Shown here: in pieces, positions 1 through 64,000 of the stretch
Layout of the letters: each line of letters opens with the position of its first letter
How positions within the stretch are numbered: position 1 is the stretch's first letter
DNA from: Anaeroplasmataceae bacterium
Lineage (GTDB): Bacteria > Bacillota_I > Bacilli_A > Acholeplasmatales > Anaeroplasmataceae
Reading direction: 5' to 3'
Assembly (NCBI GenBank): GCA_051874255.1
Contig: JBJEFR010000113.1
Span: forward strand, 421-64,420
Length of the DNA stretch: 64,000 bases
Position numbers and translations under genes: made by a program
The notes under the pieces: model-generated
Told to the model about the DNA's origin: nothing
The model's database searches: none
What the model saw: only the letters and a program-made list of their open reading frames with translations

Positions 1-190
1 AAACTTAAAAATCCAATTACAAAAATTACAAAAATTATTTTTTTCTCATCTTATTTTCTCCCCACATTATATATTTAGTTTTACTTATGTTAAATTAAAA
101 TTATCTTACTAACTTAAATTCATGCTTCCCTAATTTAACAAACAACATTCGATATGATTATATCACTAGTAAAACGATAATGCAATATCA

Positions 191-441
191 TTAACAATAA
201 TATTTTTAGTTTCCCCAAAATTAAATTAAAGTGCTTAACTAAGCTATTTTTACAAATTAATTATTAATAAAAAAATATGTTAATATATAAAGTAATACGA
301 TAACCGAGCCATTTTTTTGATTGAAGTAAATGACTCGGTATTATTCAATATATAATATACATTGTAATTTTTTATGCTTGAATAAAAAAATGGGGAAACT
401 CAAACATTAACAATAATATAATATGCAATTAACAATAATAT
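191..441. repeat. Three dispersed copies of the 13-mer TTAACAATAATAT (191-203, 407-419, 429-441), each next to an ATGCAAT-like word
   Basis: Exact 13-nt matches read directly in the non-coding region downstream of the GGDEF gene. Confidence 0.6.
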
Positions 442-459
442 AATTTGCATGTTAATTGC
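425..459. repeat. Perfect 10-bp inverted repeat GCAATTAACA / TGTTAATTGC with a 15-nt spacer; weak terminator candidate for the GGDEF gene
   Basis: Arms at 425-434 and 450-459, about 25 nt past the stop at 484. No clean U-tract follows on the minus strand. Confidence 0.35.
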
Positions 460-483
460 TAAAGTAAATTCCGCTATTGATAG

Positions 484-1554
484 TTACTCTTCTATATATC
501 TCTCTACTCTATTTCTTCCATTATCCTTAGCTTTATATAATGCTTTGTCAGCTTGACTTAACGCAATATTATAATCAAATGCATCTTGATCCATAACAAT
601 AGTGAATCCTACACTTACTGTGACTTTATTATGATTAGATTTAATATGTTCAATATTTAAATCATAAACTTTTTTTCTAATATCCTCAGCTATATTATAA
701 ATAGATTCATCAAATATATTTTTTACTATACCAATAAATTCTTCTCCACCATAACGATAAAAGTTTACATCCTTATAAGTATTACTTATATCTAATAATA
801 CATTTGAAACGGCAATTAAACAGTCATCACCCATTTGATGAGAATAGGTATCGTTATACGTTTTAAAAAAATCTATATCAAGCATTATTACACTAGTAAT
901 ATTTTTATCAGTTTTTAAAACCTCAAAAAGCTCAATTCTATTACGTAATCCTGTTAAATAATCTGTCTTTGCAGATTCCTCTGCAAGTCTTTTTAAATCT
1001 ATATTATCGAGCATTATCTTATTTGAAAAATGAGATAAAAATAAGCATAATGATAATGTAGATAGTACATTAAAAATCTCATGAACCTTAGTATCATTAT
1101 TTTTAAATACTAATACTAAAACCATATAGATTATTGAATTCATAGCTGTGAATGTATCTATTCTCCACTCATAATCTAAAATAATAATAGGATTTAAAAA
1201 TAGGAAAAATAATATTGTCACACATACCATATCAGGCTGAAGAACAATACTTGAAAATGCTAAATATAAATAAAATGCAGTAAATAAAAAATATGAAAAA
1301 AATAATATATATTTCTTAAATACCTTTTTAAACAAAAATATAAAACCTAATATTATAGATAATACTCCTATAACTATCAAATAAGGAACAAACATAACCT
1401 TATATTCTGTAACAATAAGACTTACAGGAATACTACATATATATATTATTAATATAGCTATTAACGTAACTAGTAATATTCTATAATTTCTTTCATTTAT
1501 ATCTTTTCTATTTAGTTGTATCTTCTTTTTGTTTAACTCCATCATTATAATCAA
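484..1554 (-). CDS. Membrane-bound diguanylate cyclase (GGDEF domain)
   Basis: 356-aa ORF. The N-terminal ~180 aa is strongly hydrophobic (several TM helices). The C-terminal GGDEF domain has an intact RYGGEEF motif. No RxxD I-site is seen upstream of it. Confidence 0.8.
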   Translation of the reverse strand: MIIMMELNKKKIQLNRKDINERNYRILLVTLIAILIIYICSIPVSLIVTEYKVMFVPYLIVIGVLSIILGFIFLFKKVFKKYILFFSYFLFTAFYLYLAFSSIVLQPDMVCVTILFFLFLNPIIILDYEWRIDTFTAMNSIIYMVLVLVFKNNDTKVHEIFNVLSTLSLCLFLSHFSNKIMLDNIDLKRLAEESAKTDYLTGLRNRIELFEVLKTDKNITSVIMLDIDFFKTYNDTYSHQMGDDCLIAVSNVLLDISNTYKDVNFYRYGGEEFIGIVKNIFDESIYNIAEDIRKKVYDLNIEHIKSNHNKVTVSVGFTIVMDQDAFDYNIALSQADKALYKAKDNGRNRVERYIEE

Positions 1555-1671
1555 CTACTCTCGTGCGCTAATTATAACATAAATTAATCTATTATAGCAA
1601 ATTTACAATTTACACTTTTTTGCAAAAATAGATTTATATAAAAATTATTGTTCAATAAACATATTATTATT

Positions 1672-1707
1672 ACAAAATAAAAAGCTTAGGATTGGGAGTC
1701 CTAAGCT
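1672..1707 (-). terminator. Intrinsic terminator after rplM-rpsI
   Basis: 9-bp stem AGCTTAGGA/TCCTAAGCT (1683-1707) with a 7-nt loop, followed on the minus strand by UUUUUAUUUUG. Confidence 0.8.
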
Positions 1708-1756
1708 TTTCTTTATCCATATTAATTCTAATCTTATTATATAATCTAAACTGTAA

Positions 1757-2155
1757 TTATCTCTTAGAGAATTGAGGAGCACGACGAGCTTTCTTAAGAC
1801 CGTATTTCTTACGCTCTTTAGCACGTGGATCACGAGTTACTAATCCAGCTGGCTTTAAAGTTGCTCTATAGTCAGGATTTACTTCCATTAAAGCACGAGT
1901 GATTCCTAAACGGATTGCTCCTGCTTGACCTGTAGTTCCTCCTCCAAAAACATTAACACTAATATCAAACTTATCAGTATTTTCAGTTAACTCAAGTGGT
2001 TGTAAAACATCTAATCTAACAGCTGCAGATGGGATATAATCCTCAAAAGCTCTACCATTGATTGTGATATTTCCTTTACCTGCTTGTAAAACTACTCTTG
2101 CTACAGAACTCTTACGACGTCCTGTTCCGAAATATTGAACTTTCTTATTTGCCAT
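1757..2155 (-). CDS. rpsI: 30S ribosomal protein uS9
   Basis: 132 aa with the hallmark C-terminus [12 protein letters not shown]; lies immediately downstream of rplM. Confidence 0.97.
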
Positions 2156-2173
2156 AGTTGTTTTTCCTCCTTA

Positions 2174-2608
2174 TTAAGCCTTAACTACAAACTCAACTGG
2201 TTTTTGAGCTGTATGTGGATGAGTGCTTCCAGCATAAACATAAAGTTGCTTTCTCATTTGGTCACCTAACTTAGTGTGAGGTAGCATACCAAATACTGCA
2301 AGCTCTACCATTCTTGTTGGGAACTTAGTCATCATTGTTTCAGCATTAACTGCAGTTAATCCACCATTATAGTCTGAATGACGATAGTAGATTTTATCTT
2401 GCCACTTATTTCCTGTTAACTTGATCTTGTCAGCATTGATAACAATTACGTTATCTCCGCAGTTAACATGTGGAGTATAAGTAGGTTTGTGCTTTCCTCT
2501 TAATAAAGAAGCTACTTGAGTTGCTAAACGTCCTAGTGTTAAACCAGTTGCGTCTACAACATACCAATTGTGTTGTACAGTTTGATTATTTGCCATATAA
2601 GTATTCAT
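2174..2608 (-). CDS. rplM: 50S ribosomal protein uL13
   Basis: 144 aa with conserved NWYVVDA...GRLA...[22 protein letters not shown] upstream. Confidence 0.97.
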
Positions 2609-2674
2609 AGAATATTTTCCTCCTTAAATTTAATAATTAAGGGCATTGTGGATATATAAAATGTACCGTTAGGT

Positions 2675-2703
2675 ATTATATATGAAAAGGCAAAAGATGT
2701 CAA
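2675..2703 (-). promoter_or_regulatory. Sigma-A type promoter for rplM-rpsI
   Basis: Minus strand reads TTGACA - 17 nt - TATAAT, about 65 nt upstream of the rplM start. Confidence 0.7.
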
Positions 2704-2780
2704 GCATATTTTTTTGTATGAGATAATTTTAATATGGTATTTATAACATTTATGTTATAATTAAAAAGGAGCGTGATAAT

Positions 2781-4574
2781 ATGCCATTTTTACCATTAAC
2801 CTTAGATGAGATGAAACAATACGGTTGGGATAGACCAGATTTTGTATTTATTACTGGAGATGCTTATGTTGACCATCCTTCTTTTGGTCCTGCAATAATT
2901 ACAAGAGTACTAGAAAATTTTGGTTATAAATGCTGTATTATATCTCAACCAGATATAAACAAGGATGAGGACTTTAAGGTTTTCCCTACTCCAAAACTAG
3001 CATTTTTGGTTTCTAGTGGAAATATTGATTCTATGGTTAACCATTACACCGTATCTAAACGACGTAGAATGAAGGATTACTATACCCCAAATGGAGAAAT
3101 GGGAAAAAGACCTGATAGGGCTTTAATTAAGTATTGTAATAAGCTAAGGCATCTTTATCCTGAAAGTGATATTATCATAGGTGGTGTTGAAGCATCCTTA
3201 AGAAGACTAGGTCATTATGATTATTGGGATGATGCCGTACGTAAATCTATTTTACTTGATAGTAATGCTGATTTATTATTATATGGTATGGGAGAAAAAA
3301 CCATAGTTGAGGTAGCTGATGCCCTAGCATCAGGACTTAGAGCTCGTGATATTATATATATTAGAAATAGTGTATGGAAAACAACTGATAAAAGTATATT
3401 ACCCTACAATGGAGTATATCTACCTAAATTCAATGAAATTAAAACTAATCGCTTCAAATACGTTGAAGCCTTTCAAATACAATATAAAAATTGTGATGCA
3501 TTTATAGGAAAGCCCTTAATTGAAGAATATGAAAATGGTGTTTATGTTATACAAAATGAACCACAATTTCCACTAACACAAGATGAAATGGATCAAGTAT
3601 ATTCTCTACCTTTCATGAGAACAACTCATCCATTAATTGAAGCGAAGGGGCATGTTCCAGCGATTGATGAGGTACAATTTTCAATTGTATCTAATCGTGG
3701 ATGCTTTGGAAATTGCAATTTCTGTGCCATTACCTTCCATCAAGGCCAAATCATTCAATCACGTAGTAAGGAATCACTAGTTAATGAGGCAATAGAAATT
3801 ACTAAAATGCCAAATTTCAAAGGATATATACATGATGTTGGTGGTCCTTCTGCAAATTTTTACCATCCTGCATGTACTAAACAGCTAAAGGCTGGAGTTT
3901 GTCGTCACCAAAGATGCTTATCATTTAAGCCTTGTAAAAATCTAGTAGCTGATCATAGTGATTACCTTGATGCATTAAGAGAGATAAGGAAGGTTCCGGG
4001 TGTTAAAAAGGTCTTCGTGCGTTCAGGAATTAGATATGACTATGTCATGTATGACCATGATAAAACCTTCCTTGAAGAAATTATTAAATACCATGTTTCT
4101 GGTCAGCTTAAGGTTGCCCCAGAGCATGTTGATGATAGGGTACTTGTTCATATGGGAAAGCCATCAAGAGATTTATATGATAAATTCTGTGATTTATATT
4201 ATAAACTAAATGAAAAGAATAATATGAAGCAATATCTTGTTCCATATTTAATGTCTAGCCATCCAGGCTCAACTTTAGATTGTGCAATTAATTTAGCTTG
4301 TTATATAAGAGATACTGGCCATCAGCCAGAACAGGTTCAAGACTTCTATCCAACTCCTGGTACTGCCAGTACTTGTATGTTCTATACAGGAATAGATCCA
4401 TTTACAAATGAGCCTGTTTATGTCCCTAAAAAGCCTAGAGAAAAGGCTATGCAAAGAGCTCTTATGCAATATAAAAATCCTAAGAATTATGAATTAGTTA
4501 AGGAAGCTTTAATTAAGGCTGGTCGTACTGATTTAATAGGATACGGAAAGGAATGCCTAATAAAACCAAGATAA
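2781..4574 (+). CDS. ygiQ: YgiQ-family (UPF0313) radical SAM protein
   Basis: 597 aa. The N-terminus MPFLPLTLDEM...GWDRPDFVFITGDAYVDHPSFG is typical of YgiQ. CxxxCxxC-type cluster CFGNCNFC. Confidence 0.85.
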   Translation: MPFLPLTLDEMKQYGWDRPDFVFITGDAYVDHPSFGPAIITRVLENFGYKCCIISQPDINKDEDFKVFPTPKLAFLVSSGNIDSMVNHYTVSKRRRMKDYYTPNGEMGKRPDRALIKYCNKLRHLYPESDIIIGGVEASLRRLGHYDYWDDAVRKSILLDSNADLLLYGMGEKTIVEVADALASGLRARDIIYIRNSVWKTTDKSILPYNGVYLPKFNEIKTNRFKYVEAFQIQYKNCDAFIGKPLIEEYENGVYVIQNEPQFPLTQDEMDQVYSLPFMRTTHPLIEAKGHVPAIDEVQFSIVSNRGCFGNCNFCAITFHQGQIIQSRSKESLVNEAIEITKMPNFKGYIHDVGGPSANFYHPACTKQLKAGVCRHQRCLSFKPCKNLVADHSDYLDALREIRKVPGVKKVFVRSGIRYDYVMYDHDKTFLEEIIKYHVSGQLKVAPEHVDDRVLVHMGKPSRDLYDKFCDLYYKLNEKNNMKQYLVPYLMSSHPGSTLDCAINLACYIRDTGHQPEQVQDFYPTPGTASTCMFYTGIDPFTNEPVYVPKKPREKAMQRALMQYKNPKNYELVKEALIKAGRTDLIGYGKECLIKPR

Positions 4575-6178
4575 TGAAAACACTACTTTTAGGAATAAAT
4601 GCTAAATATATACATCCTAATTTAGCTATTAGATTATTAAAAGCTAACACTAGATATGAAACTGATATAAAGGAATTCACTATAAAAGAGGATATTAATA
4701 ATATTATTAATTATATTATAGATAATCATTATGAAATACTTGGTATATCCTGTTATATTTGGAATATAGAAATAGTAAAAAATATAATCAAGTTATTAAA
4801 GGAAAAGAATCCAAATCTTATTATAGTACTTGGTGGACCTGAGGTTTCATATAACGGAAATGAATATTTAAATTTAGTAGATTATGTTATTAAAAATGAA
4901 GGTGAAAGAGCATGGGATATGCTTCTTGATTATATCCATGGTAATGGGAACATATGTGAAATACCAAATTTATATTATAAAGATGGATTTACATATGATG
5001 AAATAGTTGATATTACTACTATCAAAACCGCATATCATTTAATTGAAGATGTGAAAAATCAAATAATTTATTTTGAAACATCAAGAGGATGTCCCTTCCA
5101 TTGTGCATACTGCATGGCATCCTTAGATAATCATGTAAGATTTTTTGATATTGACCAAATAAAAAAAGATTTAGATTTACTTCTAGCTAGGGGTGCTAGA
5201 GTAATTAAATTCTTAGATAGAACCTTCAATGCTAATAAAAAGAAATTTATTGATTTAATATTATTTTTAATTGAAAAGCATAAGCCATATAATTCATTCC
5301 AATTTGAAATAACAGGAGATTTATTAGATGAGGATATAATAGACTTTATTAACCAAAAGGCTCCTAAAAACCTATTTAGATTTGAAATAGGTATTCAATC
5401 TACAAATATTGAAAGTAATCGTCTTGTATATCGAATTCAAAATAATCAAAAATTATTTCATAACATTAGGCTAATCCAAAATGCGAATGTAATAGACCTA
5501 CATTTAGATTTAATAGCTGGATTACCAAAAGAAGATTATAAAAGCTTTCAAAATACCTTTAATGAAGTATTAAGTCTTAGACCTAAAGAGCTTCAGTTAG
5601 GATTCTTAAAGCTACTTCACGGTACAAAGCTAGAAAATGAAGCCTATAAATATAATTATATATTTAATAAAACAGCTCCTTATGAAATAAAATGTAATGA
5701 TTCATTATCTGAAGAGGATATACGGATGATACATATATGTGAGGATGCTTTTGAGAAATATTATAATTATGGATATATGAAAAATGCTATTAATTATATA
5801 TTAGACAATATAAATGATGCCTTCCATTTCTTTTTTAATTTAGGTATTTTTTACATGAATAATGAGCATGACGGGCTCCATGGACTATTTAATACCATAG
5901 ATCTATTTATTAAGAACAATTATAGCTTTTATGACGAGGCTCATGTATTGCTAATTGAGGATTACTTAAAATATAATAATGTAAAGGCTAAAACCTGGTG
6001 GGATAGGCCAAATAATAAAAATGAGTTAATTAGATATATTGATAGTATTAATCTTACACCATTTTCTATTGATATTTTATATAAATATAGTATGGTTGTT
6101 GAATATAAGGATTATATTATTGTCGCATTATATATTGATAATCAATCATATGTATATAAGCATAAAAGGAATAGCTAA
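4574..6178 (+). CDS. B12-binding-domain radical SAM protein (DUF4080-type C-terminus)
   Basis: Start moved to the ATG at 4574, which overlaps the ygiQ stop as TAATG and gives MKTLLLGINAKYIHPNLAIRLL. Radical SAM motif SRGCPFHCAYC. Confidence 0.75.
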   Translation: MKTLLLGINAKYIHPNLAIRLLKANTRYETDIKEFTIKEDINNIINYIIDNHYEILGISCYIWNIEIVKNIIKLLKEKNPNLIIVLGGPEVSYNGNEYLNLVDYVIKNEGERAWDMLLDYIHGNGNICEIPNLYYKDGFTYDEIVDITTIKTAYHLIEDVKNQIIYFETSRGCPFHCAYCMASLDNHVRFFDIDQIKKDLDLLLARGARVIKFLDRTFNANKKKFIDLILFLIEKHKPYNSFQFEITGDLLDEDIIDFINQKAPKNLFRFEIGIQSTNIESNRLVYRIQNNQKLFHNIRLIQNANVIDLHLDLIAGLPKEDYKSFQNTFNEVLSLRPKELQLGFLKLLHGTKLENEAYKYNYIFNKTAPYEIKCNDSLSEEDIRMIHICEDAFEKYYNYGYMKNAINYILDNINDAFHFFFNLGIFYMNNEHDGLHGLFNTIDLFIKNNYSFYDEAHVLLIEDYLKYNNVKAKTWWDRPNNKNELIRYIDSINLTPFSIDILYKYSMVVEYKDYIIVALYIDNQSYVYKHKRNS

Positions 6179-6198
6179 CGAACTAGCTACTCCTTTTT
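6161..6198. terminator. Bidirectional hairpin spanning the stop codons of two convergent genes
   Basis: GGAATAGCTA (6168-6177) / TAGCTACTCC (6184-6193), 9 of 10 positions complementary, with a 6-nt loop. TTTTT follows on the plus strand and UUUUAUG on the minus strand. The plus-gene stop is at 6176-6178 and the minus-gene stop at 6187-6189. Confidence 0.55.
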
Positions 6199-6858
6199 AT
6201 TATTATTTTCATCTTTTTGCTTCTCACTTAATATTTCTTTAAGTATTTCTTCTCGCATATCACTTAAAATCTCTGAACGAAGCTTATCCTTCTCTTCTTT
6301 TAGCTTTTTATTTTTACTACTATTTAAGAATAAATTAACTGATTCAAGGATTATAATACCTACAAAGAATACAACTAATAATCCATATATTAAAGTTTTA
6401 TTTGAAGCAATTTTCCCTAGGTTTAAGAAATTAAATGTTCTTACATACTTTCCTACAAGCATATCCTCAGTAACACGTTCTATATCAACAATACCATTAT
6501 TGTTGTCTCCAAGCATCTCAAATCCATCCGTATATACTTCATTAATTCTATGAACTATATACATTCCTTCTGTTGAACCTTTAGATGAACGATATACTAT
6601 TATATCTCCTTTTTTTAATGTGCTATAATCACACTTTTTAAATATAATAGTATCCCCAGCATTAATTGTAGGCTCCATACTACTAGTAGGAACATAAGAG
6701 TATGAATATCCAAAATAGCTAACAGGCTTTGAAGTTCTAACAGCAATTACATTACATATTAGCATATATAATACTAATAATACTATAGTAATAGTTAAGA
6801 CTGTTCCGGATATTGTAAATATTTTTTTTACTTTTTTATTCATCGTCATCAGAGCCAT
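6187..6858 (-). CDS. SipW-type (archaeal/ER-type) signal peptidase I with a C-terminal TM and Lys/Glu-rich tail
   Basis: 223 aa with an N-terminal TM. Ser box PTSSMEPT, His box IVHRI, GDNN box, then a second TM (LIYGLLVVFFVGIIIL) and the charged tail KKLKEEKDKLRSEIL...KQKDENNNKKE. Overlaps the preceding gene by 23 nt. Confidence 0.8.
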   Translation of the reverse strand: MALMTMNKKVKKIFTISGTVLTITIVLLVLYMLICNVIAVRTSKPVSYFGYSYSYVPTSSMEPTINAGDTIIFKKCDYSTLKKGDIIVYRSSKGSTEGMYIVHRINEVYTDGFEMLGDNNNGIVDIERVTEDMLVGKYVRTFNFLNLGKIASNKTLIYGLLVVFFVGIIILESVNLFLNSSKNKKLKEEKDKLRSEILSDMREEILKEILSEKQKDENNNKKE

Positions 6859-9568
6859 GACTATCTATAATTTTTTTTCTCTCCTCAGGACTAAGATCAG
6901 TCCATCCATCAGCCTTTTTCTCAGCTTCCTTAGCCTGAGCCTCTAGTGCTTTACGTCTTATAGCTTCTCTTCTTCGACGTAGTAGCTCTTTAGGATCAAT
7001 ACTTTCCTCAACTGGAGTATCCTCTTCATCCTCTTCCTCATGAGCCTGAGCATTTTGACGATTTTTAGCTTCTAAGGCTCTTTGTCTTATAGCCTCTCTT
7101 CGTTTACGAAGAGCTTCTTTTATTTCGTCATCATTTGATGGAGAATTGCTAGAGATATTTTCAGTATTAGTTTGCTCCTCTGAAGCCTTCTTTTGAGCCT
7201 CAAGGGCACGACGTCTAATTATATCCCTATTACGTTCAAACATAGATCTAGAATCCATTTGAGTTGAACGCATACTTGGTTGATGAGTGCTTTGTTCATC
7301 TGAAGACTGAACGATATCAGAATCTAAACTAAATAATTCATCACGCTGTTGACTTTCAAGAGCCTCTCTTCTTCGTCTAAGCTTAGTTCTTGCATCCTCT
7401 TCCTTATGCTCATTATCTTCATCATCTTCTTCAATTACGGCTGTGCTATTTTTGTTTGCTAGAGCCTTTTGTCTAATAGCTTCTCTTCTTCGACGTAATA
7501 ATTCTTTTGGATCAAGTGTTTGTGTTGAAGTTTCTTCATCATCGTCCTCATCTTCAACCATATCATTTTCATCCATAGAATCTAAGGCCTTTATTCTTTC
7601 ATCAATGCTTCTTACTAAAGAATCATCGTCTTCATCTTCATCATCCTCTAGTTCTGCATTCTTTAAAGCTTCTTCCTTCGCTTTAGCTGCCGCAGCCTTT
7701 TGTCTAATTATTTCTCTTCGACGACGTAATAATTCCTTAGCATCAAGATGTGCCTTTTCAGCCTCAAGCTTACGCTCTTCCTCAGCAATACGCTCTTCCT
7801 CAGCAAGTCTTGCCTTTTCTGCTTCTTCACGTTCTGCCTTCTTACGTGCACGTTCCTCAGCTCTCTTTGCCTTCGCAGCATCTTGTTCAGCCTTTATTGC
7901 TGCACGACGCTCCATAAGCTTTGCCTTGGCTTCAGCCATACGAGCTTTTTCTGCAGCTTTTGCTTGATCACTTGCAGCCTTCGCGGCCTCACGTTCTGCC
8001 TTTTTACGTGCCATTTCTTCCTCATGAAGCCTTTGAGCCTCTTCTCTTTCACGAGCACGTTTTTCAGCACGTTCTGCCTTTTCCTTAGCTAATTTAGCTA
8101 AACGAGCTTCTCTTGCCTCTTGTTGACGTATCTTTTCTTCAAGCATTTGAATTTCTGCAAGAGTGTCATCATATTCCTTTTTAGTATTGTTATAATCAAT
8201 TTCTTTTAATCTTGTAACAGTTTCTAATACTTCTGATTTTTTCTTTGCTCTTTCAAGCTTAATTGGAAGTGGAACCTCATCGAAGCTACCTTCAATAGGC
8301 ATTTCAAATAATGGAGGATAAATAGAATTTAATACCTCCTGCATTTCTCTAAATACAAGCTCTAAGGAATACTTTTTCTCCATTCCTGAATTAACCTTAT
8401 CATCTAATGATTGTTGATAAAATTCTTGAGTTTTATTTAAGAAATACTCACTCATCTCAAACTTTTCAAGCTTTTGACTTGTTGGATTAAACTTATACTC
8501 ATCATCCATTTTAGAAAGCATTTTTGCCTTACGAGTAGTAAATTCCTTATATGGGGTATTTTCAGGGTCTAAATCAGTATCGCCATTAAAATATAGCATT
8601 GTACCTACAGCCTCTGACATAATACCATCAACTGTTTTAGCTAATTCATCTGGATACTTATTCTTCTTTTCCTTAACATTAACATCAAACGCTAATTCGT
8701 TATAACGATCAAGGAAAACCCAAGTATTATAACATACCTTAAACTCAGCATTCTTTAAAATAATATTAGTTTTTAAAATAGGAGGTGTTACCTCTTTATA
8801 GTTCTTTAAATCCTGCATTAATTTAGAAGAACGTAGAGTCTTATAATTTTCATGTATTGCTTGAGCTTTTTCAAATGTTTCACGGGCAGCCTTGATTTGG
8901 GCATCAAGCTGACGTTCCATCTTAACTGAAAGCTCAACCTTTACTTTAGTTTTTTCAAACTTAAAGCTATTTGTTACTGTCGTATTTTTAGTCTCATAGC
9001 TATCAAGATTCTTTTTCATAATTTGAACTCTTAATGATAAGAACTTACAAATACGATTGATTAATGTTTTTATAAACCTATTTTCATAGATTCCAATTTC
9101 ATCCTCAGCAAATGTAGTTAATAGCTTAGATGGGATTATATCTCCCTCTTCAGTAACTAACTTAATATTTTGAGTATGACTAGCCAAATGACGTACTGTA
9201 TCTGAATTAACCTTTTTTACCTTTTCCATAGGAACAACATCTTGTTCATATCGAATAGCTTTTTTAGGATCCTTTAATATTTTTGAAATACTTTTAAAGC
9301 ATGTCTCCAAAATAGGTATAAAAGACTTTTCAAATATTTTAGTCTCTCTTATTGTTTTCGAATAAACTGTACGAGAACCACCTTTAATTTGATTAAATAG
9401 CATATCACCTAAAGATGATTTTTCTCTAGCACTATCGAAGTTTTCGCTGAGAATGCGGTAAAATTCACTTACAGAATCATCATTTTCTTCTTCAGTTGTA
9501 GGAGGAATTATCTCTTCACTAGCACTTTGTAAAGATTCCTTTTCATTTACTTCTGCCACATTACTCAC
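6836..9568 (-). CDS. 910-aa cytoplasmic protein: ~470-aa globular N-domain, ER/K-rich helix, and six RRRREAIRQKALEA-type basic repeats separated by poly-acidic linkers
   Basis: Uninterrupted ORF with no TM or signal peptide. The short YENRFIKTLINRI segment resembles the N-terminal region of McrC-like partners. No PD-(D/E)xK nuclease motif was recognised. Confidence 0.6.
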   Translation of the reverse strand: MSNVAEVNEKESLQSASEEIIPPTTEEENDDSVSEFYRILSENFDSAREKSSLGDMLFNQIKGGSRTVYSKTIRETKIFEKSFIPILETCFKSISKILKDPKKAIRYEQDVVPMEKVKKVNSDTVRHLASHTQNIKLVTEEGDIIPSKLLTTFAEDEIGIYENRFIKTLINRICKFLSLRVQIMKKNLDSYETKNTTVTNSFKFEKTKVKVELSVKMERQLDAQIKAARETFEKAQAIHENYKTLRSSKLMQDLKNYKEVTPPILKTNIILKNAEFKVCYNTWVFLDRYNELAFDVNVKEKKNKYPDELAKTVDGIMSEAVGTMLYFNGDTDLDPENTPYKEFTTRKAKMLSKMDDEYKFNPTSQKLEKFEMSEYFLNKTQEFYQQSLDDKVNSGMEKKYSLELVFREMQEVLNSIYPPLFEMPIEGSFDEVPLPIKLERAKKKSEVLETVTRLKEIDYNNTKKEYDDTLAEIQMLEEKIRQQEAREARLAKLAKEKAERAEKRAREREEAQRLHEEEMARKKAEREAAKAASDQAKAAEKARMAEAKAKLMERRAAIKAEQDAAKAKRAEERARKKAEREEAEKARLAEEERIAEEERKLEAEKAHLDAKELLRRRREIIRQKAAAAKAKEEALKNAELEDDEDEDDDSLVRSIDERIKALDSMDENDMVEDEDDDEETSTQTLDPKELLRRRREAIRQKALANKNSTAVIEEDDEDNEHKEEDARTKLRRRREALESQQRDELFSLDSDIVQSSDEQSTHQPSMRSTQMDSRSMFERNRDIIRRRALEAQKKASEEQTNTENISSNSPSNDDEIKEALRKRREAIRQRALEAKNRQNAQAHEEEDEEDTPVEESIDPKELLRRRREAIRRKALEAQAKEAEKKADGWTDLSPEERKKIIDSHGSDDDE
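6935..7745 (-). repeat. Dispersed in-frame coding repeats (~40 nt cores) encoding (P)KELLRRRREAIRQKA
   Basis: Similar DNA words such as tagcttctcttcttcgacgta(g/a)ta occur at ~6961, ~7477 and ~7711. More diverged copies lie at ~7081, ~7201 and ~7361. Confidence 0.7.
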
Positions 9569-9591
9569 CTTTCCCCTTCTAGCTTATAATA

Positions 9592-11154
9592 TTAGCTTAC
9601 CTTCTTTAAATCATTAATAAAATCAATTGATACCTTAAATGCATTCTTACCAAATAGCTTATCAAGTAATGTAATTAATTGATCTAGCTCATTACGTAAG
9701 AATGATAGATTTAAGCTTTCAAATTTACGTAAAATCTTGTTACATAGCATATAATCTAAACCTTGAATTTCAGTCATTCCACACGCAATGTATACAGGAA
9801 CGAATAGTTTAATTTGCTTCATAATACGGTTACCAAACGCAATTTTGAATTTTTCTTGAATAAATTCATCTAGTTTAGCAAAATTTTCCATTACACGCGT
9901 AGATAATTGAATATCTCTTTGTGCTTGTTTAAATAATTCGTCTAAATATTCAAATGACATTTGAACATTTTCAGTATATGGTGCATCTACCAATTCAGCC
10001 TTATGGTTAATTACAATAGGTAGAGCACGGTCATAAACCTTATCTGTGATTGTAAATGTTGAGTCGTCCTTATTGGCTGTACCAACAAACCAAATATTTT
10101 GATTAATTAATAGCTTACCATTAATTAATAGCTTAGGATCTAATGGATCTGTACCTGGAACCAAGTCAATTAACCATTGAGTTGGATCTGGCATTTCCAT
10201 TACAGACAAGAACTCTGCAAAATAATACTCAATACGTGCTAAGTTCATCTCATCAAGTACTATAAAGTTAGGCTTATCACTATAACCTGCCATATATACA
10301 CTTCTTAAGAAGTCTGTCTCATTAAATCTCTTAGTAAACTCATTTAAATAACCTAAAAGCTCAGCACGGTCACGCCATGATGGTTGAACAGAAATAATAC
10401 TTGTAGGCTTATTAAAGAATTTTCCCATCGCATATGGAAGTGATGTTTTTCCTGTTCCTGAAATACCTTCAAGAATAAGAACCTTAGTTGCACCCATTCC
10501 ACCAAAGAATCTCGCAATTATTTCCTTTGAATAATATAGCTTTAATTGACTTGCAGCATATCCAATAAATCTATCAATTAATCCAGGTAAATCTAACATA
10601 TCATCACTTGACATAATAGTATATTCTGGATTTGACTTATAATATGTATCAACCTGATTAAGCTTAATAAATCTTCCTTGGAATATTTCTTCTTCCTCAT
10701 CATCCTCAGGCTTACCTTGTGGGTTAAATAAGTCATCAGGATTAATATCAGTATCTCCACCAGATATTTGACTTACACGAAGTGCTAATATCTTATTCTT
10801 TTCATCAACTAAATCAATTACCTTTTTATTTAGTAATTGTACTTGGTCAACTAATTCATCTTTTTCAATTTCTCTTCTTCTAAAACGGAAATATCTCTTA
10901 AATAATACAACAATTAAAGTAACTAATAAAACCACAAAGGCAATATTAATAAACAATACTATAATATATGCAACCCAATCAGACCAATTCCAATACTGAT
11001 TATGAATACTTGCGTCCTTTAAATCTGAAATATATCCTTTAATATCTGTGTAAAAGGCATTTTTAAATGCTCTTCCGATCGTTTTGAAGAATTTTCCAAT
11101 ATTTTTAAAAATAGTTTTTAAAAATTCAGTATAATACTTCGCAAATTCCTTCAT
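9592..11154 (-). CDS. Membrane-anchored AAA+ ATPase of the AAA_5 / McrB-like type
   Basis: 520 aa. N-terminal amphipathic segment, one TM (WVAYIIVLFINIAFVVLLVTLIVVLF) followed by KRYFRFRRRE, and a coiled coil. Walker A LEGISGTGKTS, Walker B FIVLDEMNLARIEYYFAEFLS, then VGTANKDDSTF and QPSWRDRAELLGY. Confidence 0.7.
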   Translation of the reverse strand: MKEFAKYYTEFLKTIFKNIGKFFKTIGRAFKNAFYTDIKGYISDLKDASIHNQYWNWSDWVAYIIVLFINIAFVVLLVTLIVVLFKRYFRFRRREIEKDELVDQVQLLNKKVIDLVDEKNKILALRVSQISGGDTDINPDDLFNPQGKPEDDEEEEIFQGRFIKLNQVDTYYKSNPEYTIMSSDDMLDLPGLIDRFIGYAASQLKLYYSKEIIARFFGGMGATKVLILEGISGTGKTSLPYAMGKFFNKPTSIISVQPSWRDRAELLGYLNEFTKRFNETDFLRSVYMAGYSDKPNFIVLDEMNLARIEYYFAEFLSVMEMPDPTQWLIDLVPGTDPLDPKLLINGKLLINQNIWFVGTANKDDSTFTITDKVYDRALPIVINHKAELVDAPYTENVQMSFEYLDELFKQAQRDIQLSTRVMENFAKLDEFIQEKFKIAFGNRIMKQIKLFVPVYIACGMTEIQGLDYMLCNKILRKFESLNLSFLRNELDQLITLLDKLFGKNAFKVSIDFINDLKKVS

Positions 11155-11182
11155 ACGCTCTCTCCTCTCCTATAGATAGCTT

Positions 11183-12163
11183 TTATTCAACAGTTGAATC
11201 ATTTGAAGAATTATCTTCTCCATTTTCCTTCATCTTTTCTTCTTCACTAATACTTTCTTCTTTTTTCTTTTGTTCTTCTAAAGCTTCTTTTCTTAATTGT
11301 TCAAGTAATTCTTGCTTCATCTTTTCCTTTTCAGCCTCTAGCTCAGCTCTCATCTTTTCTTTTTCTTCTGTTGCATTTGCTGAAATCTTTTGTGTCTTAA
11401 TTGACATAACATTGAATATTACCATTACAAGTTCAAAAATCAAGAATAAGATAGTAGGTATTATTATTACAATAATAAATCCCTTTTTAGGATTAGAAAC
11501 CCATTTAATAGTTTTTCCAAATCCGCTAAGCTTTCCAGTATATACAGCCTCTATATCAGACAATGATACATTTTGTGCGTATCCCTTATAAACTAAATTA
11601 GCTGCGCCTCCATTACTTGGATCTGCAGTATAAATTGTATAATCATATTGTGTACCTAAATAACAATCTCCTTGTGTTACATATCCGGTAACAGCACCAC
11701 TACTATTCTTTACAACCTCTACGATTCTATGGGTATTTAAAAATCCAGTAGCAGCTCCTGTTGGATTTGGTGATATAGTATCCCAGAATGTAATAATATC
11801 TCCAACCTGGAATTTTGTTTTATCCTTCTCTTTTACAACCTTAACAAGAATTAAATCATTTACCGTAAATGAATCCTTTCTTGCCACAGCCCTAGATTCA
11901 TCAACAATAGCCTCATCTGTTGAACCAGGACTCATTGATTGTGACAATACTACTTCATATCCACGACCAAATATAGACTTTACAGAACGAGCGTCACTAC
12001 CTTTAATTTGTGTTATAGAAAATATCAATAACAAGAAAATAAAAATATAAAATATAGTATTTAGAGTTATATTAACAATTTTAATAATTTTATCTTTCTT
12101 ACTTAAAGGAAGCTTATCATTTTCATCATTAACTTTTACTTCATCAATAGTATTATTTTCCAT
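11183..12163 (-). CDS. Second SipW-type signal peptidase I paralog with a long insertion and a C-terminal TM plus charged coiled-coil tail
   Basis: 326 aa with an N-terminal TM. Ser box LSQSMSP, His box NTHRIVEV, QGD box, a second TM (GFIIVIIIPTILFLIFELVMVIF), then EEKEKMRAELEAEKEKMKQELLEQLRKEALEEQKKKEE. Confidence 0.7.
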   Translation of the reverse strand: MENNTIDEVKVNDENDKLPLSKKDKIIKIVNITLNTIFYIFIFLLLIFSITQIKGSDARSVKSIFGRGYEVVLSQSMSPGSTDEAIVDESRAVARKDSFTVNDLILVKVVKEKDKTKFQVGDIITFWDTISPNPTGAATGFLNTHRIVEVVKNSSGAVTGYVTQGDCYLGTQYDYTIYTADPSNGGAANLVYKGYAQNVSLSDIEAVYTGKLSGFGKTIKWVSNPKKGFIIVIIIPTILFLIFELVMVIFNVMSIKTQKISANATEEKEKMRAELEAEKEKMKQELLEQLRKEALEEQKKKEESISEEEKMKENGEDNSSNDSTVE

Positions 12164-12263
12164 GACTTACCTCCTGAATACAAACACTTTATTATATTTT
12201 AACACAAATGAAAAAAAAATAAAACACCTTAAATATATATATATTTAAATATAATATCTATGA

Positions 12264-12292
12264 ATAAAAAAAGCCGATGCTAAAACATCGAC
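12264..12292 (-). terminator. Intrinsic terminator after the 334-aa TasA-like gene
   Basis: Minus strand reads GUCGAUG-uuuuag-CAUCGGC followed by UUUUUUUAUU. Confidence 0.8.
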
Positions 12293-12332
12293 TCTTTTAT
12301 TCATTTTTAGATTAATTTAAATAATTAACAAA

Positions 12333-13337
12333 TTAAGCTCTTTCAGTTGTGAATGATAAATTAATTGTTAATGTTTGACCCATAATTGCATCGAAGCAGT
12401 CAGCATCAAATCCTTCTAACCAGAATGTGAATCTTACACGGTAAACTAAGTTAGAGGTATTAGCAGATGTATAAATAGCGTTTGCCTCTGTACCAAATCC
12501 TGTAGTTAAAGTTGGCTCTGTTGGATATGAAACACCATTTAAAGCACCATCACTAACAGCTGATAAGTATGCATTTGCAGCATTAGTTTCACCTAATGTT
12601 TGTCCAAAATTATATGCTAGGTCATCTGCAGTATTTGAACCATTTCCAGCTTTTAATGTTACACCATTATCAAATCCAAATATGTTAAGAACTCTTTCTG
12701 AGGTACCCCATTCAACTGCGTTTTCAGGTTTTTGACCACCCTTACATAACTTTTGCATAGTATCGCGCTCTTCACTACCTTCATATACTTCAACAATTGA
12801 TCTTAATGCATTTACAGCATCAACCTTAACTGCAGTACCTCCGATAAATGAACCATCATCATAACTAAAGTCATTTAATATAACATATGATTTATCAGCA
12901 TAATCACTTTCTACGGTATTTCCAGTTGATGAGAAATAAACACTTTGAGAAGGTCCACTTGTACATACATATAAATCAAATTGTAAATACATTGATGATG
13001 CACCAGTACCTGCCTCAACTATTGCATTATTAGAGAATTTCTTAAATGCAGTAGGTGTTGCAACTGGAGTAGTTGCATAATCATATGTTAGTGGTTGTAG
13101 TTCTAATCCTGTAAGAGCTTGATTTGAACTATCTGTAAGGATTGTTACATCTGAACTAAATGTCTTTCCATCAGTTGATAGTAATACTCCGTTTGTTCCA
13201 CCTTGAACGTTAACCTTTAAATCAGCTGTTGCAGTAGCGTTCATTGTAAACCAAGCGTAAGTTGTAGTTCCTAATGCTACGACTGCAAATGCCATAGATA
13301 GGATACTCATCAATAATTTTCTTGAAATTTTTTTCAT
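12333..13337 (-). CDS. TasA/camelysin-like secreted protein with a SipW-dependent-type signal peptide
   Basis: 334 aa. Signal anchor ends in GTTTYAWFTMNA (compare GGTWAAFND in B. subtilis TasA). C-terminal motif FWLEGFDADCFD and terminal strand TLTINLSFTTE. Strong AAAGGAG RBS. Confidence 0.65.
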   Translation of the reverse strand: MKKISRKLLMSILSMAFAVVALGTTTYAWFTMNATATADLKVNVQGGTNGVLLSTDGKTFSSDVTILTDSSNQALTGLELQPLTYDYATTPVATPTAFKKFSNNAIVEAGTGASSMYLQFDLYVCTSGPSQSVYFSSTGNTVESDYADKSYVILNDFSYDDGSFIGGTAVKVDAVNALRSIVEVYEGSEERDTMQKLCKGGQKPENAVEWGTSERVLNIFGFDNGVTLKAGNGSNTADDLAYNFGQTLGETNAANAYLSAVSDGALNGVSYPTEPTLTTGFGTEANAIYTSANTSNLVYRVRFTFWLEGFDADCFDAIMGQTLTINLSFTTERA

Positions 13338-13426
13338 AATTATTTTCTCCTTTTTTCTTTATATTTATTTGTTTTTTGTTTCCCTTTTTTAAATTTTTGC
13401 AATCTTCAACCGATTACTTTAGACTA

Positions 13427-13455
13427 ATTATAACATATTTGGAAATTATATTCAA
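13427..13455 (-). promoter_or_regulatory. Sigma-A type promoter for the 334-aa TasA-like gene (leader has no riboswitch)
   Basis: Minus strand reads TTGAAT - 17 nt - TATAAT, about 90 nt upstream of the start. Confidence 0.65.
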
Positions 13456-13460
13456 TACAG

Positions 13461-14903
13461 TTATTCCCAAATTGTTACAAAAGTCCATTTTAAGTCTTCT
13501 GGATTATCTGAACGAGCCCATACCTCTTCATCAAAATTCCATGGGGTAATTTCACCATTAGCGTCTAGCTTACCCCAGCCTTTAAATTTGTGGATTCCAT
13601 TTATTGAATAGATGTCCTTGATTGGACTTTGTTCACTGATTTTTTGACCTTGTATTTGATGAACAACCTTTGTTCCTGAATTAATATACACACCTTGCTC
13701 TTCATCATATACCTTGAATCCTGAATTTACTACCTCTCCTGTTTCAGGATTTGTAATCATGTATGTAAGTTCAACCGGTTCCGTTTGAATTTCAAATGAA
13801 GTGAAAGCCATCTTCATTTGAATTGTTTGATTCCAAATTGAATCCATACAGTCAGCATCCCAACCTTCAATCCATAGGAATATATTCATCTTAGCTGTAC
13901 CATTTTGACCATAATTATTTTCTTTGTTTAGATCAAGAATAGTAGCTCCCTCAAGAGTATCAAAACCCTTATAGGTTTGTGGAATTGACGAATAAGATAT
14001 TTCATTTAATACCTGACCTGTTTCATATCCACGAACATTATTGTAGTATGAAAATCCTGCATTTTTATTAAAATCATATCTCGCACCTATTGGCCCAACA
14101 TAATAATCTTCTGTTAAATCGGTTGCATAAGATCCAACTCCTGTACCAATCTCATAGATTTTGTAATTATTGTCTCTTACACCATTGTTTGTGATGCAGG
14201 TTGAAAACCTTATTGCATCAGACGCAAGAGTTTTGAATTCAAAATCAGGTTGGTTATCTTCAGATTTATCATATCTGAATAGCTCTCCTGTTAGGGGATT
14301 ATATGTATCAAATGAACCTGCTAATCTATTAGGGAAACCAATAGAATCAGCATTTTTAACAGTCAATTCAGTCTTGGGAACATATTCTCCATTGTAGACT
14401 AATTCTCTACTTGAAAAATATACCCTTCTATCTGACGCATCATCAGCCATGAAATACAAATCTAAATTAATAAATTCAGTATCTCTAACTGTCTTAACCT
14501 GGTTAAATAAATTTTTGAAATTTTCTCCATCTGTTGAGGTAACAGGCTCAAGAGACATTTTTTGAGCAAATTCTTCTTCATAGTTATCTGCATCTAGGTA
14601 TTCTGTTGTACCTGATGCATTCTTAAATGTGTAGCATGGCTCTTTATCTATATAACCAATACCATATCCATTAGCCTTAGCCAATATAGCCACCTTTATT
14701 TCTTTAGCAGATAACTGGTTTTTATAGTTTTTACCATCAATAGATATTTTTACACCATTCGCAGAATTAACCTCTAATTCCATATCATCAAACCAAGCGT
14801 TTGTGTTAAGCTTAAACCACGCAAATGTAACAGTCCCCGCTACTACTATAAGTAGTAATAGTGAAAATAAACTAATATAAAGTTTTTTAGACAAATTGAT
14901 CAC
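13461..14903 (-). CDS. TasA-like secreted protein with a C-terminal Listeria-Bacteroides-repeat-like extension
   Basis: 480 aa with a GTG start. Signal anchor ends in GTVTFAWFKLNT. Motif LWIEGWDADCMD, then IQMKMAFTSFE. The C-terminal ~110 aa ends in HKFKGWGKLD...PWNFDEEV...TFVTIWE. Confidence 0.6.
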   Translation of the reverse strand: MINLSKKLYISLFSLLLLIVVAGTVTFAWFKLNTNAWFDDMELEVNSANGVKISIDGKNYKNQLSAKEIKVAILAKANGYGIGYIDKEPCYTFKNASGTTEYLDADNYEEEFAQKMSLEPVTSTDGENFKNLFNQVKTVRDTEFINLDLYFMADDASDRRVYFSSRELVYNGEYVPKTELTVKNADSIGFPNRLAGSFDTYNPLTGELFRYDKSEDNQPDFEFKTLASDAIRFSTCITNNGVRDNNYKIYEIGTGVGSYATDLTEDYYVGPIGARYDFNKNAGFSYYNNVRGYETGQVLNEISYSSIPQTYKGFDTLEGATILDLNKENNYGQNGTAKMNIFLWIEGWDADCMDSIWNQTIQMKMAFTSFEIQTEPVELTYMITNPETGEVVNSGFKVYDEEQGVYINSGTKVVHQIQGQKISEQSPIKDIYSINGIHKFKGWGKLDANGEITPWNFDEEVWARSDNPEDLKWTFVTIWE

Positions 14904-14930
14904 TTGTTATCAACCCCTTTATTAGTTATA

Positions 14931-15034
14931 TTAAAAATAAAAGTTGCCACCTTTATTTTTACAAGAATGACAACTGGCTATCCTTTTTGGACCCTGTAGC
15001 TTTGCGTCACTAGATTACTCTAGTTTTGCCAACT
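14931..15034 (-). promoter_or_regulatory. c-di-GMP-I (GEMM-I) riboswitch candidate with intrinsic terminator, in the leader of the 480-aa TasA-like gene
   Basis: Minus-strand RNA: AGUUGGCAAAACUAGA-GUAA-UCUAGUGACGCAAAGCUACAGGGUCCAAAAAGGAUAGCCAGUUG, then GUUGUCAUU...GGUGGCAAC-UUUUAUUUUU. It shows the GCAAA, GNRA-capped hairpin and ACGCAAAGC signature of GEMM-I. Confidence 0.78.
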
Positions 15035-15049
15035 ATTAACACATAATGT

Positions 15050-15077
15050 ATTTTACCACATTGCCAAATGTTGTCAA
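15050..15077 (-). promoter_or_regulatory. Sigma-A type promoter driving riboswitch copy 1
   Basis: Minus strand reads TTGACA - 16 nt - (TGg)TAAAAT, ending about 15 nt upstream of the aptamer. Confidence 0.65.
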
Positions 15078-15086
15078 TAAATAATT

Positions 15087-15827
15087 TTAGATTATCTTTT
15101 CATCGTATGCACTAAATGACATACCTATTTTGATAGAACCACCACTAATTGAGTTTTCTCCTTCATCAGTACAATCAAGATCTTCACCATCAAGCCACAT
15201 TATAATAGAATATTTTATAACATCACCTGGCTTAAAGGTTTTAATTGTTTCTGTAAAAATAGTCATATCAGTAAAAGTTTTCACTGTATGAAGCTTTTCA
15301 AAGGTATAATGAGTTTCGTTTGCTGGATCTTCATACTTTTTATATACTATTCCTTCAGTATCATCACCCTCGAAAACCCAAAATCTTACGGCACTATCAA
15401 CATTTCTAGTAACTGAAGTAATATTTAGTGTTGCATCAATATTACAAACCTCAGTTCCTTCATTCTTTAAATAAAATGTATATCCTATATAATCCCCAGC
15501 CTTAGATTCATATCTACCACCACCGCTATTAATTATTGGATATTTATTAACGCTTCCCATTTCTATAGGCTGAGCATTAGCTAAAAGATTTCCAGTTAAA
15601 ACCTGTCTTGCTCCATTAGGATCATCTATTTTTTCATATAAACTAATACCAATTCCACTTAAATCATCAGGAACGCTAATAGTAAATCCTCCTGTGCTCG
15701 TACCATAGAAGGTTACAACTCCAATGGTTGCTGAAAGTAAAAGGAAAATTATTAGTAATATTATTAAGATTTTCTTTTTTCTAAACAATGATACTGATTT
15801 ATCAGTAACTACATCTCTTTTACTCAT
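15087..15827 (-). CDS. TasA-like secreted protein (divergent signal-peptide junction)
   Basis: 246 aa with a signal anchor ILIILLIIFLLLSATIGVVTFYGTSTGGFT. FYLKNEGTEVCNI segment, motif MWLDGEDLDCTD, and terminal strand SIKIGMSFSAY. Confidence 0.55.
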   Translation of the reverse strand: MSKRDVVTDKSVSLFRKKKILIILLIIFLLLSATIGVVTFYGTSTGGFTISVPDDLSGIGISLYEKIDDPNGARQVLTGNLLANAQPIEMGSVNKYPIINSGGGRYESKAGDYIGYTFYLKNEGTEVCNIDATLNITSVTRNVDSAVRFWVFEGDDTEGIVYKKYEDPANETHYTFEKLHTVKTFTDMTIFTETIKTFKPGDVIKYSIIMWLDGEDLDCTDEGENSISGGSIKIGMSFSAYDEKII

Positions 15828-15842
15828 AACTTTCCTCCTTCT

Positions 15843-15948
15843 TTAAAAAATAAAAGTTGCCATATCCTTAATATGATACAGCAACTGGCTATCCTTTTGG
15901 GACCCTATAGCTTTGCGTCACTAGATTACTCTAGTTTTGCTTTAACCA
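15843..15948 (-). promoter_or_regulatory. c-di-GMP-I (GEMM-I) riboswitch candidate with intrinsic terminator, in the leader of the 246-aa TasA-like gene
   Basis: Minus-strand RNA: GCAAAACUAGA-GUAA-UCUAGUGACGCAAAGCUAUAGGGUCCCAAAAGGAUAGCCAGUUGC, then an 11-bp terminator stem GUUGCUGUAUC/GAUAUGGCAAC followed by UUUUAUUUUUU. The aptamer core is nearly identical to the copy at 14972-15034. Confidence 0.78.
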
Positions 15949-15949
15949 T

Positions 15950-15978
15950 ATTATAGAATAATTTATTTTGATAGTCAA
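15950..15978 (-). promoter_or_regulatory. Sigma-A type promoter driving riboswitch copy 2
   Basis: Minus strand reads TTGACT - 17 nt - TATAAT, immediately downstream of the stop of the GGDEF-EAL gene. Confidence 0.7.
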
Positions 15979-15984
15979 TTATAA

Positions 15985-17679
15985 CTATTCTTCTTTGTCA
16001 TCATCTTCATCAGCTTCATCTTCATCTTCTTCCTCATCTTCATCAGCATCAGCCTCTTGAGGAGAAGGTGTTTTCTTATCATTATCTTCTTCATTAGCTA
16101 CATTTGTATCATCTTGTGATGTATTTACATCATCTTGTGTTGATGTATTTGTATCATCTTGTGATGTGTTCACATCATCAACTGTAGCTGCAGCATCATT
16201 TTCTTCATTATTAGCTGTAGGTGTATCCTCTACTTGTGAAGCCTCAGTCTTTGGTTTAGCTTCTTCGGCCTTCTTAGTATTTTCCTCCCACTTACGATAT
16301 CTAATGAAATCTAAAACCTCTGTCTCTGGCATAGGCTTTGAATAATAATAACCTTGACCATAAATAATATTTTGTGATTTAACATAGTCGACATTTTCCT
16401 TAGTTTCAATTCCCTCTGCAACAACTAAACGTTTTGTTAATTCAGCTGATTCAGTAAGCATTTTTACAAACTTTTCTCTTATTTCATCATTAGAATTTTC
16501 ATCAGCTAAGAATTTTCTATTAAGCTTAATCATGTCGATAGGTTCTTTTTGAATACGAGTTAATGTTGAATAGTCAAGCTCAAATCCATCAACAGCTGTC
16601 ATAAATCCGAAATCTCTTAGCTTCATTAGATTTTGCTTTACATTATCAACCTTTTCAAACATTGCAAATCCGCCAATTTCTAATATAACACTTTTTGGAT
16701 TTACTGATGCTTTTTTAGCAACTAAAATCAAATCATCAGCTAATGATTCATAGGTTAACTGCTTAATAGATAGGTTTAAGGAAATATGAGCATTTCCTTC
16801 CTCCATAAGCTTTTGAACATCACTTAGCATCTTTAATGCTAAAGTAAGTCCCCATTTACCTACCCAATATATATCACCTGATTGATCCATAATATTAATG
16901 AATTCTGCTGGTGGTAGAATACCACGCTTTGGATGGTTCCAACGCATTAGGGCTTCAAATCCATAAATATTATTGCTTTCAAGATTCATAATTGGTTGAT
17001 AATATAGGCAGAACTCTTTATTAGCAATAGCCTGCTTAACCTCTTTGAAGAACTTAAAGTTAGAAGTTTCTTCCTTAGTTAATGTATTATAGAAGACAGT
17101 ATATTTTGAACCGCCTTCTCTTTTTGAGATATATGTTGCAAGCTCAAGATTTTTAATTAAATCTGGAACAGTTTTACCACATGAAGGATATAAGCATACT
17201 CCTGCACTAGCTGTTAAAACGATTGACTCACTTGTAGATACAAACATTTTTTGTTTGACATCATTTAATAATGCCTCTGCAATCTTACAAGCATTTTCAT
17301 AGGTTAAATTTTCTTTAATAAAGATTAAAAACTCGTCATTGTTATACTTAGAAATTACAGTACGATATGGTAATCTTTTAGAAAATCGGTGTGCTAATTC
17401 CTGTAGGAATTCATCACATTGTTCTCTACCAAAAATTTCATTAATATTTGTAAAGTTATCTATATCAATATATATAAGTGTAAAATCACCAAATTTTCCA
17501 ACCTTTTTAATATATGAAGCGATAGCCTTATTCATATCATTTTTGGAAATAGTTTTATCATTAAGAACTTCATTTTCCTCTTTAAATCTCTTTACATTAT
17601 ATTTTATTAGGAAAAAGATTAGTACTGATATTAAAATTACTACTACTATAGCCACACATGCTAGGATTATTTCTTTCAT
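15985..17679 (-). CDS. Membrane-anchored GGDEF-EAL protein, degenerate in both domains, with an acidic repetitive C-terminal tail
   Basis: 564 aa with one N-terminal TM. The GGDEF position reads NNDEF. The EAL domain keeps FEALMRW, EGIE and QG, but has EIGG where E-x-T-E is expected and VDGFELDYS where DDFGTGYS is expected. The tail is rich in D/E/T/N. Confidence 0.75.
   Translation of the reverse strand: MKEIILACVAIVVVILISVLIFFLIKYNVKRFKEENEVLNDKTISKNDMNKAIASYIKKVGKFGDFTLIYIDIDNFTNINEIFGREQCDEFLQELAHRFSKRLPYRTVISKYNNDEFLIFIKENLTYENACKIAEALLNDVKQKMFVSTSESIVLTASAGVCLYPSCGKTVPDLIKNLELATYISKREGGSKYTVFYNTLTKEETSNFKFFKEVKQAIANKEFCLYYQPIMNLESNNIYGFEALMRWNHPKRGILPPAEFINIMDQSGDIYWVGKWGLTLALKMLSDVQKLMEEGNAHISLNLSIKQLTYESLADDLILVAKKASVNPKSVILEIGGFAMFEKVDNVKQNLMKLRDFGFMTAVDGFELDYSTLTRIQKEPIDMIKLNRKFLADENSNDEIREKFVKMLTESAELTKRLVVAEGIETKENVDYVKSQNIIYGQGYYYSKPMPETEVLDFIRYRKWEENTKKAEEAKPKTEASQVEDTPTANNEENDAAATVDDVNTSQDDTNTSTQDDVNTSQDDTNVANEEDNDKKTPSPQEADADEDEEEDEDEADEDDDKEE
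16105..16180 (-). repeat. Imperfect 21-24 nt tandem coding repeats (DDVNTSQ/DDTNTST units) in the acidic tail
   Basis: The word atcatcttgtg recurs at 16108, 16129 and 16153. Confidence 0.6.
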
Positions 17680-20138
17680 TAATTCCCACCTGCTTTTCCA
17701 CTTGTTTTATTTTCACTTGCAACTTTACCAGTTTTTAATAATGCAAAAGCATCTTCCTTTGATAAAGCTTTACCTATATAGTATCCTTGGATAATATCGG
17801 CACCAAACTTTGCAACGATATCCTTTTGAATCTTAGTTTCTACACCTTCACAAATTACCTTATCTCCTAATTCCTTAGCAAGAGATATAATTTTTGAAGT
17901 TAAAACCTTACTAAAACGGTCAGTTTCAATATGCTTAATAAATTCCTTATCAACCTTAATAGTATCAATAGGTAGCTCCTTTAAATACAACATTGATGAA
18001 TATCCAGTACCAAAGTCATCAAGATGCACAGAAATACCACGATTCTTTAAAATCTTTAATTTCTCAACAACAGTTTGGAAGTTTTCCATTAGGAATGTTT
18101 CTGTTACTTCCACTGCAATAGAACCTGGCTGAAGATTATTCTTTTCAAATTCATCAAGTAAATCAGCAACGAATCCAGCTTGAACGATTTGAGCAGGACT
18201 GACATTTACTGATATATGAATATCATATTGTTCCATTTCTTTTGCTGTTTTTAAAACATCCTTAGTAATAAAATTACCAACATCGATAATAAATCCATTT
18301 TTTTCAGCTAACTCAATATAAACCTGTGGAGATATTCCCGCATATTTTGGATTATTCCATCTTAATAAAGCTTCAAATCCACAAACTCTTTCTTGATTGA
18401 TTTCATATTGTGGTTGATAGAACATTACGAATTCGTTTTTAGCAATAGCTTGCTTCAAATCCTCTTCCATTTCTCTATCCTTTTGGGCCGCATTTTCTAG
18501 ATTAGTATCATATTTAGCAACCATTCTACCTGCAGAATTTTTAGCACGCTCACAAGCTATTCTTAGCTTATCAATTAGCATATCGTGAGTTGTTTCACAA
18601 TCTCCATCCATATCAGATCCTAAAAGACCTACAGCAGGACGAAGCATTATTTCATTATTATTTATTTCTATAGGTGCCTTTAATTCATTAATTAATGTAT
18701 CTGTTTTCATCATCGCATCAGCTTCATTATGCTCTGTAGTTAATAGTACAAACTCATCTGCACCTATATGAAATACATGGTATCCTTCATATATTTGATG
18801 TAATACATTAGAGAAAAATGCAAGTACATCATTTCCGGCCTTAAATCCTAATAGGGTATTTACATTTTTAAATCCCTTTAGATTAGTAATTAAAAGTAAA
18901 TATGGATCTCCTACAGCCTTATATTTAGCTTTAGCTTCTCTATAACATCTATCAAGAACAATAGCATTATCATCAGCTGTTACAGCACTCTTTGTAGAGC
19001 TTGAAATTAGTATTTGTTCATTATTATATTCTTCAGTTATTACTCTTCCTACGATAGAATAATCACCGCTTCTTTTTAATGACATAAATTCAAAATAAAC
19101 ATTCTCTTCTACCTTTTCACCATTTTCATCTACTGGTGGTACATATTCAAGTACAAAGGCTTTTTGTGCCTTTATTGCATCAACAAGATTAATTCCCTTT
19201 ACTAAATTAAGCTCCGCAAGGGACTTAATAGGAACAATATGATTTGGAAATGCTACTTTAAATGATTTATTATATTTGACAATACGACCATTACTCTTAG
19301 CAATCAAAACTATATTAGCTGTTTTGGTATTTACACCTGCATCAATTCCTGATGATTTAATTAATTTCTTAATTAGTAGTATAAGTACCACTGCAAATAA
19401 AATTAATACTAATGAAATTCCACCAATATACGCAAATCTTAATTTTGAAAGATTACTAGAAAATTGAGTAACTAACGTTTTATCAACAACTCTAACTAAA
19501 TTAAATCCCATGAAATCTTTTATCGCCATATATGCGTCTATTTCATTATTATCACCAACTAAAATATCTAATTCTATTGTAAATACTTCATCAGATGCTA
19601 ATCCTTCAATACATTTATTTACTAAAGCCTCATCATTTGATTTACTTAAGACAGTTATAAAGTTGTTTGTTAAATAACTAGGATTTGATCCTAAAATAGT
19701 ACCATTATCAGCTACAATAAGAATAGGATTAATGTTTTCTAAGCTACAATCTATAGCAACCTTATCTAATAGTTCATTTAGAGGAACCTTTACTACCTGT
19801 ATATCTTTTTTTAGGTATAAAAAATAACCTGATCCTGATTCTTCAACATCACTTGCACTAGCGATTATGTAATTTGATTCACCAAAGACATCAATATCAA
19901 CATTAGCAGACTCAAATTTAGTAGAATCCTCTAAAAATAAAGCATTGTAATTAGATATTTCTGAATATATCCATGATTCGGCAGTACTTAAATGACTAGA
20001 TGTTTGAGCAAGCGCATTATCATTAGAAATAGTTCCGACACCTACTTCATAAGTCACTGTACATCCCAAGAAACATAAGAATAAAAATATTAAGATTATT
20101 ATATACGTTTTTAAGTCCTTAACACGCAACTCGCCCAC
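17679..20138 (-). CDS. Sensor GGDEF-EAL protein with a canonical EAL phosphodiesterase domain and a degenerate GGDEF (GADEF)
   Basis: 819 aa. N-terminal hydrophobic segment, a ~220-aa extracytoplasmic region, then a TM. The EAL motifs FEALLRW, NVS, EVTE, DDFGTGYS, KVDK, EGVE and QGYY are all present. The track start is GTG at 20138; a TTG at 20129 preceded by AGGTGG is an alternative. The stop overlaps the next start as TAATG. Confidence 0.8.
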   Translation of the reverse strand: MGELRVKDLKTYIIILIFLFLCFLGCTVTYEVGVGTISNDNALAQTSSHLSTAESWIYSEISNYNALFLEDSTKFESANVDIDVFGESNYIIASASDVEESGSGYFLYLKKDIQVVKVPLNELLDKVAIDCSLENINPILIVADNGTILGSNPSYLTNNFITVLSKSNDEALVNKCIEGLASDEVFTIELDILVGDNNEIDAYMAIKDFMGFNLVRVVDKTLVTQFSSNLSKLRFAYIGGISLVLILFAVVLILLIKKLIKSSGIDAGVNTKTANIVLIAKSNGRIVKYNKSFKVAFPNHIVPIKSLAELNLVKGINLVDAIKAQKAFVLEYVPPVDENGEKVEENVYFEFMSLKRSGDYSIVGRVITEEYNNEQILISSSTKSAVTADDNAIVLDRCYREAKAKYKAVGDPYLLLITNLKGFKNVNTLLGFKAGNDVLAFFSNVLHQIYEGYHVFHIGADEFVLLTTEHNEADAMMKTDTLINELKAPIEINNNEIMLRPAVGLLGSDMDGDCETTHDMLIDKLRIACERAKNSAGRMVAKYDTNLENAAQKDREMEEDLKQAIAKNEFVMFYQPQYEINQERVCGFEALLRWNNPKYAGISPQVYIELAEKNGFIIDVGNFITKDVLKTAKEMEQYDIHISVNVSPAQIVQAGFVADLLDEFEKNNLQPGSIAVEVTETFLMENFQTVVEKLKILKNRGISVHLDDFGTGYSSMLYLKELPIDTIKVDKEFIKHIETDRFSKVLTSKIISLAKELGDKVICEGVETKIQKDIVAKFGADIIQGYYIGKALSKEDAFALLKTGKVASENKTSGKAGGN

Positions 20139-20150
20139 CTACTTTTTTTT

Positions 20151-20179
20151 ATTATAACACACTATTTTACTATTGTAAA
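20151..20179 (-). promoter_or_regulatory. Sigma-A type promoter for the GGDEF-EAL gene pair
   Basis: Minus strand reads TTTACA - 17 nt - (TGt)TATAAT. The -10 box lies only 12 nt upstream of the GTG, implying a very short leader or the downstream TTG start. Confidence 0.55.
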
Positions 20180-20235
20180 ATACTAAAAACGCCTCAGAAA
20201 CGAAGTAAAGCTTTTATTTTACTACTCTCTGAAGC
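20180..20235 (-). terminator. Candidate intrinsic terminator after metG
   Basis: Long imperfect hairpin GCUUCAGA...UCUGAGGC followed by GUUUUUAGUAUUUU on the minus strand. Confidence 0.45.
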
Positions 20236-20244
20236 ATTTTATTA

Positions 20245-22167
20245 TTATCTAACGATATCTCCTGGCATTCTTGATGTTTGTAATAATTCTAAATCATCCT
20301 TATCATTAGCTGCACATAACAGCATACCTTGTGATTCTACTCCTCTTAGGACAACAGGTTTTAAATTTTTTACTACAACAACCTTTTTACCAACTAAATC
20401 CTGTGGATTATACCATTTAGCTATCCCTGATACAATTTGTCTTATTTCCCTACCAATATTAACCTTAAAGACAAGTAATTTATCAGCTTTTGGATGCTTA
20501 TTAGCTTCAATAATCTCACCTACGCATAAATCCACCTTATCAAAATCTTCAATACTAATTTCTGGCTTAGATGGTTTAGCTATTTCTTCTTTTTCTTTAG
20601 CTTTTTCACTCGCTAAAACGACATCTAAAACATCCTTATTTAAGTCTAATCTCTTAAATAAAACCTTAGCCTCTCCTACGGTGTAGCTACTGCTAGTATT
20701 GAATTCTGTAATTGATTCATATGATGTAGCTTCTGTATTTAGTAAAGCATAAATATCTTTTGCAGTTTGTGGTAAGAATGCTTCTAATAATACAGCTGAA
20801 ATTCTTATACTTTCTAAAATATTATATAGTACATTTTCAAGTACATCCTTTAAAGATTCATCTCTAGCTAGAACCCATGGAGCGGTTTCATCAATGTATT
20901 TATTAGTTCTTCTTAATAATTTCATTATAGCCTCTAATGAATCACTTACCTTGAAGCTATCCATTAGCTTAAACACATTGTTAACTGTATCAATCGCCAT
21001 AGACTTTAAATCACTGTCAAATTCAGTCATATCACCCTTATATGAAACACTACCACCAAAATACTTATTTGCCATCGCAATAGTTCTATTTACTAAATTT
21101 CCTAAGGTATTAACTAAATCCGAATTATACTTTTCACATACTAATTCATATGTTAGGTTTCCATCCTGAGCAAAAGGAATTTCACTTAATACATAATATC
21201 TAACTCCATCCTTACCAAAGAATTTAATTAAATCATCTGTATAAATAACATTTCCTTTACTCTTACTCATCTTATTATGGTTCATTAAAACCCAAGGATG
21301 TCCAAATACCTGATGAGGTAATTCAACACCTAACGCCATTAATATTATTGGCCAATAAATAGTATGGAATCTTAATATATCTTTACCAATTACATGTACA
21401 TCGGCTGGCCAATACTTTTTATAAAGCTCTCCATGATTTCCATCGACATCATATCCGATACCTGTAATATAGTTCATTAAGGCATCAATCCAAACATAGG
21501 TAACATGACCTGGATCAAAATCAACAGGAATTCCCCATTTATATGATGTTCTAGATACACATAAATCTGGAAGAGGGTTTGCTAAGAAATTATTTAGCAT
21601 TTCATTTTTTCTACTTTCTGGCTGGATAAACTCAGGATGCGTCTTAATATGATTAATTAATCTATCCTGATATGTAGTAAGCTTTAAGAAATAACACTCT
21701 TCCTTAGCCTTACTAACCTTAGCTCCACAATCAGGGCAGCATCCATCAACTAAATCCTTTTCAGTATAATATGATTCACAATCAACACAATACCATCCTT
21801 CGTATGATCCTTTATAAATATCGCCTTGCTCATATAGCTTTTTAAAAGCCTTTTGAACCTGAAGCTCATGATATTTGTCAGTTGTTCTTACAAAATTATC
21901 ATATGAAACATCTACAGATTTATATATATCTTTTATCATCGTTGATATATTATCAACATGCTCCTTAGGAGATATATTTAAATCTAATGCTTTCTTTTCA
22001 ATCTTTTGTCCATGCTCATCGGTACCAGTTTGAAAATATACATCGTATCCACTTTTTCTTTTATATCTTACAATTGCATCTGATAAGATAGCCTCATAAA
22101 CATTTCCAATATGGGGCTTACTAGATGTATATGCAATTGCTGTTGTTAAATAAAATTTTTTATTCAT
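20245..22167 (-). CDS. metG: Methionine--tRNA ligase with a C-terminal tRNA-binding (EMAP/Trbp111-like) domain
   Basis: Start moved to MNKKFYLTTAIAYTSSKPHIGN, preceded by a GAGGTG RBS. Contains a KMSKS motif, a zinc knuckle CVDC...CPDC, and a C-terminal OB-fold segment DLCVGEIIEANKHPKADKLLVFKV. Confidence 0.93.
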   Translation of the reverse strand: MNKKFYLTTAIAYTSSKPHIGNVYEAILSDAIVRYKRKSGYDVYFQTGTDEHGQKIEKKALDLNISPKEHVDNISTMIKDIYKSVDVSYDNFVRTTDKYHELQVQKAFKKLYEQGDIYKGSYEGWYCVDCESYYTEKDLVDGCCPDCGAKVSKAKEECYFLKLTTYQDRLINHIKTHPEFIQPESRKNEMLNNFLANPLPDLCVSRTSYKWGIPVDFDPGHVTYVWIDALMNYITGIGYDVDGNHGELYKKYWPADVHVIGKDILRFHTIYWPIILMALGVELPHQVFGHPWVLMNHNKMSKSKGNVIYTDDLIKFFGKDGVRYYVLSEIPFAQDGNLTYELVCEKYNSDLVNTLGNLVNRTIAMANKYFGGSVSYKGDMTEFDSDLKSMAIDTVNNVFKLMDSFKVSDSLEAIMKLLRRTNKYIDETAPWVLARDESLKDVLENVLYNILESIRISAVLLEAFLPQTAKDIYALLNTEATSYESITEFNTSSSYTVGEAKVLFKRLDLNKDVLDVVLASEKAKEKEEIAKPSKPEISIEDFDKVDLCVGEIIEANKHPKADKLLVFKVNIGREIRQIVSGIAKWYNPQDLVGKKVVVVKNLKPVVLRGVESQGMLLCAANDKDDLELLQTSRMPGDIVR

Positions 22168-22236
22168 TAATAGCACCTCATTTTCAACATTACTATTATA
22201 TACCAAATGAACTATTAAAACAAATGTTTTAGTTTA

Positions 22237-24939
22237 CTATTCTTCTTTTACTTTCTTTTTATGATTATATATCCATAAGAAAGCATAAGCTATAGCATAT
22301 AATAGTGCTAATATTAAGAATATTATACACAACTTGCAAGACATTGCAATTCCAATAATAGATAATATAAGCTCTACTAATACCATTAATCCAGATACTA
22401 TTATAAATATAAGATTATCGTATTTCTTCTTTAACACTAAGATGAATACTAACACAAATATTATATATAGAACTATAATACCTATATTAATAAAATGTAG
22501 TATGCAAGAGCTACTATTATTTTCAATAAATACAAACTCAGATAAGCTAGTGACCATTGTTTTTAAGTTCCCATCTTCAATAACATATGTTCCAACCTCT
22601 AATGTATCAGATTTTATAATTTCTTTTGCTTCTCCAGCCACTACTAAAACCAATCTAAAGCTATTTAAATCAGCTGGTAGCTTAATGCTTAAACAAATTG
22701 GTTCATTTGTTATAGAGGATAAATTTATTTCAGTATTATTATCATCTACTAGCTTTATTTTATAAACATAGCTTACCTGCTCATTATTATTTAAAATAGC
22801 TTTGTAATTATCTGTTTTATCATTAGAAACACTTAAATTATATTGTGAAGGTAAACCATTAGAATAAATAATAGAAACATCATTACTCTCCATTTTAGTA
22901 GACATAATATCTAAAATAGCTTCCATTTTAGGTATTTCATTATAATTTATATCACCAACAAAACTTGCGATTACCTTGTAGCACCCAACCTCTCTTTGAC
23001 TATTTGACTCATATGTTACCTCTACTCCACTAGGAAGAGCTCCACTAATAAATATACTATGAATATTTCCATCATATAGGATTTTCTGTGATTCAAAGCT
23101 AATATTGGACATATCATAAGTAGCTTTATTTATAACGAATAAATAATTTAAATCTGCAAGAGTATTATCATTCCATATATAATTATCATTAATAGTTATA
23201 ATTACATATTGCTCTCCTGACTCAGTTCTTTTATTATTTTCTACATTGTATCCTTCGTGGTTATCAATTATATATATTTTTTCAGTACCATCATATGTAT
23301 AAATAGTTGTATCATATACTGGCTTTGATATAGGGCATCTATTAATTATAAAATCATATTCTATATCATCAATTTTACCATCATTCCATTGGTAGTTATT
23401 GTCAGTTAATGAAATTAATACCTTATAATTTCCAGCATTTGTTTGTTTATTATTAGATATTTTATATCCTGGATTTGAAGCAATAATATACTCTTGCTCC
23501 TGACCATTATATATATAATTATTTGTATTTTCCAATGGATACATTACACTACATCTACTAATTGTATATTCACTAAATATGCTATAGTTAACCTCATTAT
23601 ATAATACATTAACCTTAGCTTTATATTTTCCGGCAATAATGGGAGCACTAGATAATTTAGCATCAATTATTGAATAATATTCAATAGATAATCCTATTCC
23701 AAGCATTTTTTCAAGCTCTTCTTTTCCCTCTAATATGACATCAGCCTTAGCCCCATCATATTCCTTATCAGATACATTTAATGTAATAGTAACCTCGTCT
23801 TTATCATAATCACATAAATTATCAGTATTACTACAGCTTACTGTTAAAGATTTTTTATCTTCACTTATTTCAAAGGTCAAGTCATGAATATGTGAAGATG
23901 TTGTTATCTCTAATTCTGCTTCACTATTTACTTTAGCTATATATCTTAGTCCATCATTTAATACTGATGCATAATAGCTCGTTTTGGCGACAATATTATT
24001 GATTGAGGTACTATCTAGTATAGAAGCATTTTCTGTAATAGTACCACTAATTACTGTTGTTGTATCAAATAAAACCACTGACATTGTATCTAATATTTTA
24101 GCTCCTGAAAATATAACCATAGGAGTTTTTGTCATTAAGCCAATATTTTCTGAAGCCGCCTTTAATTCACCAAATAAATTAAAAGTACTTTCATTATAAA
24201 TATCATATTTAGTAGATTCTAATGATGCTTCATAAATATTTATAGTACCATTTTTATTATATATACCTATCTCATTTTGGCTAAATGAAGAATTATAAAC
24301 ATTTAATGTACCAGCTGCTAAATATATACCATTTTTACTATTTCTTATTATAGTATTATAAAGATTTATCACTCCACCATCAGCATAAATAACGGCTGCC
24401 TTTGATCCCTTATTTGAATTGCTTATATCTAAATTATATAAATTTACTACTCCAGCCTCCATATATATAAAATCACTATATGATGAAGAAATATTACCAT
24501 TAGAGATACAATCATAAATATTTAGAGTTCCATCATACATTACAATTTCCGTATCTCCTGAAATATTATGTCCATTTATATCAAGATATACATTTCCTGA
24601 TATTTCTTGATACTCACTATCAATATCAGAAGTTAAATAATAATAACCATCAGTGCCTATATTCGATAAAGAATTTATTGCCTCAAACTCATATTCATTA
24701 TCTTCTATAGTTCTTACTAATACCTCATAGCTGTCTTCACACTCACAAGTATAAGAAATAAAATAAGATCCATCTTCATTTACTCTTTTACTATTCTCAT
24801 CTAATACATAAGAATGCTCATGCATTGTATCAGATAATAAAGTTAAATTATTATTATTATCAAAACCAAATTCATTTAAAAAAATAGCGCAAGAAAAAAC
24901 ACAAAAAATTATAAAAATTAGCATTTTACACTTCTTCAT
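22237..24939 (-). CDS. 900-aa surface protein: signal peptide, parallel beta-helix-like repeats, ~4 MBG-like (YDG...AG.Y) repeats, and a C-terminal triple-TM anchor
   Basis: Repetitive N(L/V/I)YN...G(I/T)...N segments (for example GGVINLYNTIIRNSKNGIYLAAGTLNVYNSSFSQNEIGIYNKNGTINIYEASL). Repeats such as YTYDGTEKIYIIDNHEGYNVENNKRTESGEQYVIITI. The last ~100 aa contain three hydrophobic helices. No LPXTG. Confidence 0.6.
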   Translation of the reverse strand: MKKCKMLIFIIFCVFSCAIFLNEFGFDNNNNLTLLSDTMHEHSYVLDENSKRVNEDGSYFISYTCECEDSYEVLVRTIEDNEYEFEAINSLSNIGTDGYYYLTSDIDSEYQEISGNVYLDINGHNISGDTEIVMYDGTLNIYDCISNGNISSSYSDFIYMEAGVVNLYNLDISNSNKGSKAAVIYADGGVINLYNTIIRNSKNGIYLAAGTLNVYNSSFSQNEIGIYNKNGTINIYEASLESTKYDIYNESTFNLFGELKAASENIGLMTKTPMVIFSGAKILDTMSVVLFDTTTVISGTITENASILDSTSINNIVAKTSYYASVLNDGLRYIAKVNSEAELEITTSSHIHDLTFEISEDKKSLTVSCSNTDNLCDYDKDEVTITLNVSDKEYDGAKADVILEGKEELEKMLGIGLSIEYYSIIDAKLSSAPIIAGKYKAKVNVLYNEVNYSIFSEYTISRCSVMYPLENTNNYIYNGQEQEYIIASNPGYKISNNKQTNAGNYKVLISLTDNNYQWNDGKIDDIEYDFIINRCPISKPVYDTTIYTYDGTEKIYIIDNHEGYNVENNKRTESGEQYVIITINDNYIWNDNTLADLNYLFVINKATYDMSNISFESQKILYDGNIHSIFISGALPSGVEVTYESNSQREVGCYKVIASFVGDINYNEIPKMEAILDIMSTKMESNDVSIIYSNGLPSQYNLSVSNDKTDNYKAILNNNEQVSYVYKIKLVDDNNTEINLSSITNEPICLSIKLPADLNSFRLVLVVAGEAKEIIKSDTLEVGTYVIEDGNLKTMVTSLSEFVFIENNSSSCILHFINIGIIVLYIIFVLVFILVLKKKYDNLIFIIVSGLMVLVELILSIIGIAMSCKLCIIFLILALLYAIAYAFLWIYNHKKKVKEE

Positions 24940-24975
24940 ATTATCGCCCCCAATATTCTAATTTAAGTATATCAT

Positions 24976-25015
24976 AAAATAATAAAAAATCCCATTAAAA
25001 CTAGTTAATGGGATT
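24976..25015 (-). terminator. Intrinsic terminator after the giant gene
   Basis: 11-bp stem AATCCCATTAA/TTAATGGGATT (24988-25015) with a 6-nt loop, followed on the minus strand by UUUUAUUAUUUUA. Confidence 0.8.
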
Positions 25016-25021
25016 CATTTA

Positions 25022-28000
25022 TCATTCTTCATCACTACCAAAAATACCTTTATAGGTAGCTAAAGCATTATAGCTCTCTGTTGTCTTAATTCCCCAATTA
25101 GAAGAATCAACATTCTCACCCTCAGTAATAACAATACTTAGGGAAATATTTTGAGTAATGATTGATGAATATGGAACAAACGCACCACTTTCAGATTTAC
25201 CTGGCTCTATGGAAGAATCAATTTGATTTTGCTTATCAGTATATGATGAAGCAACATAAGCACTTGGAATACTTACATAGAAATAGAAATATCCTTGTGG
25301 CAGAGTTTGAAGCTTATACCTTAATGTATACATCTTTAATCCATCGCTTGATAGACCTGCATATGTAGCATAAGCACTTATTTGCTTATATCCTACATAT
25401 TCATTAAGTCTATTATACATATTTTCATAAATTGTTAAGTATATATCCTCAAGAGTAAAATCTGCAGGAGTATATATTGTTACATTAAAGTAAACATTAT
25501 TTGTTGAATCAATTATTGAAATATGAAAATATCTAATGTTTCCAGCACCCTCTGTATCTCCATGTAATGCTGATTCACTCATTACAAGATATGAAACATA
25601 CCAGAAGTGTCCATCAAGTGGAGTACCTATATAATCCATATATAATGATTGATTCTTAGTAGGATCTCCAGCAAATGAAGCAACCTTATATCCATTAAAT
25701 CCAGCATATCCTTCTTCTGCTATGCTAGTTGTGTTAGTAGCCGTATATGTAGTAGGTAATGTAGATGTATATGTATATAGCTTAGCATCCTCATTAGTAC
25801 CATCATAATCTGTAGTATAAACAGCTTGCCATTCATAGTTAGCATTTAATTTAACTAAGAATACGCTAATTTCACCACTTGCGTTTTCAAATGGAACATA
25901 TAATAATGTTTCGCTAGCAATATGGCTAGATAAAATATTAGTATCATATGTTGTTTGTGAAGAACCATATGTAGTTAATTTGGTAATAGTAGTATATTGA
26001 TATATTTGAGCATAATCATTAATTTTAAATGTTGGAGCATAGTATGATAAATCAGAATCAGCAACAGTACCAATTGTATAATAATCAGTTATATCAGTAC
26101 TATCACTTCCGTTATTATATACTATTCCATCTGTACGAATATTAATTGATCTTGATGATGAATTAAATACATCTGAATATAATACATCATTACTACTATA
26201 ATAATTTGGATCTCCATCGGTATTTGGTATCAACGCTATCTCTGGAAGCATAACTGTTGCGGTATTACCAATAACAATAGATTGATCTAGGAAGGTAAGT
26301 TGTTTTAATAAAGCATCTCTTGAGAATAGCTTTTCAACAACAAGCTCTGGGAATTCATAATATCTTTCATATTCTTCTCCTTCCCAAATTCCTGTATTTT
26401 GATATGTATAAACAAATGTATAGATACCTGGCTCATTATTATCTGATACTGTAACAGTCATACCAGCATAAGTAACATTACTTGCAGCATCTGTTGATGA
26501 TTTATCTAAATTGATATCAAATATTACATTCTCACCTAATGTATAGAAATTTGATAATACATATTTAATTCTATATTGTGGTTCAATACCACGGTTGAAA
26601 GCTACACCAATCTTCATATCGTCTGCTAAAGACCAGCTATATGAACCACTAGTTTCTGTGCAAGTGTCATCGTCAAGAGAATATGTAAATGTACCACTGC
26701 TTAATGTTGAGACAACATTACCATCTGCATATAACGATGCATATGTTGATCCTTCGTCAAAGAATTGTGACTCTTTAAGAACATGAACATATTCCATAGT
26801 ACTTCCAGATTCTGAAGTAACATTGTATGTTACAGTATATGTCATTAATCCCTTTGTATCAATAGATTTTTCAGCATATATACTAACTATTGCGTTATCA
26901 GAAATTTCAAATTTATATAGATAGAATGATTCAGAGGTTAATAGTGTTAAATCATCACTATTATAAGCCATACCAAATGGAATAATACTTGTTACAATCT
27001 TATTACTATTAATAGTATCCTTTAAATCTTCACCATCAAAATAGAACTCAACAATAGCATTTTCAGTATTAGCATTTTTAACTGCTGTTACACTTGCGAT
27101 ATCGCCATATACATTAACAGTAAACACTACATCACCTTGTGGCATTGACTTATCAATGTCAATAACTATTGTAGCTATACCATTTTTAATAATTCCATTA
27201 TTCTTAGCATTTACATTAAACATCCATGTATTATTTTCACCATCACCATTTACAGTTACAAATTGCTTCATATCCATACCATTAGGTAATGATGCTGTAT
27301 ATGTTAAGGTAACAGTATCTCCACTATACTCAATAACAGCCTTATCAATAGTAAGTGTTGGTGAAGTAGCTTCAACTAAAATGAATATAACATCATAATC
27401 TGTATAAATAGTTGTATCCTCGGCATATATTCTTATAGCCTTACTTGCAGTTATAGTATTTCCATCAATAGTCTTATTACTTAATGATATTATAGTACTA
27501 TTATTTCCTACACTAGCATTATCTGCAAGTACAATTTTATTAATATCAACAGATGATACTGATTTTAAATAATCAAACATACTCGAAGATACATAATATG
27601 TAATTTGATTTTCAGTTATTTGCTCTGAAGAAGAGTTAATTATTATATCATTATATTCTAAATCCAATGTAAAAATTGAAGTTGATATTGATAACAATAA
27701 TTGCTTCATATTTACATAAAATTGATAATTAATTGAATCCTCAGTTCTATTATTAGGATTATCTTCTGTTCCACCACGCCAAGTAGATGATAATTCCTCT
27801 GTTAGTACATATTCACCTAATTCTTCATTAACATCATAGTATGTATCCATACTAGATAATTCTAGATTATCTGGAATGAATATACCATTTTTAATACCCT
27901 TACTTGAAGCAAGTGCATAAATACCATAACCATCAATATTAGATGTTAATCCTAAATGCTGCATAAGCTCAAGGAATTTGTCTGAGTCTATAGATGTATC

Positions 28001-31000
28001 TGAAGTAATAAATTGATAATATCCCTGTGATCCACCTGCAGGTGTATAAAGATTTAAAATTTCATAAATCTTTGTCTTAGTTAACTGATTTGCCTTTGAA
28101 TATGTTAAATAATCATTTCCAAGGTAAGCTGCCTCAGATAATAAGTAAACATTAGAATAATTTATTTGATCATTTATACTAATACTTATCATTTCTTTAG
28201 CAATTATCTTCTTTATTGCTTCACTATCAATAGAAAGTATTAAATCATCCATTGAACCAGTAAAAGCATTTAATAGTCTACCAAAGGCTCCGTTAATATC
28301 AGTATAATCTGCTATTGCAAATAAATTAACTAAATCCTTTAAATTACTAGTGAATATATCATTTTTGAATAAATAATATCCATCTGTGCTATCCTTCATA
28401 GTAGGGAATAATAATAGTATAGTTTCCTTTATTTCCTCATCTGTATATAAATTAAATGTATATGAAGTAAGCTTTGTATACTCTAATCCTGTATAAATTA
28501 AGTCAGTAGATTCACCATCATTATACTCAATGGTAGCTTTATCAACAGATACTATAAGCTTAGAATCAATATTTACTATTAATATTTCATCAACTGTAGC
28601 ATTATTTATAGCTACTGTATATGTTCCAGCTATTGGTAAATAATATGCATAATAATAAGGAGTATCTGTAGTAGTTCTTGTATAATTATCTAATGTTATA
28701 CTTCCCACGCCGGTTGCATGTACAAATACAATAGATGGCTCAGTAATTGTAAATGTTGTACTATTATTTACATTAATTAAGTTTGAAGCAATATAATTAC
28801 CATAAGCTGAAAGCTGTGGATAATAATCATTATAATTCTTTTCAATTTCATCTAAATCTGCAACCTGTGAAACACTTGTTATATCCACTCTAGTAAAGAT
28901 ATTTGCTTCAATTGGTGTTGTTGAAGCACCTAAATCTGCAGGACTTACCTCTGTTCCTGAAGAACAAATAAATACACATGTATGATTTTGATTTGATAAT
29001 CCTGTGATTGATAGGCTATTATCAGAAATTTCTTGAGTTGAAGCATCATCTAATATATAGCTTGCAATATTTGAAGGGCTACCTGTAATACTTGTACTAT
29101 TGTTATTAGCACTACTAAATAAATATTGTGTATATGTGATAGTATCTGTTCCGTAAGGAAGAGTATAGACAAGCATTATTTGAGATATTGTTCTACTTCC
29201 TGCTGAACCTCTAAATAACCAAGACTCTCCAGAATAGCTATCAATGGTTGCAGTTGTAATTGTATTACTACCAAATGATGTCGTTGTGGTTATATTGAAG
29301 TTTCCGGAAGCTGTTAATGTTAACTCTATTTTTGCTCCACTAGGAACGTTACTAAAGCTTAAAGATCCATAAGTATAAACCGTATTACTATCCCTTGTAT
29401 ATGTTTGAGTTGCCGTAACAGGTAATGTTTGTTCTTCTCCTGATTCAAATGAAACATTTGACCCTGTTCCTGAAGCATTTCCCATACGATATGTAACCTG
29501 TGGTAAATGGTAAATAGTTGGATAGAATAAATATTCAATTGTAGTACCCTCAGCTATTGTAACAGGATAGCTTCCTGCTTCAAGCTCCCAGCTATATTCT
29601 GCCGAGCTACTATTAGTATGACTTATTCCGTTTATTGAAACAGTTCCTGAATATTTAACCTGAACTATCGCATCAGCTTCTAGCTCAATAATATTCTTTT
29701 CATACATATTAACATTTGTTATAGCTGGCTTATTTGTTGTTGTAATAGGATATGTTTTATTACATTCTAATACCCATTGTGCTGTAATTTCTTCATTTTC
29801 TGCCGCAAGCTGTCTATTTCCATTTATAGTAATATTACCATTACTAAATGTTAATTCAAGAAGATAATACATTGAGCTTGTACCTGTTGTAATAGAGTTT
29901 ACTCCATATAATTCGCAATCAGATACGAGTCCACTACCAGATATTTCGATAGCAGTATTAGCTGGAATAATCCATGATGATATGCCTTGGGCTGAACCAA
30001 AATCATCAGATTCTTCGCCATTTACATATATTATTCCATTATGAGTAACCTCAAATTTATAAAAAATATAATCCGTACCAGTGATGCTTGCAATATCATC
30101 AACAGATAATATATATGTAAAGTCTAATTTAGATAGTATTTCAAATGCTTCTAAATCTACTTCCTTAACACTATTTATCATGCTTAGTATTTCAGCATTT
30201 GTTTTACCTATAGCCTTTAAATAATTAGCATATTCATATATAAAGTATGCTAAATCCTTATTTGATGCTGTATTTGTTCCAGTATCATTATCTACTGGAT
30301 TTAATAGCATTAATAATAGGGTTCTAAACAGCTCCTGATCGGTAGCCGCCGACATGGATAACAATTGCTTTGATGAATATACCTCATCCTTAATTAAATT
30401 ATCTAAATATTCCTTTAAAGTAACCGTATCAGATGTCATTATAGACTCTATGCTTGAAGTTTGCAATCCTGCAAATACGTCTTGAACTGAATTTTGTGCG
30501 AATAATGTATTATCAAGAGCACTAATTAACATTGAAGCTGAAGCGCTTTGAGAGGCTGTAAAATCATTAGTATTAGAGTACTCTGCCAAAGCCTTTAATA
30601 CAACCTTTTTACCAGCAGTTGTTGATAATATTTGAGTCATTAAAGCTGATATAATCGCCTTTTCATCTGCATCCTCTATATTACCTGATAATCCTTTTGT
30701 ACGTATACCATCAAGATTAACTAAATCAGATATTTGATAATATGTATATTGAGTAGTTTGTACTCCATTGTAGCTTGTACCTGAAATACTATCTCCACTC
30801 TTACTTGTCAAATAGCATCCAACAATGGTGTTTCCACTCTTCCATATATCTAATATACTCCATAATCCTGTTATCATAGAGGTTGTACAGTATGCCTTTA
30901 AATAATAATCTCTTAACGGATGGTTTTGAGTCCCAGAACCATTTAAATTAGAGAAACTTTGGTTTCTATTAGATGCCAAACTAATTGTTACACTTGACCC

Positions 31001-34000
31001 ATTATAGGTAATAGTTGTATTTGTTGCGCTAGTATCCTGATTTGTAGTTGGATAATAATTAGGCCTAAAATCAAAATAGTCTGTAACGTATGTACCTGTT
31101 GTGTAGTTTTTATATAAATAAGCATAACCATCATTGGCAGAGTTATCCAAAATATAATCTGAAACCCATTGGTTAGCTGAGTCTCCTCCTCCACCATAAT
31201 CATTCCAATAGAAAGGATAATAATTTTTATTAGTAGCTGTTGTGTTAGAAGCTAGTATCTTATCCTTTGTAATATTTTCATTAGTTGAAATGAACATTGG
31301 AACATAGTTTCTTTGAGTACTTGTAATTAAAGCAGCATTATAAATATCTCTTCCTAGATAATTTGTATCACTAATATTTACAGCAAAGGTATTTCCATTT
31401 GCCATAAATGGTCCATAATAATATGTTCCCTCATTAGCTACACTATCTGGTGTATAAATATATCTATTTTTGATTTGTGAGGATGCATTTGTAACACGAT
31501 ATACTCCTTCTGTGTTATTCAATCCGTTGGTTGTTCCTGAGGGCTCATCCTGTGATTGATAAGTATTATTATACTCTGTTGCCTTTGCAATCAAAGCACT
31601 ATATACAATCGAAGATGTTGGATCAGTAACATTTCTAAAATAATTTGTAGCAATATAGCTTTGTAATTCTGTATTATTTTTTACAATATTCCACAATTCT
31701 GTATAATCCTTAGAATATGAAATAGATGTACCATTTATATATGTACTTCCTGTGAGTTCTGTAAATGTATCATTTACTGTTGTATAGGTATTTTCTTCAA
31801 TAATATCTATAGTCTGATATTTTTGTAAGCTCTTATTTATTGCATTTCTATATGCTTCATTTGTTCCAATATTATTATATTGAATCAATAATGTATATAA
31901 TTCCTTAGCATCCTCTGGATGTGCAGTTAAATATGCTGAATATTTTAGTGAATCTGCAGCACTTGAGCTAGTAGATTCTAATAGCTTATTCATTACATCA
32001 TCACTTAGTCCGTCGATTAATAGCTCTATTACATTCATCTTTTTAGTAATGTAATAATCTCCTAATTCCTCACTAAACACAGGATCTAATAAGGTTAGAT
32101 CATTTTGCAATACTTCTAAATAATTTTCAAGAATTACCCCTAAATTATCTGAAGATGATAATATTTCATCTATCTTAGTTAAAATGTTCTTATAGTTTGA
32201 ATTATCTTCAGCAACTACCTTCGCAAGTAGCTCATCATATAATAATGCTTGTAATACATCGTAATAATCAGCATTAACACTATCATAATAATTAAGTATT
32301 GATGTTATAACACTCTGACGAATTGATGAGGTTATACTTGAATAATTAGTTTGGTCAAAGAAAACATAATTTAAAATATCTAATAAATCACTTGATAACT
32401 CGTTTGATTTTAATGCTTCTTCTATAAATGAATCTAATAAGGTAGTATCAATAGAATCTACCCAGGTTCTACTTGTAAACTCATCTGATATAATATCATT
32501 TGATGTTATAACACTATTAGTTTTATTAATTAATTCGCTTACACCTAGGATATTTCTAGCAAATGCCTCAGCTGCATCAGCATAAGCAATTGTTCTCCAG
32601 CCTATTAAATCAAGTAGATAAGTATTTACCTTATCAAATCTAACAAATTGGAAGAAATCTGCAATATAAGAATCGGTTATTATATTTTCATCGATTCCTA
32701 TTCCATCAATAGCTTTACGGAAAACAAATTCTTTACTAAATACTCCAATATTACCTAAATCATCTGATATTGTTGATAATGGAGCGTATTTTACACTTCC
32801 CTTACCAAAGGTATCAGTTGATCCATTAATAGTAATGAATGTAGATGTATCAACTGCTGTAGATGGTACATTTAATTCGCTTGCTGATATTGTTGATCCA
32901 TTAAAGAAGTTAATTAAGTATCTAATGTTAAAATTATTTCTACTGTTAAAATCAATGATACCAACCATCGCACCACAATATTGATATACATTTCTATCTG
33001 AATTATATTCTCCATATGTATAGTATCTTAAATTACTAACATCATCAAATGTTGGATAATAAATAGTAGCTTGATCATAATGGTGCTTCTCTAGGGCATA
33101 AATATTACCATAATTAATAGTATTGGCTAATGATACTGATACATTATCAAATCCACTTAAGCCTACTAATCCTATTAAAGAACCAGCAACCTCTGATGTG
33201 TAAATTGTACCATAATTAACAACGTTTACCGCATTACATATACCATTTGCAATAATACCTGAGGCTATTGCATGGGCACCTGCTATAGTAGGTGAGGTCA
33301 TACTTGTTGTACCATTAAAGCAAATAATTGTACCATAATTAATAGTGAAGGCTATTAATCCATTAATATTGCTAGAATCTGATGTATTAGTAGCTATAAT
33401 ACCTCCTACATTCATTGTTGTTGAATATGAATTAGACATATTAATAGCCTTTAATGTTCCATTATTAGCTGAATCTCTTATTTGCGAATAATTACCGCTA
33501 CTAACACATGCAATTCCACCAATAGAATATATTGATGAAGCTTTTTTAGAGAAGGCCTCTAATACTATATCTCCTAAATTGAAGGAATTAGATATAATTC
33601 CCGAATTCATGTAAGAAATACCACCCGCATAAATGCTTGCCATTAGATTATCACTTACTGATTGTGATCCATTAGTAGATAGGCTTGTATTAAGATTATC
33701 AGATGTAACTAAAATATCTCCATCATTAATTACAGTATCAAGAGTTCCCTTTAATGTATTATCGAAATCTCTATATAATGGATTTTGTTCATTTGTGCTA
33801 TTTACTGATAAATTTTCTTTACATATACCTGATATATATAAATTAGCTGTGAGAGTTGCTGTACCATATTTAATAGTAATATCACCACCATTAAATATTG
33901 AATAAGCATTACATCCATTTGAAAGGGTATTAAATACTCCATTTATACTAATATTAGTTGAACTATTATTAGGAGCATATGAAGAAAAATCAAATGTCAT

Positions 34001-36571
34001 ATTTCCTTCATTTCTAATATCTGTATAACTAATATATTCTCCATTAATTACTCCTGAATATATCATATCAGTAGCTGTTGTATTATTAGCTGACATAGTA
34101 TAATTTATATCTCTTAAATTATATACTGTTTCTAATTTTACATCATTTGTAGATGTCGCACCATTTACACTAACAACACCTGCATAATTTGGCGCAAATC
34201 TCATATTAATGCTTTGTGCGGCTAAAGCTGTGCTTTGCTTAGTTGTACTATTATTATATTTTTTAGTATATGATACATTATAAATACCATTTATTTCTGT
34301 CTTAAATCCGTTTTCTGAGTTAATATTAACTCCACTTGAATATACTAGACTTCTTGATATTGATTGTATATTAATACTTGCTCCATTTACTAATGAGGAT
34401 GCATAGTATATATAGTTTCCAGAACCATTCTTTAAGGATGATGCTACACCTGAGGTTTGAATATCAACATTTACTATTCCACAAACCATTGTTTTTAAAT
34501 TTGCAGCTCTATTATATACATAAACATTTATTTCACCTTGATTAGTAAAATAATTTACTTGTTCTGTTATTCCTAAATGTCTACCAATAACTCCTGAAAC
34601 ATATAGACTACTATAAGCTGGTGTAATTGAGGAATCACCTATCGAAATAGTTCCTTGATTTTCAAGCTTCTCACATTTTTTAGTATATCCAGCTCCAATA
34701 ACTCCACCTATTGCATAAGTCACACTATCAGTACCAAGATTAGAATTAATATTAACAGCTGATAGTATCTCATATACATTTCCAAGTGATGATTCAATAT
34801 ATCCAATAGCTCCACCAATCGCAATTCCCTTCATATATGATGAGGTTGCCCCAATTACTGTTGAATCGACCTCATCTAAGGTTATATTTCCTGATGCAGT
34901 TGAATTTCTAATAGTTCCATTACCACCAAGAATACCAGTGATACCACCAATGTAATATTCACCTAAATAATCAGCATTTAAAACATTAAGGTATACATTA
35001 ACATTATCAATTGTACCACCCTCAACATATCCTGATAATGCTCCGATTGCCTTAATATTTGCATTTGATGTGCTATTGTCAGCATCAGTTAAATTCATAT
35101 TTGCAGGTATAACATTTAAATTTGATATTGTACCTGTAACATAATTGAACATACCATAGCAATCTACTCCAGTAGTTGTTACTACTCTTGTAGTATTCAT
35201 TACATCGGCATTATAAATAGTCGGATACTTTGAATTAGATGTTGTACTTAATATTGGGCTACCAGCTGCTTGCTCTTTACCTGTAATTGTGGCACCAATT
35301 GCCTTATTATAGGTATAAGCAGTTGCTGGAACAGATAATAAATTAATATCTGATGTAATTTCATATGTAATAGCATTTGAAGCCATAAAATCATCAATAT
35401 TAAATAATTCATACATGTATAAGAAATCTTTTATATTATTTATTTCAAATTTATTACTATTATTTGTATAGCTAATTCCTCTTCTTATAGCAAATTCAAG
35501 TCCTATATGTTTACTTAAATTTCCATATGAATCTGGTGTATACCATCCTGCTAGAGTTTTGTATGCATCAATTAGATCATCTTTAGAGCTAGCATATGTT
35601 CCTTGATAATTAGTTCTTACAACTGATTGGAAGCCAGATTCTAATACATATGAAAACTCCCCGTTTGCCACATTAGAATTAGCATCATCAATTGTTGCAT
35701 TATAAAAATAACAATTTGTAATATTAGAGCTAGCGGTTACGTCTAGGGCTATTTCACTCCATTCAATCGCATCAGTAATTGAATAGTTTAATAAAGTTGA
35801 ACAAATTATATAATCTTCTATCATATTTCCAGAATTAGTATGTACTAATCCTGCAATACGATATCCACCTGCTGCAACTATACCTGACTCTTCCTCTTGG
35901 GCATTACCTAAGTCAACAACAAATGAATAAGATACAGTTCCCTTATTATTTCCTACTAAAAATGATACTCCACCATTTTCTCTTAGCTTTGTAAGTGGAT
36001 AAGCTACAGTTGCTGTAGGCTCAACAAGACCTAAGTTAGTTATAGTTCCACTATTAACTGAAAACATTGCATAATATGTCATATTAGCATAGGTATCGTA
36101 ATTATTACCCGCTATATTTAATAATGATAATGATTTAATTTCATATCCATTACCATTAAATGTTCCACTAAATTCTCCAGAAGCCCAGGCAATAGGTATA
36201 AAGTCTCCTACACCATCATAATCAATATTACACATTAGCTCATAATTATATGTTAAGAACTGTGAATATGAATTAGCATACACTGAAAAAGCATATAGCT
36301 CCTCGGCTGTTCTAATAGTAATAATCTTACTACTATATGATACATCTGGACTAGCAATCGCATCAGTCATTGATATATATGATACATTAGTTCCAGCATC
36401 TGATGAAACAATTTGAGCCTGATCACTATTATAATATGATGAGCTAGGAACAAGCTTAGTATTAACTTTTTTATTATTAGGCACAAATAATAAAGAAACT
36501 ATCACAACTATAACAGATAAAAACGTTAAAAGTAATGAAATCTTTATTATAATTGACTTTTTAGTTTTCAT
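25022..36571 (-). CDS. 3849-aa giant surface protein with an N-terminal signal anchor, a GLUG-like repeat beta-solenoid region, and alternating helical and beta-rich modules
   Basis: Single uninterrupted 11.5-kb ORF with N-terminal KKSIIIKISLLLTFLSVIVVIVSLLF. Many GLUG-like units in the first ~1100 aa (YIGGITGILGGNGTIRNSTASGNI, AIGGVIGAGY, SIGGIACVSSGN, NVGGIIATN). No LPXTG or choline-binding motif was seen. Confidence 0.7.
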   Translation of the reverse strand: MKTKKSIIIKISLLLTFLSVIVVIVSLLFVPNNKKVNTKLVPSSSYYNSDQAQIVSSDAGTNVSYISMTDAIASPDVSYSSKIITIRTAEELYAFSVYANSYSQFLTYNYELMCNIDYDGVGDFIPIAWASGEFSGTFNGNGYEIKSLSLLNIAGNNYDTYANMTYYAMFSVNSGTITNLGLVEPTATVAYPLTKLRENGGVSFLVGNNKGTVSYSFVVDLGNAQEEESGIVAAGGYRIAGLVHTNSGNMIEDYIICSTLLNYSITDAIEWSEIALDVTASSNITNCYFYNATIDDANSNVANGEFSYVLESGFQSVVRTNYQGTYASSKDDLIDAYKTLAGWYTPDSYGNLSKHIGLEFAIRRGISYTNNSNKFEINNIKDFLYMYELFNIDDFMASNAITYEITSDINLLSVPATAYTYNKAIGATITGKEQAAGSPILSTTSNSKYPTIYNADVMNTTRVVTTTGVDCYGMFNYVTGTISNLNVIPANMNLTDADNSTSNANIKAIGALSGYVEGGTIDNVNVYLNVLNADYLGEYYIGGITGILGGNGTIRNSTASGNITLDEVDSTVIGATSSYMKGIAIGGAIGYIESSLGNVYEILSAVNINSNLGTDSVTYAIGGVIGAGYTKKCEKLENQGTISIGDSSITPAYSSLYVSGVIGRHLGITEQVNYFTNQGEINVYVYNRAANLKTMVCGIVNVDIQTSGVASSLKNGSGNYIYYASSLVNGASINIQSISRSLVYSSGVNINSENGFKTEINGIYNVSYTKKYNNSTTKQSTALAAQSINMRFAPNYAGVVSVNGATSTNDVKLETVYNLRDINYTMSANNTTATDMIYSGVINGEYISYTDIRNEGNMTFDFSSYAPNNSSTNISINGVFNTLSNGCNAYSIFNGGDITIKYGTATLTANLYISGICKENLSVNSTNEQNPLYRDFDNTLKGTLDTVINDGDILVTSDNLNTSLSTNGSQSVSDNLMASIYAGGISYMNSGIISNSFNLGDIVLEAFSKKASSIYSIGGIACVSSGNYSQIRDSANNGTLKAINMSNSYSTTMNVGGIIATNTSDSSNINGLIAFTINYGTIICFNGTTSMTSPTIAGAHAIASGIIANGICNAVNVVNYGTIYTSEVAGSLIGLVGLSGFDNVSVSLANTINYGNIYALEKHHYDQATIYYPTFDDVSNLRYYTYGEYNSDRNVYQYCGAMVGIIDFNSRNNFNIRYLINFFNGSTISASELNVPSTAVDTSTFITINGSTDTFGKGSVKYAPLSTISDDLGNIGVFSKEFVFRKAIDGIGIDENIITDSYIADFFQFVRFDKVNTYLLDLIGWRTIAYADAAEAFARNILGVSELINKTNSVITSNDIISDEFTSRTWVDSIDTTLLDSFIEEALKSNELSSDLLDILNYVFFDQTNYSSITSSIRQSVITSILNYYDSVNADYYDVLQALLYDELLAKVVAEDNSNYKNILTKIDEILSSSDNLGVILENYLEVLQNDLTLLDPVFSEELGDYYITKKMNVIELLIDGLSDDVMNKLLESTSSSAADSLKYSAYLTAHPEDAKELYTLLIQYNNIGTNEAYRNAINKSLQKYQTIDIIEENTYTTVNDTFTELTGSTYINGTSISYSKDYTELWNIVKNNTELQSYIATNYFRNVTDPTSSIVYSALIAKATEYNNTYQSQDEPSGTTNGLNNTEGVYRVTNASSQIKNRYIYTPDSVANEGTYYYGPFMANGNTFAVNISDTNYLGRDIYNAALITSTQRNYVPMFISTNENITKDKILASNTTATNKNYYPFYWNDYGGGGDSANQWVSDYILDNSANDGYAYLYKNYTTGTYVTDYFDFRPNYYPTTNQDTSATNTTITYNGSSVTISLASNRNQSFSNLNGSGTQNHPLRDYYLKAYCTTSMITGLWSILDIWKSGNTIVGCYLTSKSGDSISGTSYNGVQTTQYTYYQISDLVNLDGIRTKGLSGNIEDADEKAIISALMTQILSTTAGKKVVLKALAEYSNTNDFTASQSASASMLISALDNTLFAQNSVQDVFAGLQTSSIESIMTSDTVTLKEYLDNLIKDEVYSSKQLLSMSAATDQELFRTLLLMLLNPVDNDTGTNTASNKDLAYFIYEYANYLKAIGKTNAEILSMINSVKEVDLEAFEILSKLDFTYILSVDDIASITGTDYIFYKFEVTHNGIIYVNGEESDDFGSAQGISSWIIPANTAIEISGSGLVSDCELYGVNSITTGTSSMYYLLELTFSNGNITINGNRQLAAENEEITAQWVLECNKTYPITTTNKPAITNVNMYEKNIIELEADAIVQVKYSGTVSINGISHTNSSSAEYSWELEAGSYPVTIAEGTTIEYLFYPTIYHLPQVTYRMGNASGTGSNVSFESGEEQTLPVTATQTYTRDSNTVYTYGSLSFSNVPSGAKIELTLTASGNFNITTTTSFGSNTITTATIDSYSGESWLFRGSAGSRTISQIMLVYTLPYGTDTITYTQYLFSSANNNSTSITGSPSNIASYILDDASTQEISDNSLSITGLSNQNHTCVFICSSGTEVSPADLGASTTPIEANIFTRVDITSVSQVADLDEIEKNYNDYYPQLSAYGNYIASNLINVNNSTTFTITEPSIVFVHATGVGSITLDNYTRTTTDTPYYYAYYLPIAGTYTVAINNATVDEILIVNIDSKLIVSVDKATIEYNDGESTDLIYTGLEYTKLTSYTFNLYTDEEIKETILLLFPTMKDSTDGYYLFKNDIFTSNLKDLVNLFAIADYTDINGAFGRLLNAFTGSMDDLILSIDSEAIKKIIAKEMISISINDQINYSNVYLLSEAAYLGNDYLTYSKANQLTKTKIYEILNLYTPAGGSQGYYQFITSDTSIDSDKFLELMQHLGLTSNIDGYGIYALASSKGIKNGIFIPDNLELSSMDTYYDVNEELGEYVLTEELSSTWRGGTEDNPNNRTEDSINYQFYVNMKQLLLSISTSIFTLDLEYNDIIINSSSEQITENQITYYVSSSMFDYLKSVSSVDINKIVLADNASVGNNSTIISLSNKTIDGNTITASKAIRIYAEDTTIYTDYDVIFILVEATSPTLTIDKAVIEYSGDTVTLTYTASLPNGMDMKQFVTVNGDGENNTWMFNVNAKNNGIIKNGIATIVIDIDKSMPQGDVVFTVNVYGDIASVTAVKNANTENAIVEFYFDGEDLKDTINSNKIVTSIIPFGMAYNSDDLTLLTSESFYLYKFEISDNAIVSIYAEKSIDTKGLMTYTVTYNVTSESGSTMEYVHVLKESQFFDEGSTYASLYADGNVVSTLSSGTFTYSLDDDTCTETSGSYSWSLADDMKIGVAFNRGIEPQYRIKYVLSNFYTLGENVIFDINLDKSSTDAASNVTYAGMTVTVSDNNEPGIYTFVYTYQNTGIWEGEEYERYYEFPELVVEKLFSRDALLKQLTFLDQSIVIGNTATVMLPEIALIPNTDGDPNYYSSNDVLYSDVFNSSSRSINIRTDGIVYNNGSDSTDITDYYTIGTVADSDLSYYAPTFKINDYAQIYQYTTITKLTTYGSSQTTYDTNILSSHIASETLLYVPFENASGEISVFLVKLNANYEWQAVYTTDYDGTNEDAKLYTYTSTLPTTYTATNTTSIAEEGYAGFNGYKVASFAGDPTKNQSLYMDYIGTPLDGHFWYVSYLVMSESALHGDTEGAGNIRYFHISIIDSTNNVYFNVTIYTPADFTLEDIYLTIYENMYNRLNEYVGYKQISAYATYAGLSSDGLKMYTLRYKLQTLPQGYFYFYVSIPSAYVASSYTDKQNQIDSSIEPGKSESGAFVPYSSIITQNISLSIVITEGENVDSSNWGIKTTESYNALATYKGIFGSDEE

Positions 36572-36588
36572 AACATGCCCCTCCCATC

Positions 36589-37707
36589 TTATAAAGTACT
36601 AGGATCAAGTCCCCAAACTGCAACTACACGATTAGCTTGAACAGCTTCTGCTTCAAAGGAAATACCAACCTCAATATATTGCTTATAAATTGATGTTGAT
36701 TCATCCGCATAAAAATATGCTTGATTTACATTAAAAATAAATGATGTTGCCTCTGTTGAGTCAATCATAGTCTTCAAATATACATAATTGTTTTGAGAAT
36801 CAAAGTACCAATCCTCACTAGCGTTTTGGAAAGGTGAAGCACCTGATATTTGATCCTTTAAAATATAATTCCTTTGTACTGAAGATGCATATATTCTTGT
36901 TCTAATCCATGCATCCTTAATACTTATTCTTACATACACAGGTATTTCAGCCTGTACAGTAAATTTTAATCCTAATTGATTTAAATAATAATTACTATTA
37001 TCTTGTCTATTTTCTGTTGCGCTACATACGAATTCCTCTCTAGCCTCAATTTGGGTATAGGCATCCTCTGAAGAAGTTATAGCATCATCTAAAATCACCA
37101 TACCTAATCCATTTGGTCTTATGACTGCAGTATATGTTTTAGTGGCTTCTCCACTTACATTAGCGCTTGTAATTAAACCACTATCAGCCACAACAGTCGT
37201 TACTTCATAGCTAATAGCTGATATCACAAATGTCATTTTAAAGGTATTAATAGTTATATCTAAAGTATTTAAGTTCAAATCATAAGCTGTTGAAACACTT
37301 GAAATTCCCGTATATTCCTTAGACTCTACATAATAACCACTAGTAATTGTATTACCTATTGTTACATCGGCAATAACATAATTGTCTCCATCCTTGACAT
37401 AATACTTAACACCTGACTGGAAGGTTCCTGATGCTGCAACATATGATGAATTATAGGATAATTTAATTCCATCAATCACAGCTACGGTATCAGTTCTAAG
37501 CTTTGATGCATCACCATCAGTTGAAGCTGGATTTTTAGCATAATTAACATAGTATTTTTCTATACTTGCTATATTTCCTACCTCTGTATCTACATCAATA
37601 TTTCTATTGAATGTATACGCTGCAAAGGCAATAGATGTTGATACTAAAAGAAGTAATATCATGCTAATTACTATTATAGACTTTATTGACTTTTTATTTT
37701 TTAGCAT
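36589..37707 (-). CDS. TasA-like secreted protein
   Basis: 372 aa. Signal anchor ends in STSIAFAAYTFNRN; terminal strand YIEVGISFEAEAVQ. Lies 17 nt upstream of the giant gene. Confidence 0.5.
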   Translation of the reverse strand: MLKNKKSIKSIIVISMILLLLVSTSIAFAAYTFNRNIDVDTEVGNIASIEKYYVNYAKNPASTDGDASKLRTDTVAVIDGIKLSYNSSYVAASGTFQSGVKYYVKDGDNYVIADVTIGNTITSGYYVESKEYTGISSVSTAYDLNLNTLDITINTFKMTFVISAISYEVTTVVADSGLITSANVSGEATKTYTAVIRPNGLGMVILDDAITSSEDAYTQIEAREEFVCSATENRQDNSNYYLNQLGLKFTVQAEIPVYVRISIKDAWIRTRIYASSVQRNYILKDQISGASPFQNASEDWYFDSQNNYVYLKTMIDSTEATSFIFNVNQAYFYADESTSIYKQYIEVGISFEAEAVQANRVVAVWGLDPSTL

Positions 37708-37729
37708 ACTATTACCCCTTTCTTTTATA

Positions 37730-38329
37730 TTACTTAGATAAATCTGCTTTAATATTAATAGTTAAATTATAAGTTTCGCTTAAAAAATCATTTGTAGCAT
37801 CATCATCTGGCTGTACTCCATAAACATATAAATATACAACTGATGCATCTACTACAGCCGTTTCCTGTGATACTACATTTTTAATGGTATATGAATTAGT
37901 TAAACTATTATCACTTAAATAATCAAGTACTGATTTATTATAAGTGCTACTATCTATTTCTTCATTTGTAACTACTGCTTCTACGTATGGGCTATTTGCT
38001 GAATTATTACCTGTAGAAACAGTAATATCTACATCCTTCTTACTATGATTTTCTAAATTGAGTTGAATAACTACTGCCATAGTTGTAAAATATTTTCCCT
38101 CATGTTCACTATCCACATCAAAAAATGATATGTTATCAAGTGTATACTCTAGGGTATTAACATCATCTTCATCATTTATGGTATATGATAATACAATACC
38201 ATTAGTAGATACATCTACTGATTCGGTTTTCTTAGCATTAATAAACCAAGCATATGTTATTCCACCAATAAGTCCGGCAATCAAAAATGCAGAAATCAAA
38301 TAAAATATGACATAAAATCTATTCTTCAT
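37730..38329 (-). CDS. Small TasA-like secreted protein
   Basis: 199 aa. Signal anchor ends in GGITYAWFINAKK; terminal strand YNLTINIKADL. Confidence 0.5.
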   Translation of the reverse strand: MKNRFYVIFYLISAFLIAGLIGGITYAWFINAKKTESVDVSTNGIVLSYTINDEDDVNTLEYTLDNISFFDVDSEHEGKYFTTMAVVIQLNLENHSKKDVDITVSTGNNSANSPYVEAVVTNEEIDSSTYNKSVLDYLSDNSLTNSYTIKNVVSQETAVVDASVVYLYVYGVQPDDDATNDFLSETYNLTINIKADLSK

Positions 38330-38339
38330 ATTATCCCTC

Positions 38340-39062
38340 CTACATTAATGAAATTACAATTGATGAAATCTTTAATGATTGATATTGATAATAGCTATCT
38401 AAAATATCATCACCTGATTCATCAAATGATAGAGTAAAATATTTCAATACAGAGGATGAGGTTGTTTGCTCTGAAATAATTGAATCTGTAAGCTTATCTA
38501 AAGAGCTAGTCCCTTTATCAACAGGAATATCATCTTCGATAGTTGGATTAGTATAAATCTTAAATACGTCTTCAATCTTATAATCAGCTAAATTTACTAA
38601 ATAACCACTACTTATTTCAGTTAGCTCATAAAGAACCTTGCCCCCTGCAGTAAAGGTTGTAGTTTCCGATTCATAATATTTAATATTATTATATAATACC
38701 TCATATTGAGCTTTAGTTTTATTATAAGCTCCCGTTACTATAGTGGTATTAAGCTCTGAGCTGCATCCTGCTAAATTAACATTTAAGCTTTTATCAATTG
38801 CAACATTATTTCCAACAAGCTTAAAATAAACACTCTCACCTGGCCATAAATTATCAACTGATATTGAATCATTACACATCATCCATCTTGATGATGTATC
38901 ATTCCAATAAAATAAAGTAAAATCGCCTGTACTACCAATTACTGAAACAGTTGTTTTTGCATTCGCAACGCTATTAAGCGTAAACCAAGCATATGACGTA
39001 AAAATAAGTAAAAGAGTCGCAAGACATAATGAAACAATTGAAAATATTAAGTTTTTCTTCAC
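38340..39062 (-). CDS. TasA-like secreted protein, first gene of operon B
   Basis: 240 aa with a GTG start and an AGAGGGGAG RBS. Signal anchor ends in FTSYAWFTLNS. LWPGESVYFKLVGNN resembles the TasA/camelysin PGD...N.G segment. Confidence 0.55.
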   Translation of the reverse strand: MKKNLIFSIVSLCLATLLLIFTSYAWFTLNSVANAKTTVSVIGSTGDFTLFYWNDTSSRWMMCNDSISVDNLWPGESVYFKLVGNNVAIDKSLNVNLAGCSSELNTTIVTGAYNKTKAQYEVLYNNIKYYESETTTFTAGGKVLYELTEISSGYLVNLADYKIEDVFKIYTNPTIEDDIPVDKGTSSLDKLTDSIISEQTTSSSVLKYFTLSFDESGDDILDSYYQYQSLKISSIVISLM

Positions 39063-39130
39063 TTATATCAAACTCCCCTCTTATTTTTTGTTTGATATGA
39101 TAGTACGTATAAATTCACCATCTCATTATA

Positions 39131-39159
39131 ATTATACGCTTTTTAGTTTTGGTTTTCAA
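39131..39159 (-). promoter_or_regulatory. Sigma-A type promoter for operon B
   Basis: Minus strand reads TTGAAA - 17 nt - TATAAT, about 70 nt upstream of the GTG start. Confidence 0.65.
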
Positions 39160-39229
39160 TATAAATGGATAATAAGCACCCTATAATAAGTGTTTTTATA
39201 AGAAGCATTTTTTAATATTTTATAATATT

Positions 39230-39269
39230 ATGAAAAAAACTGACTAAATTTTAAAAAAATAGTCAGTTT
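39230..39269 (-). terminator. Intrinsic terminator after rsmI
   Basis: 10-bp stem AAACTGACTA/TAGTCAGTTT followed on the minus strand by a U-run. Confidence 0.7.
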
Positions 39270-39291
39270 AAATTATATATATAATATATAA

Positions 39292-40146
39292 TTAAGAATT
39301 CTTATGATTTATATATTCTTTATATAACTCATGCTTATCCATATTTACTATTTTAGCTACCTCTTTTATAGCATCTTTAGGCTTATATCCTATGGCTATA
39401 AGCTTATCTATTTGATCACATGGATTAATATCTTCTATATTATCAGACTCACCTTTATATCCACTTACAATTAATACCATTTCACCCTTAAGTAAGCTTG
39501 GATCATTTAGGATTTCACTAATATTACCTCTAATTATCTCCTCAAACTTTTTAGTTAGCTCTCTTGATAAAACAATATATCTATCTCCTAATATCTCAAG
39601 CATATCAGATAATGTATCTAATATTCTATGAGGTGCCTCATAAAAAATCATAGTTGATTCATTATATTTTAAATCATTTAATTGCTCTCTTCTTTTATTA
39701 TACTTACTATCTAAAAATCCATAGAAGGTATTAGGCATAGGTGAAATACCTGATGAAACAAGAGCTGATATATATGCACATGGCCCTGGAATAGTTGTGA
39801 CTGGTATATCATTTTCAATGCAAGATAAAGCTATATTATATCCAGGATCAGATATAACAGGGTTACCAGCATCTGAAATAATAGCTATATTTTTACCACT
39901 TTTTAAATGATTTATAATTTCATCATTTTTTAATTCCTTATTGTACTCATGATAAGAAAATAGAGGAGTATGTATATCATAATGATTTAATAATACAGAA
40001 GAGTTTCTAGTATCCTCAGCATATATATAATCTACTTCCTTAAGTATTCTTATAGCTCTAAAGGTAATGTCTTCAAGATTACCAATGGGAGTTGCGACTA
40101 GATAAAGAATTGAATTATTATGATTATAGCTATATTGTCTTTTCAT
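39292..40146 (-). CDS. rsmI: 16S rRNA (cytidine1402-2'-O)-methyltransferase
   Basis: 284 aa with LYLVATPIGNLEDITFRAIRILKEVDYIYAEDTRNS, typical of RsmI. Confidence 0.9.
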   Translation of the reverse strand: MKRQYSYNHNNSILYLVATPIGNLEDITFRAIRILKEVDYIYAEDTRNSSVLLNHYDIHTPLFSYHEYNKELKNDEIINHLKSGKNIAIISDAGNPVISDPGYNIALSCIENDIPVTTIPGPCAYISALVSSGISPMPNTFYGFLDSKYNKRREQLNDLKYNESTMIFYEAPHRILDTLSDMLEILGDRYIVLSRELTKKFEEIIRGNISEILNDPSLLKGEMVLIVSGYKGESDNIEDINPCDQIDKLIAIGYKPKDAIKEVAKIVNMDKHELYKEYINHKNS

Positions 40147-40882
40147 TTACCTCATCCCTTTTATTATATATTTCTAATATTTCTTTAGTGTGAGTTCCGT
40201 CACTATTATGAATAATAATCGGTGGTAGACACTTTAAGCCCCCCTGCTGGCTTGTCCTTTTAGCTTCAATTAAAACATGATTAGCCTCACTATTTTGCTT
40301 AGGATATACTAATCTAAATCTTTTAGGCTCAAGTCCGTATTTTCTCATTGTAGAAAATATATCAGTTAACCTATCAGGCCTATGAACCATTGCAAATAGG
40401 CCTCCATTATTTAGTAGCTGGCTAACCTCGTAGCATAGCTCATCTAAATTAAGCATAACCTCATGTCTAGCAATAGTTTTAGCATTTGATTTATTAGTAT
40501 TACTTCCTCTTTGATATTTAAAAAAAGGGGGATTACATATTACTAAATCATATTTTTGAAAGCCAAGCTTTTTATTGATACCTCTAATGTCATCATTATA
40601 AAGAGTAATTTGCTCTCCCTTATTATTGATATTCACGCTTTCAACCGCTAACTCATATAATTCTTTCTGCAATTCTACTGCATCAATATGAGCCTTAGTT
40701 CTAAGCGTTAAAAACAAGGGAATCGGTGCATTACCCGTTCCTAAATCAACAATGTTTTTTGTATTATACTTAATAGTTACAAAATCAGCTAAAAGCATTG
40801 AATCAACAGAAAAATTAAATAATTCAGGATCCTGAATTATTTTAAGATATGGATATCCTAACAGCTCATTAGTTACCTTCAT
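40130..40882 (-). CDS. N6-adenine methyltransferase of the YabB/TrmN6 type (tRNA m6A37-like)
   Basis: Start moved to MKVTNELLG (GAAGG RBS). SAM motif VDLGTGNA and NPPF motif ICNPPFF. Position matches yabB in the Bacillus gene order. Confidence 0.75.
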   Translation of the reverse strand: MKVTNELLGYPYLKIIQDPELFNFSVDSMLLADFVTIKYNTKNIVDLGTGNAPIPLFLTLRTKAHIDAVELQKELYELAVESVNINNKGEQITLYNDDIRGINKKLGFQKYDLVICNPPFFKYQRGSNTNKSNAKTIARHEVMLNLDELCYEVSQLLNNGGLFAMVHRPDRLTDIFSTMRKYGLEPKRFRLVYPKQNSEANHVLIEAKRTSQQGGLKCLPPIIIHNSDGTHTKEILEIYNKRDEVNEKTI

Positions 40883-41705
40883 TTTTGTTAACCTTCTTTT
40901 TTTCAAAAGTAACATCCTCAAATTTAAGGAAACCAAAGCCCTCTGTATCTAGATATTTTACCTTTAAATTTCTATTTAATACATCACTTGATAAAACCTT
41001 AGCCTTACCATTTTCGGTATCAACAATATCCCCAACATCAGGAGCATTAACTCGAAGCTTTGTATAGGTATCATTTTCATAATTAATACAGCATAAAAGT
41101 TTGCCACAGTTACCTGATATTTTAACAGGATTCAAGCTTAAATTTTGATTTTTAGCCATTTTAACTGATACATTTTCAAATTCAACAAGGAAGGTTTGGC
41201 AGCATACTACAAGACCACATGGACCTATTCCTCCAAAGAATTTAGCTCCATCTCTACTTCCTACTTGTCTAAGTTCTATACGAGTTCTATAAATTTCAGC
41301 TAGCTCCTTAACAAGCTCTCTGAAATCAACTCTTTCCTCAGCCTCAAAATATACAATAAGCTTACTTTTATCTAAGGTATATTCTGCACCAAGTACCTTC
41401 ATATCAAGTTCATTTTGTTTGGCTAGCTTTTTTGTTTCCTCTAGAATTTCTGGTTCTAAGGCTTTATTACTTTCGTAGTTTTTTATATCTTCCTTAGTAG
41501 CCTTTCTTATAACTTCCTTAAGCTCTCCAGTAACATCACTTTGTTTAAGATCAAATACATCCTCACATACAAATCCTAGCTCAATACCTCTTATGGTATT
41601 AACAACAACCGCATCCTTATTATGTATATCGATACCCTCACATGAGAAATAATATTTTTTTCCAAGCTTTTTAAATTGTACCTTACATGCCTTCAATTTA
41701 GTCAC
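40869..41705 (-). CDS. ricT: PSP1-domain protein (YaaT/RicT family)
   Basis: 278 aa with Cys-rich segments GPCGLVVCCQTF and GNCGKLLCCINYE; lies downstream of holB. Confidence 0.85.
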   Translation of the reverse strand: MTKLKACKVQFKKLGKKYYFSCEGIDIHNKDAVVVNTIRGIELGFVCEDVFDLKQSDVTGELKEVIRKATKEDIKNYESNKALEPEILEETKKLAKQNELDMKVLGAEYTLDKSKLIVYFEAEERVDFRELVKELAEIYRTRIELRQVGSRDGAKFFGGIGPCGLVVCCQTFLVEFENVSVKMAKNQNLSLNPVKISGNCGKLLCCINYENDTYTKLRVNAPDVGDIVDTENGKAKVLSSDVLNRNLKVKYLDTEGFGFLKFEDVTFEKKKVNKNEGN

Positions 41706-41710
41706 CTACC

Positions 41711-42658
41711 CTAAAATAGTTCAATAAATAGATTAGTAACAATGTTTTTTGGTGTAACATTACTATCTATTTTCTTTCTTAAATCTAATATTGTTTTTAG
41801 ATCATCTTTTATTTTCTTATCATCTAATTTTTCTTTATATTTAATAATCTTATCTCTTAATACCTTAAATCTATTACTATTGCTAAATAGCATTTCCTCA
41901 TATACTAACGCTAATAATTCTAAGAATAGCTTTAAAGTATTAGCATTTGATAACTCATCTATATTTTTTCTTAAATATACTATTGATTCATAGGAATTAT
42001 TTATACTTAGAAATTCCTCAATAAGCGCCTTAACACTAACAAAAATTTCTTTTGTTGATAGCTCTATACCATCATTTATACTATTTGTTAATTCCTTAAT
42101 TATTTCAGCGTCAGCCTCTGTTAGACCTTTATCAACTAGCATATTTAATAAAATATCCTTTGACATACTTTTAAAGTGAATATGACCACATCTTGATATA
42201 ATAGTTGGAAGAATATTAGTAATATCAGTTGTTAGTAGTATAGCATATACCTCATCACTACTAGGCTCTTCTATAAATTTAAGCAAGCTATTAGCACTAC
42301 TCACATTCATTTTATCAGCATCATCAATAATATACACTCTAGGTCCAGAGACCAGTGAGGTTTTACTAAATTCCTCCTGTAGAGCTTCTATTTGTCCTTT
42401 TTTTATATTATTTCCATCTGGAGATATTTCATAAACATTAACATGCTCATGGTTAAATATTTGCTTACAGCTTTGACATGTATAGCATGGCTCATCATCC
42501 TTACAATACAGCATAGCAGCAAAATATAGGGCCATTTCTTTTTTTCCTACGCCCTTTTCTCCTGAAAAAATATAGGCGTGTGTTAATCTATTATTATGAC
42601 GTAAGGATAATAATAGCTTCTTAATATTAGGTTGTGATTCTACATAATCCTTAATCAT
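41711..42658 (-). CDS. holB: DNA polymerase III subunit delta'
   Basis: 315 aa with HAYIFSGEKGVGKKEMA, the zinc module CYTCQSC and YIIDDADKM; tmk neighbour. Confidence 0.88.
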   Translation of the reverse strand: MIKDYVESQPNIKKLLLSLRHNNRLTHAYIFSGEKGVGKKEMALYFAAMLYCKDDEPCYTCQSCKQIFNHEHVNVYEISPDGNNIKKGQIEALQEEFSKTSLVSGPRVYIIDDADKMNVSSANSLLKFIEEPSSDEVYAILLTTDITNILPTIISRCGHIHFKSMSKDILLNMLVDKGLTEADAEIIKELTNSINDGIELSTKEIFVSVKALIEEFLSINNSYESIVYLRKNIDELSNANTLKLFLELLALVYEEMLFSNSNRFKVLRDKIIKYKEKLDDKKIKDDLKTILDLRKKIDSNVTPKNIVTNLFIELF

Positions 42659-42670
42659 AATAGTCCTCCT

Positions 42671-43285
42671 TTAAAATCTTTTATCTAATAAATCATTGAT
42701 TTCCTTTAAAACTACCTCAGGTGAATTTTCACCATTAATAGTAACAATTCTATCCTTAAACATATTAGCTATTTCTTTATATCCATTATACACCTTATCA
42801 TGGAATTCCTTTTTCTCTAAATCTAATCTATCTAAGGCACCTCTATTTTGTATTCTTTTTAAGCCTATTTCTGGTCTAACATCTAAAAATATAGTTAAAT
42901 CAGGTAAATAGCTTAAGGCAAAATGATTTGCCATTTCAACATTCTTTATACCTACACCTCTAGCTATACCCTGATATACATAGGAGCTATCAATATATCT
43001 ATCACATATTACAACATCTCCCTTTTCTAATGCAGGAATGATTTTTTCTGCTAAATGCTGCATACGAGCTGCCGCATATAACAAGGTTTCAGTTTCCTTT
43101 GTCATACTAACATTTTTAACATCTAATATAATATTTCTTATTTCCTCAGAAATAACTATTCCACCAGGTTCTCTTGTAGTAATAACATTTCTACCTTTAT
43201 TTATAAAATAATCTCTTATGTTATTAATTACTGTAGTTTTTCCACTACCCTCTCCACCTTCAAGGGTTATAAATATTCCTTTCAT
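42671..43285 (-). CDS. tmk: Thymidylate kinase
   Basis: 204 aa with P-loop FITLEGGEGSGKTT, plus a DRY motif. Confidence 0.93.
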   Translation of the reverse strand: MKGIFITLEGGEGSGKTTVINNIRDYFINKGRNVITTREPGGIVISEEIRNIILDVKNVSMTKETETLLYAAARMQHLAEKIIPALEKGDVVICDRYIDSSYVYQGIARGVGIKNVEMANHFALSYLPDLTIFLDVRPEIGLKRIQNRGALDRLDLEKKEFHDKVYNGYKEIANMFKDRIVTINGENSPEVVLKEINDLLDKRF

Positions 43286-43294
43286 AAATCCTCC

Positions 43295-44026
43295 TTAATA
43301 TGTCACCTTATATAAATATAAGCCTGACGCAGAAGCCTTTTTATGTGAAAGGCTTGGATCCTTTGTTTCAAATACTAAATCAATTTTATCTAGCGTGTCT
43401 CTATGAAGTCCTATATCTATTATAAGCCCCATCATACGTCTTATTTGATATTTTAGGAAACCATCACCTTCGAATATAACTTCAATAACATCATCTACTA
43501 CCTTAAGCTCTGCTTTATAAATAGTTTTATTAAAGTCCTTTCTTTTATCTACACTAGCACTACAAAAGCCTTCAAAATTATGACTTCCAACTAATTTTTC
43601 TAAGCCCTTTTTCATTAACTCAATATCTAAATTACTATAAAATGCATAGTAGTTTCTACTAAATACATCATATCCACTAGTTTTAATATAGTAGCGATAT
43701 TCCTTCTTTATAGCACTAAATCTTGCATGAAAGCTATTATCTACAATAAAAGCCTCTAATACTCTAATATCATCTGGAAGATATGAATTAATACCCTTTA
43801 CCCATCCAATTGGAGGTATAGAGATAGAAGTATCAAAGTGGAGAACTTGTCCTTTAGCATGAACTCCCTTATCAGTCCTTCCAGAACCATATATTTTAAT
43901 ATCCTCACCAGTTAGCTTCTTTAAAGCCTCAATAAGCCTTAGCTCAATTGTAGGGAGATTATCCTGCACCTGGAATCCCATATAATTAGAGCCATCATAG
44001 CTTATAATACATTTTACTCTATACAA
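43295..44026 (-). CDS. truA: tRNA pseudouridine38-40 synthase
   Basis: 243 aa with YDGSNYMGFQVQ and GSGRTDKGVHA containing the catalytic Asp. Confidence 0.93.
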   Translation of the reverse strand: MYRVKCIISYDGSNYMGFQVQDNLPTIELRLIEALKKLTGEDIKIYGSGRTDKGVHAKGQVLHFDTSISIPPIGWVKGINSYLPDDIRVLEAFIVDNSFHARFSAIKKEYRYYIKTSGYDVFSRNYYAFYSNLDIELMKKGLEKLVGSHNFEGFCSASVDKRKDFNKTIYKAELKVVDDVIEVIFEGDGFLKYQIRRMMGLIIDIGLHRDTLDKIDLVFETKDPSLSHKKASASGLYLYKVTY

Positions 44027-44990
44027 TTACTCTATACCATATACTAAAGCCTAAAACGCCTAGTACAACAATCAAACTAATATAATCTAAAGCCTTTAGC
44101 TTCAATAGATCGTACTTAGTACGAGGTGCATCTATTTCATATCCTCTTGCAATCATCGCATTAGATAATTCCTCCGCTCTTTTAAATGATATAACAAACA
44201 TAGGAATTAAAAGAGAAATAATTTGAGTTACCTTATCCTTAAGGCTTCCCTCATTAAAATCAACTCCTCGTGATGATTGTGCATTCATTATTTTTTTAGT
44301 TTCAGCAAGTAGAGTAGGTATAAATCTTAAGGTTAATGACATCATCATACTTAAAATACCAACTGGTATTTTAATAACCTTAAGAGGACTTAATACCGAA
44401 GATATACCATTATTAATATCCATATTACTTGTAGTGAATGTTAATAACGATGTAATAATTATCATTAATATTACTCTTATTCCTACATATAATCCTTTAT
44501 TCAATCCACCCTCATATATTTTAAGTCTATAATCAAAACTAAAAAATTTATCAAAATGGAAAAAATATTGTACTGCAAACAAAGAAATTACAAAAACTAA
44601 AAAATATATCATTTTAAATGGTATATATTTTTTAGTAAGAAAATAAAATAATATAATTCCTATTATCATAAGCATTGTATAAAAATTAAAGCTAAAATTA
44701 AGCGTTGCCTTAAGATCACCTGTTTTTGTATAGATAACCTGTAAAACAAAGGTAAATAAAACAAGATATACTATTGGCTTTAATCCCTTAATAACCTTCA
44801 TTAATGGTACTCTTGAAGAAATTATTAGTAAAAACACAACACCTAAGGCTATTGTAATACTAAGCAAAGTAGGTAATACAAAGATAATAACCATCATTAA
44901 AAATACTAATATAATTTTCATTCTAGGATCCATTTTATATATCCAGGAATTACCTGGTATATATTGACCAAGTGTAATATTATCAAGCAT
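44019..44990 (-). CDS. ecfT: ECF transporter transmembrane (T) component
   Basis: 323-aa polytopic membrane protein downstream of two EcfA ATPases; conserved ARG...R motifs near the C-terminus. Confidence 0.85.
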   Translation of the reverse strand: MLDNITLGQYIPGNSWIYKMDPRMKIILVFLMMVIIFVLPTLLSITIALGVVFLLIISSRVPLMKVIKGLKPIVYLVLFTFVLQVIYTKTGDLKATLNFSFNFYTMLMIIGIILFYFLTKKYIPFKMIYFLVFVISLFAVQYFFHFDKFFSFDYRLKIYEGGLNKGLYVGIRVILMIIITSLLTFTTSNMDINNGISSVLSPLKVIKIPVGILSMMMSLTLRFIPTLLAETKKIMNAQSSRGVDFNEGSLKDKVTQIISLLIPMFVISFKRAEELSNAMIARGYEIDAPRTKYDLLKLKALDYISLIVVLGVLGFSIWYRVIV

Positions 44991-44991
44991 A

Positions 44992-45870
44992 CTATAAATT
45001 ACCTCCTAATGTTAATTCTCTTAAAGCATCAAGAAGTTCGGTTTGATTAAAGTAATTATAATCTAAATTATAACCTAGTTTTTTATTTATCTCATCAATT
45101 GTATGTAGGATTTCTGGCTTATCTAAAAAATAATCCTTATATTTATCATTTGAGAATAAATTTACCTTATCTCCATCATAAACAATACGAGCATCCTTCA
45201 TTACTACTACTCTAGTTGAATATCTATATACTAAATTCATATCATGAGATATTAGAATAATAGTTTTATGTAGTTCCTTATGAATACGTAGAAATATCTC
45301 CATTAATTCCTCAGCCCCAATAGGGTCTAATCCTCTAGTTGGCTCATCAAGAACTAATATATCAGGGTTATATGCTAAAATACCAGCTACAGCTACCTTT
45401 CGCATCTGACCTCCACTTAAATTAAAGGGAGATTTTTGTAGAATGTCTTCATTAATTCCTAAAATATTACAAACCTCGGAAACATTTTTCTTAATTTCTT
45501 CTTCCTTAAAGCCAAAATTTTTAGGTGCGAAACATATATCTTTATAAACAGTTTCCTCGAATAATTGATATTCTGGAAATTGAAAGACAAAACCTACTCT
45601 TTTTCTTATTGGCTTTAGCTTAGGATTCTTATTTTTCTTAGGAGTTAATATTTCATTAAATATAGAAACTGTCCCTGAGCTAGGAAGTAAAATACCATTC
45701 ATATGACTAATTAATGTTGATTTTCCACTTCCAGTTCTTCCTACTATTGAAACAAACTCATCACATTCCTCAATATTAAGATTTATATCCTTTATTGCCG
45801 TAATAACATCCTTTTTTTTATATCCTTTATAAGAATGTGTTACTTCTTTAAACTCAATTCCCATAGGCAT
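44992..45870 (-). CDS. ecfA2: ECF transporter ATPase EcfA2
   Basis: 292 aa with Walker A GRTGSGKST, signature LSGGQMRK and Walker B ILVLDEP. Confidence 0.88.
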   Translation of the reverse strand: MPMGIEFKEVTHSYKGYKKKDVITAIKDINLNIEECDEFVSIVGRTGSGKSTLISHMNGILLPSSGTVSIFNEILTPKKNKNPKLKPIRKRVGFVFQFPEYQLFEETVYKDICFAPKNFGFKEEEIKKNVSEVCNILGINEDILQKSPFNLSGGQMRKVAVAGILAYNPDILVLDEPTRGLDPIGAEELMEIFLRIHKELHKTIILISHDMNLVYRYSTRVVVMKDARIVYDGDKVNLFSNDKYKDYFLDKPEILHTIDEINKKLGYNLDYNYFNQTELLDALRELTLGGNL

Positions 45871-46658
45871 TCCATTAGCTTCTTATTATTACTGATAACC
45901 TCATCCTCTAATGCCTTAGAATATAATCTTAAACTAAATGGCTTTTTTAAATTAGAGCTCTCTAATATTTTATTATCAGCATACACCTCTTCAGGAGTTC
46001 CTGAAGCTATTATTTTTCCTTCCTTAAGTACTATAATTCTATCACTTAATCTTGCAAAATTTAAATCATGTGTAATAGTAATAATAGTTTTATGATATTC
46101 GCTTTTTAAAGCTTTAATTAATTCAATAATCTCATGACACCCCTCAGGGTCTAGCATCGATGTAGCCTCATCAAGAATTATAATATCTTGATTTAAAGCT
46201 AAGATACCTGCAATGGCAACTCTTTGTTTTTGACCGCCAGATAAGGTTTGAGGCTCACGCTCTAAGCTTTCATACATTCCAACCTTCCTAGCATATTCAT
46301 CAACTAAGGGAATCATTTTATCTCTAGGTACCCTTAAATTTTCAAGTCCAAAGGCAATATCATATTTTACATTAACTCCAACAAATTGATTATCGGGATT
46401 TTGAAATACAATACCAATTTTTTTTCTTATTTCATGAGCTGTTTTTTCAGTTAATAATACATCATCAAATTTAATTGTACCCTTTTGTGGTTCGATTAAA
46501 CCAACTAGTAATTTTGAAATGGTTGATTTTCCACTTCCATTATGACCTATAATAGATATCCATTCACCATCATTTATATCAAATGATACACCATTTAAGG
46601 CATGATCATTTTTGGTATATGAATAATACAAATCACGAACCTCTATCACAGGTTTCAC
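45840..46658 (-). CDS. ecfA1: ECF transporter ATPase EcfA1
   Basis: 272 aa with a GTG start. Walker A GHNGSGKST, signature LSGGQKQR and Walker B IIILDEA. Confidence 0.88.
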   Translation of the reverse strand: MKPVIEVRDLYYSYTKNDHALNGVSFDINDGEWISIIGHNGSGKSTISKLLVGLIEPQKGTIKFDDVLLTEKTAHEIRKKIGIVFQNPDNQFVGVNVKYDIAFGLENLRVPRDKMIPLVDEYARKVGMYESLEREPQTLSGGQKQRVAIAGILALNQDIIILDEATSMLDPEGCHEIIELIKALKSEYHKTIITITHDLNFARLSDRIIVLKEGKIIASGTPEEVYADNKILESSNLKKPFSLRLYSKALEDEVISNNKKLMECLWELSLKK

Positions 46659-46721
46659 CTACCTTTACACTTATACTATTTTATTATATCACATAATGGA
46701 GATAAATATTTTTATGTTTTT

Positions 46722-46753
46722 CAAAAAATAAAAAAAGCCAACATAAGTTGGCT
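46722..46753 (-). terminator. Intrinsic terminator after rplQ
   Basis: Minus strand reads AGCCAAC-uuau-GUUGGCU followed by UUUUUUUAUUUUUU. Confidence 0.85.
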
Positions 46754-46764
46754 TTTAAGTGTTA

Positions 46765-47127
46765 TTACTCTACGAATGAAATAATAGCCATTTGAGTTGC
46801 ATCTCCACGACGAACACCAGTCTTAATTACTCTAGTGTATCCACCATTACGATTTGCAAATTTTGGAGCGATTTCATTGAATAACTTTTGGATAGCGAAG
46901 TTTCCTTCAGCATCTTTTTCAAAACGGATAAATGAAGCTGCTTGACGACGAGCATGAAGAGTATTAGTCTTACCAAGAGTTACCATCTTGTCAGCTAATC
47001 TCTTTAATTCTTTAGCCTTTGCTTCAGTTGTTTCGATTGATCCATTAAGAATTAAATCTGTAATTAAATCACGTAATAAAGCTTTTCTTTGAGCTGAATT
47101 ACGGCGTAATCTACTATAACTTGCCAT
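46765..47127 (-). CDS. rplQ: 50S ribosomal protein bL17
   Basis: 120 aa with [15 protein letters not shown]...TTEAKAKE. Confidence 0.96.
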
Positions 47128-47154
47128 AAATAAAGTCCTCCTTCTATAAATGAA

Positions 47155-48108
47155 TTAGTCTTTTCTAAATCCTAATCCCATGCTTTCTAATTTTTCTTTA
47201 ATTTCCTTTAATGATTTACGTCCTAAATTACGAACCTTCATCATATCTTCTTCAGATTTAGCAGTTAATTCTTGTACTGTATTAAGAGTAGCTCTCTTTA
47301 AACAATTATAAGAACGAACAGAAAGGTCTAACTCATCAATAGACATTCCAAGCTTGCTGTTTTGAGAGTTGTTCTCTTGCTCAATCATATAATCTGTAGA
47401 TGATGCTTTTTCGCTTAATTCAACTACAACCTTTAAATGCTCAATCATCATCTTAGAAGCTACAGCGATAGCTTCCTTAGCTGTAATTGAACCATTTGTT
47501 GTAACTTCCATAATAAGCTTATCATGGTTAGCTTCATTTTCAACACGTGTTTTTTCAACATTGAAGCATACGTTAACAATTGGAGTGTAAATTGAATCAA
47601 TAGCAATTACACCTACAGTGTTGCTGAATTTTTTATTCTTATCAGCAGATACATATCCAACTCCGCGGCGAACAGTTAAGAACATGCTTAAATTTCCACC
47701 CTTAGCTACAGTTGCAATATGTTGATCAGGGTTAACGATACTAATTTCGTTACCGTGAATAATATCTGCAGCAGTTACTTCTCCTTCACCCTTGTGAATT
47801 TCAACTGTACATTCAAAATTTGGATCTTCTGAATCAGTTTTTAAAATAACACGCTTAAGATTTAAGATAATAGTAATAACATCCTCAACTACACCATCAA
47901 CTGACATGAACTCATGTTGAGCTCCATCAATTTTTACATTAACAAATGCAGTACCTGGTAATGAAGATAATAATACTCTTCTTAATGCATTTCCAAGTGT
48001 TAATCCGAAACCTCTTTCAAGTGGAGAAATTTCGAACTTTCCATAATTTCCATCTTGTGATAATTCTTCAACACTAGTATTTGGTTTTTCAAATTTTAAA
48101 TCCTTCAT
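47155..48108 (-). CDS. rpoA: DNA-directed RNA polymerase subunit alpha
   Basis: 317 aa with PLERGFGLTLGNALRRVLLSSLPG and the C-terminal domain LDLSVRSYNCLKRA. Confidence 0.97.
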   Translation of the reverse strand: MKDLKFEKPNTSVEELSQDGNYGKFEISPLERGFGLTLGNALRRVLLSSLPGTAFVNVKIDGAQHEFMSVDGVVEDVITIILNLKRVILKTDSEDPNFECTVEIHKGEGEVTAADIIHGNEISIVNPDQHIATVAKGGNLSMFLTVRRGVGYVSADKNKKFSNTVGVIAIDSIYTPIVNVCFNVEKTRVENEANHDKLIMEVTTNGSITAKEAIAVASKMMIEHLKVVVELSEKASSTDYMIEQENNSQNSKLGMSIDELDLSVRSYNCLKRATLNTVQELTAKSEEDMMKVRNLGRKSLKEIKEKLESMGLGFRKD

Positions 48109-48150
48109 AATGATATGGGACCTCCTTTAAGATAATCTTTCTTTGTAAAA

Positions 48151-48534
48151 CTATCCGCGTGGGCGCTTTGGTGGACGACATCCATTATGCGGAACTGGTG
48201 TAACATCTTTAATTGCAGTAATTTCAAGACCTGCAACTTGTAATGAACGAATAGCTGCTTCTCTTCCTGGTCCTGGACCCTTAACAGAAACTTCTACCTT
48301 TACAACTCCTTGATCCATTGCAGCCTTTGCAGCAGCTTCACTTGCTAATTGTGCAGCAAATGGAGTTGACTTACGGCTACCCTTGTATCCTAAAGCTCCA
48401 GCGCTTGACCACGCTAATGCGTTTCCAGCTGGATCTGTAATTGTAACGATTGTATTATTAAATGTTGAGTGAATATGAGCAATTCCAAATGGAACATTCT
48501 TCTTCACACGACGTTTAGTTACTTTACGTGCCAT
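48151..48534 (-). CDS. rpsK: 30S ribosomal protein uS11
   Basis: 127 aa with [18 protein letters not shown]. Confidence 0.97.
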
Positions 48535-48558
48535 AAATTATATACCTCCTGTCGGTTA

Positions 48559-48927
48559 TTAAGCTTTCTTCTTATTTGCAATTGTATGTTTAGGACCCTT
48601 ACGAGTACGAGCATTATTTCTAGTATTTTGTCCACGAACTGGTAAGTTTCTACGATGACGCATACCTCTGTAGCTTCCAATTTCCATTAATCTCTTAATG
48701 TTTAGGGCTACTTCTCTACGTAAATCTCCTTCAACCTTAATCTTAGATACTTCTGAACGAATAGCTCCAAGTTGCTCTTCTGTTAAGTCCTTAGTACGAA
48801 TATCTTCAGAAACACCTGCAGCCTTTAAAATCTTTTGAGATGTTGGTAGTCCAATTCCATATACATATGTTAAAGCTACAACAATTCTCTTGTCTCTAGG
48901 AATATCAATTCCAGCAATACGTGCCAT
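48559..48927 (-). CDS. rpsM: 30S ribosomal protein uS13
   Basis: 122 aa with [14 protein letters not shown]. Confidence 0.97.
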
Positions 48928-48948
48928 ATAATCGCACCTCCTATAATT

Positions 48949-49062
48949 CTATCCTTGTCTTTGTTTATGCTTTGGGTTTTCGCAAATGACCATTACACGG
49001 CCTTTTCTTTTGATGACTTTACATTTGTCACACATTGGTTTTACTGACGGTCTAACTTTCAT
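48949..49062 (-). CDS. rpmJ: 50S ribosomal protein bL36 (absent from the ORF track)
   Basis: Manual translation of the minus strand gives [37 protein letters not shown] plus a stop. GGAGG RBS upstream. Confidence 0.93.
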
Positions 49063-49084
49063 TTTAATACCTCCGAGTGTAAAA

Positions 49085-49309
49085 TTACTTACGTCTGTAA
49101 GTTATACGTCCACGTGTTAAATCGTATGTTGACATTTCAACAGTTACATTGTCACCTGGTAAAATGCGAATGTTATTCATACGGATTTTACCAGAAACGT
49201 GGGCTAGAACTTGATGTCCGTTATCAAGTTCAACTATAAATTGAGTATTAGGAAGTACATCAAGTACCTTTCCCTCCATCTCAATAATATTATCCTTTTC
49301 TTTTGCCAT
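49085..49309 (-). CDS. infA: Translation initiation factor IF-1
   Basis: 74 aa with [31 protein letters not shown]. Confidence 0.97.
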
Positions 49310-49529
49310 TAGATTGCCTCCTTATATAAAGCCTTAAACATCATAACTACTTCGAAATAAGTAGTATTTATTTATTGGAAATAGTTTAATGCATAACTCT
49401 AAAGTTTGAGCACATTTCATCAAATTAATGACTGGCATAGCCAAACTAAATCATGCTAATGATTATTCATTGACTAAACTGATCCACCTTAGCTACTCAT
49501 AAGAGTAACTAAGTTTATCAATTATTTTT

Positions 49530-50174
49530 TTATTTAGCAAGAACTGCCTTAATATCAGCAAATACCTTATCAAAATCTTGATCTCCATTTACTGTCTTAA
49601 GTAATCCTTGTTTTTCATAATATGCTAATAATGGTGCTGTATTTTCTTCATAAACAGCTAAACGATTAATAGCAGTAGCTTCTGTATCATCTGGTCTTTG
49701 GATTAGTGGTGAACCACAGTTATCACAAACACCTTCAACCTTTGGAGCGTTGAATTCAACATGGTATGTTGCACCACATTGCTTACAAACACGACGTCCA
49801 ACCATTCTTCTTACAAGTATTTCGTTTGCTACATCAACGTCTAATACTGCATCTAGAGTGATACCATTCTTTTTTAAGAATGCATCTAAAGCCTCAGCTT
49901 GAGCTAGATTACGAGGGAATCCATCAAGTAAGAATCCAGCCTTACAATCAGCCTCAAGAAGTCTATCCTCAACGATTCCGATTGTTACTTCATCAGGAAC
50001 AAGCTTTCCTTGCTCCATATAGCTCTTAGCTAAAAGACCCATTTTAGTTCCAGCCTTCATGGCTGCTCTAAACATATCTCCAGTAGAAATATGTGGAATA
50101 TTATAGTATTCCTTAATATTTACAGCTTGTGTACCTTTTCCGGCACCAGGCTTTCCAGTAATTAATAATTTCAT
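49530..50174 (-). CDS. adk: Adenylate kinase (zinc-lid type)
   Basis: 214 aa with P-loop GKPGAGKGTQ and lid CKQCG...CDNCG. Confidence 0.96.
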   Translation of the reverse strand: MKLLITGKPGAGKGTQAVNIKEYYNIPHISTGDMFRAAMKAGTKMGLLAKSYMEQGKLVPDEVTIGIVEDRLLEADCKAGFLLDGFPRNLAQAEALDAFLKKNGITLDAVLDVDVANEILVRRMVGRRVCKQCGATYHVEFNAPKVEGVCDNCGSPLIQRPDDTEATAINRLAVYEENTAPLLAYYEKQGLLKTVNGDQDFDKVFADIKAVLAK

Positions 50175-50189
50175 ACTAACTTACCTCTA

Positions 50190-51497
50190 CTATAAAATAC
50201 CTTTATAAGTTTCTGTATCAGAATCAGTCTCTAATTGTTTAACTGTTTCAATGGCAACACCTACTATGATAAGTAAGCTTGTTCCTCCTACAGTAATTAC
50301 AGACTTTTCTGAAGATGTAAATCCAAATGCTGTTGAAACTATAATTGGAACTAATGCTAGGAATGCTAAATATGTAGCACCTATTAATGTAATTCTAAAT
50401 AATAGTTTTGATAATTGGACCTTTGTATCCTCACCTGGTCTATATCCTGGGATATATGCTCCTTGCTTTGATAAATTATCAGCCATTTTATCAGGATCCA
50501 TTTGAAGGAATGAATAAAAGAAAGCAAAGAAATAGATAAGTACTACATAGATTACCAAACCAATTGGTTGTTGGTAATTAAATATTTGATCAAACCATTT
50601 AGCTACATCTGATGTTTCTGTAGATAATCCCATCATACCAATAACTGTAAGTGGAATACTTAAAATTGTTGATGCGAAGATTACTGGGATAACTCCAGCA
50701 CAGTTAAGCTTAATTGGAATGTCAGAACTTGCATTTCCTTGACGGTTAGCATATTGTATTGGAACTCTACGCTTAGCACCCTCCATGAAAATTACAAGTA
50801 ATATCATAATGATATAAAGTAGAATAATTACGATAAAGCATATAACTGATGATACTGAAACACCATCTGTGATATACTTTGACCATAATGTTGTAAACAT
50901 AGATGGAATAGATGTAACGATACCAGCTGTGATTATCATAGATGAACCGTTTCCAACTCCATGTCTTGTTATTAAATCTGCAAGCCACATTGTAAATGCA
51001 GAACCAGCAGTTATTACTATAGCCATATAGATATAGAATAACCAGAATAATCCCTTATCTGCAAGAACATCAGCTTGAAGTATGTTTTCAGGTCTAGCTC
51101 CTAATCCAAATAATAAAGCTAATGCCTGTACAAATGCGATAACAACTGTAACATATCTTGTTACTCGATTTGATTTTGCTTTACCTGTTTCACCTTGCTC
51201 TGACCATTCCTTAAGCTTAGGAATAACCATTTGAAGCATTTGCACAACAATTTCTGCTGTGATATAAGGTGAGATACCCAAAGCTAGAATAGAGAATGAA
51301 CTTAATCCTCCACCACTAAATGTATTTAGTATTGTAAGGAAGCTGTTTCCATCTAGCATTTGCTTAACACCAACAGTGTCAATCAAAGGTATTGGTAAGT
51401 ATGTACCTAATTTGAAAACTAAAAGTATTAAGAATGTGAATAGTATCTTACGAACAATGTCCGGATTACTAAAGATTCTTTTAATCTTACTTAACAA
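50190..51497 (-). CDS. secY: Preprotein translocase subunit SecY
   Basis: 435-aa polytopic membrane protein between rplO and adk. Confidence 0.96.
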   Translation of the reverse strand: MLSKIKRIFSNPDIVRKILFTFLILLVFKLGTYLPIPLIDTVGVKQMLDGNSFLTILNTFSGGGLSSFSILALGISPYITAEIVVQMLQMVIPKLKEWSEQGETGKAKSNRVTRYVTVVIAFVQALALLFGLGARPENILQADVLADKGLFWLFYIYMAIVITAGSAFTMWLADLITRHGVGNGSSMIITAGIVTSIPSMFTTLWSKYITDGVSVSSVICFIVIILLYIIMILLVIFMEGAKRRVPIQYANRQGNASSDIPIKLNCAGVIPVIFASTILSIPLTVIGMMGLSTETSDVAKWFDQIFNYQQPIGLVIYVVLIYFFAFFYSFLQMDPDKMADNLSKQGAYIPGYRPGEDTKVQLSKLLFRITLIGATYLAFLALVPIIVSTAFGFTSSEKSVITVGGTSLLIIVGVAIETVKQLETDSDTETYKGIL

Positions 51498-51498
51498 A

Positions 51499-51936
51499 TT
51501 AGATCACCTCAACAGTTCCGCCTGCAGCTTCGATTGCTTCTTTTGCTGCTGCTGAAAACTTATGAGCTTGAACAGTTAACTTCTTAGTTAAAGTTCCTTC
51601 ACCTAAAACTTTAATTCCGTTGAATACTTTCTTAACAAGACCTGTTTCAAAATACATCTCTAATGTAACCTTTGTTCCATTTTCAAATTGCTCAAGATCT
51701 GCTAAGTTAACGATTGCATATTCTTTGCGGTTAACGTTCTTAAATCCTCTTTTAGGTAAACGTTGGAAGAATGGAATTTGTCCTCCTTCGAATCCAGGAC
51801 GTACTCCACCACCAGAACGAGCATTTTGTCCCTTATTACCTTTTCCAGAAGTCTTTCCAAGTCCGCTTCCAGTTCCACGTCCAAGGCGCTTTCTTGAATG
51901 TCTAGCACCTTCAACTGGCTTTAACTCATTTAACAT
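51499..51936 (-). CDS. rplO: 50S ribosomal protein uL15
   Basis: 145 aa with a Gly-rich N-terminus [15 protein letters not shown]. Confidence 0.96.
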
Positions 51937-51953
51937 AGTAAGGCACCTCCTTA

Positions 51954-52136
51954 TTACTTTTCAATTTCAACTACTTTTACTAAGTGAGCTATTGTTATAA
52001 TTTGACCTTTAATAGCTTCGTTTTCCTCTTTAACTACAGTAGAACCAATTTTTGTTAGCCCTAATGCTTTTGCTGTTTTAACTTGATTAGGTTTGCGACC
52101 AATTAAACTTTTTACTAGTGTAATTTGATATTTCAT
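51954..52136 (-). CDS. rpmD: 50S ribosomal protein uL30
   Basis: 60 aa with [14 protein letters not shown]. Confidence 0.93.
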
Positions 52137-52137
52137 A

Positions 52138-52650
52138 TTATTCTAAAATCTCAGCTACAGTCTTACCACGACGTGCAGCAACACTTTCTACAGTTTGAAG
52201 GCTCTTTAATCCTTCGAAAGTCGCTCTAACCATGTTAATAGGCGTTCTTGATCCTTGACACTTAGAAAGGATATCAGAAATACCTGCTAATTCTAAAACA
52301 GCACGTACTGGACCTCCAGCAATGATTCCAGTTCCGGCAGCAGCTGGCTTAAGGAAAACTTGACCAGCACCATATACACCTGTAATTTCATGAGGAATTG
52401 TTGTATTAACAGTAGGAACACTTATCATGTTCTTTTTAGCACTTTCGATGGCTTTCTTAATTGCATCTGGTACTTCTAGTGCTTTTCCAGTACCGAATCC
52501 AACATTTCCTTTTCTGTCTCCAATAACTACTAGAGCAGCAAAACGGAAACGTCTACCACCTTTAACAACCTTAGTTACACGATTAATTGTAACAACTGTT
52601 TCTTCAAACTCAGGTTGTTCTTTTACATTACGTTCACGTTCTTGACGCAT
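52138..52650 (-). CDS. rpsE: 30S ribosomal protein uS5
   Basis: 170 aa with [24 protein letters not shown]. Confidence 0.97.
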
Positions 52651-52668
52651 GTTGAAATCCTCCTTCTA

Positions 52669-53031
52669 TTAGAATTCTAATCCAGCAGCTCTTGCTGCTT
52701 CAGCTAATGCCTTAACACGTCCGTGATATAAATATCCACCACGATCGAATACGACATTCTTAATATTTGCTTCTAATGCACGTTGTGCAACAAGAGTACC
52801 AACCTTAGCAGCAGCCTCTACGTTACCACCGTTAGTTAGTCCTAGCTCTTTATCTAGAGAAGAAGCACTGCATAATGTTTTACCATTAACATCATCAATA
52901 ATTTGAGCATAAATTTGCTTGTTTGAACGGAAAACATTTAAACGAGGTTTTTCAGTAGTTCCTGAAATATTTTTACGAATACGTAAATGTCTCTTTAGAC
53001 GCTTTACATTACTTGAAACTTTACTAATCAT
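52669..53031 (-). CDS. rplR: 50S ribosomal protein uL18
   Basis: 120 aa with [19 protein letters not shown]. Confidence 0.96.
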
Positions 53032-53051
53032 ATTACGAGCACTCCTTTCTA

Positions 53052-53594
53052 TTACTTCTTAGCTGTCTTTCCTTCTTTACGACGTACATTTTCATCAGTA
53101 TAACGAATTCCCTTACCTAGATATGGTTCAGGCTTACGTACTGCACGAATTTCTGCCGCAAATTGTCCAACAACTTGCTTGTCGATTCCTGATACAATGA
53201 TAATTGTATTCTTTGGAAGTTCAACCTTAATTCCTTCTGGAATTTCGAATTCAACATCATGAGAATATCCAGCAGATACAACTAAAGTATTTCCCTTTAA
53301 TTGAGCACGATATCCAACTCCAATGATGTCTAATTGCTTTTTAAATCCTTCAGATACACCAACTACCATGTTATTGAAGTTAGCACGTGAAGTACCATGA
53401 ATTGTCTTCATTTCCTTTGTATCATCAGGACGAATAACTGTAACAACATCTCCATCAACATCAAATTTAATGTTTTTATTGAATGGAGCACTTAATTCTC
53501 CTTTAGGTCCTTTTACAGTTACATTATTGTTTTCATCAACATTAAATGTTACTCCAGCAGGTAATGTAACCTTCTTATTACCAATACGAGACAT
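53052..53594 (-). CDS. rplF: 50S ribosomal protein uL6
   Basis: 180 aa with [15 protein letters not shown]. Confidence 0.96.
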
Positions 53595-53621
53595 TTTTAG
53601 AACACCTCCTGTTTTATATTA

Positions 53622-54017
53622 TTACCAAATGTAAGCTATTACTTCTCCACCGATTTTTTGCTTACGAGCTTCTTTATCTGTCATAACACCCTTTGATGTA
53701 GAGATAACAGCTATACCTAAACCATTTAAAACCTTAGGTAGATTATCAGCCTCAGCGTAAACTCTTAATCCTGGCTTACTTATTCTCTTAAGTCCCTTAA
53801 TAACTGATTCGTTATTGTAGTACTTTAATGTTACTGTTGTAACACCCTTATTATCAGTTGTAACAGTTGTATAATCTGCAATAAATCCCTCATTCTTAAG
53901 AACTTCTAATATATTTGTCTTAACTGAAGATGCAGGCATTTCAACTGTTTCATGTTTCATTTTGCTCGCATTTCTAATACGAGTTAACATATCCGCAATT
54001 GGATCTGTCATAACCAT
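53622..54017 (-). CDS. rpsH: 30S ribosomal protein uS8
   Basis: 131 aa with [13 protein letters not shown]. Confidence 0.96.
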
Positions 54018-54065
54018 ACGCTTGTTCCTCCTTCCATAGCCTGGAAAAATATTTTTCTATAAATA

Positions 54066-54251
54066 TTACCAGCTTGCTTTCTTAACACCAGGGATTTGCC
54101 CTTTATATGCTAATTCACGAAAACAAACACGGCATAATTTGAATTTGCTAATAACTGCATGTGGACGTCCACAACGTTCGCAACGTGTATATTCACGAGC
54201 AGAATATTTAGCTTTTCTATGATTCTTTGCGATTAAAGATTTCTTTGCCAT
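54066..54251 (-). CDS. rpsN: 30S ribosomal protein uS14, zinc-binding short (type Z) form
   Basis: 61 aa with CERCGRP...CRVCFRE. Confidence 0.95.
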
Positions 54252-54266
54252 ATTAGATTTCCCTTT

Positions 54267-54806
54267 CTACTTTTTGTAAGGCATACCCATAAGTGTAAGT
54301 AGGGCACGTCCTTCTTCGTCAGTCTTAGCTGTAGTAACGATTACAACATCTAGTCCACGAATCTTTTTAACTTGGTCAAAGTTGATTTCAGGGAAAATAA
54401 GTTGTTCCTTAATACCTAAAGTGTAGTTACCACGACCATCAAATGCATCGGCAGAAATACCATGGAAATCACGTACACGAGGAAGTGCAATAGAAATAAG
54501 CTTATCTAAAAACTCATACATTTTTTCTCCTCTTAGTGTTGCCTTACATCCGATAGGCATTCCTTCACGAAGCTTAAAGCTAGCGATTGACTTCTTAGCT
54601 TTTGTAACAACTGGCTTTTGTCCAGCAATTAACTTCATTTCTTCAACGGCATCATCTAATACCTTTGAATTTGCAACAGCATCACCAACTCCCATATTTA
54701 ATACGATTTTTTCAATCTTAGGGATTTCCATTGATGAAGAATAGTTAAATTGTTTTTGTAATTCTGCTTTAACAGAAGTATTATACTTTTCTTGTAAACG
54801 ATTCAT
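54267..54806 (-). CDS. rplE: 50S ribosomal protein uL5
   Basis: 179 aa with [15 protein letters not shown]. Confidence 0.96.
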
Positions 54807-54834
54807 AATATCAGTTTACCTCCTCTCTAAAAGA

Positions 54835-55176
54835 TTATTTGAATTCATAACCAGATTTCTTAGAGACTCTGATTTTTTCGCCTTTTTCATTTATTTTAAT
54901 AGAAACACGGCAAGGTTTATTAACCTTTGGATCTAGTAACATAACATTTGAAACTGAAATTGGAGCTTCAACTTCAATGATGCTTCCTGATTGTTGAGCT
55001 TGGTTAGGCTTAACGTGCTTCTTAACAATATTTACACCCTCAACTATTACTTGATTAGTTTTAGGTAAAGCTTTAATTACTTTACCAGTAGTTTGAGTTT
55101 TATTTCCCTTCTTATCAACAGTATATTTGTTTTTTCCTGCGATAACTACTACTGTATCACCTGTTTTAATAAGCAT
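54835..55176 (-). CDS. rplX: 50S ribosomal protein uL24
   Basis: 113 aa with a KOW motif IKTGDTVVVIAGKNK. Confidence 0.93.
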   Translation of the reverse strand: MLIKTGDTVVVIAGKNKYTVDKKGNKTQTTGKVIKALPKTNQVIVEGVNIVKKHVKPNQAQQSGSIIEVEAPISVSNVMLLDPKVNKPCRVSIKINEKGEKIRVSKKSGYEFK

Positions 55177-55190
55177 TCAAGTGCACCTCC

Positions 55191-55559
55191 TTATAGAACT
55201 TCTGGAGCTAAAGATACGATCTTCATGAAGTTTTTATCACGAAGCTCTCTAGCAACAGGTCCGAAAATACGAGTACCACGTGGAGTTAAATCTTCACGGA
55301 TGATTACTGCTGCATTTTCGTCAAATTTAATATATGAACCATCATCTCTTCTAAGTCCTTTCTTAGAACGAACGATAACAGCTTTAACTACATCACCTTT
55401 CTTAACTGAACCGTTAGGTAATGCTTTCTTTACTGAGCATACTACTACATCACCAACATTAGCATATCTGTGTAGTGCTCCACCTAATACTTTTATTATT
55501 AATAACTCACGAGCACCTGAGTTGTCAGCTACTGCAAGTCTAGTTTCTTGTTGAACCAT
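55191..55559 (-). CDS. rplN: 50S ribosomal protein uL14
   Basis: 122 aa with [18 protein letters not shown]. Confidence 0.97.
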
Positions 55560-55587
55560 ATGAGTACCTCCTTTCAGGAACTAGTGA

Positions 55588-55848
55588 TTAAAGGATTTCT
55601 TTAGTCTTTACGACTTCTACTAAACGGAAACGTTTCATCTTTGATAAAGGTCTAGTTTCCATAATTTTTACAACATCACCGATTTTTGCTGTATTATTTT
55701 CATCATGCGCATGAAGTTTTGTAGTTTTCTTAACACGCTTTCCGTATAATCTGTGCTTTCTATATGTATCTACAGCAACAGTGATTGTCTTATCCATTTT
55801 ATCTGATACAACTGTACCAGTGAATGTCTTACGAGTATTACGTTCCAT
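55588..55848 (-). CDS. rpsQ: 30S ribosomal protein uS17
   Basis: 86 aa with [16 protein letters not shown]. Confidence 0.96.
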
Positions 55849-55858
55849 GTTATTCCTC

Positions 55859-56053
55859 CTACTTATTGCTTTCGCGCTCGCTTAGAATTGTCTTCATTCT
55901 AGCGATTGTCTTTCTAACTTGCCCGATGCGAGCAGTGTTTTGAACTTGTCCAAGTGCATTTTGAAACTTTAAGTTGAATAATTCAGCCTTAAGCTCTGCA
56001 ATTTGAGCATTGATTTCTTCAGTTGATAAGGCTCTGATATCCTTATTTTTCAT
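55859..56053 (-). CDS. rpmC: 50S ribosomal protein uL29
   Basis: 64 aa with [12 protein letters not shown]. Confidence 0.93.
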
Positions 56054-56472
56054 TACTCAGCACCTTCCTTTTTAATAAACTTTGTCTTAATTGGAAGCTT
56101 GTGAGAAGCAAGTCTTAATCCTTCACGTGCAACTTCTTCAGATACACCTGCTACTTCGAATAATACTAATTGCTCCTTAACAACAGCAACCCAAGATTCA
56201 GGAGATCCTTTTCCTGATCCCATACGTACCTCTAGAGGCTTCTTAGTCTTAGAAATATGTGGGAAAACCTTAATCCAAACCTTACCATTACGTGCAAAAT
56301 AACGAGTAATTGCAATACGTGCAGCTTCGATTTGTCTATTAGTTAACCAGCATCCCTCTAGTGCAACTAATCCATATTCACCAAAAGTTAATTCTGTACC
56401 AGCTTTTGCTTTTCCTTCATAATAAACACGGTGAGGACGTCTATATTTTGTTCTCTTTGGAATCATTAACAT
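56053..56472 (-). CDS. rplP: 50S ribosomal protein uL16
   Basis: 139 aa with [15 protein letters not shown]. Confidence 0.96.
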
Positions 56473-56474
56473 AA

Positions 56475-57272
56475 TTAGTTACCTCCCTTAGAACTTTTTT
56501 CTGCTTTTTCAGCATTCTTTTCTGTAGATTTAGGAGCCTTTTGAGCTCTTGGTCTTTCAGACTTTGTATTTCTTTCAGCTTTATCTGCTTCTTGACGGTT
56601 CTTTAAGTTAAGAATTTCTCCCTTATAGATCCAAACCTTAACTCCAAGCTTTCCATAAGTTGTATCAGCCTCAGCTGTTGCATAATCAACATCAGCACGA
56701 AGAGTTTGTAAAGGTACTTGACCTTCATTATATCCTTCGCTACGAGCCATTTCAGCTCCCCCTAAACGTCCAGAGATAAGAGTCTTAACTCCCTTAGCTC
56801 CAGCCTTTAAAGCTCTTTGCATTGCTAACTTTTGAACACGTCTAAATGATGCACGTGCCTCTAATTGTTCAGCAATTGATTTTGCTACTAATGTAGCATC
56901 TAATTCTGGCTTCTTAATTTCTACAACATTAAGAATAATTTCTTTCTTAGTCATATACTCTAGCTTAGAAACCACTGCATTTCTAGTTTCAGCATTTTTA
57001 CCGATAACTACACCTGGCTTAGCAGTGTATAATGCAATTTTAACACGATCCTTATTATTTGATCCCTTAACACGTTCGATTACGATACGAGAAATTGCTG
57101 CTTTCTTATAATCAACATTATTTGCTTTATCAGTATAAGTCTCTAAGAATTTACGAATTCTTAAATCTTCATGTAATAAGTCAGCAACTTCGTTCTTGTC
57201 TGCATACCAAGATGCATCCCAATCACGGTTGATTCCTACACGTAATCCAACTGGACTAACCTTTTGACCCAT
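56475..57272 (-). CDS. rpsC: 30S ribosomal protein uS3 with a ~45-aa Lys/Glu-rich C-terminal extension
   Basis: 265 aa with [14 protein letters not shown]. The tail reads [41 protein letters not shown]. Confidence 0.95.
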
Positions 57273-57288
57273 GTTTGTTCCTCCTTAA

Positions 57289-57624
57289 TTATTCTTTTTC
57301 AGCAACTACGATAGTGATGTTGCAAGTTCTCTTAATAATAACGTCTCCACGTCCCTTAGCACGAGGTAACATTCTCTTCATTCTCATTCCATCATTAACG
57401 TAAGCTTCCTTAACGTATAGATTATTTACATCCATACCATTATTGTTTTCTGCATTAGCGCATGCAGACTTTAAAACTTTGTATACTGCCTCATTAGCAT
57501 TCTTGTTTGTATACTTTAAGATTGCAAAGGCTTCCTTAACATCCTTTGAACGAATCATATCAACAACAAGACGAGCCTTACGAGGAGTAATTCTTACAGT
57601 ATTTGCTATAGCTTTTGCTTCCAT
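57289..57624 (-). CDS. rplV: 50S ribosomal protein uL22
   Basis: 111 aa with VRITPRKARLVVDMIR. Confidence 0.96.
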   Translation of the reverse strand: MEAKAIANTVRITPRKARLVVDMIRSKDVKEAFAILKYTNKNANEAVYKVLKSACANAENNNGMDVNNLYVKEAYVNDGMRMKRMLPRAKGRGDVIIKRTCNITIVVAEKE

Positions 57625-57639
57625 CTTTAGTTCCTCCTG

Positions 57640-57921
57640 TTATCTTTTTGATGCCTTTTTATCTTCTTTTTCATGTCCATGATAGTTTCTTGTTGGAGCG
57701 AATTCTCCTAACTTATGTCCTACCATATCCTCTGTTACATAAACAGGTGTGTGTTCGCGACCATTGTATACCCCAAATGTATGTCCTACGAATTGAGGGA
57801 AAATAGTTGAACGACGTGACCATGTTTGAATTACTTTATTTTCACCAGCGGCATTTTGTGCTTCAACTTTCTTCATTAAGCTTTCATCACAAAATGGTCC
57901 CTTCTTTACTGAACGTGCCAC
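57640..57921 (-). CDS. rpsS: 30S ribosomal protein uS19
   Basis: 93 aa with [10 protein letters not shown]...[11 protein letters not shown]. Confidence 0.97.
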
Positions 57922-57946
57922 AGTGTTTCCTCCTTCCGATTAGAGA

Positions 57947-58780
57947 TTATCTATCATTTCTTCTACGAACAATTAGTTTGTTTGTAGACTTCTTATGTTT
58001 TCTAGTCTTAAGACCAAGAGCAGGTTTACCCCAAGGTGTAACTGGATTTGAACGTCCAATTGGACATTTTCCTTCTCCTCCTCCATGAGGGTGGTCATTA
58101 GGGTTCATAACTGAACCACGTACTTCAGGACGAAGTCCCATATGACGAGCTCTACCAGCTTTACCGATCTTAACTAATTCATGCTCAGCGTTTCCAACAA
58201 CACCGATAGTTGCTTTACAAGTTCCTAATACCTTACGAACCTCTCCACTACATAATCTAATTAAAACGTATTTTTCTTCACGTCCTAAGATTTGTGCAGA
58301 TGTACCAGCACTACGTGCCATTTGTCCACCCTTTCCAGGATGTAACTCAATATTGTGAATTACTGTACCAACTGGGATTAATGCGATAGGTAATGCATTA
58401 CCAACCTTAATATCAACGTTGCTTCCAGAAACAATCTCTTGACCAACTGTTAATCCTTCTGGTGCAATAATATATCTCTTTTCACCGTCAGCATAAACAA
58501 CTAATGCAATGTTTGCACTTCTGTTAGGATCGTACTCGATAGTTGCTACGCGTCCTACTATATCGTCTTTATTTCTCTTGAAATCAATAATACGATATTT
58601 TCTCTTAACTGCTCCACCTTTATGGCGAACAGTAATCTTTCCACTATTATTACGTCCTGCATTCTTTTTAACAGGTGCTAATAATGACTTCTCAGGAGTG
58701 CTAGTTGTAATTTCATCAAATGTTAAAACTGACATGTTACGTCTACCATTTGTGGTAGGCTTATATGTTCTAACTGCCAT
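57947..58780 (-). CDS. rplB: 50S ribosomal protein uL2
   Basis: 277 aa with [13 protein letters not shown]. Confidence 0.97.
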
Positions 58781-58818
58781 ATTATTTCAATCTCCTATAA
58801 TAATCTATATTTTTTTAA

Positions 58819-59109
58819 TTAGTCAATGCTAAATGCATCAATCTTTTGTCCATCAGCTACTTTACAGATTGCCTTCTTGTAAGCTGAAGTATATCCAGCA
58901 TACTTTCCAACTCTCTTAGCCTTTGGTAAAACGTTAATAGTTGCTACATCAAGAACCTTAACATTGAATAATTGCTCTACAGCATTCTTAATTTCAATCT
59001 TATTAGCTCTCTTATCAACCTTAAAAGTATACTTATTGTAAGTTTCCTTTAATGCCATTGTCTTCTCAGTGATGATTGGCTCTTTAATAATTTCATAAAT
59101 CTTTAACAT
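58819..59109 (-). CDS. rplW: 50S ribosomal protein uL23
   Basis: 96 aa with [10 protein letters not shown]...YTFKVD. Confidence 0.94.
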
Positions 59110-59110
59110 A

Positions 59111-59734
59111 TTACTTCAAAGCCTCCTCAAAATAAGAAATAACTCCACTAGTAACAACTAGCTTATCATAACATAAAATGTCATATACTGAAGTATGCTC
59201 AACTGGGCATACGAATACGCTGCTTAAGTTTCTAGCGCTTAATGCAGTGTTTGCATCTAATTCATTTACTAAAACTAATGTCTTAGCATTTGCATTAATG
59301 TTGTTTAAGAACTCAATGAAGTTCTTAGTCTTGATTGTGTCGAACTTAATATCATCAACAGCAATCATCTTTTCATTTAATACTTTATAAGATAATGCAG
59401 ATTTTAAACCTAATTGTTTAACCTTCTTGTTAACCTTAACATCATACTTTCTTGGAGTAGGTCCAAATGCTTGACCTCCACCACGCCATTGAGGAGCACG
59501 AATAGATCCTTGACGAGCACGTCCTGTACCCTTTTGTCTCCAAGGCTTTCTTCCTCCACCGCTAACCTCAGTACGAGTCTTAACGTCATGAGTTCCTTGA
59601 CGCATTGCAGCTCTTTGAGCATTTACAACGTCATAAATAACTTGTTGATTAGGTTCAATCCCAAAGATATCATCTGATAAAGTAATATCTTTTACCTTTT
59701 TACCAGCTTGATTTAATAATGCGATTTTTGGCAT
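59111..59734 (-). CDS. rplD: 50S ribosomal protein uL4
   Basis: 207 aa with [19 protein letters not shown]. Confidence 0.97.
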
Positions 59735-59761
59735 AATAAATCTCCTTTCCTAATTCAAATA

Positions 59762-60409
59762 CTACTTAGCAGCCTTAACAGCTGTCTTAATTTCTACTAA
59801 ACCTTTTTTAGGTCCTGGAACATTACCCTTAATTAAAATTAAGTTTCTTTCTACATCAACCTTAGCGATTGTTAGATTTTGTAATGTTACAACTTCGCAT
59901 CCCATATGTCCAGGCATTTTCTTACCCTTCATATTTCCTTTGATTGGTCCCATTGAACCAACTTCTCTGTGTGATGCTGAAACACCGTGTGTCATTCTTT
60001 GTCTACGAGCATTGTAACGCTTGATTGTTCCGGCATATCCTTTACCTTTTGAAACTCCAGTAACGTCAACAATTTCTCCTTCTGTAAATATATCACACTT
60101 AACTTCTTGACCAACGTTATAAGATACTAAATCGTTTCCTCCATTAGCTTCTGAGAAACGAAATTCTCTTATGAAGCGCTTAGGAGCAGTACCAGCCTTA
60201 GCAACATGTCCCATTTCTGGTTTGTTAGCTAGACTTTCACGTTTGTCTTCATAACCAACTTGAACAGCTACATATCCGTCATTTTCAACAGTCTTTTGTT
60301 GAAGAACAACGTTTGGTGTACAGTCGATTACTGTTACAGGGATTAAATCACCTGCTGCATTGAAAATTTGAGTCATTCCCAATTTTCTACCTAAGATTCC
60401 CTTAGCCAT
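59762..60409 (-). CDS. rplC: 50S ribosomal protein uL3
   Basis: 215 aa with [16 protein letters not shown]. Confidence 0.97.
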
Positions 60410-60447
60410 GAGTTACACCTCTTTCTTAAAATTTAATAAATATTTTT

Positions 60448-60756
60448 TTACTTCTTTAAAGCAATATCAACACCACTAGGTAGTGCAATGTGCATTAAAG
60501 CTTCAATTGTTTGTGGATTTGGCTCCACAATCTCGATTAATCTCTTATGAGTTCTACGTTCGAATTGCTCACGAGAGTCCTTGTTTACGTGTGGAGAACG
60601 TAAGATTGTGAAAATCTCCTTCTCTGTTGGAAGAGGAATTGGTCCATTTACTGTAGAACCTGCCTTCTTTACACTTTCAACAATTTTCTTCGCAGCCTCA
60701 TCTAATAATCTGTGATCATAAGACTTTAAACGAATTCTAATTTTTTCTTTTGCCAT
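60448..60756 (-). CDS. rpsJ: 30S ribosomal protein uS10
   Basis: 102 aa with [14 protein letters not shown]. Confidence 0.97.
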
Positions 60757-60890
60757 TTTTAATTACTCCTTTCGCCTATAATCCTTTATAGACTTGCTCC
60801 ATGGAAAAACCCTACACATCGACTGACAACGTATATCGGTGTATCGGCAACCTCCCACTTCACAGCCAACTCTTGACCTGAGTCTTTTCT

Positions 60891-60919
60891 ATTATATAAC
60901 AACTAATTTTTAAATGCAA
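60891..60919 (-). promoter_or_regulatory. Sigma-A type promoter of the S10 operon
   Basis: Minus strand reads TTGCAT - 17 nt - TATAAT, about 135 nt upstream of the rpsJ start. Confidence 0.7.
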
Positions 60920-60939
60920 TACCTAAATTTAAAAAAATT

Positions 60940-60971
60940 CAAAATAAAAAAATCACCAAATTTTTGGTGAT
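60940..60971 (-). terminator. Intrinsic terminator after the EI-like gene
   Basis: ATCACCA-aatttt-TGGTGAT (60952-60971) starts right after the stop and is followed on the minus strand by UUUUUUUAUUUUG. Confidence 0.8.
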
Positions 60972-60972
60972 T

Positions 60973-62481
60973 TTATTCCTCTATTTCTTCTAATAATGCC
61001 TGATTAATATTCTTTACAAAAGCAGGACTAACACTAAAATTTCTTATTCCAACTCTATATAACCTTTTTACTACTGCTTTAACACTTGCAAGCTCTCCAC
61101 AAATAGATAAATAAATATTATTCTCCTTACAATGCTTTGCTACTAATGATAATTTTATTAATAAATCTCTAATATAAGGAGCATAATTCATTCCCTCTTC
61201 CCTATTTACATGATATAAATCAGCTATTAAATCATTAGTACCAATTGAAATAAACTCAACATCTTTAAATTCATTAATACTATCAATTGCCTTCTTCGTT
61301 TCAAGCATCATTCCGATTTTTAATTCACTATTATCATTCATATTCCTTTTTATATTTAAAACCCAAGATTTTAAATATTGATATTCATCATAGGTTTCAA
61401 TCATAGGAAACATTATTTTTAAAGTATTATTTTTATTAGCAGCTATTAAAGCTCTTATTTGAGTTTCAAATATATCTTTATTATTTATATAATTATCTAT
61501 ACCTTTACTAAAGGTATTAATATAGCTTAATTTTTTATCATCGCCAATATCAAAGGTTCTTATAGTAATAGGCTTATTATCCATTAAAGCTACTGCCTCG
61601 CTATAAATCTTATATTGCTCCTCATAACTCATAGGTCTATCTAAATTCATAAATATAATTTCACTTCTATATAAGCCTATACCATCCATATTGTACTTAA
61701 GAGCCTTTTTTATATCATCATTACTACTAACATTAGCTAAAATATTTATACCAAATGAACTAAAGTCGTTAATTGTAAAAGAATCACTATATTTTTTTTC
61801 ATTATCATACTTATTAATAATATTCTCATCTGGATTTATAATTATCTCTTTACTTCTAGTATCGATAATAGCTTGTCCATCTATATTATCAAATGAACTC
61901 ACTAATACATAAGGTATTTCTCTTGACTTACATAAAATAGCACTATGTGATGTAAAGCCACCCTTTAAAGCAATTACTCCTACAATTTGTTCTTTATAGC
62001 TCATAAGAAGTGAAGGATACAATTCTTCAACTACTAATATAAATTTGCCTTCTATCTTTATATTATTCCTTTCATCAATATGCAATAATACTCTTCTTTT
62101 AATATCCTCCATATCAGCTACTCGTTCAAGTAAGTAAACACTTCTAGCCTCATTTATTTTATTTATAAAGCTATCAACAGCTTCTATAAATGCCTTTCTG
62201 GCTGTTTTTCCTTTTTTTATGTCATCACATACCATATTATTTAGCATAGGATCTAATATAAGAGCAATATGAATATCAATAAATTCTTTATCATTATCCT
62301 TAAGCTCATTCTTTAAATCATTAAGCTCATCAACTGATTTACTTATAGCATTATTAAATTTAAAAATTTCAGATTCTTCATCAATATAAATATCATCATT
62401 TATATTATTAGATAAATCTAAATATACTATTCTACCATAAGCTACTCCTTCACTTATAATATCATTAATTCTAATATTCAT
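60973..62481 (-). CDS. ptsI: PEP-utilising enzyme resembling PTS Enzyme I (short, divergent)
   Basis: Start moved to MNIRINDIISEGVAYG (AGGAAG RBS). Phospho-His segment GGFTSHSAILCKSREIPYV. TIM-barrel segments RTFDIGDDK and FISIGTNDL. No ptsH is adjacent. Confidence 0.6.
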   Translation of the reverse strand: MNIRINDIISEGVAYGRIVYLDLSNNINDDIYIDEESEIFKFNNAISKSVDELNDLKNELKDNDKEFIDIHIALILDPMLNNMVCDDIKKGKTARKAFIEAVDSFINKINEARSVYLLERVADMEDIKRRVLLHIDERNNIKIEGKFILVVEELYPSLLMSYKEQIVGVIALKGGFTSHSAILCKSREIPYVLVSSFDNIDGQAIIDTRSKEIIINPDENIINKYDNEKKYSDSFTINDFSSFGINILANVSSNDDIKKALKYNMDGIGLYRSEIIFMNLDRPMSYEEQYKIYSEAVALMDNKPITIRTFDIGDDKKLSYINTFSKGIDNYINNKDIFETQIRALIAANKNNTLKIMFPMIETYDEYQYLKSWVLNIKRNMNDNSELKIGMMLETKKAIDSINEFKDVEFISIGTNDLIADLYHVNREEGMNYAPYIRDLLIKLSLVAKHCKENNIYLSICGELASVKAVVKRLYRVGIRNFSVSPAFVKNINQALLEEIEE

Positions 62482-62488
62482 TAATACA

Positions 62489-63232
62489 TCACTTCCTATT
62501 TTGTGTTGTCTTATTAATTCCTGCACTTATAATAGTACATAATATAGCTAATAATAAAAAGCATGCAGAAATATAAAAAAACACTTGAGATACCTTACTT
62601 CTAATACTAGGTATAGTTGAAATAACAAAAGCTATTATAAAACATAAAATACATATAGAATATCCAATAAATGATGAAATTAAAAACTTTTTCTCTCTAA
62701 CAAAGATACTTCCTCTTGGCATTTCTATTCTTGATGAAATACTATCATATTCTAAATTAGCTTTAATAGCTTCCTTAACTTTTTCTTCCTGACATCTTGA
62801 AATAGCATTATATAATAAAAGCTTTCCTTCCTTTTTATTATTACCTTTATAGTTTAAATATGCTTTAAGCTTTCTATCATATAAATATACATTTACATAT
62901 ATATCAAGCACATTATCTTCAATATTAAGGATATTTAATATTTCATTATAATCATTATCAATTTGATCCTTATTTTCTATATATTTCTTAGCATTTTCAT
63001 TGTTTATATATACTAAATCCTCAACTAAATCCTCAACTGATGTCATATTTTTAAATATTAACAGCATTGAATCATTAGCTATTTTCATGGCTACATCTTT
63101 ACTACCTACAATACGTATGGCATTATAAAATAACAAATCAATATATTTATCATAAATAGAATTAAAGCATTCATTTATTTTAGTTCTGTTTCTAGTATTT
63201 AATGCTTCTATCAATTCTTTAGTTAGATTCAT
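62489..63232 (-). CDS. Hypothetical membrane protein: N-terminal helical domain faintly resembling sigma-70 region 2, plus two C-terminal TM helices
   Basis: 247 aa. The N-terminus is FNSIYDKYIDLLFYNAIRIVGSKDVAMKIANDSMLLIF. The C-terminus is FLISSFIGYSICILCFIIAFVI...VFFYISACFLLLAILCTIISA. Confidence 0.35.
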   Translation of the reverse strand: MNLTKELIEALNTRNRTKINECFNSIYDKYIDLLFYNAIRIVGSKDVAMKIANDSMLLIFKNMTSVEDLVEDLVYINNENAKKYIENKDQIDNDYNEILNILNIEDNVLDIYVNVYLYDRKLKAYLNYKGNNKKEGKLLLYNAISRCQEEKVKEAIKANLEYDSISSRIEMPRGSIFVREKKFLISSFIGYSICILCFIIAFVISTIPSIRSKVSQVFFYISACFLLLAILCTIISAGINKTTQNRK

Positions 63233-63307
63233 AAATAATAATCACCATTTATATTATACATCATATTCAATTAATAATAAAACAAAAGGATTACAAAACT
63301 GTAATCC

Positions 63308-64000
63308 TTAACTTAATATTTCCCACTTAGCATATAATGCTGTTTCCTTATATTGATATTCATCATCAATATATTCTTTAGATTCTACCTTATCAGTAGT
63401 AAAATCCCATTTATTTATACATTCACTTTCCTTATACCATCCTTTGAATGTATATCCTTCTCTTATTGGGTCTTCTGGTATATAGCTTATTAGCTCATTA
63501 TCATAATCATCTAAAAAATAATACCCTCCATTTGGTGAATCTTCATAGTTATAATAATAATTTACATTAGCATATCTTCTAACATTCCTATAGCTTTTTA
63601 ATTCCATATATTCCTTACACTTGTATGTATTTTGCTTTAGATTAACTATATATGAATCTTCTAAAGAATAATCTATTTCGTCTGGCATTTTAAAATAAAT
63701 CACTTTTAAAGCACGAGTTAAAAAAGGACCTATTATGTCTTGGTATTGAATATCAGCTGGAACATATACTACCTTACCATCAAAATTACCAATCTTGTCA
63801 AAATATGTATCATATCCTAATATTACTTTCTTTCCTTTATATGTTGATGGCATTAAAATTCGGTCCTTTTTTAATCCTTCCTCTGATAAATCAAATACAT
63901 AATATACATCTTCACTTGAAAGTCTATTAACTGCATATACAAAATCTCCATCTACTATTTCTTTTCTACAACTACATAGAAATGTAATAGGGAGGATTAA
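63308..64000 (-). CDS. Secreted or lipoprotein-like protein with a Listeria-Bacteroides repeat; 5' end runs off the window
   Basis: The frame stays open from the track's Met (63853) to position 64000, reading LILPITFLCSCRKEIVDGDF... like the end of a signal peptide. The C-terminus GYTFKGWYKESECINKWDFTTDKV...TALYAKW matches the Flg_new-type repeat. Confidence 0.5.
   Translation of the reverse strand, partial: LILPITFLCSCRKEIVDGDFVYAVNRLSSEDVYYVFDLSEEGLKKDRILMPSTYKGKKVILGYDTYFDKIGNFDGKVVYVPADIQYQDIIGPFLTRALKVIYFKMPDEIDYSLEDSYIVNLKQNTYKCKEYMELKSYRNVRRYANVNYYYNYEDSPNGGYYFLDDYDNELISYIPEDPIREGYTFKGWYKESECINKWDFTTDKVESKEYIDDEYQYKETALYAKWEILS

Follow-up and report, generated by a model that had tools for sequence, protein, structure and literature searches.

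A c-di-GMP-I class riboswitch with unusual contact bases, and its twin, ahead of a conserved putative surface module in an Anaeroplasmataceae genome

By its sequence, the leader that precedes a 246-aa gene (g1) on the minus strand of an Anaeroplasmataceae MAG is a genuine c-di-GMP-I (GEMM-I) class riboswitch, and a second unit of the same design stands ahead of the two paralogous genes that follow (g2 and g3). We consider it probable that both leaders are transcriptional ON switches that respond to c-di-GMP. Because this riboswitch class is textbook material, the flagged element is in the main a secure annotation; what is new is a fresh example with unusual ligand-contact bases, the presence of a twin, and the association of such aptamers with a surface module across an entire order.

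The two aptamers, their promoters and their relatives

The window, by which we mean the whole 64-kb stretch of DNA that was analysed, comes from the MAG of a Mollicutes-related, uncultured gut bacterium and was scanned over its full length with the Rfam 15 covariance models. The two leaders, and the end of the transcription unit that they serve, comprise the following features.

15950..15978 (minus strand): sigma-70-type promoter of leader 1, TTGACT-17-TATAAT
15877..15951 (minus strand): c-di-GMP-I (GEMM-I) aptamer copy 1, RF01051, 57.7 bits
15845..15886 (minus strand): intrinsic terminator in leader 1 (stem of 12 bp, 15886..15855; U-run, 15854..15845)
15050..15077 (minus strand): promoter of leader 2, TTGACA-16-TAAAAT with an extended TG
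14966..15040 (minus strand): c-di-GMP-I aptamer copy 2, RF01051, 55.8 bits
14932..14975 (minus strand): intrinsic terminator of leader 2, AGUUGUCAUU...GGUGGCAACU and then UUUUAUUUUU
12270..12296 (minus strand): strong intrinsic terminator after g3, 12 bp, -13.5 kcal/mol, U7

The first-pass annotation had read leader 1 as GEMM-I and had named an RF01051 cmsearch as one of the ways to check it, with a missing match as part of the outcome that would speak against it. The search returned a match of 57.7 bits over the full model (positions 1-87; E = 1e-8), far above the gathering score of 35. The RNA that the annotation quoted, GCAAAACUAGAGUAAUCUAGUGACGCAAAGCUAUAGGGUCCCAAAAGGAUAGCCAGUUGC, occurs verbatim on the minus strand, and the GEMM-I hallmarks that it listed, among them the GCAAA junction and the hairpin with a GNRA loop, were all found in place. 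This hairpin (ACUAGA-GUAA-UCUAGU) has a stem of 6 bp with the GNRA loop on top, and P3 is truncated and devoid of a tetraloop receptor. The leader folds with z = -3.9 relative to dinucleotide shuffles, copy 1 scores 92.9 bits against our own lineage model (R1, described below), and the element is conserved in orthologous loci.

The promoter reported by the annotation (TTGACT-17-TATAAT, 15978..15950) is also present, with 11 of 12 consensus matches, and is the top promoter-like site within 10000-18000. The 3' end of its -10 box lies 9 nt before aptamer base G21, and the same promoter precedes leader 1 in the orthologous contigs L001/L007 and L003, where the -10 box ends 8-9 nt from G21. From the spacing (6-7 nt past the -10 box), transcription probably begins at about 15943, at aptamer base A18. 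A start at this base falls too late to supply copy 1 with a 5' strand for P1, and the P1 helix is probably absent from its RNA. The Cd1 riboswitch, in which P1 is likewise undetectable, offers a precedent for an aptamer of this kind, while P1 is known to add to affinity in Vc2 and pilM. A candidate P1 strand, AUAUGGU (15951..15945), pairs by eye with AUCAUAU of the terminator loop region. We rejected it as a switching helix because its 5' strand overlaps the -10 box, upstream of the predicted +1; an equivalent pairing is not conserved in L001 or L003.

A near-identical unit, missed in the first-pass annotation, lies 900 nt downstream of copy 1. Its aptamer is situated between g1 and g2, matches RF01051 over the full length of the model (positions 1-87; gathering score 35) and reaches 96.8 bits against R1. 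The promoter of leader 2 is kept in L001, L003 and L007 and stands 20 nt from G21. Since the interval from g1 to leader 2 holds no terminator, transcripts that read through copy 1 should be gated again by copy 2. The strong terminator after g3 ends the unit, and thus copy 1 is placed to control g1, and copy 2 to control g2 and g3.

The g3 family (about 85 clusters, all labelled hypothetical) was used to gather 80 genome loci, nearly all of them from Acholeplasmatales, Anaeroplasmataceae, Acholeplasmataceae, Mariniplasma or Peloplasma. With R1, a lineage covariance model built from six aptamers, we found 120 aptamers in 1.23 Mb (83 related loci). Each of them is oriented like the genes, and they form 63 singles, 11 doubles, 9 triples and 2 quadruples. 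Nearly all are placed directly upstream of a g1 orthologue; a second group precedes a distal gene of about 220 aa that has the signal peptide VTYAWFTYVE. Both aptamers of the window are held by L001/L002, L003 and L007, in which the gene order is GGDEF-EAL, GGDEF-EAL, aptamer, g1, aptamer, g2, g3, followed by a SipW-like peptidase, an AAA_5 ATPase and a DUF2357 protein. In the more distant locus L004, which encodes a g1 orthologue of 46% identity, promoters are present and neither leader gave an aptamer match when scanned permissively with Rfam; the riboswitches are therefore not universal in the gene family.

The pairing scheme is well supported by covariation. Across the 120 aptamers 96.9% of cells are paired, a share that falls to 13-44% on shifting the partners by 1-3 columns, in an alignment that was fitted to the model and so somewhat favours structure. 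Double changes occur at 8 pairs, with compensatory changes in all six pairs of the tetraloop stem, and none of 500 shuffles equalled the observed score. The G21-C22/G45-C46 pairs of the three-way-junction core are invariant in 115/115 distinct rows, and position 47, which follows ACGC, is an adenine in all 120 aptamers.

Contact bases and the ligand

In Vc2, whose numbering we use, G20 contacts one guanine of c-di-GMP through its Hoogsteen edge, the second guanine is held by C92 in a Watson-Crick pair, and A47 is intercalated between the two (PMC6140456). The corresponding bases are A20 (15941), A47 (15914) and C92 (15881) in copy 1, and G20 (15030), A47 and U92 (14970) in copy 2, where U92 is assigned because the tail GUCAUU aligns with the RF03168 tail GUCaA. 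The canonical G20/C92 combination thus occurs in neither copy, although each retains one canonical contact. The A20 and C92U-type U92 changes are kept in the orthologues of copy 1 and copy 2, respectively. Among the 120 related aptamers the combinations at positions 20 and 92 are G/U in 69, G/C in 36, A/C in 15 and A/U in none, such that no aptamer (0/120) has more than one adenine-compatible change; the two positions are associated at p = 7e-7 by a Fisher test that treats related aptamers as independent. The types are specific to their slots, with G/U predominating in the proximal arrays and G/C found in 20/22 of the distal riboswitches. Within the copy-1 slot A20 and G20 alternate between species, and within single arrays C92 alternates with U92.

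The genes around the leaders bear on which cyclic dinucleotide is sensed.

15985..20138 (minus strand): two GGDEF-EAL genes directly upstream of leader 1, syntenic in 57/83 loci
484..1554 (minus strand): membrane-bound GGDEF protein, GGEEF with Asp at the Hypr position

The 819-aa upstream protein has intact EAL and DDFGTGYS motifs with GADEF in place of GGDEF; in the 564-aa protein the DDFG motif is degenerate and GGDEF is replaced by NNDEF. The cyclase at 484..1554, with its Asp nine residues past the base-contacting Asn, is the sole intact GGDEF enzyme found in a motif-level screen of the 64-kb window. Judged by these motifs it is a canonical diguanylate cyclase and not a Hypr cGAMP synthase, as the combination of Asp with GGEEF yields c-di-GMP alone. 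The makers of 3',3'-cGAMP are Hypr GGDEF enzymes (Ser348 with GGDEF) or DncV/CD-NTase enzymes.

These observations suggest that c-di-GMP is most likely the ligand of both aptamers. The EAL/GGDEF context, the Asp/GGEEF cyclase and the alternation of A20 with G20 and of C92 with U92 together lead us to think, with good but not full confidence, that A20 of copy 1 and U92 of copy 2 lower or tune the affinity of c-di-GMP sensors and leave the signal itself unchanged. The proposal of a c-di-GMP ligand in the first-pass annotation accordingly stands as likely in view of the context genes, but falls short of certain, position 20 being an A rather than a G.

The alternative that fares best, though we regard it as unlikely, is that at least one of the two aptamers responds to 3',3'-cGAMP, either in place of c-di-GMP or alongside it. 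In this case A-alpha:A20 and G-beta:C92 would be the contacts in copy 1, as in GEMM-Ib, the cGAMP-sensing group of which A20 is the hallmark, and copy 2 would hold the same ligand in the opposite orientation, through G-alpha:G20 and A-beta:U92; a uridine at position 92 is able to form a Watson-Crick pair with adenine. Conservation of both changes in orthologues is compatible with such a scheme, as are the slot-specific types, the lack of A/U and the limit of one adenine-compatible change per aptamer. Experimental precedent can also be cited: the G20A change renders Vc2 bispecific (c-di-GMP 53 nM, cGAMP 120 nM), A20G flips the preference of Gmet_0970 to c-di-GMP, and at a D. acetoxidans locus adjoining G and A aptamers differ in binding. 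Nevertheless, among natural A20 aptamers some select cGAMP about 1200-fold and others prefer c-di-GMP, with a range in between, and the natural Firmicute A20 aptamer Cbe 1-2 belongs to the latter kind (c-di-GMP 30 nM vs cGAMP 463 nM; PMC6140456). Vc2 with C92U retains a weakened c-di-GMP response. The flanking EAL and GGDEF-EAL genes and the Asp/GGEEF type of the window cyclase also argue for c-di-GMP, and the interchange of A20 with G20, and of C92 with U92, in one slot or array is easier to reconcile with the tuning of sensors for a single ligand than with a change of ligand.

There is a slim chance that the same idea extends to the whole lineage, such that the A20/C92 and the G20/U92 aptamers (69/120) of Acholeplasmatales are natural 3',3'-cGAMP or dual sensors while G20/C92 aptamers of the same genomes read c-di-GMP. 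If so, G20/U92 (G-alpha:G20, A-beta:U92) would represent a mode of cGAMP recognition not described before, and a hierarchy of two signals would govern one surface-structure module.

Terminators and the direction of switching

The annotation had described an 11-bp terminator stem with a U-run in leader 1; a terminator is indeed located there and its stem measures 12 bp, AGUUGCUGUAUC / GAUAUGGCAACU, followed by UUUAUUUUUU. The first four bases of the stem, AGUU (15886..15883), are also the 3' strand of aptamer helix P2, whose lowest four pairs in the Rfam alignment join AGCU with AGUU. The hairpin of leader 2 (about 14975..14942, then the U-run) likewise begins at the AGUU of P2.

For both leaders we folded the transcripts from the predicted start sites. 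In the minimum-energy fold of each the terminator is formed and P2 is not, with stem energies of -14 kcal/mol in leader 1 and -11 kcal/mol in leader 2, and the terminator fold is ahead of the enforced aptamer fold by 5.3 and 6.1 kcal/mol, respectively. When the aptamer fold is enforced, at most an 8-bp hairpin remains, and this residual hairpin should not terminate because four unpaired bases set it apart from the U-tract. Aptamer and terminator share the bases AGUU-G-C92 and are therefore mutually exclusive. With termination as the default and read-through as the expected consequence of ligand binding, both leaders are therefore predicted to be ON switches.

The overlap that the annotation saw, in which the 5' arm of the terminator starts within the closing strand of the aptamer, is borne out, and enforcing the aptamer deletes the pairs beside the U-tract. 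The competing helix, which it took to be P1, is instead the base of P2 (AGCU/AGUU) together with C92; the 5' strand of P1 is predicted to go untranscribed. The ON-switch geometry that it proposed is supported by the mutual exclusion of the two folds and by the recurrence of the design, as the terminator begins within the 3' strand of P2 in 104/120 related aptamers against 3/300 random control positions. This count comes from a detector widened to earlier starts; one that demanded a hairpin start at or after AGUU recovered 26/120. In Acholeplasmataceae the terminators begin 3-4 nt earlier, at GCCAG, as judged from inspection of locus L044, and the tandem arrays of this family have one own terminator for each aptamer. 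A published ON switch, that of pilM, works in the same mode, with a terminator that sequesters the C92 equivalent (PMC9262584).

We propose that leader 1 (15978..15845, minus strand) operates as a transcriptional ON riboswitch of the c-di-GMP-I class, the RNA of which would start at, or within a few nt of, the aptamer core. Without ligand, the P2 3' strand AGUU, G91-C92 and the bases next to them would pair with GAUAUGGCAACU, such that the 12-bp terminator forms and transcription halts ahead of g1. With ligand, AGUU would be kept in P2 and C92 would pair with one guanine of the ligand, which would block the four terminator pairs beside the U-tract and allow RNA polymerase to continue into g1. 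The second unit (15077..14932), independent of the first but built alike, would gate g2 and g3, and would gate once more the transcripts that read through g1.

Among GEMM-I riboswitches both ON and OFF types are known, with Cd1 and Vc2 as examples of the latter, and one might ask whether the leaders described here are OFF switches too, or whether they control translation rather than transcription. We judge this very unlikely. An OFF switch needs the aptamer and the terminator to be present together, yet the two exclude each other, and the GGAGG ribosome-binding site, 7 nt past the U-run, is unpaired in every fold. It is scarcely credible that the aptamers are relics in decay, with hairpins that serve as plain attenuators or terminators free of ligand control: the non-canonical contact bases, the truncated P3, the weak or absent P1 and the lack of both aptamers in the orthologue L004 could be read as decay, but scores against both Rfam and the lineage model are high, A47 (120/120) and the junction sequences are invariant, helices are kept paired through compensatory changes, and the register of the terminator relative to P2 is conserved.

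The controlled module and comparison with known systems

The genes downstream of the leaders, together with a signal peptidase gene that forms a separate transcription unit, are these.

15087..15827 (minus strand): g1, 246 aa; transmembrane helix at the N-terminus, TFYG motif, beta-sandwich body, and MWLDGEDLDC at the C-terminus
13461..14903 (minus strand): g2, a paralogue of 480 aa; GTVTFAWF in the signal peptide, and WIEGWDADC
12333..13337 (minus strand): g3, a paralogue of 334 aa; motifs GTTTYAWF and WLEGFDADC
11183..12163 (minus strand): signal peptidase of 326 aa resembling SipW (ER/archaeal type)

The first of these genes has its ribosome-binding site at 15838..15834 and its ATG at 15827, and the protein has the same sequence as one labelled hypothetical in an Anaeroplasmataceae MAG. 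All three proteins share the C-terminal motif W-[LI]-E-G-x-D-x-D-C-x-D, and the g1 and g3 profiles align over this module with a probability of 90% and E = 2e-6 (hhalign); g2 and g3 carry an invariant G-T-x-T-[FY]-A-W-F in the signal peptide. The divergent SipW-like peptidase, which is syntenic in 70/83 loci, matches NF046067 SipW with 48 bits and TIGR02228 with 32 bits, each under the cut-off of its model, and the module always includes a membrane AAA_5 ATPase and a DUF2357 protein.

The annotation had called g1 TasA-like, a label that we could not establish. None of g1, g2 and g3 matches a Pfam or NCBIfam family; PF12389 (Peptidase_M73) matches none of the three at E <= 0.01 and 1/38 family members at E = 0.15, and the TIGR04088 model of SipW-cognate signals gives a weak match in 4/38 members (best E = 0.009). 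Profiles of the g1 and g3 families searched against PDB chains returned noise (T-cell receptor alpha chains, E > 0.03) or nothing. The AlphaFold models are beta-sandwiches with pLDDT 78-80 (80 for g1). With Foldseek the g1 model finds the TasA fibre 8aur_A at E = 1.1e-3 and probability 0.99, with a weak TM of 0.32/0.33 and in the company of generic beta-sandwich matches; the g3 model has no PDB match at E <= 1e-3, and its weak top matches are donor-strand-complemented pilins. On these models, TasA-like is a reasonable hypothesis. The models and motifs suggest that g1, g2 and g3 encode three paralogous secreted or membrane-anchored beta-sandwich proteins, which probably form a surface or matrix structure and are processed by the adjoining SipW-like peptidase.

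If the leaders work as proposed, this conserved and uncharacterised module would be the main local output of c-di-GMP in Acholeplasmatales and Anaeroplasmataceae, which are Mollicutes-related, largely uncultured bacteria of the gut and the environment. The module may offer a testable handle on what these hosts build when they switch lifestyle. In the collection of papers that we searched there is none that joins Acholeplasma, c-di-GMP and a riboswitch, and none that joins a c-di-GMP riboswitch with SipW.

The arrangement recalls the tapA-sipW-tasA and calY operons of Bacillus, in which secreted beta-sandwich proteins are likewise encoded together with a SipW-like ER-type peptidase. Signal peptides of the G-T-x-T-F-A-W-F type and the weak Foldseek match of g1 to 8aur are possible further points of resemblance. 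In contrast to Bacillus TasA, the window proteins have no Peptidase_M73/TasA HMM match and a TM of 0.32, and unlike the Bacillus matrix operons the window family has an invariant C-terminal W-L-E-G-x-D-x-D-C and a module that carries the AAA_5 ATPase and the DUF2357 protein.

With RF01051 and the Vc2 riboswitch of Vibrio cholerae the window copies share the G21-C22/G45-C46 junction, a hairpin closed by a GNRA loop, the P2/P3 arm, and ACGCAAAGC, to which the intercalating A47 belongs. They differ in carrying A20 (copy 1) or U92 (copy 2) instead of G20/C92, in a P1 that is absent or very short, and in a P3 that is a 3-4 bp hairpin lacking the 11-nt tetraloop receptor. Thirteen P3 model positions (the receptor CUAAG...UAUG and upper P3) are replaced by a 5-nt loop, while the GUAA tetraloop is kept. 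The predicted polarity also differs, the window units being ON switches that act through a terminator and Vc2 an OFF switch. The lineage provides a natural series of minimal GEMM-I aptamers, about 75 nt long, without the receptor and probably without P1, and its G20A and C92U variants in defined regulatory slots should be useful for studies of how affinity or specificity is tuned.

Copy 1 has A20 in common with GEMM-Ib (Gs1761, Gmet_0970 and pilM of Geobacter) and with Cbe 1-2 of Clostridium beijerinckii, and its ON-switch layout, with C92 taken up into the terminator, agrees with that of pilM. Unlike GEMM-Ib, however, the window elements lie among c-di-GMP enzymes rather than Hypr GGDEF or exoelectrogenesis genes, and A20 alternates with G20 in orthologues of leader 1. 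By analogy with Cbe 1-2, copy 1 is likely to prefer c-di-GMP or to be bispecific. Copy 2 resembles RF03168 (c-di-GMP-I-UAU) in its GUAA tetraloop, its GUCA tail (U92) and its overall fold. It scores 51.8 bits against that model, under the gathering score of 65.9, and agrees with it at positions 47 and 92 but has G rather than U at position 20. Because of this score and G20, we regard copy 2 as a G/A/U hybrid and not as a member of RF03168.

Tandem c-di-GMP-I riboswitches have been described previously, among them the Bc3-5 triple of Bacillus thuringiensis and a catalogue of 347 doublets and 12 triplets. As in those systems, whole units of aptamer and terminator are repeated in the window along one transcript path, and in related Acholeplasmataceae loci 2-4 units occupy a single leader. 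In contrast to tandem leaders, the window units are split by g1 and each has its own promoter, and because of this arrangement the gating predicted here is serial, gene by gene.

Sequence upstream of leader 1 and c-di-GMP turnover genes

The gene directly upstream of the riboswitch of leader 1 (the promoter, c-di-GMP-I aptamer and terminator preceding the secreted or membrane-anchored protein gene g1) encodes the following protein:

15985-17679, minus strand, 564-aa GGDEF-EAL protein

Its GGDEF motif reads NNDEF and its DDFGTGYSS motif reads VDGFELDYS; EAL and EGIE are retained, and the C-terminus is a long, acidic, low-complexity tail. From these motifs, the protein may be a c-di-GMP receptor and not an enzyme.

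No terminator lies between the end of this gene (after 15985 on the minus strand) and leader 1. Should RNA enter leader 1 from this gene, the minimum-energy fold would allow UAUGGUU, which overlaps the -10 box of leader 1, to pair with AGCUAUA, the 5' strand of the aptamer helix P2 (within 15951-15905, minus strand). Such read-through RNA might then fail to form the aptamer.

Among related loci, an aptamer precedes the large GGDEF-EAL gene itself in L020 (537-611; 812 aa) and L078 (1237-1312; 899 aa), which suggests riboswitch feedback on c-di-GMP turnover. The window's 819-aa GGDEF-EAL gene has no upstream aptamer.

Genes following the cluster

Two further genes follow the cluster:

9592-11154, minus strand, membrane-anchored AAA_5 ATPase
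6836-9568, minus strand, DUF2357 protein of 910 aa, after the ATPase

No other gene of the module is as well conserved as the ATPase, which is found after the cluster in 69 of 83 loci (51-91% identity) and matches the PADLOC candidate PDC-M26A (E = 1e-35). The DUF2357 protein, which carries about six copies of a LLRRRREAIRQKA-like repeat, comes next after it in 49 of the 83. Together they resemble an McrBC-like pair.

Just 3' of the DUF2357 gene, about 6500-6835 (minus strand) contains the motifs ...SSMEPTINAGDTIIFKK...GDIIVY...VHRI...GDN and reads like a candidate second, ordinary type-I signal peptidase. Elsewhere in the window is a ribosomal-protein leader, whose match carries 22 extra nt in its first hairpin:

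60772-60871, minus strand, S10-Clostridia leader (RF03136), 39.8 bits (gathering score 35.1)

Riboswitch placement and number in related loci

Locus L004 has a g1/g2 orthologue (46% identity) with promoters and ordinary leaders at 172-273 and 1063-1222 that lack aptamers; riboswitch control was therefore gained or lost inside the family.

Among loci L027-L085, a separate single riboswitch lies some 6-8 kb downstream of the homologue of g3, a paralogue of g1, for example:

L044, 14772-14846, distal riboswitch
L072, 15697-15773, distal riboswitch

The gene after it encodes a product of about 220-245 aa with the signal motif VTYAWFTYVE. Nearly all of these distal aptamers are of the canonical G20/C92 type (ligand-contact bases, Vc2 numbering) with the tail GCAUCU, so that two aptamer flavours are held in distinct slots within one genome.

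Tandem arrays also occur. Triple units are present in L044, L049, L050, L051, L058, L064, L065 and L072, and Acholeplasmataceae MAGs have four complete c-di-GMP-I aptamer-plus-terminator units in a single leader upstream of the g1 orthologue (L060, 5930-6381; L062, 5953-6390). A 2022 survey of tandem riboswitches recorded 347 doublets, 12 triplets and no quadruplets for the c-di-GMP-I class.
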